This document shows, piece after piece, positions 1-31,742 of a stretch of DNA of 31,742 nucleotides; within the stretch, counting starts at the first letter, position 1, and the number at the start of each line of letters is the position of its first letter. Source of the stretch: Candidatus Hermodarchaeum yapensis (GTDB taxonomy: Archaea; Asgardarchaeota; Hermodarchaeia; Hermodarchaeales; Hermodarchaeaceae); assembly GCA_016840405.1 (NCBI GenBank), contig JAEOSK010000027.1:1-31742 (forward strand). Reading direction: 5' to 3'. Below the pieces are notes generated by a model. It did not search any database and was not told where the DNA came from. It saw only the letters and a program-made list of their open reading frames with translations. The translations under genes were made by a program, and so were the position numbers.

Positions 1-470
1 ATCTTCAAACCCCCACACCCTTACTCGCGGTTGAATCTGGTTCAATGGAGCCTGTGTTTTATCGTGGTGATCTTGTCATCGTCAGGGCTGTGGATCCAAC
101 GACCCTTGTCGTCGGAGACATCGTCATCTACAACTCATCATCTATTCCTTGGAGTTCAGGTGATGTCCCAATAGTTCATCGAATTATCGAAATTCAAGAT
201 GTTGGAGGCGAGTTGCGTTTCATCACAAAGGGGGATAACAATCATGTACCTGACGATGTGTATCGGACAGCAGATGATATTCTTGCCAAAGTGATTGGCA
301 GTGTGAAATACTTGGGTTTTGTCACGTTGATACTTTTACCACCCACCGGTTTGCCATCCATTATCATTCTAATTGCCACATTTTTAGTAGCTTCGTTGCT
401 TTGTGATAATTTTGCACCGAGAAAAAAGAATGAAGAACCCGAAACTATCGAGCCGACTGTGCAGGGATAG
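1..470 (+). CDS. sec11: Signal peptidase I, Sec11/S26B type (5' end outside window)
   Basis: Frame is open from the window edge: LQTPTPLLAVESGSMEP (catalytic Ser box), GDLV, PIVHR (His general base), FITKGDNN, then a C-terminal TM helix. Confidence 0.92.
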   Translation, partial: LQTPTPLLAVESGSMEPVFYRGDLVIVRAVDPTTLVVGDIVIYNSSSIPWSSGDVPIVHRIIEIQDVGGELRFITKGDNNHVPDDVYRTADDILAKVIGSVKYLGFVTLILLPPTGLPSIIILIATFLVASLLCDNFAPRKKNEEPETIEPTVQG

Positions 471-577
471 CCAGATACTTTTTAACCATTTGTCTGAAAG
501 TCTATAGTGTTCGAGCCCTGGCTCCTTGTCGATGCAGGGAGAAATGACACAGAACGAGTATTTGATAGGCGATTTAG

Positions 578-2203
578 ATGGCAACTACAGCAGTTTCTTT
601 TGAATCAATATCCCCTGCCGATTTCTTCTACCGAAACCGGTCAATTGCAGGCTTCGATAATAACATGCGAGCGTTGTACACGGCAGTCCGTGAACTGGTT
701 GAAAACTCGCTCGATGCCTGTGAAGATGGTGGCTTTCTTCCCACAATAAAGGTGAAATTATCTGAGGTTTCCCCAAATTGGTTTAGACTCCGGGTTGAGG
801 ATAATGGAATTGGGGTTCCCAGGGACCATATTTTACCTGCCTTCGGGCAAATCCTCTACGGTTCAAAGTATGAACATAAACAAGCCCGAGGGCGTTTTGG
901 CCTTGGTGGCAAGATGGCTTTCCTATTTGGTCAAATTACAACTAGTGAACCCCTGCAAGTAGTTTCTGCCCCCTCAGACGGTGAACATATCTTTGACGTT
1001 GTGCTTCGCCAGGATATTGAGGAGAATAAGCCTGAACTAGTGAAATGGGAGCGGAGAAAGAATCGAGAGAAGAAACATGGATGCACTCTTGAGTTTACTT
1101 TAGAAGGGAATTGGCGTTCGGCCAAACGGTATATCATCGATTATATCGAACAAACAGCGCTTATTACTCCATATGCAAGTCTTACTTTCACAGAGCCCGA
1201 TGGAACTGCCCATAAATTCAAACGGTCTGTGAAAGTGTTACCACCCCAACCCACACCTGTAAATCCCCACCCCAAGGGCATGGACATTGAACAACTCTCA
1301 CGAATAATCGAGGATACAAAAACACGAGATATGGTGACATTCCTTCGAACGCACTTTCACCGGGTTGGACCCAAAACTGCCAAGGCTTTTCTAAAGAGTA
1401 TAAACATGGCTTATTCACAAGATCCACGTGGCCTGAAACCTAACGATTTAGTGAAAATTGCCCGTGGACTTGAAGACTTCGATAAGTGGTTACCCCCCGA
1501 TGCCCGTGTTCTTTCACCATTAGGAACTAAGCTTCTGGAGTTGGGTATTCGTTCTACTTTGAATCCCGAATTTGTTAAAGTTACACAACGACCTCCAAAT
1601 AGCTACGGAGGTCACCCCTTCATTGTTGAATGCGGACTAGCCTATGGGGGTGATGTCCCTATGAAAGAGTCGATTATTATCTATCGGTTTGCTAATCGCA
1701 TTCCATTAATTTTTGACGAATACAAAGACGTTGCAGCAAAGGTGATTCGTGCAGTTCCATGGTCACGATATCGTATCCGACCAGGAATGCCTATTGCAGC
1801 CTTTGTCGCAGTGGTAAGCACAAAGATTCCCTTCAAAACCGCAGGGAAGGAATTCATCGCTGATCTCACTGAACTGGAATACGACATCCGGATGGGATTG
1901 ATGGAATGTGCTCGAAGTTTGAAAGGGCACTTGCGCCAAAAAGAGAAAGTGCAGCGCGAACGTGTCCGGGCTAGTGTTTACGAAAAGTACCTTCCAATTA
2001 TTGCTCGGGATATTGCAGCCTTAGCCGGGCGTCGTAAGGTTCCGGATACCAAAACTCTCATCCAAAGTGCCCTATCGATTAAACTCGAAGACGAGGAAGA
2101 GGAGGTACTCCCCCCACCGGCAGAAGAGGGAATTTTAGAAGCGAATCCTCCAGAGATAAGTGACTCGGAGGATTCGGATGAGGAGGAGACCGAGGAGGAA
2201 TAG
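578..2203 (+). CDS. top6B: DNA topoisomerase VI subunit B
   Basis: GHKL motifs ELVENSLDA, VEDNGIG, GSKY, RGRFGLG; H2TH region HRVGPKTA; transducer RFANRIPL and STKIPFKTAGKE; acidic C-terminal tail. Confidence 0.97.
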   Translation: MATTAVSFESISPADFFYRNRSIAGFDNNMRALYTAVRELVENSLDACEDGGFLPTIKVKLSEVSPNWFRLRVEDNGIGVPRDHILPAFGQILYGSKYEHKQARGRFGLGGKMAFLFGQITTSEPLQVVSAPSDGEHIFDVVLRQDIEENKPELVKWERRKNREKKHGCTLEFTLEGNWRSAKRYIIDYIEQTALITPYASLTFTEPDGTAHKFKRSVKVLPPQPTPVNPHPKGMDIEQLSRIIEDTKTRDMVTFLRTHFHRVGPKTAKAFLKSINMAYSQDPRGLKPNDLVKIARGLEDFDKWLPPDARVLSPLGTKLLELGIRSTLNPEFVKVTQRPPNSYGGHPFIVECGLAYGGDVPMKESIIIYRFANRIPLIFDEYKDVAAKVIRAVPWSRYRIRPGMPIAAFVAVVSTKIPFKTAGKEFIADLTELEYDIRMGLMECARSLKGHLRQKEKVQRERVRASVYEKYLPIIARDIAALAGRRKVPDTKTLIQSALSIKLEDEEEEVLPPPAEEGILEANPPEISDSEDSDEEETEEE

Positions 2204-2212
2204 GAGAGGAGC

Positions 2213-3547
2213 ATGATGTCTGAACCAACCCCTGATCTTGTTATCGGAAAACTTTCCCGTCGATGGAAACCAACAAAGCGTCTAAAACAGCTTTTGAAGA
2301 TTGATTCAGGGCGTCTTCGTCGCCTTCTTAGGAAATTAGAGAAAGATGGACTAATAGAATCTCGAACGCGTGGCGGACAGCTTGAATGGCGTCTAGTTAA
2401 GGGTGAAGCCCGGAGGATTCAAAAAATTCGAAAAGAGCCCAAAGCTTTCATTGAAGAGCAAAAGACCTCTGACCAAATTTCATCAGATATGAAAAATCTG
2501 GGGCAGACAATGTATAAGACACTGGCAAAAAATGAATTTCCTGAAATTGATTTACCAAGCCGGAGCACTAGTAACATTCGTTTTGACCAAAAGCTTGGAC
2601 AATATGTTCTTGCTGGAAAAACTGTTACTAGGTCTACCCGGAATGTTGGGCAGATTCGAAGTTTTAGCCAGTTTGTCTGGGTCATGCGGTTTTTAAAGGA
2701 GCTCCTTGGGGAAGGAAAGTCTAGCACCCTCCGAGATATTTACTACCAATCCTTTGGTTTCGGTGTAAAATTTGGTCAGCAAAGTGAAAGTGACACGACC
2801 ATCACTGACGTTGAAGCCAAGTTAAAGACACCACGAGAATCTTTTCGAGTGTTCCCAGAAGACCGAGCTGCCATCTACGGTAATCTCACAATCGAATACA
2901 CATCACCCCAAAAATACGCAGGAAATCGTGTCAATCTTACCGATCACCCCGATGGTCTCATGATTGGTCCTTATTTGACATCATCAAAATTTGTCGACTG
3001 TAAAGCCGACAAAGTAATCGCCATTGAATCAGGTGGTATGTTCACTCGTTTTGTCGAAGATGGCGTCTATGAAACACATAATGCCATACTCATTCACACG
3101 GGAGGTCAAGCCCCACGCAGTGTGCGGCGTATGATTCGACGGCTTCGTTATGAGCTGAATTTACCAACTTACCTTTTCGTTGACGCAGACCCATGGGGAG
3201 CTCATATTGCGATGGTTATTATTTCTGGCAGTGCCTCAGCAGCCCACTTACGCGGTCTTGCAACCCCAGATGCAATCTGGATGGGGGTCTGGGCTTCAGA
3301 TATTCAGAAATATAATCTCCCAAGCGATCCCTTTACAGACACCGACAAAAAACGCACTCAAGATTTACTCAAAGACCCGCGATACCAGACGAAGTTCTGG
3401 CAGAAAGAATTGAATCTCTTTCTGAAAAATGGACGAAAAGCAGAACAACAGGCCTTCAGCCGCTATGGGCTGAGTTTTGTAACAGAAGAATACTTGCCTA
3501 AGAAATTCAAAGAAATCTCTCAACTTCAGCGTCAAGGTGTGCTCTAA
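2213..3547 (+). CDS. top6A: DNA topoisomerase VI subunit A with N-terminal extension
   Basis: TLRDIYY (catalytic Tyr), TOPRIM IESGG and DADPWG, KAEQQA; directly follows top6B. Confidence 0.96.
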   Translation: MMSEPTPDLVIGKLSRRWKPTKRLKQLLKIDSGRLRRLLRKLEKDGLIESRTRGGQLEWRLVKGEARRIQKIRKEPKAFIEEQKTSDQISSDMKNLGQTMYKTLAKNEFPEIDLPSRSTSNIRFDQKLGQYVLAGKTVTRSTRNVGQIRSFSQFVWVMRFLKELLGEGKSSTLRDIYYQSFGFGVKFGQQSESDTTITDVEAKLKTPRESFRVFPEDRAAIYGNLTIEYTSPQKYAGNRVNLTDHPDGLMIGPYLTSSKFVDCKADKVIAIESGGMFTRFVEDGVYETHNAILIHTGGQAPRSVRRMIRRLRYELNLPTYLFVDADPWGAHIAMVIISGSASAAHLRGLATPDAIWMGVWASDIQKYNLPSDPFTDTDKKRTQDLLKDPRYQTKFWQKELNLFLKNGRKAEQQAFSRYGLSFVTEEYLPKKFKEISQLQRQGVL

Positions 3548-3644
3548 GAAGATTCCCAAATCTTTGCCTGGTATATAGAGAGCCAGAATTCTTTTGTATA
3601 GTGACGAAACCATTCTATCGTCAAGCACTTCTGATGTGAGTACG

Positions 3645-4901
3645 ATGACTAAAGTGAACCTGCTCTACGGATCTAGTAAAATTCCTCTTGAAATTCCTGA
3701 TCGAAACCTGTTAGGGATTTTGGATGCAAAACCGGTTAAGGGGGTTTCAAATCCGGATAAAACTGTTCTAGAAGCGATTCTCAACCCTATTACCTCTAAA
3801 CAACTCAGTGATATTGCTCAACCCAATCAGACTGCTGCGATTGTAGTTGATGATCATACACGAGGACTCCCCTGCCACATTCTTATCAATCCCATGATTG
3901 ACCAGTTACGAAAAGCGGGAATCAAAGAAAAAGATATCACAATCATCTTTGGAACCGGAACTCATCGTGCAACAACACCGGAAGAACAACAGCAACTTCT
4001 TTGTGATGTCTCATGCAGAAATCACCGCGTCGAAGTTCACAATTGTGATGCCGAGGATTTGGTCCACGTCGGAAAGACCTCCTTCGGAACAGAAGTGGAA
4101 GTAAATCGATTATTCTACGAAGCCGATCTCCATCTCCTCACCGGTGATATTGGTTACCATTACTATTCCGGGTTTGGTGGTGGACGAAAAAGCGTCCTTC
4201 CTGCTGTAGCTGGTCGCAAGAGCATTAACGCAAATCATGGAATGCTCACTCATCCCAAAGCGGTTTCAGGCAACCTTGAAGGGAATCCAATTCATTTGGA
4301 CATGGTTGAAGCTGCCAAACTTGCGCGTACAGATTTTATTGTGAACTTTGTTCGTAACACTCACAAAGAAATTGTATCCACCTTTGCAGGTGATCTTGAA
4401 CAAGCGTTCTACGAGGGTGTGAAACTTGTTGATGAGTTGGGTCGTGTTAAAATTAAGGAGAAGGCGGATATCGTGATTACAAGTTCAGGTTACCCAAAGG
4501 ATATTAATTTGTACCAAGGCACGAAGGCGATGGTTCATGCTCTTGGGGCGGTTCGGGAGGGTGGTGTGTTAATTGCGTTACTTGAATGCCGTGAGGGAAT
4601 AGGGCATAAGGTCTTTGAGGAGTGGGCCCACAAGTATCGATCATATGATGAGCTAAGTCACCAAGTTCAAACGAACTTCATCATGGGAGGGCATAAGATC
4701 TTTTACATGGCTCAAGGTGCAAAACAGGTTCATCAATACTTGATATCTGAACTTGATGCAGATGAGGTTAAAGAGTACTATTATGTTACTCCATTCAAAT
4801 CAGCTGAAAAAGCTCTGAAAGCCGCGTTTGACCAGGTGGGTAGAGATGCCACTGTTTATGTAATGCCCCATGGTCCCGACATTCTCCCTACCACTGCATA
4901 G
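3645..4901 (+). CDS. larA: Nickel-pincer-dependent lactate racemase family (LarA) 2-hydroxyacid racemase/epimerase
   Basis: DHTR, GTGTHR, HYYSGFGGGRKSVLP, ANH, GYPKDINLYQ, C-terminal VMPHG. ATG 3645 preferred over the ORF-track start 3594. Substrate unknown. Confidence 0.88.
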   Translation: MTKVNLLYGSSKIPLEIPDRNLLGILDAKPVKGVSNPDKTVLEAILNPITSKQLSDIAQPNQTAAIVVDDHTRGLPCHILINPMIDQLRKAGIKEKDITIIFGTGTHRATTPEEQQQLLCDVSCRNHRVEVHNCDAEDLVHVGKTSFGTEVEVNRLFYEADLHLLTGDIGYHYYSGFGGGRKSVLPAVAGRKSINANHGMLTHPKAVSGNLEGNPIHLDMVEAAKLARTDFIVNFVRNTHKEIVSTFAGDLEQAFYEGVKLVDELGRVKIKEKADIVITSSGYPKDINLYQGTKAMVHALGAVREGGVLIALLECREGIGHKVFEEWAHKYRSYDELSHQVQTNFIMGGHKIFYMAQGAKQVHQYLISELDADEVKEYYYVTPFKSAEKALKAAFDQVGRDATVYVMPHGPDILPTTA

Positions 4902-4938
4902 CACTGATAAGATATTTGAGTTAAAGTAGTGACTCATC

Positions 4939-6171
4939 TTAGAAAAGGAACGGATTCGGAAGTGGGGGGAGTAACAGGATACACATTAGATATGATGCCA
5001 CACCAACAACTTTTCGCCAGTTAGAAACTGGTGAAACGTCATCGACAGGTCCAGGATGATGTCCGCCAAAGAGGAAAAATGCAATTATTGCCATAAACCA
5101 GTAACCAAAGATGAAGAGGAGGAAGACTCCGATAAAGGATACCAATCGATGATATCTCCCTCCAACTAGGGAACGGGATACATGCCCTCCATCTAATTGA
5201 CCGATTGGGAAATAATTGAGAGCAGTGATAAGAAGCCCAACCCAACCAGCAAAGGCAACCGGATGGAGATATGCATTATACCCAGGAGGAATGCCACGGG
5301 TCATGAAATCCCATATCCAGTCAAAAAGGAGTGGTGTGGGAAGTTGGCTTAGTGGGAGATTGATAGATTCCAAGAAGGCTAGGAGTTGGGCATATTCAGT
5401 TGGACTAAGAATTGGACTCAAAGAAAATCCAATCACAAGAACTATTACCGAGACGACGAATCCAGCAAGTGGACCACTAATGCCTAAATCGAAGAGGCTG
5501 TCACGGTTTCTAGGGGGAGACTGTTGAACTATTAGTGCCCCAAAAGTACCATAGGGGATCCCTGGTAGGAAATATGGTAACGAAGCTTCAACGTTGTGGA
5601 GTTGACTAGCCCCATAGTGACCAAATTCGTGAAGTCCGATAATTGCTAGGATAGCGATGGAATAGAGGACCATTACAACAAAGGGATTGTAAGGAAGCCC
5701 CCAGAGATTGATGTAAATATACACAAAGGGCGCACTCGTTGCGAAATACCAACCAGCAAATAATACGGTAACCATAGTAGCAGCGAAAAGGAGTAGGTTC
5801 ATTGCATAATTACTGGCTTTCTTCTTTGGAGCAGCAGGAATGAGTTTGAGAACCGTACTTTTGTCACCAGTGCCCTCAAAGAGTTCAACTTGACGAATAA
5901 CGGCCAGTAAATTATGAGGCTGCAACCGTTCAGTTAGACGTGTTGACCGCTCCTTGATTTGCGGATCCACTTCAATTACAAAAATCGGTAAATTATCATG
6001 AACGTCAATGTAGGCGTACTGAACCACGAACTCTTCTTTGACAATGTCGCGAAGTTTTAGAAGATAAGAATCAGGGATGAAGGATTCTGTACTTTCTTGG
6101 GCTTCCTCCGCAGAATGTGGTGTTTTAGACACATCAGGAGATTGAGGTGGTTCTTCAGACAAATGGTTCAC
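4939..6171 (-). CDS. Site-2 protease family (M50) intramembrane metalloprotease
   Basis: HEFGH zinc motif, LPYFLP..GTFGA, DLGISGPLAG, NYFPIGQLDGGH, multiple TM helices. Confidence 0.93.
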   Translation of the reverse strand: MNHLSEEPPQSPDVSKTPHSAEEAQESTESFIPDSYLLKLRDIVKEEFVVQYAYIDVHDNLPIFVIEVDPQIKERSTRLTERLQPHNLLAVIRQVELFEGTGDKSTVLKLIPAAPKKKASNYAMNLLLFAATMVTVLFAGWYFATSAPFVYIYINLWGLPYNPFVVMVLYSIAILAIIGLHEFGHYGASQLHNVEASLPYFLPGIPYGTFGALIVQQSPPRNRDSLFDLGISGPLAGFVVSVIVLVIGFSLSPILSPTEYAQLLAFLESINLPLSQLPTPLLFDWIWDFMTRGIPPGYNAYLHPVAFAGWVGLLITALNYFPIGQLDGGHVSRSLVGGRYHRLVSFIGVFLLFIFGYWFMAIIAFFLFGGHHPGPVDDVSPVSNWRKVVGVASYLMCILLLPPLPNPFLF

Positions 6172-6278
6172 CCAAAAACTCTAAGCACGCCTGAGAGAGA
6201 ACCCACAAAAAGCTTTCCAAATGGTTACGTGAGTAACTTTTAATTGTACAATTGTACGGATTTTACTGGCTGATTTCA

Positions 6279-6764
6279 TTGACTGAACTTCAGGGTTTCG
6301 TTATACGCAAGGCAGAACCTCCAGATATTTCGCAAATCATGCAAATTAACCTTGAAACCCTGCCAGAAAATTATCCTGAATACTTCTTTCGTGAAATTTA
6401 CGATCGCTACGAAAAAGCATTCTTTGTTGCTGAAACCGAAGGAAAAGTCATCGGATACATTATGTGCCGAATGGAAGGTGGTGTCTCGAATTTCGGGCTG
6501 CGCTGGATTCGCCGGGGACATATTGTGAGTATTGCTGTTCTTCCCGCTTTCCGACGACAAGGCATAGCCTCGGAATTGGTAAAGAATTCTATGAAGGCTC
6601 TAAAAACTGAGTACAACGCGAAGGAGATTATTTTAGAGGTTCGTGTCACGAATCTTGCGGCAATCAGACTTTACGATAAACTCGGATTCAGTCGAATTCG
6701 TACACTCCAAGCCTATTATCGTAATGGTGAAAATGCCCAGTTAATGGCATACAAGTTTGAATAG
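6279..6764 (+). CDS. ard1: N-alpha-acetyltransferase, Ard1/RimI type GNAT
   Basis: LPENY, GHIVSIAV, RRQGIA, LEVRVTN, AIRLY, YYRNGENA. TTG 6279 chosen as the likely start. Confidence 0.9.
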   Translation: MTELQGFVIRKAEPPDISQIMQINLETLPENYPEYFFREIYDRYEKAFFVAETEGKVIGYIMCRMEGGVSNFGLRWIRRGHIVSIAVLPAFRRQGIASELVKNSMKALKTEYNAKEIILEVRVTNLAAIRLYDKLGFSRIRTLQAYYRNGENAQLMAYKFE

Positions 6765-6846
6765 CACCAGAGTTATAAGAACCATTTCTAATTTTCATAT
6801 CCGACTTAGGTTTTCGAATATTATTGTTTTAGAGGAGAGTAACTTC

Positions 6847-8364
6847 TTGAAATTAACAACTGAAATCATCGATGTTGACACCGGCGGCGTCCTTAAGATT
6901 CTGTTAAACCCTGTCGATATTACTCATCTCGCAATGTTTGCGGGAGAACGAGTTCTCATTAAATATAATAACCAAGAGACTGTCGCAATTGCGGAATCAA
7001 CATCCTTAGTCAATCAAGGTAAAGTGGGGATTCTCAATGAGGTTCAAAGGGAACTAGATGTAAAAGAGGGGCAAGATGTCGAAGTTCTAAGTGATGTTAA
7101 AACAACCTCCGTTCTAGCAATCAGAAAAAAAATGGATGGTTTACCTCTAACAGGTGAAGAGATTCAAGCCATTGTTGAAGACCTGGTGTCAGGTCGCCTT
7201 TCGGATATTGATGTTGCTGCATTCCTAGTCTCAGAACAAATCCTTGGAATGTCTCTTGAGGAAACAGTCCATCTTACACGAGCTATTGCAGAAGAAGGAG
7301 AACAAATGGATTTTGGCGGAAACGTGTTTGATAAGCACAGTATTGGTGGAGTGCCTGGTAACAAGGTGTCACTGCTTATTGTACCAATTGTTGCTGCTGC
7401 GGGACTATTAATTCCAAAAACGAGTAGCCGTGCTATAACAAGTCCAAGCGGAACTGCAGATACTATGGAAGTTCTTGCAGATGTTGAATTTAACGTGGAG
7501 GAGTTACAGAAGATTGTGAATAAAGCAAAAGCAGCTATTGTGTGGGGAGGTTCTTTGAATCTAGCTCCGGCTGATGATCTTTTCATACGTGTTGAACATC
7601 CTCTACTAATCGATCCGCGCCCTCAAATGATTGCTTCAATTATGGCGAAGAAACTTTCAACGGGGATACAGCATCTTGTGTTGGATATTCCTACGGGTCA
7701 GGGCTGCAAGGTTACTACTATGGAAGAGGCGCGAAAACTGAGCCACGATTTCATTACTGTAGGAAACGAGCTAGGAGTAAATGTTCATTGTGCAATGACC
7801 TATGGAAGTCAACCAGTAGGGCATGCTATTGGTCCGGCTCTTGAAGCCAAAGAAGCATTGGAAACCCTCATGGGAGGTGGACCTACTAGCCTTATTGAAA
7901 AATCCACTGGGTTGTCGGGTATTCTTCTTGAAATGGGAGGGTTGGCAGCGAGAGGTGCTGGACGAAAATTGGCTAAGGAAATTTTGACCTCTGGTAAAGC
8001 ATTGAAGAAAATGCGTGAAATCATTGGAGCTCAAAATGGAAATCCAAACATTGAACCTGAACAGATTCCCATTGGAGAACACACATTTGATCTCCTTGCG
8101 CCCTCTGATGGATACGTTGCAACACTAAGTAATCGAGCCTTAGTGAGAATTGCCCGGGCCGCAGGCACACCCAAATTACATGGCGCAGGACTCTATTTAC
8201 ATGCTAAAGTTGGTTCTCGTGTGAAAGAAGGTGATGCAGTGCTTACTGTGTATGCGGAAACCGAAGGAAAACTGAGCGACGCCATCAACGTAGCCAAAAA
8301 CTTAATGCCATTCACTGTGGAGGGAATGCTCCTGCACACACTGACAGACACCGAACAATTCTGA
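6847..8364 (+). CDS. deoA: AMP phosphorylase (thymidine phosphorylase family with N-terminal extension)
   Basis: DKHSIGGVPGNK, KTSSRAITSPSGTADTMEVLA, GIGPALEA-like AIGPALEA; GAGGAG upstream of TTG 6847. Confidence 0.92.
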   Translation: MKLTTEIIDVDTGGVLKILLNPVDITHLAMFAGERVLIKYNNQETVAIAESTSLVNQGKVGILNEVQRELDVKEGQDVEVLSDVKTTSVLAIRKKMDGLPLTGEEIQAIVEDLVSGRLSDIDVAAFLVSEQILGMSLEETVHLTRAIAEEGEQMDFGGNVFDKHSIGGVPGNKVSLLIVPIVAAAGLLIPKTSSRAITSPSGTADTMEVLADVEFNVEELQKIVNKAKAAIVWGGSLNLAPADDLFIRVEHPLLIDPRPQMIASIMAKKLSTGIQHLVLDIPTGQGCKVTTMEEARKLSHDFITVGNELGVNVHCAMTYGSQPVGHAIGPALEAKEALETLMGGGPTSLIEKSTGLSGILLEMGGLAARGAGRKLAKEILTSGKALKKMREIIGAQNGNPNIEPEQIPIGEHTFDLLAPSDGYVATLSNRALVRIARAAGTPKLHGAGLYLHAKVGSRVKEGDAVLTVYAETEGKLSDAINVAKNLMPFTVEGMLLHTLTDTEQF

Positions 8365-8377
8365 TAAAACAGGTAGG

Positions 8378-9562
8378 ATGCCGATGTCAGGACCTCAAGA
8401 ACTTGAAGACCCCCATATGATCTCCAGTGCCCATGAAGTCCACAAAGCCTTTCATATCTCGCGACGAGAAGTATATCTCGCAATTGCCCTTTTCATATTT
8501 TACCTTCTTTCACTCTTTGTGTTTCAGAATATCTTTATATTAATAATTGGCACCATAGCTTTAGCCCTCTGGCTCACCTTTCGTGCCTCCCACTTTGCGA
8601 TTGATGGAATCGAATCATTGGGTGCTTTTGCGGGTCTTAGTGCGTATTTTATTGGAGTCCTCTCTTCATTAGCATCCAATACACCAGAAGCCGTTGTAAG
8701 CTCGCTGACTGCCTGGCGAGGTTTTATCACACTCAATCCTGAGCTGGTCCTTATTGCTGTTCTAAGTGTAGTGATGGCAGCAGGATTCAACATCTTACTC
8801 CTGGGCTTTGTCGTTGTCATATCTGCCCGTAAAACCAGCGTCATTGATGTCCCTCGAGAAGTCATCGAAGATGACGCAGATTTAATCCGCTGGACTATTG
8901 TTGCGATGGGTCTTCTCTTTGCCTTTGGCATTCTTCACTACATCAATCAACTTATCCTTGGAGCCTCAATCACTCTCCAGTATCTTCCAGCAGTTGCAGG
9001 ATTTATGATGGTGATTTCTTATCTTCTATACGCAGTTTATGCAGTGAAAAAACCGATAAAGGAAGGGAGAATAATCCCTAAACCGCGTCATACTAAACGA
9101 AATTCCGCAATTTTGTCAGTTCTGGGATTTGTTGGAATTTTCATTGCCGGATATTTGCTTTCTGAAGCTGTTGAAATGGCCTTTGAGTTTGTTCCGTGGG
9201 CAAGCATTCCATATCTTGATGCTCAACGAATCGTGATAATGGCAATTCTCATCGGGGCTGCTGGCGCGCTTCCTGAACATGGCATTGCAGTCATTGCAGC
9301 AACTAAGGGGAAAGCAAGCATTGCGATAGGAAATACTTTGGGTGGAACCATACAAGTTCTGTTGCTCATTGTTGGTGGTGTATCGATTTTTCTTCCCCTT
9401 CCCTTAACCGCTGCCGTCCTTCTCCAATTTGCCACAGCAGCTGGCTCTTTATGGTTCTTGATACGGGCTATGACAGATGATCATAGGGTTGACATCTTTG
9501 AAGGCGCGATGATTCTCCTCATGCAAATGTTTGTCTTCGTCATCGTGTTGGTTCCCATTTAA
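8378..9562 (+). CDS. Ca2+:cation antiporter (CaCA, Na_Ca_ex) family membrane protein
   Basis: Two alpha-repeat-like motifs (ASNTPE ... GFN and AGALPE ... GNTLG) and about 11 hydrophobic helices. Confidence 0.8.
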   Translation: MPMSGPQELEDPHMISSAHEVHKAFHISRREVYLAIALFIFYLLSLFVFQNIFILIIGTIALALWLTFRASHFAIDGIESLGAFAGLSAYFIGVLSSLASNTPEAVVSSLTAWRGFITLNPELVLIAVLSVVMAAGFNILLLGFVVVISARKTSVIDVPREVIEDDADLIRWTIVAMGLLFAFGILHYINQLILGASITLQYLPAVAGFMMVISYLLYAVYAVKKPIKEGRIIPKPRHTKRNSAILSVLGFVGIFIAGYLLSEAVEMAFEFVPWASIPYLDAQRIVIMAILIGAAGALPEHGIAVIAATKGKASIAIGNTLGGTIQVLLLIVGGVSIFLPLPLTAAVLLQFATAAGSLWFLIRAMTDDHRVDIFEGAMILLMQMFVFVIVLVPI

Positions 9563-9666
9563 GATAACCGCAGATGAGATTCTACTGGGTTTTACCTTAA
9601 CAAACTCTTTTAGGTAATTGGGAGAAGTTCTAGGATTAGTCCGAGAACCAATTCGGCGGGAATGAT

Positions 9667-10380
9667 GTGACATTCGATAGTATTGAAGGGTATATGGCGC
9701 AAATGCCTGCCACTATCCTGTCGCGATTAGGTTTAGGCTCTCCTTCGAACCTAGTTCCGGGTATTGATTTATCCACTTATGAGCCAACTGAGCGAGTAGT
9801 AATCGTTCACTTGGATAATTTTGGATTGCTCGAAGTAGTACTGCATAAACCACAATTTTTACTTAAAGAAGCGCGCCAAATTCTCACTCTCGATACGCCG
9901 GATGGTTTCGCAGCAAATGTCATCGATGAGCTAATACATGGAACTCAACAGGATGGATTTCATCTATTTTCTTATGTTATGGGCCAAGGCAAATCAGCAG
10001 TGCTTGTGGACCGAGAAGAGCAACGTGAAACTGCGGGTACCGCGACTTTCCGTCCAGCGGATTCAGATATGCGTACATACATTGAAACCGCGAAACTTCT
10101 GAATCGATCAGATCTTCTGTACATTCATTTCCTCGATTTCGACACGTTGTACAAGGAACACACAAACCGTCCACCACTAGAACTAGCTCAAAAGCTGCTT
10201 CATCGCACAGATCGCTGGCTTCTTGGCTTTTACAAGCAGGCTCGTTCCAACACGCTCTTTCTTATTCTCGGAAACCAAGGGCAACGGGATTATGGTTTGA
10301 AGTACGAGGGAAAGTATCAAAACTGGGCTCCCGCTAATGTTCCCATCTGCCTCGTCATCTTTAAACCATCAGGAGAATAA
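9667..10380 (+). CDS. Alkaline-phosphatase-superfamily-like protein, apparently with degenerate metal sites
   Basis: Motif order VVIVHLDNFG ... DLLYIHFLDFD ... RTDRWL ... TLFLILGNQG ... NVPICL resembles the AP/phosphodiesterase core. Confidence 0.55.
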   Translation: MTFDSIEGYMAQMPATILSRLGLGSPSNLVPGIDLSTYEPTERVVIVHLDNFGLLEVVLHKPQFLLKEARQILTLDTPDGFAANVIDELIHGTQQDGFHLFSYVMGQGKSAVLVDREEQRETAGTATFRPADSDMRTYIETAKLLNRSDLLYIHFLDFDTLYKEHTNRPPLELAQKLLHRTDRWLLGFYKQARSNTLFLILGNQGQRDYGLKYEGKYQNWAPANVPICLVIFKPSGE

Positions 10381-10388
10381 GATTAAAC

Positions 10389-10757
10389 ATGGATACTGAA
10401 ACAGAAGATTCTTCAACCGACGACGACGAAGAAGAATCCCAAGAACCTATAGATCAGCTTGCTACCATTCTTTTCGTTGTATTTGGTGGTGCACTAGGCT
10501 ACTTACTAATTGCGTCCGGTTATGGGTTATATCCATTCATTGTGGTTGAACCAGTTACCTCTCTTCTGCCCACATGGGATGCAGTAATTACCTTCATTGC
10601 ACTTCTACTCATTATGTTTCTAGGTCTAATTGGGGGATTAATTCGGATGCGCTATTCAATAGTAGTCGTGGGCGTTATCACGGTAATCGCGGTATTTGTG
10701 GTAACTTTCTATGCGATGCTAGCGATAAGCCAACTTGTGGTTCCTCTTCCACCATAA
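10389..10757 (+). CDS. Small 3-TM membrane protein with acidic N-terminus
   Basis: ATG 8 nt after the previous stop; D/E-rich first ~20 aa followed by three hydrophobic segments. Confidence 0.75.
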   Translation: MDTETEDSSTDDDEEESQEPIDQLATILFVVFGGALGYLLIASGYGLYPFIVVEPVTSLLPTWDAVITFIALLLIMFLGLIGGLIRMRYSIVVVGVITVIAVFVVTFYAMLAISQLVVPLPP

Positions 10758-10820
10758 CCTCCGAGATAAGTCTTTAAGCCTGATATACCATCGATGGATA
10801 GAACAGGAGATACACTTCTT

Positions 10821-11795
10821 ATGACCCTTCTCGAATTACTTGAAAAAGAATCTCTTCGCTTCCTTCTTTTTGGCGGAAAAGGTGGAGTCGGAAAAACCAG
10901 CAATGCTGCGGCTTCGGCTCTTTGGGCTGCAGAACATGGTCGTGAAACCCTGGTAATCAGTACTGATCCTGCACACAGTTTAGGTGACAGCTTCGACCAA
11001 AACCTTAGTGGAGGAGAAGTAATTCCCATTAAAGGAGTAAAGAATCTCTTTGGAATGGAAATTGATCCGCGAAAAGCCTTTGAGCAATATCGTGATATGA
11101 CTCAACAAGTAGATGCGGGAGAGATGGGGGGAATGATGGGACTAGAAGAATTCACTGACATGAATGCCCCCGGTTCTGATGAAGCCCTTGCATTTTCAAA
11201 GGTCCTTGAATTCATTCAAGAATGCAAATATGACCTTGTCGTTTTTGACACGGCACCCACTGGGCATACTTTGCGGTTGTTGGGATTACCCGAAATGCTA
11301 GACAGCTTTTTTGGTAAGCTCATTAAGCTCCGCCTTCGATTCAGCAACCTTTTTGGTCGTATGAAAGCCCTGTTCGGTCGTGGTGACTCGGAGCAAGATC
11401 AATCACTCCAAGAGCTTGAACGTCTCAAGGAGACGATTTCAGCCTCACGTGTTGAGCTCAGTGACCCCAACTTGACAAGCTTTGTCATTGTACTGATTCC
11501 TGAAGCGATGGCAGTATCTGAAACTGAACGTTTGTTACAAGCCCTCTATGAATTCGAAATCCCCAGCAGCCATATTATTGTTAATATGATCTTTCCTGAC
11601 ATCTCTGACTGCAGTTTTTGCCAGTCTCGAAAAGCGATGCAACTAAAGTATCTTACAACAATTCATGATGTTTATGATGATTTCACCATCACAGAGATTC
11701 CTTTATTTGCTCAAGAAATTCAAGGTGTTCCTGCGCTTAGGCGGCTTTCAACTTTGCTGGGTACAGGCGCACTTCCTGATAAAGGTGAGAAGTAA
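10821..11795 (+). CDS. get3: Get3/TRC40-type (ArsA family) ATPase
   Basis: Single ATPase domain; GGKGGVGKT, STDPAHSL, MEIDP, DTAPTGHTLRLL, ETERL, and C-terminal CSFC..R..Q.KYL zinc-dimer motif as in eukaryotic Get3. Alternative start at 10794; AGGAG at 10805-10809 favours 10821. Confidence 0.88.
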   Translation: MTLLELLEKESLRFLLFGGKGGVGKTSNAAASALWAAEHGRETLVISTDPAHSLGDSFDQNLSGGEVIPIKGVKNLFGMEIDPRKAFEQYRDMTQQVDAGEMGGMMGLEEFTDMNAPGSDEALAFSKVLEFIQECKYDLVVFDTAPTGHTLRLLGLPEMLDSFFGKLIKLRLRFSNLFGRMKALFGRGDSEQDQSLQELERLKETISASRVELSDPNLTSFVIVLIPEAMAVSETERLLQALYEFEIPSSHIIVNMIFPDISDCSFCQSRKAMQLKYLTTIHDVYDDFTITEIPLFAQEIQGVPALRRLSTLLGTGALPDKGEK

Positions 11796-11902
11796 TGAAA
11801 AAGAGTAATAGAAACTGTTTCATTGCATTGTTCTTTGCCGTCATCTTAATTGGAAGCACTATCCTTGGTTTAGTTGCCCTGAGCATTCCGCCCCTTCCAT
11901 AG
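11795..11902 (+). CDS. 35-aa single-TM microprotein (MKKSNRNCFIALFFAVILIGSTILGLVALSIPPLP)
   Basis: TAATG stop/start overlap with get3; basic N-terminus then one hydrophobic helix. Below the ORF-track size cut-off. Confidence 0.6.
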   Translation: MKKSNRNCFIALFFAVILIGSTILGLVALSIPPLP

Positions 11903-11973
11903 CCGGCAATAGAAGTGAGCAAAACTTATTAAGCGACGGAGGATGCCGTTAGCTACCGACTGATAATTTTGAG

Positions 11974-12189
11974 GTGCTCACAATAACATTTCGATGCGCA
12001 AAATGTGGTAAAACACTCTCCTGTCCGTATTGTCAAACTCCTGTTCCCTCAATGCCACCGAGTAACCGTTGTCCACATTGTGGAAAACCATTTGCCACAA
12101 CCCTACCTTCTAGTAAATGCCCATTTTGTGGCGCCAGAATAATGTACAAAGAACGCCCTCAAATCATCAAAAAATTAACCGCCAAATAA
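11974..12189 (+). CDS. rpoP: DNA-directed RNA polymerase subunit P (Rpo12) with an inserted second Zn ribbon
   Basis: FRCAKCG ... KCPFCGARIMYKERP...KKL.AK is the Rpo12/RPB12 signature; two extra CxxC motifs lie between. TATA-like CTTATTAA near 11925. Confidence 0.82.
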   Translation: MLTITFRCAKCGKTLSCPYCQTPVPSMPPSNRCPHCGKPFATTLPSSKCPFCGARIMYKERPQIIKKLTAK

Positions 12190-12302
12190 GCAGAAAGCCA
12201 ACACAAGAACGTAGGCTAGAACCTTTTCTGATAAGGTTTGGCTTAAACTTTTATAGTTCAAATACGCAACTCTCATACCACTATAATTAAACGAGGCGTA
12301 TA

Positions 12303-12611
12303 ATGTCAGAAATTTGCCCTATTTGCAGTTTGCCTAAAGAAATTTGTCGCTGCCAAGAATTGGCGAAGACAGAGCAGCGAATTAAAGTGAGCGTTGAGCG
12401 ACGAAAATGGGGACGAGAGGTCACCCTCATCGAAGGAATTAACAGCCGAGAGATATCCCTGTCCGAATTAGTCACTAAGCTGAAAATGCGATGTGCTTGT
12501 GGCGGTAGCGCTAAAGAAGGCGTCATTGTCCTTCAAGGCGATCATCGTCACAATATCAAGGGTATCTTGGGTGATTTAGGATTCCCATCCGATAACATCG
12601 ACATCGCTTAA
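12303..12611 (+). CDS. sui1: Translation initiation factor aIF1 (SUI1)
   Basis: CPICSLPKEIC, RRKWGREVTLIEG, LKMRCACGGSAK, IVLQGDHR. Confidence 0.95.
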   Translation: MSEICPICSLPKEICRCQELAKTEQRIKVSVERRKWGREVTLIEGINSREISLSELVTKLKMRCACGGSAKEGVIVLQGDHRHNIKGILGDLGFPSDNIDIA

Positions 12612-12885
12612 TGCTGCTTGTCAGAGCTAGTTCAGATAAGGTCCGACGATTCTTCTCCACGTAGTCAGCTACGTAATGTCTGAATAAAGCCCTAATGAGG
12701 TTGAATTCAAGGCAACCAGTTGTTAAGTTATGGAGCTGCGTTTCTGCTTCTAAGTCGATTTCAGTTTAAAGGCAGAGAACAGAAAGATTCGTGGAGTTAT
12801 TTAAGGTCATTTTAAAGGTTTGAATAGAAGCAAATGAAATTCTAGAGCCGTTTCATATTTTGGAAGAAAAAACTAGCGCGAAACA

Positions 12886-14132
12886 GGTGACAAATAAGTC
12901 AAAATAGGAGTAAACTGAATCTGATTCATCGAGGGTATAGGTACGAATTAAAACCAAATAATTGTCAGCGAACAATGTTGGCTAAACATGCGGGATGTGC
13001 ACGATTCGCCTATAACTGGGGATTGGAACAGCAGATTAAACGGTTGCAATCACAAAAGAGGAAAAAACAATTCACAAATGCAATTGAACAACATCGCGAA
13101 TTAGTGCGCCTGAAAAAACTGAATTTCCTTGATGTATGAAGTGTCCAAATGCGCGCCCCAGGAGGCGCTCCGCGATCTCGATAGAGCGTTTACAAACTTT
13201 TGGCGAAGAAGAAAAAAGAATCAAGTTGGTTTCCCTAAATTTAAGAAGAAAGGACGTAACGACAGCTTTCGATTATATGGGAGTATACGAGTTTTTGAAA
13301 AGGCGGTTCAGCTTCCACGTTTAGGTCGAATACGTGTGAAAGAAAAACCACAAATAAAGGGGCAGATACTCTCAGCCACAGTTTCACGAAGAGCTGATAG
13401 GTGGTTTGTCAGTTTTTGTACTGAAGAAGAGAAAATTACCTCATCACTTGCTGATGGTCCTAGGATTGGTGTAGATTTGGGTATCACGTCTTTAGCTACT
13501 CTGTCTGACGCAACTGTATTTGACAAACCTCGAGCATTAACAAAGAGGTTACGAAAACTCAAGCGCCTATCCCGGCAGTTATCATGTGAAGAAAAGGGTT
13601 CGAATAATCGTCGAAAAGCAATCCTCAGGTTAGCAAGGCTACATTGGCGCATCAGCAATATCCGATTAGATGTCATTCATAAGGTAACTAGCTATTTGGC
13701 TAAGAATCACAGCCAAATCATTATTGAAGACCTTTGTATTAGGGTCATAATGAAAAATAAACTAATCAGTCGTGCCATCGCAGATGTGGAATTATCTGAG
13801 CTTTGTCGGCAACTCGTATACAAAACAAAGTGGTACGGATTAAAATTAATTATTGCTCATCGATTTTTTCCATCATCTAAACGATGTTCACAATGTGGGA
13901 AAATTAAAGAAAGACTATCTTTGTCTGAGCGAATATTCATTTGCGAGTCATGTGGATTGCAGTTAAATCGAGACCTTAATGCTGCTAGAAATTTGGTCAC
14001 CGCCAGTTGGACGGAGACAGAAAACGCCTGCTATGAGGCGGGAGGTTACAGCTCTTCGGGGCAGTGTTCGTCGATGAAACAGGAACTGAACTTCAGCCAA
14101 ACATAAAGCGTTGAGTAAGTTTCAGGCAACGG
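12886..14132 (+). mobile_element. Non-autonomous IS607-like (IS200/IS605 superfamily) element carrying only tnpB
   Basis: TnpB motifs of the IS607-associated type; right end reads GAGTAAGTTT...AACGG; candidate left GG at 12886-12887 followed by short A-rich repeats; no tnpA. Left boundary is tentative. Confidence 0.65.
12915..14106 (+). pseudogene. tnpB: TnpB RNA-guided endonuclease, frameshifted near 13110-13132
   Basis: N-terminal frame 12915-13139 (HRGYRYELKP, HAGCARFAYNWGL, NAIEQHRELVRLKK) continues in another frame from 13132 (MYEVSKCAPQEALRDL, GVDLGI, IIIEDL, SSKRCSQCG, CESCG, RDLNAARN). Confidence 0.88.
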
Positions 14133-14152
14133 GAAAGCTTTTTGTGGGATGA
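13995..14152 (+). ncRNA. Putative TnpB omega/reRNA scaffold plus flanking guide
   Basis: Inferred from its position overlapping the tnpB 3' end and the element right end; 5' boundary approximate. Confidence 0.45.
14133..14146 (+). promoter_or_regulatory. Candidate BRE/TATA of the tRNA-His gene
   Basis: GAAAG followed by CTTTTTGT, about 45 nt upstream of the mature tRNA start. Confidence 0.4.
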
Positions 14153-14186
14153 TGTAGTTCAACCATTCTTTGTGCTGGGACACTGT

Positions 14187-14343
14187 GCCGGGATAATACT
14201 AGTTGGATAATCAACTGCATCCCGAAGGTGTAAACTGGTAATTGCCCAGGCGCAATGGTAGCATTGAAGCCTGTGGAGTCCCATTTAATGTAATGGGATA
14301 CAGAAAGCTTTAGGCCGGGGTTCGAATCCCTGTCCCGGCACCA
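14187..14343 (+). tRNA. tRNA-His(GUG) with three introns (14195-14226, 14234-14255, 14277-14305) and encoded CCA
   Basis: Exons 14187-14194, 14227-14233, 14256-14276 and 14306-14343 join to a 74-nt cloverleaf: GCCGGGA TG GTGT AATGGTA GCAT T GAAGC CTGTGGA GCTTT AGGC CGGGG TTCGAAT CCCTG TCCCGGC A CCA. Each junction lies in a BHB or relaxed BHB motif; a T5 tract follows. Confidence 0.9.
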
Positions 14344-14390
14344 TTTTTCACTATAAACGTGGATAATGAGAATTAGACAAACGAAGCGAG

Positions 14391-15884
14391 TTGACAGCTT
14401 TGAAGCGCGGAAAAGAATTAGCGGTTGGTGGATTTCGAGATTTCTATCCAGAATTATACCAAAAAATCGACCGCATATTACGAGCCTTTCGAGAAATTCC
14501 TCAACTGTTTGGTTACATTGAGTACGAATGTCCAACCGTTGAGCCTTTACAATTGTTTCAGCTGAAATCAGGAACAGAATTAGTTGAAGAGACCTTCAAA
14601 GTAACGGACCGGAAAAATCGACAATTAGTCCTGCGACCCGAAACAACGCCTTCGCTTGCACGAATGCTCGCAGCACAACAACAATACTACCCACGTCCCA
14701 TCCGCTGGTATTCAGTTTCACGCGTATTTCGTGACGAAACCCAACAGCGAGGACGCGTTAAGGAATTCTGGCAACTCAATGTCGATTTACTTGGCACTGA
14801 AGACATAGGAGCAGATGCTGAAATCATCAACGTATTAGCCGCAATTATCCAAAGCCTCGGTTTTACTGCCGAAGATTTCGTAATCCGTATCAATGACCGC
14901 CGCTTAATCCAAAGCTATATCGAATCACTGGGCCTGATTAATTATCTTGAAATAATACGTATATTGGATCGTCGCGACAAATTCTTACAAGAAGCCATCA
15001 TCAGTCAACTCACAGAAGAGGGAACACCCGCAAAGAAAGCTGAGGAAATCGCACTCACTCTACGTCATTTCTTTGTAGGAAACCAACAAGAGCGACCAAA
15101 ACTGCCCCGTTCTAAACAGATCGATGAGATCATAGAGAATCTTCCCCAAATTCAACAAAATGCAATTATCGATGCTCTTGAAAACAGTGGGATCCCAAGA
15201 GAGGTTGCAGTTCAACTTACTGATTTTTCCTCGATAAAAGGCTCTCCAGCAGAGTTTCTAAAATTAATCGAGCAAGTTGAATTAACCAATGAAACCAGAC
15301 AGGCCCTTGAACCCCTACGACAGTTAGCAACACAACTCGACGATTTGGGAATAATTGCTTGCTGTGAATATGACGCTAGTATCGCACGAGGATTGGATTA
15401 CTATACAGGCGTTGTCTTTGAAGCATGGGACCGAGGAAAAGGATTACCACGCGCAATTGCGGGTGGTGGTCGCTATGATGACCTTGTGGGAATTCTTGAA
15501 GGCCAACCATTACCCGGCACCGGATTTGGATTTGGCGAAACCGTAATTCTTGAAATTGCAGAAGAGAAGGGACTCCTCCCACCACCTAAACCAGGTGCCG
15601 ATCTCTACATCGCACCTGTTTCAAAGAAACAATTAGGCGATTGCCGCCAGATTGCCACACAACTTCGTACAGCGGGGATTCGCACTCTTTTCAATGGTTT
15701 CACTTGGTCTCTCAAAAAATACCTTGACGATGCAAGTAAGCGACAAATTCCTTATGTAGCCATTGTAGGACCCCGAGAGCTCGCAAAGGATGCAGTTAAC
15801 CTTCGTAACATGAAAACTGGAAAAGAAAAAGAAGTGAAAATTGCTAGATTAGCAGACACTATCCGAACCGCTCTAAACCAGTAA
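14391..15884 (+). CDS. hisS: Histidine--tRNA ligase
   Basis: GFRDFYP, LRPETT, motif 2 FRDETQQRGRVKEFWQ, ARGLDYYTG, AGGGRYD, GTGFGFG and a C-terminal anticodon-binding domain. Confidence 0.96.
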   Translation: MTALKRGKELAVGGFRDFYPELYQKIDRILRAFREIPQLFGYIEYECPTVEPLQLFQLKSGTELVEETFKVTDRKNRQLVLRPETTPSLARMLAAQQQYYPRPIRWYSVSRVFRDETQQRGRVKEFWQLNVDLLGTEDIGADAEIINVLAAIIQSLGFTAEDFVIRINDRRLIQSYIESLGLINYLEIIRILDRRDKFLQEAIISQLTEEGTPAKKAEEIALTLRHFFVGNQQERPKLPRSKQIDEIIENLPQIQQNAIIDALENSGIPREVAVQLTDFSSIKGSPAEFLKLIEQVELTNETRQALEPLRQLATQLDDLGIIACCEYDASIARGLDYYTGVVFEAWDRGKGLPRAIAGGGRYDDLVGILEGQPLPGTGFGFGETVILEIAEEKGLLPPPKPGADLYIAPVSKKQLGDCRQIATQLRTAGIRTLFNGFTWSLKKYLDDASKRQIPYVAIVGPRELAKDAVNLRNMKTGKEKEVKIARLADTIRTALNQ

Positions 15885-15975
15885 TTATTGAGCTAATTTT
15901 TTGCTAGGATAATTTATGGGAAGGGCTTTAATACACGTAGGATATTTTATCCTACAAAAAACCAGGCGATTCTCC

Positions 15976-16494
15976 CTGAAAAAACAACTATTAGTCGGAA
16001 CCACAATTTGCCTCATGCTCTTTTTACTAGTGTGTATTAGGGCAGATCAAGTATGCTCTTCAAACGGGACAGCTCTTTCAGCTATGGCATCGAATGTGGG
16101 ACTGACTATTGATTACGGTAACTCCTCACAAAACGTCTATTCCGACCTTTCTGGGTTAACTGTATTTGACATCCTCAATCAGACTGCAGGTGTCACGTTC
16201 ATAGAATTTGCATACGGAAAATTTGTTGTATCAATTAATGGCGTTGAAAATAATGCCAACCAAAACGGATTCTATTGGCAATACTGGGTGAACGATGAAC
16301 TTGCCCCTATAGCCGCAGATAATTATGTTCTCTCAGATGACGACCAGGTTTTGTGGAAATACTGTGCCCCAGAGGAAACGTCCACTCCGCCACCTACAGC
16401 TAATCCAGATATGGTGTTAGGAGTCGTTTTAGTTGCGTTTTTCAGTATTTTCATTATCCTCTTGGCACTATTTGTTAGTCGGCGAATGCGGTGA
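15976..16494 (+). CDS. DUF4430 / transcobalamin-like domain surface protein with C-terminal TM anchor
   Basis: TVFDILN, GKFVVSINGV, YWQYWVN, AADNYVL.DDDQVLWKY; N-terminal signal-like segment. Start uncertain (15916 ATG, 15976 CTG or 16015 ATG). Confidence 0.8.
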   Translation: MKKQLLVGTTICLMLFLLVCIRADQVCSSNGTALSAMASNVGLTIDYGNSSQNVYSDLSGLTVFDILNQTAGVTFIEFAYGKFVVSINGVENNANQNGFYWQYWVNDELAPIAADNYVLSDDDQVLWKYCAPEETSTPPPTANPDMVLGVVLVAFFSIFIILLALFVSRRMR

Positions 16495-16501
16495 AAAAAG
16501 A

Positions 16502-17215
16502 ATGCGTTCAAAAAATCCTATTATCCTAAGTTGTGTTTTCATCCTAATTTTGCTTTTAGGATCTGTTCAAAAGGTTCCAGCTCAGGATTTCGCCTACTCT
16601 CCAGCTGTAACACCTACACCATTTTACACTAAAACTGTAGAATGGCAGATTACCAATGTTACCAGTGAAGTAGTTGAGTGGGGGTTTGGTTCAGGTGCAT
16701 TTTGGCAGGCAAACGAAAATCAGCATATTGTTTTTGATATCCATCAGCTTGCTGATGCAGAGGTGCATGGGATTTTCACAATAGGAAACCTCACAATTCC
16801 TACTAATGATTCCCGTATTGCAGCCGAAATAGCATTCAGTATTTGGCCGTGGTTTCCAGGATTAATTTCACATTTGACCTGGACTACCGTTGACCAAAGA
16901 TCAACTGATGCGGCCTCAGGATTACTTGTAGGAGAATTAGAGATCCTAACGACTACAACCACGAAAAGCTACATCTACCATCAAGCAGCGCCAGGAAATC
17001 AGAATACCACACTAATTTATGATAAGCAAACAGGCATTCTCCTCGAAGGGTACACGGAATTCTTCTTCCTGAATGATTATCATCTTGGCGTTGAATATGT
17101 TGGAGTGACTCAAGTTCCAACTAGCACGACCTACTTTGGAGTTCTCCTAACAGCCATATTTGTCAGCCTAATCATTGCCTTTGTAGTTATTCGACGTCCA
17201 AGTGTAAGGAACTGA
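16502..17215 (+). CDS. Secreted/surface protein with C-terminal TM anchor, unknown function
   Basis: Signal peptide (MRSKNPIILSCVFILILLLG), beta-rich body with YDKQTGILL, TM helix and basic tail. Confidence 0.75.
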   Translation: MRSKNPIILSCVFILILLLGSVQKVPAQDFAYSPAVTPTPFYTKTVEWQITNVTSEVVEWGFGSGAFWQANENQHIVFDIHQLADAEVHGIFTIGNLTIPTNDSRIAAEIAFSIWPWFPGLISHLTWTTVDQRSTDAASGLLVGELEILTTTTTKSYIYHQAAPGNQNTTLIYDKQTGILLEGYTEFFFLNDYHLGVEYVGVTQVPTSTTYFGVLLTAIFVSLIIAFVVIRRPSVRN

Positions 17216-17217
17216 TA

Positions 17218-17841
17218 TTGTTGAACACATCAAGAAAAGACGAGATTTCCCAAACGAATAGCCTCGCCGTGAATGTAGCGCTGATAGCGATTTTAGCGGC
17301 ACTAGCCATTGGTGGGAATTATGCCCTATCCGCGATTCCTAATGTGGAATTGTCATCCGTAATGGTGTTTCTCAGCGGCTTTCTCTTTGGCCCATTGATT
17401 GGGATCTTAACTGGACTTATTGCAATGACTATTTACCAACTGTGGAACCCGTGGGGTGCATTTCTCCCTCCCATCGGTTTTGCAGTAATTGGGTGTACCG
17501 TGTTCATTGGTTTGGTAGGTGGAATACTAGGTCGAAATTTTCAGCTTTCAGCCACTAAAGGAAAAATCCCCTTACGCTGGTATCTTTGGCCTGCATTTTT
17601 TGGCGTCGTAATTACACTGTTCTACGACTTGGTTACAAACTTGGCGTACAGCATTACCTTTGTTGTTCCCTTCGTGATCGCGTTCATCACTGGATTACCT
17701 TTTATGGTCTTGCATATGGCTACCAATGGTATCCTCTTCGGATTACTTACTCCAGCGATTTCACGTATTGCTATGCAACTCAATATTGGACACCTACAAT
17801 TCAAGAGGCACGCACCTACAAAGAATAATAATGAAATCTGA
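17218..17841 (+). CDS. ECF transporter S component, possibly cobalamin-specific
   Basis: IAILAALAI, IPNVEL, GFLFGP..G, FYDLVTN, GLPF..LH..TN; about six TM helices. Confidence 0.82.
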   Translation: MLNTSRKDEISQTNSLAVNVALIAILAALAIGGNYALSAIPNVELSSVMVFLSGFLFGPLIGILTGLIAMTIYQLWNPWGAFLPPIGFAVIGCTVFIGLVGGILGRNFQLSATKGKIPLRWYLWPAFFGVVITLFYDLVTNLAYSITFVVPFVIAFITGLPFMVLHMATNGILFGLLTPAISRIAMQLNIGHLQFKRHAPTKNNNEI

Positions 17842-17903
17842 GCTACTAATGAAATAATTGCTAAAGGGGAGGTTGTCAGCTGGAAATCATTGAACTCCTG
17901 GAT

Positions 17904-18512
17904 TTGTCACAGCGACGAGGGCCACCAACGCAATTTCGTTCATGGCATTTGTTGTCAGCATTTTACATTTTTTGTAAAGCTGAACATCCAGTAGGCAGGT
18001 ATCAGCTTGGAGAAGAGCTAGAATTGGGTGATGGGAGTATCCGTTCTCTCGTTCGTTTTCTTCGAAGCCGTGGTCTTATCGAACCAAGGGGTCGACAAGG
18101 GCATCAACTATCAGAACAAGGAAGTCAATATTGTCGTGAACTTAACGAAGTCCTTCTCGACCTCGTAGAGGTCCCAGCGAGCAGTTTTACTGTAGACAAG
18201 GAAAATTTTGCTTGTCATCTTAGGAATCGAGCCCAGTATCTTACTGACGGGCTCGTCCAACGAGATGCAGCTAAACAAGCAGGAGCCACCGGTGCTACTA
18301 CGTTTTTTCAGGGAACCAATCTTGATGTCATAACCATGCCATTAGAACATGAATTTCCAAAAACAGAATTGAAGACGATTCTACCTGCGTTTAATCTTCA
18401 ACTTGGAGATGTTATCATCATTGGGTCAGCTCATACTCGATTAACCGCGCAACTTGGAGCACTAGCAGCTGCACTCACTCTTCTACAAAAAAAGGTGAAA
18501 CGCGTTTTCTGA
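17904..18512 (+). CDS. Winged-HTH protein, DUF4443-like
   Basis: PVGRYQLGEELELGDGSIRSL HTH; C-terminal GLVQRDAA..AGATGATT and GDVIIIG. Confidence 0.72.
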   Translation: MSQRRGPPTQFRSWHLLSAFYIFCKAEHPVGRYQLGEELELGDGSIRSLVRFLRSRGLIEPRGRQGHQLSEQGSQYCRELNEVLLDLVEVPASSFTVDKENFACHLRNRAQYLTDGLVQRDAAKQAGATGATTFFQGTNLDVITMPLEHEFPKTELKTILPAFNLQLGDVIIIGSAHTRLTAQLGALAAALTLLQKKVKRVF

Positions 18513-18524
18513 TAGAATTGTGTA

Positions 18525-19079
18525 TTAACCCACGTTCTCGATAACCTGTCCTGCTAAAATTGAAAACGCCAGATCAGTATTCAAATCCGTTTTTGCACTA
18601 GTTTCGACGAAACTGATGGAGTGTTCTTCGGCGAATTTTTGTCCTTCCTCAGGCTTTACCACTACGTCCAAATCCGCTTTATTCGCCACTAAGATTACTG
18701 GAACATCGCCACAACCCCGGCGCACTTCTTTTAGCCAATATTCGGCTCTTTCGAAACTAGTTCGGTTCGCTCGATCATAGACCAGTAAGACACCCTTGGT
18801 TCCACGATAATAGAGTTGGCGAATGGGTCCAAACCGCTCTTGACCTCCAGTGTCCCAAATCTGCATTCTTAGTACGTTTTCACCAAGAAGGATGTCTTTT
18901 ACATGAAAAGCAACTCCAATAGTGAGAATATATGTGGGATTGAAGATGCCTTTCACATAGCGGACGAGTAGGCTTGTTTTTCCCACTGCAGCGTCACCAA
19001 CTACAACCGCCTTGGCAATGTGTGTGTATGGTCGTTTCGTCACAATGGGCTGAGTAGTGCTTTCTGTAGGATTGCTCAT
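18525..19079 (-). CDS. Rab-like small GTPase
   Basis: G1 GDAAVGKT, G2 TIGVAF, G3 WDTGGQE, G4 NKAD, G5 ETSAK; RabF-like RMQIW, YYRG, LVYD; no C-terminal cysteines. Confidence 0.93.
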   Translation of the reverse strand: MSNPTESTTQPIVTKRPYTHIAKAVVVGDAAVGKTSLLVRYVKGIFNPTYILTIGVAFHVKDILLGENVLRMQIWDTGGQERFGPIRQLYYRGTKGVLLVYDRANRTSFERAEYWLKEVRRGCGDVPVILVANKADLDVVVKPEEGQKFAEEHSISFVETSAKTDLNTDLAFSILAGQVIENVG

Positions 19080-19897
19080 AGGATATCCAACACAATTCTT
19101 TCTGTTAATGAGTAGGTTTTGAGCCGATCTTGTTCCGTTCGGATGAGTGGGCTGAAGTGTTTGAAGACGAGGGATTGGTAGGTTTGTTTGGGCATAGTCT
19201 TTCGGGTGAGTAAGACTAGTTCGTGGAAGACGTCAAACAGGACTTGACGCAAGTGCGGGTATTTAACTTGTTGGGGGTCGATTGAGTCGTAAGTAACAAC
19301 ACCAGATGTGTCCATCTTGACTCCTTTGAGAGCAGGAAGTTTTTTCGTTTTGTCCTTGAAGATCGCTTGGATTTCTTTATCGTAGGTTCGGCGAGACACT
19401 TCTGTGAGGAATCGTTGCAGGAGAGTGTTATAGAAAAGGGTGAAGATTTCGAAGACGTCCATGACTTTTGCAGCAGAAACAGTCGATTCACCCATCCACC
19501 ATGTTAGAACTAGATCATCGATAAACTCGTCAAAGTTTGTGAAGAGAGTTGTATCGGTTGTGCCTTCTTTGTGGAGGATTTCGAGTTGTTCGTGGAACAT
19601 TTTGACGAATTGGGTATTAAGAATGCCGAGGTATTTACGGAACCTCGATGCACTTTCGCTAACATCGGTGATAAAAACTAGGAGTAATCCGTTATCTTCG
19701 TCGATTTGGAAAAAGAAGCGACGATCCTTCATATTGACGACGTTAACGTGTTGGGCTGCTACTTGTTGAGCCATGTGTTCCATGCTGGCAAGAAAGCCTG
19801 AGAGGAGGGCGCTATCCACATCGGATTGGGTCCACTTGCGACTATAAAGTGGGAAGCCTTCTCGCAATCCGATAACGTAGAAGCTATGAACGGTCAA
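19076..19897 (-). CDS. Longin-like domain protein with helical C-terminal domain
   Basis: FYVIG..GFPLYSR, LLSGFLASM, FFF....NGLLLVFITD, F...F...F.NFDEFID pattern. TTG 19897 preferred, since the longer ORF overlaps the divergent gene. ATGA overlap with the GTPase. Confidence 0.72.
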   Translation of the reverse strand: MTVHSFYVIGLREGFPLYSRKWTQSDVDSALLSGFLASMEHMAQQVAAQHVNVVNMKDRRFFFQIDEDNGLLLVFITDVSESASRFRKYLGILNTQFVKMFHEQLEILHKEGTTDTTLFTNFDEFIDDLVLTWWMGESTVSAAKVMDVFEIFTLFYNTLLQRFLTEVSRRTYDKEIQAIFKDKTKKLPALKGVKMDTSGVVTYDSIDPQQVKYPHLRQVLFDVFHELVLLTRKTMPKQTYQSLVFKHFSPLIRTEQDRLKTYSLTERIVLDIL

Positions 19898-20074
19898 AGC
19901 CCTAGGACCTCTTCGCAATCCCGACCTATTCGAACGGGTATAAGATTCCTCCCCACGTTGCTTTACTAAAGTATTTTGTTCTGAATGAATTTCAGAGCGC
20001 TTATACTCGAAGAATATTGTCCTTTGGTAAAGCTGAATAAGATAGAATACGGCATGAAGAACTGGTGCAATATC

Positions 20075-21838
20075 ATGCCTCCGGAGGACATCGATACTCT
20101 TGCCTTCAACCAAATAAACCGTCAACAGCATCTTCAGAAATTACAAGAAAAAATCTGGGATGTCATCGTAATTGGAGGAGGTATTAATGGTGCAGGTGTA
20201 GCGCTAGAGGCGGCTTACCGGGGATTAAGTGTGGCTGTCCTTGACAAAAGGGATTTTGCGTTTGGTACGTCCAGTCGGTCAACGAAGCTTGCTCATGGAG
20301 GATTTCGATATATCGCTCAAAACGAGTTTGGCTTGGTTCGAGAAGCCACCACTGAAAGGAATTGGTTACGGACGAAGGGACTTCCTCATATGACGCGACC
20401 AACTAGGTTTTTGTATCCAATCTTAGAAGCCGGGCAACTGGGAGATCTTGAGTTACCAAAAAGCTGGAGTTATCGAACGGTTCGATTAGGCGCCTTTTTC
20501 TACGATTTTCTTTGTGGCTTTAAGAGTTTCAAAAATGGGAGAGGGACAAAGAACATTGATGTCATTCATAACTTAGAACCCCTCTTGAATACTTCCCGAT
20601 TGAAAGGCGCCGTTATGTGGTATGATTCGAATGTGGATGATGCACGGTTAGTCATTGAAATTCTCAAAGAAGCAATGGTGAAAGGAAAGGTCCTTCCCAT
20701 GAATTATTTGGGTGTTATGGGATTTACCTATGATTCTACCCAACGGATTAATGGTGTTGAAGCTATCGACGGGAATAATTCCACCTCGGAAACATTCCAA
20801 ATTCGGGGTAAAGTGGTCGTCAACACAACTGGCGTATGGGCTGATGAGCTCCTCTCCATCAATCGAGAAGTGAAAGACAAAATTCTTCGACCTACTAAAG
20901 GCGTTCATTTATTGTATCACCGAAAGGATTTCCCCATCAATGATACAATTGCTATGAATTCAATCGATGATAGGCGATTTTTCTTTGCCATACGACGCAA
21001 CGAATGGGTACTCGTAGGGACAACGGATACAGATTTTTCTGGAGATCCGGCTGAAAGTTATTGTACTCGTGAAGATGCAGACTACCTTCGGAACACTATC
21101 AGAATTCTTTTTCCAGAAGCGAAAATTGGTGATGAATATATTCATGGCAGTTATGCTGGTCTTCGCCCCCTAGTAGCTGAAATTGGGAAAGCTGAAAGTG
21201 ACGTTTCACGAAAACACACCGTGTTAGAACGAGAAGACGGACTCTATAGCCTACTTGGAGGAAAATTAACCACCTCTCGCAAAATGGCAGAAGATTTGCT
21301 TGTAAATCACATCAGAAAGAACAGACACCAACATGAATTACCAAAATTTAGTGGAAGAAAGGGCCTTACTAAGATTGCCTTTGCCATCACTATTACTAAG
21401 GAAGAGTGGGAATCCCATCCAAAAATCAAGAACGCAGAGTTTCACCCGCATATTCTCCTTCATCTCTACCAACAATATGGGCGAGGAGGACTCACTATTC
21501 TCCGTGAAGCTTCGCAACATCCGGAAATGGCTCAAAGATTACTGGACGAGCCAGCATATCCCGTTGAGGTTGCTCCGTGGATAGTTGGGGAGATAGACTA
21601 TGTTGTACGCCATGAGGCGCCTTTACATTTGGAGGATGTGTTGTGTCGTCGTATGGAAGTCTGTTGGACAGTCCGACCCGAATACCAAGGAAAAATCGCA
21701 GCGGTAGCAGCTTCACGGATGGGTCAAATCCTTGGATGGTCCCAGAAGATGAAACAACAAGAAATTCGCCGCTACATCAATTATGTCCGGAAAAATAGTT
21801 TCTTCTTCAAGGGAGAAATTCCCATTACAAAACTCTGA
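20075..21838 (+). CDS. glpD: FAD-dependent glycerol-3-phosphate dehydrogenase/oxidase (GlpD type)
   Basis: IGGGING, GTSSRSTKLAHGGFRY, DDARL, PTKGVHL, VGTTD, YAGLRPL, SRKH, GGKLTTSRKMAED, and C-terminal HE..LEDVLCRR domain. Confidence 0.93.
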   Translation: MPPEDIDTLAFNQINRQQHLQKLQEKIWDVIVIGGGINGAGVALEAAYRGLSVAVLDKRDFAFGTSSRSTKLAHGGFRYIAQNEFGLVREATTERNWLRTKGLPHMTRPTRFLYPILEAGQLGDLELPKSWSYRTVRLGAFFYDFLCGFKSFKNGRGTKNIDVIHNLEPLLNTSRLKGAVMWYDSNVDDARLVIEILKEAMVKGKVLPMNYLGVMGFTYDSTQRINGVEAIDGNNSTSETFQIRGKVVVNTTGVWADELLSINREVKDKILRPTKGVHLLYHRKDFPINDTIAMNSIDDRRFFFAIRRNEWVLVGTTDTDFSGDPAESYCTREDADYLRNTIRILFPEAKIGDEYIHGSYAGLRPLVAEIGKAESDVSRKHTVLEREDGLYSLLGGKLTTSRKMAEDLLVNHIRKNRHQHELPKFSGRKGLTKIAFAITITKEEWESHPKIKNAEFHPHILLHLYQQYGRGGLTILREASQHPEMAQRLLDEPAYPVEVAPWIVGEIDYVVRHEAPLHLEDVLCRRMEVCWTVRPEYQGKIAAVAASRMGQILGWSQKMKQQEIRRYINYVRKNSFFFKGEIPITKL

Positions 21839-21901
21839 AAATTGTTAAACCCCACAACTTTTTGAGCCTATTCCACGGGTCTAGAACGGGGAATTGTAAC
21901 A

Positions 21902-22489
21902 ATGACAACACGTTCAAGGTTTCAAACTGATCGCCTTTGGGTTCTGATTACAATAACACTCTTTATCGTCGCCTTTTCGTCCCATATCTGGATTCAACTC
22001 ACGGGGGGATACAGCGCAGGTGCCTATCTCGACATGATCCCCCACTTTCTCTTTGGTGCGGCAATTTGCGCATTTCTTCTCAACTTCAACTTAGGTCGCA
22101 CCTGGAAAAAGGTCCTTCCCCTCGTGCCGCCCCTTCTTATTGTTATTCTGCCAGCCATTCTTTACACATTAGCGGTTGCATTCGCTTGGGAAATCTTCGA
22201 AGAATTCCTAGCCAACTTCTTTCCTTGGATCGGCGTATATTCTGACTTCTGGTGGAATGGTGTCCGTGATATCATCATGGGACTTCTCGGGGCTACGGTG
22301 GCTGCAGGTTTATATTTGTGGCATTTCCCTGTCATTGTTGCCAAACAAGAAGTAGTAGAAAAACCAAGGTCTCTAACTCGTAAAACAGGGTATATCCCCG
22401 GGAAGACCGCTAGTCAGTTTTGTGAGAGTTGTGGATCAGTGGTGGACCCAGATTCGAAGCATTGTTCAAACTGTGGCCACAAACTCTAA
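21902..22489 (+). CDS. 4-TM membrane protein (DUF2238/VanZ-like motifs) with C-terminal Zn ribbon
   Basis: D..PHFLFG, AWEIFE, DIIMGLLG; C-terminal CESCG...CSNCG. Confidence 0.68.
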   Translation: MTTRSRFQTDRLWVLITITLFIVAFSSHIWIQLTGGYSAGAYLDMIPHFLFGAAICAFLLNFNLGRTWKKVLPLVPPLLIVILPAILYTLAVAFAWEIFEEFLANFFPWIGVYSDFWWNGVRDIIMGLLGATVAAGLYLWHFPVIVAKQEVVEKPRSLTRKTGYIPGKTASQFCESCGSVVDPDSKHCSNCGHKL

Positions 22490-22563
22490 CACGGCCACCT
22501 TAGCACTGCTCAATAATTATCATAAGATATTCAAGGGATTACCAAATATGTAGGCAGCGTAAG

Positions 22564-23649
22564 GTGAGTATCTTGAGTAGTGATGAAGTGTATGAACACC
22601 TGCGTGAACATTTGGACAGTTTACCGGTTGGTTATCCAAAGACTGATTCTGGCGTAGAAATCCGAATTCTCAAACAACTTTTCACCAAAGAAGAAGCAGA
22701 GTTAGCAACTCAACTAACCATTATGCCAGAAACTGCAGACCAAATTGCCAATCGCTTGGAAAGAGATCGTGCTGAGATCTCCTCTCTTTTAGAAGAAATG
22801 GTTCGAAAAGGTTTGATTTTTCACACACGGAAAAGTGACGTCACCACGTATTCGGCTGGATTTTTCCTCATTGGCATCTATGAACGCCAGCTTGAAACAA
22901 TAACCGAAGAATTTGCCCGGGATTTTAATCAATATATGGACGAGGGCCTTAGAGACGAGCTGGTTAAGCAACAGACTGTCCAATTCCGCACAATACCAGT
23001 GAAATCAAGTATAACTCCGGAACTAGGCGTGGCACCATACGAAGATATTCGAGAAATCGTAAAACGCCAAAGCAAAATCGCAGTAATGGAATGCTTATGT
23101 AAAAAGAAAAGTGCCATGCTTGGAGAAGGGTGTGATAACCCTCGCGAGGTATGCATGATTTTTTCAAGTGGTGCATGGACTTTTCTTGAAGCGGGACTGG
23201 CTCGAGAAATCACCCAAAAAGAAGCGTTGAAGATTCTTGATGAGGCTGAAGCGGCAGGGTTAGTGTGTAGCCCGAGTAATGAACAAAAAGGTTTCATTGT
23301 TTGTTTGTGTTGTGGCTGTTGTTGTGACATTCTGAAAAGCTACAAAAAATATCCCAAGCCAAGCTCGATGTGTCACACGAATTATTTTGCTGTTGTTGAC
23401 ACTGAATTATGTACAGGTTGTGAAACATGTGTTGAACGATGTCAAATGGACGCCATAACTTTGGACGAGGAGAAGGCAAATATTGACCTCGACCATTGTA
23501 TCGGTTGTGGTCTTTGTGTAAGTACATGCCCATCTGATGCACTTTCACTAAAACAGAAAGACAAGAGTAGCATTCGTATCCCACCCACAAATATGTATAA
23601 GCTCTATGAGCAAGCGGGGTTGGAGCGACTAGCGCAAAAATCAAAGTAA
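22564..23649 (+). CDS. HTH + Cys-rich + 2x[4Fe-4S] ferredoxin-domain protein (paralogue 1)
   Basis: CTGCETCVERC and CIGCGLCVSTCP; CLC, CLCCGCCC; N-terminal HTH-like region. Confidence 0.88.
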   Translation: MSILSSDEVYEHLREHLDSLPVGYPKTDSGVEIRILKQLFTKEEAELATQLTIMPETADQIANRLERDRAEISSLLEEMVRKGLIFHTRKSDVTTYSAGFFLIGIYERQLETITEEFARDFNQYMDEGLRDELVKQQTVQFRTIPVKSSITPELGVAPYEDIREIVKRQSKIAVMECLCKKKSAMLGEGCDNPREVCMIFSSGAWTFLEAGLAREITQKEALKILDEAEAAGLVCSPSNEQKGFIVCLCCGCCCDILKSYKKYPKPSSMCHTNYFAVVDTELCTGCETCVERCQMDAITLDEEKANIDLDHCIGCGLCVSTCPSDALSLKQKDKSSIRIPPTNMYKLYEQAGLERLAQKSK

Positions 23650-23670
23650 AACAGGGTACCGCGAACAGAG

Positions 23671-24768
23671 TTGTTGATATTGACAACCAAAGATGTGTAT
23701 GAACAACTAAGAGAACATCTGGATGATCTTCCAGTTGGTTTTCCCAAAACGGAGTCAGGAGTAGAAATCCGGATTCTCAAGCGACTTTTCACTGAAGAAG
23801 AGGCAGAAATGGCAACACACCTAACCTATATTCCTGAAACAGTAGAAGAAATCGCACAACGAGCTAACCGAGATCCTAAAAAAGTCAAACCGGTATTGGA
23901 CCAATTAGCTGACAAGGGATTGATTTTCCGTTCACACAAAAGGGGAATCACCCAGTACCGTGCTGAATGGTTTGCCGTTGGTTTCTACGAACATCAAGTC
24001 AATAATATGACTAAGGAGTTAGCAGAAGATTTCGAGCAATATATGGAAGAAGCCTTGCGAGATGAACTTATTGCTTCCGCTGACCCACCACAACTCCGAG
24101 TGATCCCTGTAGTTGCAAGCCTGTCTCCTTCGATGAGCGTTTTACCCCATGAAGATGCCCGAGAAATCATCAAAAAACAGAATAAAATCGCTGTTGCCCC
24201 ATGTATCTGCAAGCGTGAAAAAGAGGTTTTGGGAGAAAAATGTGACAAGCCTGAAGAAGTGTGCATGGTCTTTTCGACCGGCGCTTACTACTATATTGAA
24301 AATGGATATGGTCGTGAAATCACAGTAGACGAAGCCCTCAAAATTCTTGACCAATCGCACGAAGCGGGTCTGGTTTGTAGTCCAAGTAACGATCAGAAGG
24401 GGTTTGTTATTTGTAACTGCTGTGGCTGTCACTGTGGGATTTTAACGAATCTGAAAAAATTGCCAAAACCAGCAACGCTCGTTCCCAGTAACTACTTTGC
24501 AGTAGTTGACGAAGATAGTTGTACGGGTTGTCAAACATGTCTTGATCGTTGTCAAATGGATGCGATAACCTTCGAAGACGACATAGCACAAATTGACTTG
24601 GATTATTGTATTGGATGTGGTCTTTGCATCAGCACCTGTCCTTCTGAAGCGCTGTCATTGAAACGAAAAGACGAATCCGAAGTTGCTATTCCACCATCGA
24701 ACGCCTTTGAGCTTTATCGAGAGATCGGAGAGAAGCGCCTGCAACGGAAAAATAGTTTTTCCAGTTAG
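23671..24768 (+). CDS. HTH + Cys-rich + 2x[4Fe-4S] ferredoxin-domain protein (paralogue 2)
   Basis: CTGCQTCLDRC and CIGCGLCISTCP; CIC, CNCCGCHC; collinear with the upstream gene. Confidence 0.88.
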   Translation: MLILTTKDVYEQLREHLDDLPVGFPKTESGVEIRILKRLFTEEEAEMATHLTYIPETVEEIAQRANRDPKKVKPVLDQLADKGLIFRSHKRGITQYRAEWFAVGFYEHQVNNMTKELAEDFEQYMEEALRDELIASADPPQLRVIPVVASLSPSMSVLPHEDAREIIKKQNKIAVAPCICKREKEVLGEKCDKPEEVCMVFSTGAYYYIENGYGREITVDEALKILDQSHEAGLVCSPSNDQKGFVICNCCGCHCGILTNLKKLPKPATLVPSNYFAVVDEDSCTGCQTCLDRCQMDAITFEDDIAQIDLDYCIGCGLCISTCPSEALSLKRKDESEVAIPPSNAFELYREIGEKRLQRKNSFSS

Positions 24769-24787
24769 TGTAAATCGTATTTTTAGA

Positions 24788-25570
24788 TTAGCCTTTTTCA
24801 AGGATTACATACTGTCGTTGAGAAACCTTTGAGAACCCAAGCTTTTGGGCAATACGAACTGATGGAAGATTGTCATCACCTGCACTCCACACAGGTGTAA
24901 TTTCTTTTTCCTGTAAAACCTCAGCCACAATTGATGCTGCAGCACTTGCCAATCCCTTGTTCCGCCAATCTTCACGAGTAATAACTCCGATATCAGCAAA
25001 TCTCTTTGTGTGTCCGGCTGTATGGACAATCGAAACAATCTTTCCCGATACAATCCCACAGGCAACCACTCCGTCTTCTAATAACCCACGAGGAGTTCCA
25101 TACCCATGTCCCTGAAATTCTTTAGGTGCAGATTCCAATAAAGAAAGATCCTCAAGTCGTAAACGCCTCACATACTTGTGACGAAAATGCATCACAGGTT
25201 TTGAGAGTGTATAGTAGAAGTCTCCATAGTAACGGATAGCTACTTTCATTTTCTTTTGAATAAGGGCTCCAACTGACTCAGCCACTTCATAGGCCACATT
25301 AACACAATCCCATCCATGAATTGTTTGGAGCATTGTTAGTATTGCATTTGCGTTGGTGCCAAAGGCTTGGGGTTCGCTAGGGAAAGAGCTGATTTGTAGC
25401 AGAGCTGCTTGAATCCGAGGAAGCTCACCAACAATATATGCTTGACAATTCTGTCGCCGAAGAGCATGTACCGCAAGAACTGTTTCAGATGAGTCTCCGA
25501 GCAAATCTGCTAGGAGTGGCATATCATTAGGAGACAGTGCTGTAGAGGTATATGAGCTACACATCGACAA
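24788..25570 (-). CDS. GNAT family acetyltransferase (C-terminal GNAT domain)
   Basis: DIGVITREDWRNKGLA, PVWS...DNLPSVRIAQKLGF. Start uncertain. Confidence 0.85.
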   Translation of the reverse strand: MSMCSSYTSTALSPNDMPLLADLLGDSSETVLAVHALRRQNCQAYIVGELPRIQAALLQISSFPSEPQAFGTNANAILTMLQTIHGWDCVNVAYEVAESVGALIQKKMKVAIRYYGDFYYTLSKPVMHFRHKYVRRLRLEDLSLLESAPKEFQGHGYGTPRGLLEDGVVACGIVSGKIVSIVHTAGHTKRFADIGVITREDWRNKGLASAAASIVAEVLQEKEITPVWSAGDDNLPSVRIAQKLGFSKVSQRQYVILEKG

Positions 25571-25616
25571 CAGGTATCTGAGGGTAATTAACCTTCAAAA
25601 ATAATCAGAGGCTAAT

Positions 25617-25643
25617 AAAAAAGGAGAGAGAGGGAAGCCCTCT
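25617..25643 (-). terminator. Hairpin plus pyrimidine/U tract after the acyl-CoA ligase gene
   Basis: AGAGGG/CCCTCT stem at 25629-25643, followed on the minus strand by CTCTCC and T6. Confidence 0.55.
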
Positions 25644-25651
25644 GATATTAG

Positions 25652-27415
25652 TTAACCTGAGGGTTCCCATTTTTCACCCAGTTTGGCAAGTTCCTCATCA
25701 CGAAGAACACGACGGAGAATCTTACCGACAGCACTTTGTGGGAGTGCATCCCGGAACTCCACAGCTTTCGGTCGTTTATAGGCTGCCATCTTGTCCTTCG
25801 CCCAGGCTATGATTTCCTCTTCAGTTGCTGTTTGACCAGGGGCGAGAACAACGTAGGCTTTGACCGTTTCGTTACCAGGATCATCCTCCCGTGGGATTCC
25901 AATGACAGCAGCCAATTGGATCTTTGGATGTTCTGTAAGGGTTTCTTCAATTTCTGCTGGCCAGGCTTTTAGTCCACTGACGTTGATCATGTCTTTCTTG
26001 CGGTCGGTGATGACTAGATAGCCTTCTTTGTCGAAGTGCCCGATGTCACCAGAGAGGAAGTACCGTTTGCCACCGATAGTTTGCATAACAGCAGCAGTTT
26101 CTTTGGGTTTGTCCCAGTAGCCTTTCATGACTTGGGGTCCGTGAATGGCAACTTCTCCATCGTCTCCAGTCTTCATTTCTTTCTTGCCCGTGTCTACATC
26201 GACGATTTTGATGATAGTATCAGGCATTGGGAAGCCGACAGAACCAAACTTGCGTTGACGTTTGTTCGAAGGATCGGCCGATGCCAAAGGCGATGTTTCC
26301 GTGAGTCCGTAGCCTTCAAAGAGAGTAGCACCGGTTTCACCTTCAAAAACCTTAGCGGTTGCCGGGGCAAGTGCGGCAGCTCCTGCTCCACAGGCTTTGA
26401 GACTGCTGAGATCATATTTGGCAACATTGGGATGGTAAGCGAGTGCAGCATACATCGCGGGAACGGCATGTAGCAATGTCACTTTGTAATCTTGTATTGC
26501 CTTGAGGACATCTGAGAATGGTGGTTTTCCACCACGGGGATCAGTAATGCAGACAAGTTTGCTTTGATGGAGAACGGAGGCAATCATTGTCAAGGTGAGT
26601 CCAAAGCTGTGATACCAGGGCAAAGCCCCTATGTACACCTCATTTCCAATGTCAACTGGAACTAGCGGACCACCTTCGTCAGGCTCAAGCCAGATCCATT
26701 CACTATATTGAAGGACATTCGCATAGAGGTTATGGTGAGTTAGCATTGCTCCTTTAGGAACACCAGTGGTTCCACCGGTGTACAAAATCAGAGACAAATC
26801 ATCTTTGGGTTTGATTATGACCTTGGGGGGATCCGGTGGGTAGTTCGCTATGATATCATCGTAGTGGGATGTGATTCCTTCTTCGTAGTAGGGGCTCTTG
26901 GGTACTTTCCCAAGAAGTCCACCAATGATAGCTTTGAATTTGGGAAGCCAAGGTTTAACACTGCAGACAATCACGTGTTTGACATCGGTTCCTTTGACAG
27001 CCTCATAACAGGTTGGTGTGAGTTCGTCATGGTCTATACAAAAGACCATTTTTGCACCCGAATCCTTGAATTGGTGCTGAAGCTCAGGTGCCTTGTACCG
27101 TGGGTTACAGGTTACCACTACTGCTCCAGCCTTGAGGATGCCAAAGAAGATTGGTGGATAGTGAGGGAGATTCGGTAAAAAGAGTGCCACCCGGTCACCC
27201 TTTTTGATCCCTTTGCTATGGAGAAAGTTGGCTATACGATTCGCGCTTTCGTGGACGTGGGCAAATGTTTGTTCCTTATAGAAGATGGTATAAGGTTTAT
27301 CTCCTGCCTCTTTAGCTGCTTTGTCAAGAAGGGCGTAGAGAGGTTCATCGGGGTAGTCAATGGTTTTTCGAACCTTTTCAGGCCAGTGATGCTTGTGCCA
27401 GAGCATTTCTTTCAT
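25652..27415 (-). CDS. fadD: Long-chain fatty acid--CoA ligase
   Basis: YTGGTTGVPKG, EGYGLTE, GPQVMKGYW, SGDIG, DRKKDMI, AVGKILRR. Confidence 0.92.
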   Translation of the reverse strand: MKEMLWHKHHWPEKVRKTIDYPDEPLYALLDKAAKEAGDKPYTIFYKEQTFAHVHESANRIANFLHSKGIKKGDRVALFLPNLPHYPPIFFGILKAGAVVVTCNPRYKAPELQHQFKDSGAKMVFCIDHDELTPTCYEAVKGTDVKHVIVCSVKPWLPKFKAIIGGLLGKVPKSPYYEEGITSHYDDIIANYPPDPPKVIIKPKDDLSLILYTGGTTGVPKGAMLTHHNLYANVLQYSEWIWLEPDEGGPLVPVDIGNEVYIGALPWYHSFGLTLTMIASVLHQSKLVCITDPRGGKPPFSDVLKAIQDYKVTLLHAVPAMYAALAYHPNVAKYDLSSLKACGAGAAALAPATAKVFEGETGATLFEGYGLTETSPLASADPSNKRQRKFGSVGFPMPDTIIKIVDVDTGKKEMKTGDDGEVAIHGPQVMKGYWDKPKETAAVMQTIGGKRYFLSGDIGHFDKEGYLVITDRKKDMINVSGLKAWPAEIEETLTEHPKIQLAAVIGIPREDDPGNETVKAYVVLAPGQTATEEEIIAWAKDKMAAYKRPKAVEFRDALPQSAVGKILRRVLRDEELAKLGEKWEPSG

Positions 27416-27454
27416 GAGTCATTTTACGCTCCATTGTTATTGTTATCAGTTGAA

Positions 27455-27475
27455 AATAACCGAGTATCGGTTATT
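27455..27475. promoter_or_regulatory. Perfect palindrome AATAACCGA-gta-TCGGTTATT, candidate operator
   Basis: 9-bp inverted repeat with a 3-nt spacer, 40 nt upstream of the fadD start, between divergent genes. Confidence 0.55.
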
Positions 27476-27629
27476 GGTATTGTTCTAGTTGAATTACCTT
27501 TTGGCACGGTCAAAAATGGCGACGAAAATCAAATTGGAGCCCTTTCAGTACTGTCGAGTATTCACAGCATCATTATTCCGTAAAGATTTAAGGTCATTTT
27601 CGAATATCTCTACTTTGGGAGGTTTTCCA

Positions 27630-28118
27630 ATGGTGAAAGTTCTCGTTGCATATGATACGAAATATGGAAACACGCAACGTGTTGCTGAATTAATTGCGGA
27701 CGGACTGAAAGCTGCGGGTGCCGAAGCAGTTGTTGAAAACATGAAAAAAGTCAAGGTTGACGAAGCAGCAGGCTTTGATGCGATTCTGATGGGCTCACCC
27801 AATCACATGGGTCGCCCGACCCGTACGTTCAAAAAATTCGTGGGTAAACTCCAAAAAACCAATTTGAAGGATAAGGCTCTCGCCGCCTTTGATACCTACG
27901 TTGGGAAAAAGGATGAACAAGAGATAATTCACCCGGGAGGCGGCGAATTCCAGAAGGCTCTTCGAAGAATGGAGGAACAGCTGAAAGCAAAATTCCCCAA
28001 CCTCAAACTCATAACACCGGGATTATCAATTGCAGTCGGTGGAATGAAAGGACCTATTCTCGATGCGGATTTACCAACCTGTAAAGAATTTGGACTAAAA
28101 ATCGCAGCCCAACTCTGA
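27630..28118 (+). CDS. Flavodoxin-like protein
   Basis: YDTKYGNT FMN phosphate loop, GSPNHMG, AAFDTY, CKEFG; GGAGG upstream of ATG 27630. Confidence 0.88.
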   Translation: MVKVLVAYDTKYGNTQRVAELIADGLKAAGAEAVVENMKKVKVDEAAGFDAILMGSPNHMGRPTRTFKKFVGKLQKTNLKDKALAAFDTYVGKKDEQEIIHPGGGEFQKALRRMEEQLKAKFPNLKLITPGLSIAVGGMKGPILDADLPTCKEFGLKIAAQL

Positions 28119-28127
28119 TACAACATT

Positions 28128-28165
28128 AAAAAAGAGGAGGGAAGGGTGGGTTGCATCCCACCCTT
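28128..28165 (-). terminator. Hairpin plus pyrimidine/U tract between convergent genes
   Basis: AAGGGTGGG/CCCACCCTT 9-bp stem at 28142-28165, followed on the minus strand by CCCTCCTC and T6. Confidence 0.62.
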
Positions 28166-28180
28166 TAAGAGATTAGTTAT

Positions 28181-30793
28181 TTAGACGACTACGTAGTCAG
28201 CCATATAAGAGATTGAAAAGAGGCTGTCATGGATCCAGATTACTGCTAGACCATGTTTACACCGCGGGAGTCGTACGAAGGTGAGACAACTATCAAGGGC
28301 AAATATTTCAGATTCCCACAAAGGATTACCTAGATCAGCGAAATAGATTATCCGCAGCGTGTATTTCTCTTTCTTACCCCAATAGACCTGATAGCCATCA
28401 ACCAGGATAGTATAATCTCCCGGTCCTGAAATGCTTGTAACCTCAGGAGATGCACCAGATGCTCCTTCAACGTTAACCCCGCCAGGTCCAATGATGACCA
28501 GGTCCAAGTCGCTAGTAGCCCACTTTGTCCAATCAAGTTTCCAGGAGAGCTCAACGAAGGCAAATCCAGTCTCATCAGGAATGGTGAAACTATAAACGTC
28601 TAATTCGCCTTCCCTGATCTTTCCTTTATGTTTCTCAATAGTCCCATCATAGATTGAAACCTGGGCTTGATCAACATCGACACCTTTATTCCATATACCC
28701 AGCCATCGACCCCACTTACACGCCTCTACTTCAACAAGTTCGATAGTCACTTCTTCGATAGTTAAAGGTGCATAAGATGAGAAGTCTCCAGCGAGTACTA
28801 GACGGATTAACCCTGGTCCTATAGCTGCATTGGCCGAAACCTGTACAGCACCATCTCCGAAGAAATAGATATAGGGTATATGGTATTCGGGCGCCCCGTC
28901 TCTACCAGTTGTGCTAAGATAAAGTACGCCTGCATCACCAAAGACTGGATTTTGTTCGTCCGGAGGCGCGAATTCAACACCTGAAAGGGTGATTCGAATT
29001 GCATCGATTTGACTACCCACCCAGAAGGCAAAGTACTCATACAGACCGGGTTCGAGGGTAACATCGTTGATGACGGCTTTCCCATCCCTTACGCGCAGGG
29101 TTTCAATGGGTGGGATCCACCACTTACCAATATGGTGACCCCAGTTCCACTTGCATCTACAATGACATTCTGATTCCATATCTTTGATAAGCTCTAAGGA
29201 GTTGACACAGTTGATATAGCCAGCGCCCTGTTCCATGGCACTGTATCCATCGATTGGCACAGCGCCTTCCATGATAGCCTTCTTGATTTCTTTGGGTCCG
29301 AGGTCTAAGCCATTGTTTTTAATGTAAGCTGTTAGTAGTGCAGCCTCTGCTGCGACTTGTGGACAGGAGAATGATGTTCCACCGCCCAGATGTATTGTAT
29401 ATGGCCATTCTTGGGGAGTAGCCTCGAAGAATACCCATGAACCGGTGGCGACTACATCGGGCTTAATACGACCATCGGATGTGGGTCCACGACTGCTGAA
29501 ATCAACAATTGTAAAGTCCTCAGACGGATAGTAAAACTGACCAATGTATGGATCCCCAAAGTATGGAATCCCAATGGCAATTCCTCCAAACACTCGTTCA
29601 TGAATTGGATCAGCTGCAGCACCTACGGTGATTGCGGTTTTAGCTGTTCCAGGTGAGCCCACACGAAGTGGAGCAGGACCTTCGTTACCTGCGGCCACCA
29701 CAACGGTGATACCTAACGAAGTGGCGGCATCTACGAGCAAGTCTGTTGGGTCACTACCTGGTGCTCCGACTACACCACCAAGACTCATGCTGATGACATC
29801 AACACCTTCCGCAATGGCTAGATCAAGGCCCTGCATTACCATTGATGAAGGTACTCCACCGCCTGTATGGTCAAAAACCTTGACTGCATAAATTGAGGCT
29901 TCTGGGGCTATTCCAAGACAGACACAGTGAATGCCATCTGCGTCAACCCACGTTCCTTCAGGATCAAATGCAGCAATTGATTCACCCCAAGCATGCCCTG
30001 GACTGAAGGTGATTAGTACAGCTGCCGCTATGAGGTCTGCACAGGCTGTTCCGTGATAGTGGTTCATTGGGTTACCATAACCTTCGTAAGGTGTGCCGAC
30101 ATCGAAGCTGATATCAACTCCACCGTAGACCGCATCCCAATACCAGGGATACCATTCGATACTATAGTCTGGATCTACCCATGGTCCAACCCAACAGCCG
30201 GTGTCAATAATGGCAACACTGGCTCCCATTCCGGCTCCAGTTTCAGCCCAAATTAGATCCGCCATGGTGTACCAATTATTAGTATATGTTGAGGGAATCG
30301 AGGCAAGATTTTCGAGAGTGATTGGTTCGACTGTAAGGCCCGAGTCTGATGTTGAAAGCAAGTCGAGAGAGGAAAATGAGCTTTTTGATGCTTGAAGATA
30401 TTGCATTGTATCTTGGTATATTGTGACAACCAGCGGGCTGGCTGCTAGTTCAAGTAGCATATTGGCGGGAATGGCGACGGCAATAGCATTAGTATGAGTA
30501 TATTCAATTGTTACAGTACCACCTAACTCCTCAATGAGTGCGGAGATTTGACTGTAGGCATTGGTCGTCGTTGCAACAATGACATTCACTGGAGTTGATC
30601 CCTGTGTTAGTAGACTTGGTACTCCATAGCCCAATTTATCAGCGGGGGTCGGTGTGGTAACGGGGGTGATTGGAATTTCAGTAGTCATTTGGGTAAATGA
30701 AAAAGTCATTGGAAGCAGCCACAAGGTTAACAGCGACAGAAAAACAATAGCTTTCAAGTTAGAATTACTTCGAATTAGTCCAATTTTGTACAT
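28181..30793 (-). CDS. Secreted subtilisin-like S8 serine protease with propeptide and C-terminal beta domains
   Basis: Signal peptide; IIDTG (Asp), HYHGT (His), AAGNEG (oxyanion Asn), GTSFSCP (Ser), FSSRGP, KPDV; PPC-like SDLDL region. Confidence 0.93.
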   Translation of the reverse strand: MYKIGLIRSNSNLKAIVFLSLLTLWLLPMTFSFTQMTTEIPITPVTTPTPADKLGYGVPSLLTQGSTPVNVIVATTTNAYSQISALIEELGGTVTIEYTHTNAIAVAIPANMLLELAASPLVVTIYQDTMQYLQASKSSFSSLDLLSTSDSGLTVEPITLENLASIPSTYTNNWYTMADLIWAETGAGMGASVAIIDTGCWVGPWVDPDYSIEWYPWYWDAVYGGVDISFDVGTPYEGYGNPMNHYHGTACADLIAAAVLITFSPGHAWGESIAAFDPEGTWVDADGIHCVCLGIAPEASIYAVKVFDHTGGGVPSSMVMQGLDLAIAEGVDVISMSLGGVVGAPGSDPTDLLVDAATSLGITVVVAAGNEGPAPLRVGSPGTAKTAITVGAAADPIHERVFGGIAIGIPYFGDPYIGQFYYPSEDFTIVDFSSRGPTSDGRIKPDVVATGSWVFFEATPQEWPYTIHLGGGTSFSCPQVAAEAALLTAYIKNNGLDLGPKEIKKAIMEGAVPIDGYSAMEQGAGYINCVNSLELIKDMESECHCRCKWNWGHHIGKWWIPPIETLRVRDGKAVINDVTLEPGLYEYFAFWVGSQIDAIRITLSGVEFAPPDEQNPVFGDAGVLYLSTTGRDGAPEYHIPYIYFFGDGAVQVSANAAIGPGLIRLVLAGDFSSYAPLTIEEVTIELVEVEACKWGRWLGIWNKGVDVDQAQVSIYDGTIEKHKGKIREGELDVYSFTIPDETGFAFVELSWKLDWTKWATSDLDLVIIGPGGVNVEGASGASPEVTSISGPGDYTILVDGYQVYWGKKEKYTLRIIYFADLGNPLWESEIFALDSCLTFVRLPRCKHGLAVIWIHDSLFSISYMADYVVV

Positions 30794-30973
30794 TTCTAGT
30801 TAACACTCCAATATTTTCCTAATCGGGATCAGATAGAGGAAAATGACTAGAACCCCAAGGTACAACCCAACTACTACGAGCCTGTACCTATTACCCGAAA
30901 TGTCTCTTTCTTCGACTTCATTGCGGGTTAGCCACTGAACGAACCTTTCCGACTGTCCCTATTAGGATTCGTC
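30794..30973 (-). promoter_or_regulatory. Multi-hairpin structured 5' leader of the S8 protease gene
   Basis: Four consecutive stems, the last abutting the ATG; TATA-like TATTAAAG near 30992-30999 on the minus strand. Confidence 0.5.
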
Positions 30974-31144
30974 TTACCTTCCCTTTGATGTCTTTAATAT
31001 TCGTTTCGTGTTCCAGAACCAGTAATTAGGGCATTTAGGTGATGATATACTTGAAAAAGAAGGAGTATACAAAAATCGCTAATCGTATATTCTTTCATAA
31101 TGAAGCTGGATAAAAAGTTTAAAAATTGAGATCTGAAGGCGTTT

Positions 31145-31742
31145 TCAGACCTCAACTTTTAATCCGAGTTCACGGACGAGTTCCTTGTACCGGTTTCGTA
31201 CTGTGACTTCAGTGACTCGGCTAATTTCGGCAATTTCGCGTTGGGTTCGGCGTTCGCCTTCTTGGATGGAGGCGATGTAGAGGCTAGCCGCTGCAAGACC
31301 CGTGGGGTCTTTACCAGCAGTGATACCTTTGGAACGAGCTGAATCAACGATTTCGGCGGCGGTATGTTGGACGTCACCACTAAGTTCGAGGGCTTGGGCA
31401 AAGCGTGGAATGAAGTCAGTGGGTGACGCAATTGGAATGCGAACTTCGAGTTCGCGAAGGAGAAGCCGATAGCATCGTCCCAGTTCCTTTCGGCTGATGC
31501 GGCTGTGGTGAGCGATTTCATCGAGGGTTCGGGGGACTTGCCGTAGGCGGCACGCGGCGTAGACGCAGGAGGCAATCATGGCTTCAATACTACGACCACG
31601 AATGAGGTGGTGTTCAATAGCCCGACGATAGAGGATAGCTGCAGCTTCTTTAACTGGACGTGGAACACCCAGTTGGCTGGTCAATCGATCAAGTTCACTC
31701 ATTGCATAAGCTAAGTTGCGGTCAATACTAGAATGAACTCGA
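31145..31742 (-). CDS. tfb: Transcription initiation factor IIB (5' part outside window)
   Basis: Cyclin repeats LIRGRSIE, VPRTLDEI, GKDPTGLAAA, TQREIA, VTEVTVRNRYKEL; frame is open to the window edge. Confidence 0.97.
   Translation of the reverse strand, partial: RVHSSIDRNLAYAMSELDRLTSQLGVPRPVKEAAAILYRRAIEHHLIRGRSIEAMIASCVYAACRLRQVPRTLDEIAHHSRISRKELGRCYRLLLRELEVRIPIASPTDFIPRFAQALELSGDVQHTAAEIVDSARSKGITAGKDPTGLAAASLYIASIQEGERRTQREIAEISRVTEVTVRNRYKELVRELGLKVEV

Follow-up and report, generated by a model that had tools for sequence, protein, structure and literature searches.

The E. coli rrn leader, which pairs with the 5' end of 16S rRNA, and the alternative helices of attenuator-type elements are examples of leaders whose transient pairing steers the folding of the RNA that follows. 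In some pre-tRNAs, pairing between the 5' leader and the 3' trailer extends the acceptor stem and modulates RNase P. Split and permuted tRNAs are known from Nanoarchaeum equitans, Caldivirga, Thermofilum pendens and Cyanidioschyzon; their leader and trailer pair with each other, and EndA cuts off the BHB so made. It is only for such tRNAs that leaders are discussed in PMC4090602 and PMC3218864. Non-canonical BHB introns, sorted into classes by Marck and Grosjean (2003), have been described in Thermoproteales (PMC4090602) and in a census of Asgard introns (10.64898/2026.10.13.758758), a text in which the word 'leader' occurs 0 times.

The locus analyzed here is a tRNA-His(GUG) gene in a window of 31,742 nucleotides, by which we mean the whole stretch of DNA under study. 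Its three introns all fit the hBHBh' or HBh' type, their removal gives a normal cloverleaf, and the genome encodes an RNase P RNA and two EndA-domain genes, on contigs C14 (43413-43667) and C36 (10730-10990), in the latter respect resembling lineages that cut non-canonical introns. What is new is not the introns but an accessory cis-element in the leader, a copy of the 5' acceptor strand of the gene itself. As in split and permuted tRNAs, pairing outside the tRNA would enable a processing structure; however, the leader here lies in cis, lacks a BHB, pairs with the 3' acceptor strand of the mature tRNA and is presumably removed by RNase P. Unlike a leader-trailer BHB, the leader helix is continuous and without bulges, and its 3' partner is followed by CCA and an oligo-T run. 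As with the rrn leader and attenuators, the leader would be transcribed and would for a time form a helix incompatible with the final one, to be displaced or removed later, but the competing helix in this case is an exact mimic of the acceptor stem that would serve intron excision. Pairing with the 3' side of the acceptor end is also found in leader-trailer stem extensions, whereas here the leader replaces the true 5' strand outright. The open texts of 10.64898/2026.10.13.758758, PMC4090602 and PMC3218864 contain no description of a leader copy of an acceptor strand, which is not proof of novelty. Our preferred reading, to which we assign a probability of about 60%, is that the leader copy stands in for the acceptor strand in cis and thereby allows the acceptor-proximal intron at position 8/9 to be spliced.

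The host is an Asgard archaeon of the Hermod group, with a genome assembly of 2.7 Mb in 77 contigs that is 86% complete. Gene anatomy was established by reading the sequence against orthologs (Table 1), and the mature exon-1 junction follows from the orthologs that lack intron 1, whose uninterrupted sequence is GTGCCGGGATGGTGT. Exon 3 is 99% identical among orthologs, and tRNA-His and hisS are neighbors throughout the family. The gene was missed by ARAGORN, whether or not introns were allowed, and by Rfam at its gathering score, the Rfam tRNA model scoring only 20 bits; about half of the tRNA genes of this genome lie under standard detection thresholds. A leader copy is a simple annotation signature for hidden tRNA genes.

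The acceptor end departs from the usual identity pair of tRNA-His, G-1:C73. No G-1 opposite C73 is encoded: T14186 occupies position -1 and A14340 is the discriminator, and 17 of 17 orthologs are alike in this. Thg1 (PF04446) had no match in the 86% complete genome. Pairing of U-1 with A73 and of G-2 with C74 are both possible.

Table 1. Features of the tRNA-His(GUG) locus, in coordinates of the window.
Feature	Position	Strand	Remarks
tnpB and right end of IS200/IS605-type element	13129..14131	+	tnpB ORF 13129-14106
BRE/TATA promoter-like element AAAGCTTTTTGTG	14134..14146	+	matches motif of ordinary tRNA genes
Leader copy (putative stand-in 5' acceptor strand) GTGCTGGGACA	14172..14182	+	complementary to 14331-14341
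Positions -2/-1 and exon 1	14185..14194	+	true 5' acceptor strand; also strand 1 of predicted intron-1 BHB
tRNA-His(GUG)	14187-14343	+	three predicted BHB introns: 8/9, D-loop, 37/38
Exon 1	14187-14194	+	tRNA positions 1-8, GCCGGGAT
Intron 1 (predicted)	14195-14226	+	32 nt, position 8/9, hBHBh' type
Exon 2	14227-14233	+	positions 9-15, GGTGTAA; invariant across orthologs
Intron 2	14234-14255	+	22 nt, D-loop, HBh' type
Exon 3	14256-14276	+	positions 16-37; anticodon GTG 14273-75
Intron 3	14277-14305	+	29 nt, canonical 37/38 BHB
Exon 4	14306-14343	+	positions 38-76: T-arm, 3' acceptor strand, encoded CCA
3' acceptor strand TCCCGGC	14333-39	+	invariant in orthologs
Discriminator A73	14340	+	
Oligo-T run	14344-48	+	directly after exon 4
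Histidyl-tRNA synthetase gene hisS	14391..15884	+	Pfam tRNA-synt_His, HGTP_anticodon

The original prediction held that 11 bp with a single G-U could form between the leader and the 3' end of the tRNA, and the sequence agrees: 14172-14182 (GTGCTGGGACA) pairs antiparallel with 14331-14341 (TGTCCCGGCAC) over 11 bp, with one wobble between T14176 and G14337. The two inner pairs (14181-82 with 14331-32) are in competition with the T-stem, whose nucleotides 64-65 they use, and the outermost two involve A73 and C74, so that the acceptor-like part of the helix comprises 7 to 9 bp. The leader copy is a direct near-repeat (9/11) of the true strand GTGCCGGGATA at 14185-14195, which is able to make the same 11 pairs. 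The 3' strand at 14333-41 can therefore take either 14172-80 or 14185-93 as its partner, while the true 5' strand can pair either with the 3' acceptor strand or with its partners in the BHB of intron 1. These helices share one strand and are mutually exclusive, as in a refolding switch. When we scanned 169 acceptor-like sites of the genome, made up of about 43 real tRNAs and spurious sites, no other showed at least nine pairs with at most one G-U.

To assess conservation, we compared orthologous tRNA-His loci. The original prediction would have been refuted by orthologs with the same intron that lacked the complementarity; the copy is retained in 13 of 13 orthologs with intron 1, 12 from the same genus and one from a sister genus. 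Across nine pairs of the leader helix in the alignment of these 13, 99.1% of cells are paired. Seven pairs are invariant; in the other two a single strand varies, with U replacing C across from G in one and G or A facing U in the other. The exceptions are one U-U mismatch and one deletion. Since the 3' strand is invariant, compensatory covariation is not possible in this helix, and the evidence that argues for it consists of conservation and one-sided changes. Within the genus, identity is 0.894 in the leader copy and 0.891 in the promoter element (12 orthologs), 0.724 in the stretch between the two, 0.587 in intron 1 and 0.293 in the region upstream of the promoter. The leader copy is a real, conserved and non-random feature.

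Three species of the sister genus, g2, lack intron 1, and each has one acceptor-strand copy only, at the same distance from the promoter as the leader copy elsewhere. In a HisRS tree they group as a single clade, whose sister is an intron-bearing species and which nests below the intron-bearing genus, with moderate support (86/71 and 91/88). The simplest history is one joint loss of intron 1 and the extra copy, and the joint disappearance constrains models of gain and loss of Asgard tRNA introns. The HisRS of one relative (L052) has a branch length of 3.56 in the tree, for which a frameshift or misframed cut is the likely cause; the tRNA comparison is unaffected by it.

Upstream of the promoter lies a mobile element whose tnpB product has Pfam OrfB_IS605 and Cas12f1-like TNB domains. 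Its right end abuts the BRE/TATA of tRNA-His within a few bases. Other genomic copies of the element align as far as about 14132-36, homology with orthologs starts at 14132, where homology with the element stops, and its 3' part recurs elsewhere in the genome in six or more diverged copies. The element is absent from the closest species, whose locus is 94% identical, and from the other orthologous loci. We rejected a link between it and the leader: its homology stops at about 14132, before the promoter, and orthologs free of the element share the same leader. It is context, outside the proposed mechanism.

A search for further tRNAs with introns near the acceptor stem, which the original prediction had called for, yielded a second case. 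Sites with T-arm, acceptor and CCA signatures were located throughout the genome, and copies of the 5' strand were then sought upstream of them. Among about 43 tRNA genes, an intron at 8/9 occurs only in tRNA-His, tRNA-Leu(UAA) (contig C36) and tRNA-Leu(CAA) (contig C77), and only in these three does the leader repeat the gene's own acceptor strand. The copies in the Leu genes, (T)GCGGGGG, match their own strand exactly and stand 41-43 nt upstream of the real one. The Leu acceptor strand is unrelated to that of His, and the His and Leu copies have no common motif. All 18 family genomes show the double GCGGGGG pattern, in most cases at both Leu paralogs, whose spacers have diverged while the copy is unchanged. 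Outside the family it was found in 12 of 381 other sampled genomes of the phylum, with no tRNA at any of the 11 loci examined.

Controls were negative. The roughly 40 other tRNA genes of the genome, many of which have introns in the D-loop, anticodon or T-loop, have no leader copy; nor do two tRNA-Leu genes with the same acceptor stem and no 8/9 intron. The same is true of 11 complete multi-intron tRNAs examined in three other Asgard families, none of them with an acceptor-proximal intron. The weak tRNA hits in those three families had no intron of that kind, and they serve as negative controls only. Co-occurrence of leader copies with 8/9 introns is thus strict in two unrelated tRNA families, although the independent events behind it are few, namely His, Leu and one loss.

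These comparisons bear on whether the repeat could have arisen without any function. Short G+C-rich words do recur, and two ordinary tRNAs have 7-nt matches in their leaders, which is about the chance expectation. However, an 11-bp helix with one G-U is unique among the 169 sites, it is conserved in 13 species and the Leu genes of 18 genomes show the same feature; chance repetition is refuted by this conservation. The copy might instead be a neutral or slowly decaying remnant, with no processing role, of the DNA rearrangement from which the 8/9 intron arose; if the 5' end of the gene was duplicated, for instance, the old 5' strand may have stayed where it was relative to the promoter. The copy does occupy the position of the real 5' end in intron-less orthologs, intron and copy were lost jointly, and the route by which Asgard introns arrived is not known (10.64898/2026.10.13.758758). 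We nevertheless regard a relic as improbable: the copy is far better conserved than adjacent non-coding sequence in both the genus and the sister genus, the Leu copy is exact in all 18 family genomes and in both paralogs despite the divergence of their spacers, and a perfect competitor of the acceptor stem that was under no selection would be harmful and should decay. Nor does the layout fit target-site duplication by a mobile intron, as the intron lies outside the two repeats and not between them.

For the copy to act in the RNA it has to be transcribed. We learned a promoter motif from 34 ordinary tRNA genes of the genome, in which the start of the motif lies a median of 43.5 nt from the mature 5' end. 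At tRNA-His the motif is 40 nt from the copy and 53 nt from the real 5' end; at the Leu genes the corresponding distances are 42-44 nt and 83-87 nt. The distances to the copies are thus usual ones for a tRNA 5' end in this genome. Promoter spacing predicts a His transcription start at about 14166-14171, so that the His copy is likely, though not certain, to be transcribed. Contigs from one metatranscriptome mapped to part of hisS only, none of them over the tRNA. In principle the copy could act in DNA, as an initiator or other element near the promoter with a fortuitous likeness to the acceptor strand, with transcription starting at or after it, and the real His 5' end at 53 nt from the motif is still inside the range of ordinary tRNAs. 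The Leu genes make this very unlikely, because with the real 5' end 83-87 nt from the only conserved promoter motif the copy must be in the transcript if that motif is the promoter. Moreover, His and Leu have no common motif, and each copy matches its own tRNA.

Intron 1 is a predicted archaeal BHB tRNA intron at 8/9, with a central helix, two bulges of three nucleotides, flanking helices and a canonical tRNA restored by its removal. The central helix joins CGGG 14189-92 to CCCG 14221-24 (98.1% of cells paired in the 13 orthologs), the bulges are ATA 14193-95 and AAG 14225-27, and the outer helix, GTGC 14185-88 with GTGT 14228-31, is weak, its four pairs being one G-C and three G-U. Over the 13 orthologs, nine of the ten pairs of the inner hairpin show double (compensatory) changes, and most orthologs have one additional unpaired base after the first inner pair. 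The predicted junction, GCCGGGAT joined to GGTGT, is identical to the uninterrupted sequence of the three g2 species. As originally proposed, the motif would use the true 5' acceptor strand, but its extent is 14185-14192, and it does not begin at 14184.

Intron 2, found in all 17 orthologs, has a central helix of GTGT and GCGC, bulges AAA and AAT, and an inner helix CTGG/CCAG that is 100% paired; its BHB is identical in species without intron 1. Intron 3 is missing from three g2 orthologs, and in a fourth a different intron takes its place. That GTGT 14228-31 can enter three structures is borne out by the helices read from the sequence, which are mutually exclusive: the outer helix of the intron-1 BHB, the D-stem (with GCAT 14261-64) and, for intron 2, the central helix of its BHB (with GCGC 14250-53). 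The stronger claim, that the leader forces an order of intron 1, intron 2, acceptor formation and RNase P cleavage, is not supported. The first BHB has a weak outer helix, the BHB of intron 2 is unchanged where intron 1 is absent, and nothing fixes which of the two goes first.

Two other ways of cutting this region were considered and rejected. If the copy were the real exon 1 and a mini-intron of 13 nt lay between the repeats, only CCGG would fit as a central helix, which would consist of two copies of one word; neither an inner nor an outer helix would flank it, and the tRNA would lack U8. Cutting of a BHB at -1/+1 in place of RNase P finds no fitting helices in either the His or the Leu leaders.

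To examine which helices are favored before and after splicing, we folded precursors and spliced forms. In the 176-nt His precursor, the helix between leader and 3' strand appears in both the MFE and the centroid structure (z = -5.1). In the RNAalifold structures of His, Leu(UAA) and Leu(CAA) alike, the 3' strand is the partner of the copy, as it is in the single-sequence fold of Leu(UAA). Under pairing constraints, the stand-in fold of the unspliced precursor beats the true acceptor stem by 2.9 to 8.5 kcal/mol in 13 of 13 species, and in leaderless unspliced RNAs the acceptor stem forms in all 13 and buries the BHB strand. We infer that the stand-in fold of the precursor forms in the cell. 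In the MFE structure of the window's own sequence, the true strand, once freed, is taken up by intron-2 sequence instead of its partner in the intron-1 BHB; in several orthologs the BHB stem appears in the constrained fold.

Folding thus agreed with the predicted leader helix before splicing, but not with a return to the acceptor stem afterwards. Once all introns are removed, the leader fold is still better by 1 to 3.4 kcal/mol, and by 7.4 in one species. A thermodynamic switch-back is absent from these 2D energies, which favor the leader fold at every stage, and a simple thermodynamic refolding switch is not evident. Since the leader helix is favored even after splicing, secondary structure alone does not explain its release, which has to come from tertiary folding, proteins or irreversible cutting by RNase P.

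The same preference could be read as a lock that needs active release, with the copy masking the acceptor end until splicing is complete and so blocking an early RNase P cut at +1, use of the CCA end or aminoacylation. Pairing and conservation fit such a checkpoint equally well. What it leaves unexplained is that copies occur only with 8/9 introns, even though introns in the D-loop, anticodon and T-loop also need to be spliced first, and we consider it unlikely.

The established features of these loci, namely complementarity, conservation, co-occurrence with 8/9 introns and the mutual exclusivity of the helices, lead us to favor a stand-in acceptor strand. The original claim that the leader holds the 3' strand so that intron 1 can fold agrees with every comparative test made, and the mechanism is plausible but unproven. 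The primary transcript would begin a few nucleotides before the spare 5' acceptor strand. In the precursor, the copy would pair with the 3' acceptor strand (positions 66-74) to make a stand-in acceptor helix, and the freed 5' strand could then engage both CCCG, at the 3' end of intron 1, and the exon-2 GTGT, forming the BHB that the splicing endonuclease needs for the cut at 8/9. In this way the leader copy would promote cutting of intron 1. How and when the strands exchange we infer as follows: after ligation, the genuine strand, now without a competing partner, would displace the copy on the 3' strand, and RNase P would then remove the leader.

An intron adjacent to the acceptor stem has a splice signal that needs a strand otherwise kept by the most stable helix of the tRNA, and a stand-in strand supplied by the leader would explain how such introns can exist. 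Stand-in strands may even form a general, undescribed class of cis-elements in archaeal pre-tRNAs that lets BHB introns sit at 8/9 and 10/11, with the stand-in fold a true intermediate that is cut by EndA, refolded and cut by RNase P. We hold this generalization tentatively and put its odds a little short of even.

Several further observations concern the Leu genes and introns elsewhere in the genome. The Leu leaders (C36 7294-7518, minus strand; C77 about 8780-9012, minus strand) contain conserved hairpins beside the acceptor copy, and a leader stretch, GACTAAGC, is predicted to pair with the D-arm sequence GCTTGGTC; this pairing shows one compensatory change, A-U to G-C, in the sister genus. 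The predicted structures suggest that the Leu leader may hold more than one strand of the tRNA. A second copy of the 3' two-thirds of tRNA-Leu(UAA) (C36 2713-2824, minus strand) is 91% identical and includes the 8/9 intron. With a degenerate 5' strand, GAAGGGG in place of GCGGGGG, and no leader copy, it is probably a pseudogene. Between the two Leu(UAA) copies on C36 lie 4.5 kb that encode an MFS transporter and an HTH regulator but no integrase. T-loop introns, at about positions 58-60, occur in several tRNA genes (C20 1312-1373, C3 64012-64082, C76 11351-11411, C68 10767-10839 and on C77), and tRNA-Leu(CAA) has four introns.

Follow-up and report, generated by a model that had tools for sequence, protein, structure and literature searches.

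The tRNA-His gene, its introns and the adjoining hisS

The window, that is, the whole stretch of 31,742 nucleotides that was analysed, carries a tRNA-His(GTG) gene with three archaeal introns (14187-14340, forward strand) and, 47 nt beyond its CCA, the start of hisS, which encodes a class II histidyl-tRNA synthetase (HisRS). The features of this locus are collected in Table 1. The same tRNA gene was found upstream of hisS in 15 Hermodarchaeota relatives, with A73 in each copy. Direct reading of the letters agreed with what an earlier sequence-only reading had reported: a T at position -1 (14186), an A as discriminator (14340), the 47-nt spacing and the motif 2 of the enzyme (FRDETQQRGRVKEFWQ).

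Table 1. Features of the tRNA-His/hisS locus (positions of the window)
Feature	Position	Strand	Basis or remark
Promoter-like element GGAAAGCTTTTTGTGG, upstream of the tRNA gene	14132..14147	+	Conservation
Leader near-repeat of the tRNA 5' end (GCTGGGAC vs GCCGGGAT)	14174..14181	+	
Position -1, T; no encoded G-1	14186	+	Direct reading
tRNA-His exon 1, positions 1-8	14187..14194	+	Junction GCCGGGAT↓GGTGTAA set by the intron-1-less genes L011-L013
Intron 1, 32 nt, between positions 8 and 9, bulge-helix-bulge	14195..14226	+	
tRNA-His exon 2, positions 9-15	14227..14233	+	
Intron 2, 22 nt, D-loop, between positions 15 and 16, bulge-helix-bulge	14234..14255	+	
tRNA-His exon 3, positions 16-37	14256..14276	+	Anticodon GTG at 14273-14275
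Intron 3, 29 nt, canonical position 37/38, bulge-helix-bulge	14277..14305	+	
tRNA-His exon 4, positions 38-73	14306..14340	+	Discriminator A73 at 14340
Encoded CCA (14341-14343), then TTTTT	14341..14348	+	CCA encoded in 16/16 Hermodarchaeota-group genes
hisS, 497-aa class II histidyl-tRNA synthetase	14391..15884	+	TTG start at 14391
DRKNR, aligned with the RGGR tetrapeptide of T. thermophilus	14607..14621	+	Alignment
Motif 2 and loop FRDETQQRGRVKEFWQ, residues 113-128	14727..14774	+	
Stretch found only in A73-type enzymes, about 56 residues (211-266), inside the insertion domain	15021..15188	+	Alignment columns

The acceptor stem can be read directly, with GCCGGGA (14187-14193) pairing with TCCCGGC (14333-14339). 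Removal of the three introns left 71 nt that ARAGORN folded as a canonical tRNA-His(gtg): the acceptor stem has 7 bp, the D, anticodon and T arms are all present, G1 pairs with C72 and the D-loop has 7 nt (AATGGTA); the GTG at positions 34-36 identifies it as a histidine tRNA. The Rfam tRNA model gave 46.4 bits on the one-intron orthologue L012. In the unspliced window zero tRNAs were detected by ARAGORN (default and intron modes) and zero Rfam matches were obtained at the gathering threshold, because three introns interrupt the gene at 14187-14340.

Two 3-nt bulges with a 4-bp helix between them, the bulge-helix-bulge form, were recognized by eye in all three introns. Intron 1 has the central helix CGGG/CCCG and the bulges AT↓A and AA↓G; this helix register is supported by L002, in which ACCC is unable to pair with GGGA. 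Intron 2, present in 16/16 Hermodarchaeota-group genes, has the central helix GTGT/GCGC, the bulges AA↓A and AA↓T and the inner helix CTGG/CCAG; the GCGC is GCAC in L006 and L011, where the pairing is better, and in L012 a 26-nt insert was put at this same site by the Rfam tRNA model. Intron 3 has the central helix CTGT/ACAG, the bulges GG↓A and AA↓A and the inner helix TCCCAT/ATGGGA, and its junction CTGTGG↓AGCTTT is fixed by L010-L012, which lack this intron. Two other foldings of the D-arm, one based on GGTG/TGCC and an 18-nt intron at 26/27 and the other on GCGC/GCAT and a single large intron, were dropped in favor of GTGT/GCAT with the intron at 15/16, since the bulge-helix-bulge rule, the Rfam alignment and the GCGC-to-GCAC change fit the latter. 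When contigs of four RNA libraries were compared with positions 14100-14900, one contig of a relative spanned the unspliced gene and two exact contigs lay within hisS; no splice joints were found in these contigs, which show neither ends nor strand and may reflect DNA carry-over.

Regarding the ends of the tRNA, the base at -1 is T in 15 of the 16 Hermodarchaeota-group genes (A in L006 if the downstream 5' copy is taken) and G in none, and all 16 have A73 in place of the canonical C73. Chance or an assembly error, the latter being what the sequence-only reading had named as fatal to its proposal, is ruled out because 16 distinct genes, the one in the window included, show A73, an encoded CCA and no G-1. 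The near-repeat in the leader was present only in the 13/16 genes with intron 1 and was missing in L011-L013. The promoter-like element was near-identical in the 15 relatives' loci that extend that far (the L008 locus ends earlier), and its position and conservation suggest a promoter role.

The enzyme scored 326.8 bits against TIGR00442, above the hisS equivalog cut-off of 286.75, contains the Pfam domains tRNA-synt_His and HGTP_anticodon (PF03129, residues 405-492) and keeps the motif 2 Arg/Glu, the HisA and HisB boxes and motif 3 (FRDE, ARGLDYY, GGGRYD and GFGFG). In its own genome it was the only HisRS match, and one HisRS per genome was found across the family. Likewise, an acceptor/T-arm scan left the tRNA of the window as the sole credible tRNA-His of the genome; a tRNA-His call made by ARAGORN -i on contig C20 proved by hand to be a tRNA-Phe(GAA) with two introns. 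In the sister genus, the next-best matches of the tRNA-His model were tRNA-Asn, Gly, Asp and Ser. All of the genomes are metagenome bins, 72-95% complete (85.9% for the genome of the window), and tRNA genes are frequently missed in bins, which leaves some room for the idea that the A73 tRNA and its HisRS are an accessory or decaying copy and that a canonical G-1:C73 tRNA-His and HisRS lie in the unassembled parts. However, neither a canonical HisRS nor a second tRNA-His was found among the 19 family genomes searched, the variant HisRS scores above the hisS equivalog cut-off and retains its catalytic motifs, and in the single-contig genome G046 the best match was an A73 tRNA-His and the only other match was not a tRNA-His. 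Such a hidden canonical pair is therefore considered extremely improbable.

Residues of the histidyl-tRNA synthetase

Alignment to the E. coli HisRS (hisS of NC_000913.3) placed Thr at Arg116 and Lys at Arg123, as the sequence-only reading had done by eye; in addition, Tyr122 is replaced by Val and His114 by Asp, and Gln118, Gly120, Arg121 and Gln127 are retained. In the Thermus thermophilus enzyme, the alpha-phosphate of G-1 is bound by Arg115 and Arg122, and the pocket for G-1 is formed by Gly72'Gly73' (PMC4357726). These sites are occupied by Thr, Lys and Lys-Asn in the HisRS of the window, which thus lacks the residues of the G-1-dependent type.

The argument built earlier on the two arginines held only in part. 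The placement of Thr and Lys was correct, but Thr116 is not diagnostic alone, because canonical Asgard enzymes that serve G-1:C73 tRNAs carry N, E, A or R at position 116, and Arg persists at position 123 in family f4 and in some members of f13, both of which also have A73. No A73-type enzyme has GG at the RGGR site, but GG is also missing in several canonical ones, and canonical Asgard enzymes vary at the position of T. thermophilus Arg115 as well. In f9, the sister clade of the A73-type HisRS, position 116 is Ala or Arg and the GG is missing; the only member with a tRNA-His found (G036) has G-1:C73. Therefore, no single residue accounts for the change. Gln118, which is linked to C73 in E. 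coli, was retained in all of the A73-type Asgard enzymes, the one in the window included. The stretch confined to A73-type enzymes was delimited by alignment columns filled in >70% of the A73-type rows and <30% of the others, and the median HisRS length was 497 aa in the A73-type and 436 aa in the others.

Distribution of HisRS type, tRNA-His state and Thg1 in Asgard genomes

Two types of HisRS were found in Asgard genomes, a variant of about 500 aa with the motif 2 FR[DN]ETxQ[RK]GR[VL][KR]EF and the canonical one. The variant was detected (E <= 1e-70) in five families, the Hermodarchaeota family and four that contain Heimdall-labelled genomes or branch with them (f1, 16/18 genomes; f4, 30/31; f13, 8/9; f25, 3/3; f27, 10/10), and in 0/229 genomes of the other 25 families. 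On the HisRS tree it forms one clade (SH-aLRT 96). The proposal would have been damaged if the loop variant had been widespread in archaea with ordinary G-1:C73 tRNAs; in the Asgard sample the loop was confined to the A73 clade.

Every working tRNA-His gene found in the five families has A73 and no G at -1. Outside the Hermodarchaeota this was observed in G021 and G046 (f4), in G044 (f13, sampled by this genome only, which is the same as G149), in G041 and G042 (f25), and in G233 and one copy of G125 (f27); no tRNA-His was obtained for G032, G071 and G043 by pattern search or RNA model. By contrast, the canonical-type genomes G039, G033, G036, G023 and G022 have G-1:C73, and the canonical-type G027 has C73 with T at -1 and Thg1 present. 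A73 without G-1 and the variant HisRS occurred together in none of the canonical-type genomes examined. Since the variant has a single origin on the HisRS tree and one possible transfer, this association should be counted as one or two events and not as many independent ones.

The search for Thg1 that the earlier proposal called for was also carried out. No match to PF04446 or PF14413 was found in the genome of the window, although the control Methanosarcina acetivorans was detected, and PF04446 matched 0/72 genomes of the five families, which include the closed or near-closed G046 and G087; the same profile matched 14/229 genomes of other Asgard families. A G-1 might still be added after transcription opposite A73, as in eukaryotes, by an enzyme unseen by Thg1 profiles, with the HisRS remaining G-1-dependent. 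Eukaryotic Thg1 does act on tRNA with an A73 discriminator (PMC3245924), and with incomplete bins the lack of a Pfam match does not prove that the enzyme is absent. However, besides the lack of PF04446 in all 72 genomes, the characterized archaeal Thg1 enzymes require C73 and add U opposite A73 (PMC3245924), and the HisRS has neither an Arg equivalent to T. thermophilus Arg115 nor the GG pocket. We regard an added G-1 as very unlikely.

The base at -1 differs across the A73 families (T in G046 and G044; A in G041, G042, G233 and G125; C in G021), a variation that fits its removal. In bacterial tRNA-His with G-1:C73, RNase P cuts one position upstream, and a similar cut here would keep the encoded U-1 paired with A73 in an 8-bp acceptor stem. 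The T at -1 in 15 or 16 of the 16 Hermodarchaeota-group genes, and in G046 and G044, could pair in this way. Such pairing is, however, not conserved across the clade, because A or C stands at -1 in several members (L006 also has A in the preferred gene model); moreover, the T of the Hermodarchaeota lies within a leader conserved by descent (CGT↓GCC), and the residues that bind a phosphate at -1 are missing from the HisRS. A retained U-1 was accordingly given a very small probability.

Within the variant clade, the Hermodarchaeota HisRS is nested as sister to that of f27 (SH-aLRT 99). In an RpoB domain the genome of the window lies nearer to the canonical-type families f7, f12 and f5 (73%, 72% and 72%) than to f27, f25, f4 and f13 (67%, 64%, 63% and 59%); Topo VI-B was rejected as a species marker, having paralogues and being missing from the sister genus, and RpoB was used instead. 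The tRNA-His of G233 has the same acceptor stem as that of the window, and that of G125 has an intron at the D-loop position of intron 2. In G233 and for an acceptor-mismatched G125 copy the tRNA-His lies 2-3 kb from hisS. A quick tree and this one marker domain suggest that the linked tRNA and hisS probably reached the Hermodarchaeota lineage together, by transfer from a relative of the Heimdall group.

A putative G-1-independent pair and known histidine systems

The interpretation favored here, with a probability of about 0.74, is that the tRNA-His and HisRS of the window are a co-evolved pair independent of G-1, in which tRNA and enzyme would have changed the recognition rule together. This was one of the two readings offered from the sequence alone, and comparative evidence now supports it: A73 without G-1 and the variant HisRS coincide in five Asgard families that gave no Thg1 match. 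The locus would supply the only histidine tRNA and the only HisRS of the organism. The archaeal splicing endonuclease would cut the precursor at the three bulge-helix-bulge introns, with ligation of the exons, and RNase P would cleave before G1; nothing would be added at -1, so that the mature tRNA would begin at G1 and bear A73. A HisRS clade that differs from canonical enzymes at the sites of T. thermophilus contacting the phosphate and base of G-1, and that has an enlarged insertion domain, may then charge this tRNA through other elements, for example A73, the acceptor stem or the anticodon.

G-1 is described as a nearly universal mark of histidine tRNA. Archaea are listed as '-1, C73' in a review (PMC9976931), and no published description of an A73, G-1-less Asgard tRNA-His/HisRS pair was found in the literature. 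Here a whole Asgard clade, Heimdall-labelled genomes included, combines A73, no encoded G-1, no Thg1 match and a HisRS lineage of its own. If confirmed, this would give archaea their first example of a rewired histidine identity rule and would add one more independent origin to those in Alphaproteobacteria and protists. It would also provide a natural tRNA/synthetase pair, potentially orthogonal to canonical pairs and hence a candidate for genetic-code engineering.

The origin of the eukaryotic A73 also becomes testable. Eukaryotic cytosolic tRNA-His shares A73 and no encoded G-1 with the tRNA of the window, but the A73-type lineages are without Thg1. In a comparison of scores, not a tree, the human cytoplasmic HisRS reached 289 bits to the canonical C73-type Asgard HisRS of G039 and 111 to the enzyme of the window, which speaks against placing the latter in the eukaryotic cytosolic lineage. 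The second earlier reading, which saw here an archaeal forerunner of the Thg1-dependent system of eukaryotes, was thus not sustained: the human enzyme resembles the canonical Asgard type far more, and it is precisely these lineages that lack Thg1. The synthetase evidence speaks against eukaryotes having simply inherited the system as a whole. An unlikely variant is that eukaryotic A73 came from a Heimdall-like Asgard ancestor already without G-1:C73 and that G-1 was re-imposed later through non-templated addition by Thg1, alongside a HisRS of the canonical type; the view that the change to A73 took place only in early eukaryote evolution (PMC3245924) would then be overturned.

Nearly all of the best 120 relatives of the HisRS of the window are Asgard-labelled; the HisRS tree was built without eukaryotic or Caulobacter-type sequences. 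Among solved structures, the best relative was the Thermoplasma acidophilum HisRS (1wu7, 227 bits). This enzyme and those of the Asgard genomes G039, G023 and G022 represent the canonical archaeal pair, with the same class II fold and catalytic motifs, and the canonical archaeal tRNA-His matches that of the window in cloverleaf, anticodon and 4-nt variable loop. The pair of the window differs from them in a tRNA without G-1 and C73, and in an enzyme with ET..GRVK in place of the loop [ED]xPQxGR[YF]R and 56 extra residues in the insertion domain.

The second-best solved relative was the HisRS of Trypanosoma brucei (3hri, 207 bits). T. brucei and Acanthamoeba castellanii have G-1-independent HisRS (PMC4338351) and share with the Asgard clade the lack of Thg1, a tRNA-His without G-1 and a non-canonical HisRS. 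However, the T. brucei tRNA-His has U73, and its HisRS has the loop WRYEAITRGRRREHYQ, keeps the GG dipeptide and has no derived residues in common with the Asgard clade.

A clade of Alphaproteobacteria that includes Caulobacter crescentus offers further likenesses: it has A73, no encoded G-1 and no Thg1, its divergent HisRS has a changed motif 2 loop that co-varies with the tRNA, and lateral transfer of the synthetase has been proposed (PMC3064791; Ardell and Andersson 2006 as cited in PMC9976931). The details differ, since the C. crescentus type has U72 opposite G1 and a 9-nt D-loop with U20a (PMC3064791), whereas the tRNA of the window has G1-C72 and a D-loop of 7 nt. Moreover, the C. crescentus HisRS is reported to have Gly at the E. 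coli Gln118 site (PMC4338351), where the enzyme of the window has Gln, and the pair described here belongs to an archaeon, with a tRNA gene interrupted by three introns.

A three-intron tRNA-His gene next to hisS

No tRNA was reported in the window by ARAGORN, or by Rfam at the gathering threshold. By direct reading, the two strands of an acceptor stem were recognized, with a T-arm (CGGGG-TTCGAAT-CCCTG) 5' of the 3' strand and the discriminator, CCA and TTTTT after it; the anticodon arm (GAAGC-CTGTGGA-GCTTT) is broken after G37. A complete tRNA-His gene was also found upstream of hisS in 15 relatives' loci, not counting a sixteenth, L008, which is incomplete. Since the loci L011-L013 lack the first insertion, the junction GCCGGGAT/GGTGTAA could be fixed, and the absence of the third from L010-L012 fixed CTGTGG/AGCTTT in the same way, while the second was present in 16/16 Hermod genes. 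For each insertion, a bulge-helix-bulge cut after the second bulge nucleotide can be predicted. In L006 and L011 the intron 2 helix carries GCAC, which replaces a G-U pair by A-U, the kind of change expected in a helix. L012 scored 46.4 bits against the Rfam tRNA model, with a 26-nt D-loop insert. The 71-nt product obtained by removing the introns in silico was called tRNA-His(gtg) by ARAGORN, with the D-arm GTGT-AATGGTA-GCAT; therefore, the sequence-only reading had placed the bases at -1 and 73 correctly.

Coordinates of the tRNA-His/hisS features and their surroundings in the window
Feature	Position	Details
Topoisomerase VI B and A subunits	578-3547 (+)	in tandem
TnpB-like ORF	13129-14106 (+)	325 aa; OrfB_IS605 and Cas12f1-like TNB domain
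Leader near-repeat	14174-14181	13 nt; nearly repeats the 5' end of the tRNA (14187-14194)
Base at -1	14186	T
Acceptor stem, 5' strand	14187-14193	GCCGGGA
Intron 1	14195-14226	position 8/9; central helix CGGG/CCCG
Intron 2	14234-14255	position 15/16; central helix GTGT/GCGC
Intron 3	14277-14305	position 37/38; central helix CTGT/ACAG
Acceptor stem, 3' strand	14333-14339	TCCCGGC
Discriminator	14340	A73
TATA-like element	14349-14358	CACTATAAAC; between the tRNA oligo-T and the hisS start
hisS	14391-15884	

The copies of the leader near-repeat read GCTGGGACACTGT/GCCGGGAT in the window and GCCGGGGCACCGT/GCCGGGAT in relatives (L002-L010, L014-L016), with GCCGGGAT in both copies of L006. The repeat is confined to the 13 genes having intron 1, and may be a trace of the origin of this intron or a processing element. 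The TATA-like element is conserved in relatives and suggests a separate promoter and a very short leader for hisS; despite this hint, an RNA-library contig of one relative extends without a break from the leader of the tRNA into hisS. The TnpB-like ORF ends 26 nt before the tRNA-His gene's promoter-like element, itself conserved, and the ORF looks like a recent IS200/IS605-type insertion because L001, a 92%-identical relative, has other sequence at that place. A second, 27%-identical paralogue of topoisomerase VI B lies on contig C33; only the distant form was found in the sister genus, and the closest orthologue outside the family is in f7 (62%).

The genome is a 2.7-Mb metagenome bin (85.9% complete, 4.4% contamination) of which the window is contig C10. 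No second credible tRNA-His was found in the whole assembly in a scan for T-arm and acceptor pairs enclosing YTGTGR. A covariance model built on positions 16-73 gave the same tRNA-His gene as the top match in 16/18 other family genomes and weak matches only in G005 and G009; the next matches in the sister genus were tRNA-Asn, Gly, Asp and Ser. One HisRS per genome was counted across the family, and that of the window scored above the hisS equivalog cut-off and retains the catalytic motifs. With introns allowed, ARAGORN also called a tRNA-His(gtg) on contig C20 (complement 93-233), with an unusually long variable arm, but by hand this was read as a tRNA-Phe(GAA) that has A73, an encoded CCA and two introns, the first in the D-arm and the second at 37/38. 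Many tRNAs of this genome have several introns, and automatic calling cannot be relied on.

tRNA-His state and HisRS type among Asgard genomes

Across 300 Asgard genomes, all of them bins, the variant HisRS (E <= 1e-70) was detected in 16/18 genomes of f1 (the Hermod family of the window's organism), 30/31 of f4, 8/9 of f13, 3/3 of f25 and 10/10 of f27, and in 0/229 genomes of other families. Relatives of the window's enzyme are labelled Hermodarchaeota, apart from some with a wrong label (Hod-, Thor- or Promethearchaeota); Heimdallarchaeota labels are carried by f13 and f25 genomes and by close relatives at the protein level. Among the tRNA-His genes located, the split was clean. A73, with T, A or C at -1 in every intact gene, accompanied the variant HisRS in G021 and G046 (f4), G044 = G149 (f13), G041 and G042 = G116 (f25), and G233 and G125 (f27). 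G-1:C73 accompanied the canonical HisRS in G039, G033, G036, G023 and G022, while G027, with canonical HisRS and Thg1, has C73 and T at -1, in agreement with the published rule for archaea not encoding G-1 (PMC3245924). A second tRNA-His(GTG) copy in G125 (contig C94, 20300-20355, minus strand), 3 kb from hisS, has g at -1 and two acceptor-stem mismatches, and is probably a decaying duplicate. Thg1 (PF04446) was matched in 0/72 genomes of the five variant-type families, the window's included, and in 14/229 of the others. Both the Thg1 search and the survey of N73 against HisRS type proposed in the sequence-only reading thus came out in line with the G-1-independent pair that it had suggested.

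In an alignment to E. coli hisS, D114, T116, Q117, V122 and K123 replace H, R, P, Y and R, which bears out the Thr and Lys placed by eye at Arg116 and Arg123; R113, E115, Q118, G120, R121 and Q127 are retained. T. thermophilus HisRS in complex with tRNA binds the alpha-phosphate of G-1 through Arg115 and Arg122 (positions 116 and 123 in E. coli) and houses G-1 in a pocket made by Gly72'Gly73' of the second subunit (PMC4357726); the corresponding sites in the window are Thr, Lys and Lys-Asn. The argument from these residues is tempered by canonical Asgard enzymes, in which position 116 is N, E, A or R and several of which also lack the GG dipeptide, and by the retention of Arg123 in f4 and part of f13, both variant-type. 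Four features set the whole variant clade apart from canonical HisRS: [DN]114; T116 (one exception, G); at 122, a small residue, aliphatic or polar, in place of Y or F; and about 56 additional residues (211-266) in the insertion domain. In the T. thermophilus complex, that domain acts as a clamp on the 3' acceptor strand (PMC4357726).

Origin of the pair and relation to known systems

In a quick maximum-likelihood tree of 43 HisRS sequences, the variant enzymes formed one clade (SH-aLRT 96), sister to canonical-type f9 enzymes (99), and Hermod HisRS was nested within it as sister to f27 (99). Judged by an RpoB domain, canonical-type families (f7 73%, f12 72%, f5 72%, f2 69%, f6 68%) lie nearer to the window's genome than do variant-type ones (f27 67%, f25 64%, f4 63%, f13 59%). 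We consider it fairly probable (roughly 0.6) that the tRNA-hisS unit moved from a Heimdall-group lineage into Hermod. Such a transfer would also fit the identical acceptor stems of G233 and the window, the intron of G125 at the same D-loop position, and the distance of 2-3 kb between the tRNA-His gene and hisS, seen in G233 and with the decayed copy of G125. The co-variation of tRNA-His and HisRS type represents one or two events in evolution.

The suggestion of an archaeal precursor of the eukaryotic Thg1-dependent system was not supported. Human cytoplasmic HisRS scored 289 bits against the canonical enzyme of G039, which has Thg1 as well as G-1:C73, and 111 bits against that of the window; on these comparison scores the eukaryotic synthetase is associated with the C73 type, and Thg1 is missing from the A73 lineages. 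That eukaryotes inherited A73 alone from Asgard is unlikely. No paper mentioning HisRS or the identity of tRNA-His in Asgard archaea was found. tRNA-His systems without G-1 have been published for C. elegans mitochondria; they have also been described in one alphaproteobacterial clade (PMC3064791) and in T. brucei and A. castellanii (PMC4338351).

Follow-up and report, generated by a model that had tools for sequence, protein, structure and literature searches.

A tRNA-His(GUG) gene with three predicted BHB introns, one at position 8/9, upstream of hisS in a Hermodarchaeota genome

The window, meaning the whole stretch of 31,742 nucleotides that was analysed, is contig C10 of a 2.7 Mb assembly in 77 contigs that is 86% complete and has a G+C content of 44%. 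Four short exons of a tRNA-His gene, separated by three introns, lie on its forward strand just upstream of a gene for histidyl-tRNA synthetase. The features of the locus are as follows.

14134 to 14144, plus strand: promoter-like A/T box AAAGCTTTTTG, the presumed BRE/TATA of the tRNA gene, going by its sequence
14172 to 14182, plus strand: leader copy of the acceptor 5′ strand, GTGCTGGGACA, with a pseudo-acceptor GCTGGGA at 14174–14180
14187 to 14194, plus strand: exon 1, tRNA positions 1–8, GCCGGGAT, invariant in 16 orthologues
14195 to 14226, plus strand: intron 1, 32 nt, at position 8/9, a BHB with the central helix C3–G6/CCCG
14227 to 14233, plus strand: exon 2, the 7-nt micro-exon GGTGTAA, positions 9–15, invariant in 16 orthologues
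14234 to 14255, plus strand: intron 2, 22 nt, at position 15/16, with a relaxed HBh′ motif
14256 to 14276, plus strand: exon 3, positions 16–37, with the anticodon GTG at 14273–14275
14277 to 14305, plus strand: intron 3, 29 nt, at the canonical position 37/38, with a strict hBHBh′ motif
14306 to 14343, plus strand: exon 4, positions 38–76, comprising the 3′ strand of the anticodon stem, the variable loop, the T arm, and the 3′ strand of the acceptor
14344 to 14348, plus strand: T run TTTTT, by its composition a likely transcription stop
14391 to 15884, plus strand: hisS, histidyl-tRNA synthetase, 497 aa, with the Pfam domains tRNA-synt_His and HGTP_anticodon

The exons measure 8, 7, 21, and 38 nt and the introns 32, 22, and 29 nt, with introns making up 83 of the 157 nt of the gene. 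Exon 1 pairs with 14333–14339 in the cloverleaf, and exon 4 ends with A73 and an encoded CCA (14341–14343). The T run that follows has an identity of 0.97 within the genus. On the other side of the gene, a TnpB/OrfB_IS605-type ORF of 325 aa (13129–14106) ends 28 nt before the promoter-like box. Homology to relatives begins only at ~14132, just 5′ of this box, and the TnpB element therefore seems to have been inserted at the edge of the tRNA promoter.

Joining the four exons yields a product of 74 nt, including the CCA, which ARAGORN calls as tRNA-His(gtg). The spliced product forms a class I cloverleaf with a 7-bp acceptor stem, a 4-bp D stem, and anticodon and T stems of 5 bp each, the anticodon GUG being held in a 7-nt loop on its 5-bp stem. 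Removal of intron 2 gives the D loop AATGGTA, which is contiguous in intron-less tRNA-His genes. The RNA junctions predicted for the joined product would read GCCGGGAU^GGUGUAA, GUAA^UGGUAG, and CUGUGG^AGCUUU (^ marks a joint here and a cut below).

The cloverleaf dictates where the junctions fall, and at these junctions the introns were tested for the BHB register, in which the cuts fall two bases beyond the 3′ end of either strand of a 4-bp helix. All three introns of the window are in exact register. Intron 1 has the central helix CGGG/CCCG and the bulges AT^A and AA^G, flanked by an outer helix of 5 bp and an inner helix of 2 bp that is followed by a 6-bp hairpin. Intron 2 has the central helix GTGT/GCGC, the bulges AA^A and AA^T, and a 4-bp inner helix (CTGG/CCAG); its outer helix is absent, which makes the motif a relaxed HBh′. 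In intron 3 the central helix is CTGT/ACAG and the bulges are GG^A and AA^A, with flanking helices of 7 bp (outer) and 8 bp (inner). The register is kept in 13 of 13, 16 of 16, and 13 of 13 orthologues for introns 1, 2, and 3, with at most one mismatch, in three cases.

Two of these motifs draw on bases that have other uses. The central helix of intron 1 is built from acceptor-stem bases and competes with the acceptor stem. Bases G10–A14 form the outer helix of intron 1, and G10–T13 of the same stretch form the central helix of intron 2, so that the motifs of introns 1 and 2 are mutually exclusive in time. Minimum-energy (MFE) folds give the BHB of intron 3 only, with neither that of intron 1 nor that of intron 2, and in them exon 1 is paired with the 3′ portion of intron 2; these folds were not counted against the BHBs of introns 1 and 2.

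Two standard tools do not find the gene. ARAGORN reported no tRNA genes in the window, and Rfam at gathering thresholds gave no match there. With relaxed thresholds the Rfam tRNA model produced one match (14244–14340; 20.1 bits versus a cut-off of 29), which aligns the exon 4 part of the locus and mistakes part of intron 2 for an acceptor strand, the same one that the MFE folds pair with exon 1. This is an essential gene on which ARAGORN and the Rfam covariance model both fail, and without this locus the genome would appear to have no histidine tRNA. A scan of the whole genome for a His anticodon arm followed by a T arm had its only true match at the window locus; His-like anticodon arms on contigs C45 and C57 were chance matches in non-tRNA sequence. 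No second tRNA-His was found in the assembly (86% complete).

When introns were allowed, ARAGORN called a "tRNA-His(gtg)" on contig C20, which was rejected for two anticodon-stem mismatches and a body of 97 nt. With a D-loop insert and a 37/38 insert removed, the same call becomes a clean tRNA-Phe(GAA) and hence is not a tRNA-His. This tRNA-Phe(GAA) gene (C20:93–233, minus strand) adjoins tRNA-Val(GAC); its D-loop insert is ~35 nt long, and its 37/38 insert, of 29 nt, appears by eye to lie outside the canonical BHB register. Across the whole genome the Rfam tRNA model gave 23 matches above the cut-off and ~17 sub-threshold matches, and the sub-threshold matches that were inspected are multi-intron tRNAs for Val, Pro, Lys, Leu, Met, and Trp. 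The curated threshold thus leaves ~40% of the tRNA set undetected.

Comparison with relatives used 16 distinct orthologous loci, of which 12 belong to the genus of this genome and four to a sister genus. The tRNA-His gene lies directly upstream of hisS in all 16, with a gap of 47 nt in the window. The closest relatives of hisS among named genomes are from MAGs labelled Hermodarchaeota or Promethearchaeota, and a HisRS tree left the sister genus without resolution. Exons have pairwise identities of 0.99–1.0 within the genus, compared with 0.52 for the intron 1 hairpin and 0.67 for intron 3. When the precursor structure was imposed on the 16 orthologues, 93.2% of cells were paired, versus 38%–45% when the partners were slid by 1–3 columns, and none of 500 shuffles of the 16-sequence alignment matched the observed pairing or covariation. 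Compensatory changes occur in seven of the eight pairs of the intron 1 hairpin, and also in the intron 3 hairpin and the T stem.

Introns 1 and 3 are each missing from some members of the sister genus. Intron 1 is absent from G015, G016, and G018, in which the junction reads GCCGGGAT^GGTGTAA, and intron 3 is absent from G016, G017, and G018, in which it reads CCTGTGG^AGCTTT; G015 has a different intron at 37/38. With presence and absence falling at the exact predicted bases, introns 1 and 3 are, at the level of the gene, represented by natural spliced alleles. Their gain or loss among close relatives with single-base precision provides a clean natural experiment.

Intron 2 is kept in all 16 orthologues, with variation confined to its loop apart from a change of GCGC to GCAC that leaves the pairing intact. 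Intron-less forms at its site are known only outside the family, and these read GGTGTAATGGTA contiguously. An intron-less tRNA-His from another Asgard family has the D arm GGTGTAATGGTAACAT, the same as in the spliced product. The fully spliced sequence had no matches in an exact scan of metagenome contigs, and a scan for the exon 2–3 junction returned only intron-less genes of an unrelated organism, which are comparators for the gene and say nothing about its RNA. These are two contigs of an AT-rich archaeon whose tRNA-His has positions 8–44 identical to the spliced core and is contiguous across all three predicted junctions. The two loci (L112:2350–2690, minus strand, and L113:2080–2420) lie directly upstream of a hisS-like ORF, and this tRNA-His has an encoded G at −1 together with A73.

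The genome encodes two EndA paralogues, of 186 aa (alpha, contig C14) and 198 aa (beta, contig C36). The alpha subunit aligns end to end with EndA alpha of Aeropyrum pernix (3P1Z_B, E value 2e-46), and its best solved relatives are the A. pernix structures 3P1Z_B and 3AJV_B. Its Tyr-His-Lys triad is kept, there is no alignment gap through the loop, and a KPK motif aligns with K44-P45-R46 of the crenarchaea-specific loop. Experiments have shown that this loop enables cleavage of introns in the D loop and of relaxed introns (PMC3241643). In the 198-aa paralogue the catalytic His is missing. By these alignments a crenarchaeal-type (alpha-beta)2 EndA with a broad-specificity loop is encoded, whose activity and heterotetrameric assembly are predicted. 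RtcB is also encoded. Its matches fall on two contigs, at C74:10768–11895 (profile positions 1–365) and C61:3858–4367 (profile positions 263–426), and could reflect either two separate genes or one gene that is split or is broken by the assembly.

RNA-library data for 14100–14420 consist of one contig from each of four runs, 190–233 nt long and 90%–95% identical to the window, which come from relatives. All show the locus unspliced and contain no exon joints; such libraries may contain DNA, and a 74-nt tRNA would not assemble in them. One of the contigs begins at 14168, ~25 nt 3′ of the promoter-like box, which is at most a weak hint of transcription of the precursor.

Two alternatives to a gene from which all three introns are spliced were weighed. 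The first is partial splicing, in which intron 2 is never excised and the mature tRNA has a larger D loop. Every orthologue of the family contains intron 2, its motif is relaxed and lacks the outer helix, and a 2026 preprint on Asgard tRNAs gives D-arm inserts as matching the canonical BHB in only ~1/3 of cases (10.64898/2026.10.13.758758). However, the 4-bp central helix and both 3-nt bulges stay in register in 16 species, the sole change in the helix (GCGC to GCAC) remains paired, and the BHB accounts for all constrained bases of intron 2, with the loop alone varying. Excision moreover yields the D loop AATGGTA that intron-less tRNA-His genes carry contiguously, and the type of EndA encoded here is one that cuts relaxed motifs (PMC3241643). 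Retention of intron 2 is therefore very unlikely. That the locus is a decaying tRNA pseudogene with inserts that are junk never removed, as its invisibility to ARAGORN and Rfam and the solely unspliced RNA-library contigs could suggest, is scarcely credible, given exons that are invariant in 16 species of two genera beside freely diverging intron loops, a BHB register kept throughout the orthologues, conserved synteny with hisS, and no other tRNA-His found in the assembly.

We conclude with high confidence that the locus is a real, functional, and apparently the only tRNA-His(GUG) gene of this genome, and that its precursor would contain three introns removed by protein enzymes. The sequence-only reading had described a cryptic tRNA-His interrupted by BHB introns at positions 8/9, 15/16, and 37/38, and every coordinate and sequence that it gave for exons, introns, BHB helices, and bulges is correct. 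Its claim of the three introns is now borne out by exact intron-less alleles, invariant exons, and covarying hairpins, that of a regular 74-nt cloverleaf by the ARAGORN call on the product, and that of a relaxed intron 2 without an outer helix by the register test. It had also anticipated that standard annotation would miscall the gene, which holds for ARAGORN (no genes) and for Rfam (20.1 against 29 bits), and that a broad-specificity endonuclease would be needed, with which the putative (alpha-beta)2-type EndA of the genome agrees. The intact second tRNA-His that would have spoken against its reading did not appear in the assembly (86% complete), where this locus alone was found.

In the proposed pathway, transcription from a promoter near 14134–14144 would produce a precursor of ~180 nt with three introns. 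EndA would cut each intron two bases 3′ of each central-helix strand, RtcB would join the exons, and removal of the leader would leave a 74-nt tRNA with A73, an encoded CCA, and no encoded G-1. We infer that introns 1 and 2 would be spliced stepwise, because G10–T13 are used by both of their motifs. Stepwise cutting would also prevent both sides of the 7-nt exon 2 from being cut at once, which would release it.

The ends of the acceptor bear on the identity of the tRNA. A tRNA-His usually has an extra 5′ G-1, which is either encoded opposite C73 or added by Thg1. Here the gene has T at −1 (14186) and A73 (14340), so G-1 is not encoded, and the Thg1 Pfam family had no match in the genome (86% complete). 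The HisRS motif-2 loop of the adjacent hisS is FRDETQQRGRVKEF. Together, the lack of an encoded G-1, the lack of a Thg1 match, and this motif-2 loop suggest an unusual histidine identity rule, and G-1 may also be added post-transcriptionally. A tRNA-His without G-1, paired with a divergent HisRS, is known from one clade of Alphaproteobacteria. That case is similar in its A73, in having no encoded G-1 and no detected Thg1, and in its altered HisRS motif-2 loop; it differs in belonging to another domain of life.

A second unusual element lies in the leader. Thirteen nucleotides upstream of exon 1 is a near-repeat of the first acceptor strand (tgtGCTGGGAcac versus tgtGCCGGGATaa). This leader copy (14172–14182) is a near-tandem repeat of 14185–14195 and is complementary over 11 nt to 14331–14341, that is, to the 3′ acceptor strand and its flanks. 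Exactly that helix, between the copy and the 3′ acceptor strand, forms in the MFE fold of a precursor that includes the leader. The copy is present in 13 of 13 orthologues with intron 1 and absent from the three without it. Among the 13, 99% of its cells pair with the 3′ strand, and its substitutions (C to T, A to G) preserve this pairing. Within the genus its identity is 0.89, close to that of the BHB-forming intron bases (0.88), compared with 0.74 for the leader upstream.

The genome was scanned for similar arrangements at 38 tRNA 3′ ends for which an acceptor could be paired. A proximal upstream copy matching at 7/7 positions was found for two of them, tRNA-His and tRNA-Leu(TAA) on contig C36, and both of these tRNAs run into an intron after U8. 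A third gene, tRNA-Leu(CAA) on C77, fell outside the scan with its interrupted T loop; it has four inserts, including one at 8/9, and the same leader-copy arrangement. The copy accompanies all three 8/9-intron tRNAs found in the genome and no other tRNA. Since tRNA-Leu(TAA) and tRNA-Leu(CAA) are paralogues, the three cases are two independent lineages and not three. The arrangement of tRNA-Leu(TAA) is conserved across both genera, its fold pairs the copy with the 3′ strand, and in the Leu genes the copy lies 40–44 nt upstream versus 13 nt in tRNA-His.

The Leu loci are at C36:7259–7529 (L090) for tRNA-Leu(TAA) and C77:8740–9090 for tRNA-Leu(CAA). Their leader element, of ~40 nt, begins with a perfect GCGGGGG copy, resembles a degenerate tRNA 5′ half, and is conserved in both genera. 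At C36:2600–3150 (L091) the 3′ three-quarters of tRNA-Leu(TAA) occur a second time, identical from the D arm to the CCA. This second copy has no matching acceptor 5′ strand nearby, and could be a pseudogene or have its 5′ exon elsewhere.

One tentative interpretation is that introns at 8/9 need a helper, and that the leader copy is a cis-acting splicing chaperone inside the tRNA leader. In pre-tRNA-His the copy would pair with the 3′ acceptor strand over 11 bp. This pairing would free bases 3–6 of the true strand for the BHB central helix with the intron, and the copy would tether the 8-nt 5′ exon to the tRNA body until ligation. After ligation the true strand would displace the copy, and the leader would then be removed.

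Coming near to an even chance is the reading that the copy is a relic of the arrival of intron 1, without a present splicing role, and is conserved by promoter-proximal constraints; it could have arisen, for example, from an attachment-site fragment duplicated by a mobile element or from a small tandem duplication. Exon 1 holds the place of the copy relative to the promoter in orthologues that lack intron 1, and the leader of tRNA-Leu(TAA) looks like a degenerate duplicate of the entire 5′ half. In Caldiarchaeum, integration of a mobile element left an upstream 5′ tRNA fragment and a new intron (PMC3293823). The 3′ partner strand is invariant, so that no covariation is visible with which pairing of the copy could be followed. 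On the other hand, the copy matches the BHB-forming bases in identity (0.89 against 0.88) and exceeds the adjacent leader (0.74), its substitutions (C to T, A to G) still pair with the 3′ strand, and it occurs with all three 8/9 introns of the genome and with no other tRNA. A relic origin and a present use as a helper are compatible, and both readings can hold.

An improbable alternative is that the copy serves as an alternative 5′ exon, its GGG pairing with the CCCG of the intron and EndA cutting after it. With the upstream copy both the central helix and the 3′ site would indeed be unchanged, the copy in G008 (GCCGGGATA) equals exon 1 plus the first intron base, and one deletion, at the RNA or DNA level, would explain the joint loss of intron 1 and the copy in three species. 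Yet position 8 of the copy is mostly C or A rather than the near-universal U8, position 7 is G, C, or T in most species, and one species has a deletion in the copy. The copy is also less conserved than the invariant exon 1, and the inner helix would not form.

Multi-intron tRNAs of Asgard archaea are already published (2024, 2026), including a three-intron tRNA-His; the comparison that follows draws on excerpts of these accounts and of those on Thermoproteales. In three complete Asgard genomes, 92%–95% of tRNA genes have introns, and the listing for Atabeyarchaeia-1 includes a tRNA-His(GTG) with three introns (PMC11291895, 2024). A 2026 preprint by Goswami et al. on 90 Asgard genomes describes genes with as many as five inserts, as well as D-arm inserts that tRNAscan-SE misses, and files a few acceptor-stem or junction inserts under "other" (10.64898/2026.10.13.758758). 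The present gene resembles these tRNAs in phylum, in its several BHB introns at non-canonical sites, and in a D-arm intron that evades annotators. It differs in lineage, the name Hermodarchaeota being absent from the preprint. In the Atabeyarchaeia-1 table, no intron called by tRNAscan-SE starts after base 8 (PMC11291895), and the excerpts of both accounts contain no description of a leader copy of the acceptor strand (PMC11291895; 10.64898/2026.10.13.758758).

Thermoproteales also have multi-intron tRNAs (Sugahara 2007, 2008; Fujishima 2010; as cited in PMC4090602 and PMC4033280). As summarized there, these have up to three BHB or relaxed HBh′ introns at non-canonical sites, including the acceptor stem (at 3/4 in their case), and likewise require an (alpha-beta)2 EndA that carries the crenarchaeal loop. 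The sites named in the review text are 3/4, 20/21, 22/23, 25/26, 29/30, 30/31, 45/46, 53/54, 56/57, and 59/60 "etc."; 8/9 and 15/16 are absent from this list, and the phylum is a different one. The statement that 8/9 was not previously listed refers to this review text and one supplementary table. The sequence-only reading had named Thermoproteales as the context, and the multi-intron type does occur there, but the organism here is an Asgard archaeon (Hermodarchaeota), and the type was already published for Asgard. It had likewise regarded 8/9 as an uncommon site; this agrees with the excerpted review list, although the site is not unique to tRNA-His, being used also in tRNA-Leu(TAA) and tRNA-Leu(CAA) of the same genome.

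The nearest parallel to the leader copy is tRNA-Thr of Caldiarchaeum subterraneum, in which a gene that has acquired an intron is preceded by a partial copy of the 5′ part of the tRNA (Sugahara et al. 2012, PMC3293823). There, 1.8 kb and an element encoding a recombinase separate the fragment from the gene (PMC3293823), whereas the copy described here is 13 nt upstream (40–44 nt in the Leu genes), inside the leader, and conserved family-wide.

The locus extends the heavily interrupted tRNA trait of Asgard archaea to Hermodarchaeota, and its unusual features are the 8/9 intron and the conserved spare copy of the first strand just upstream. The part worth following is the link of 8/9 introns with leader copies of the acceptor strand. 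If the helper interpretation is true, the copy would explain how an intron persists at a site in competition with the acceptor stem, and a functional leader copy would mean that an intron site that is otherwise forbidden can become usable through its RNA context.
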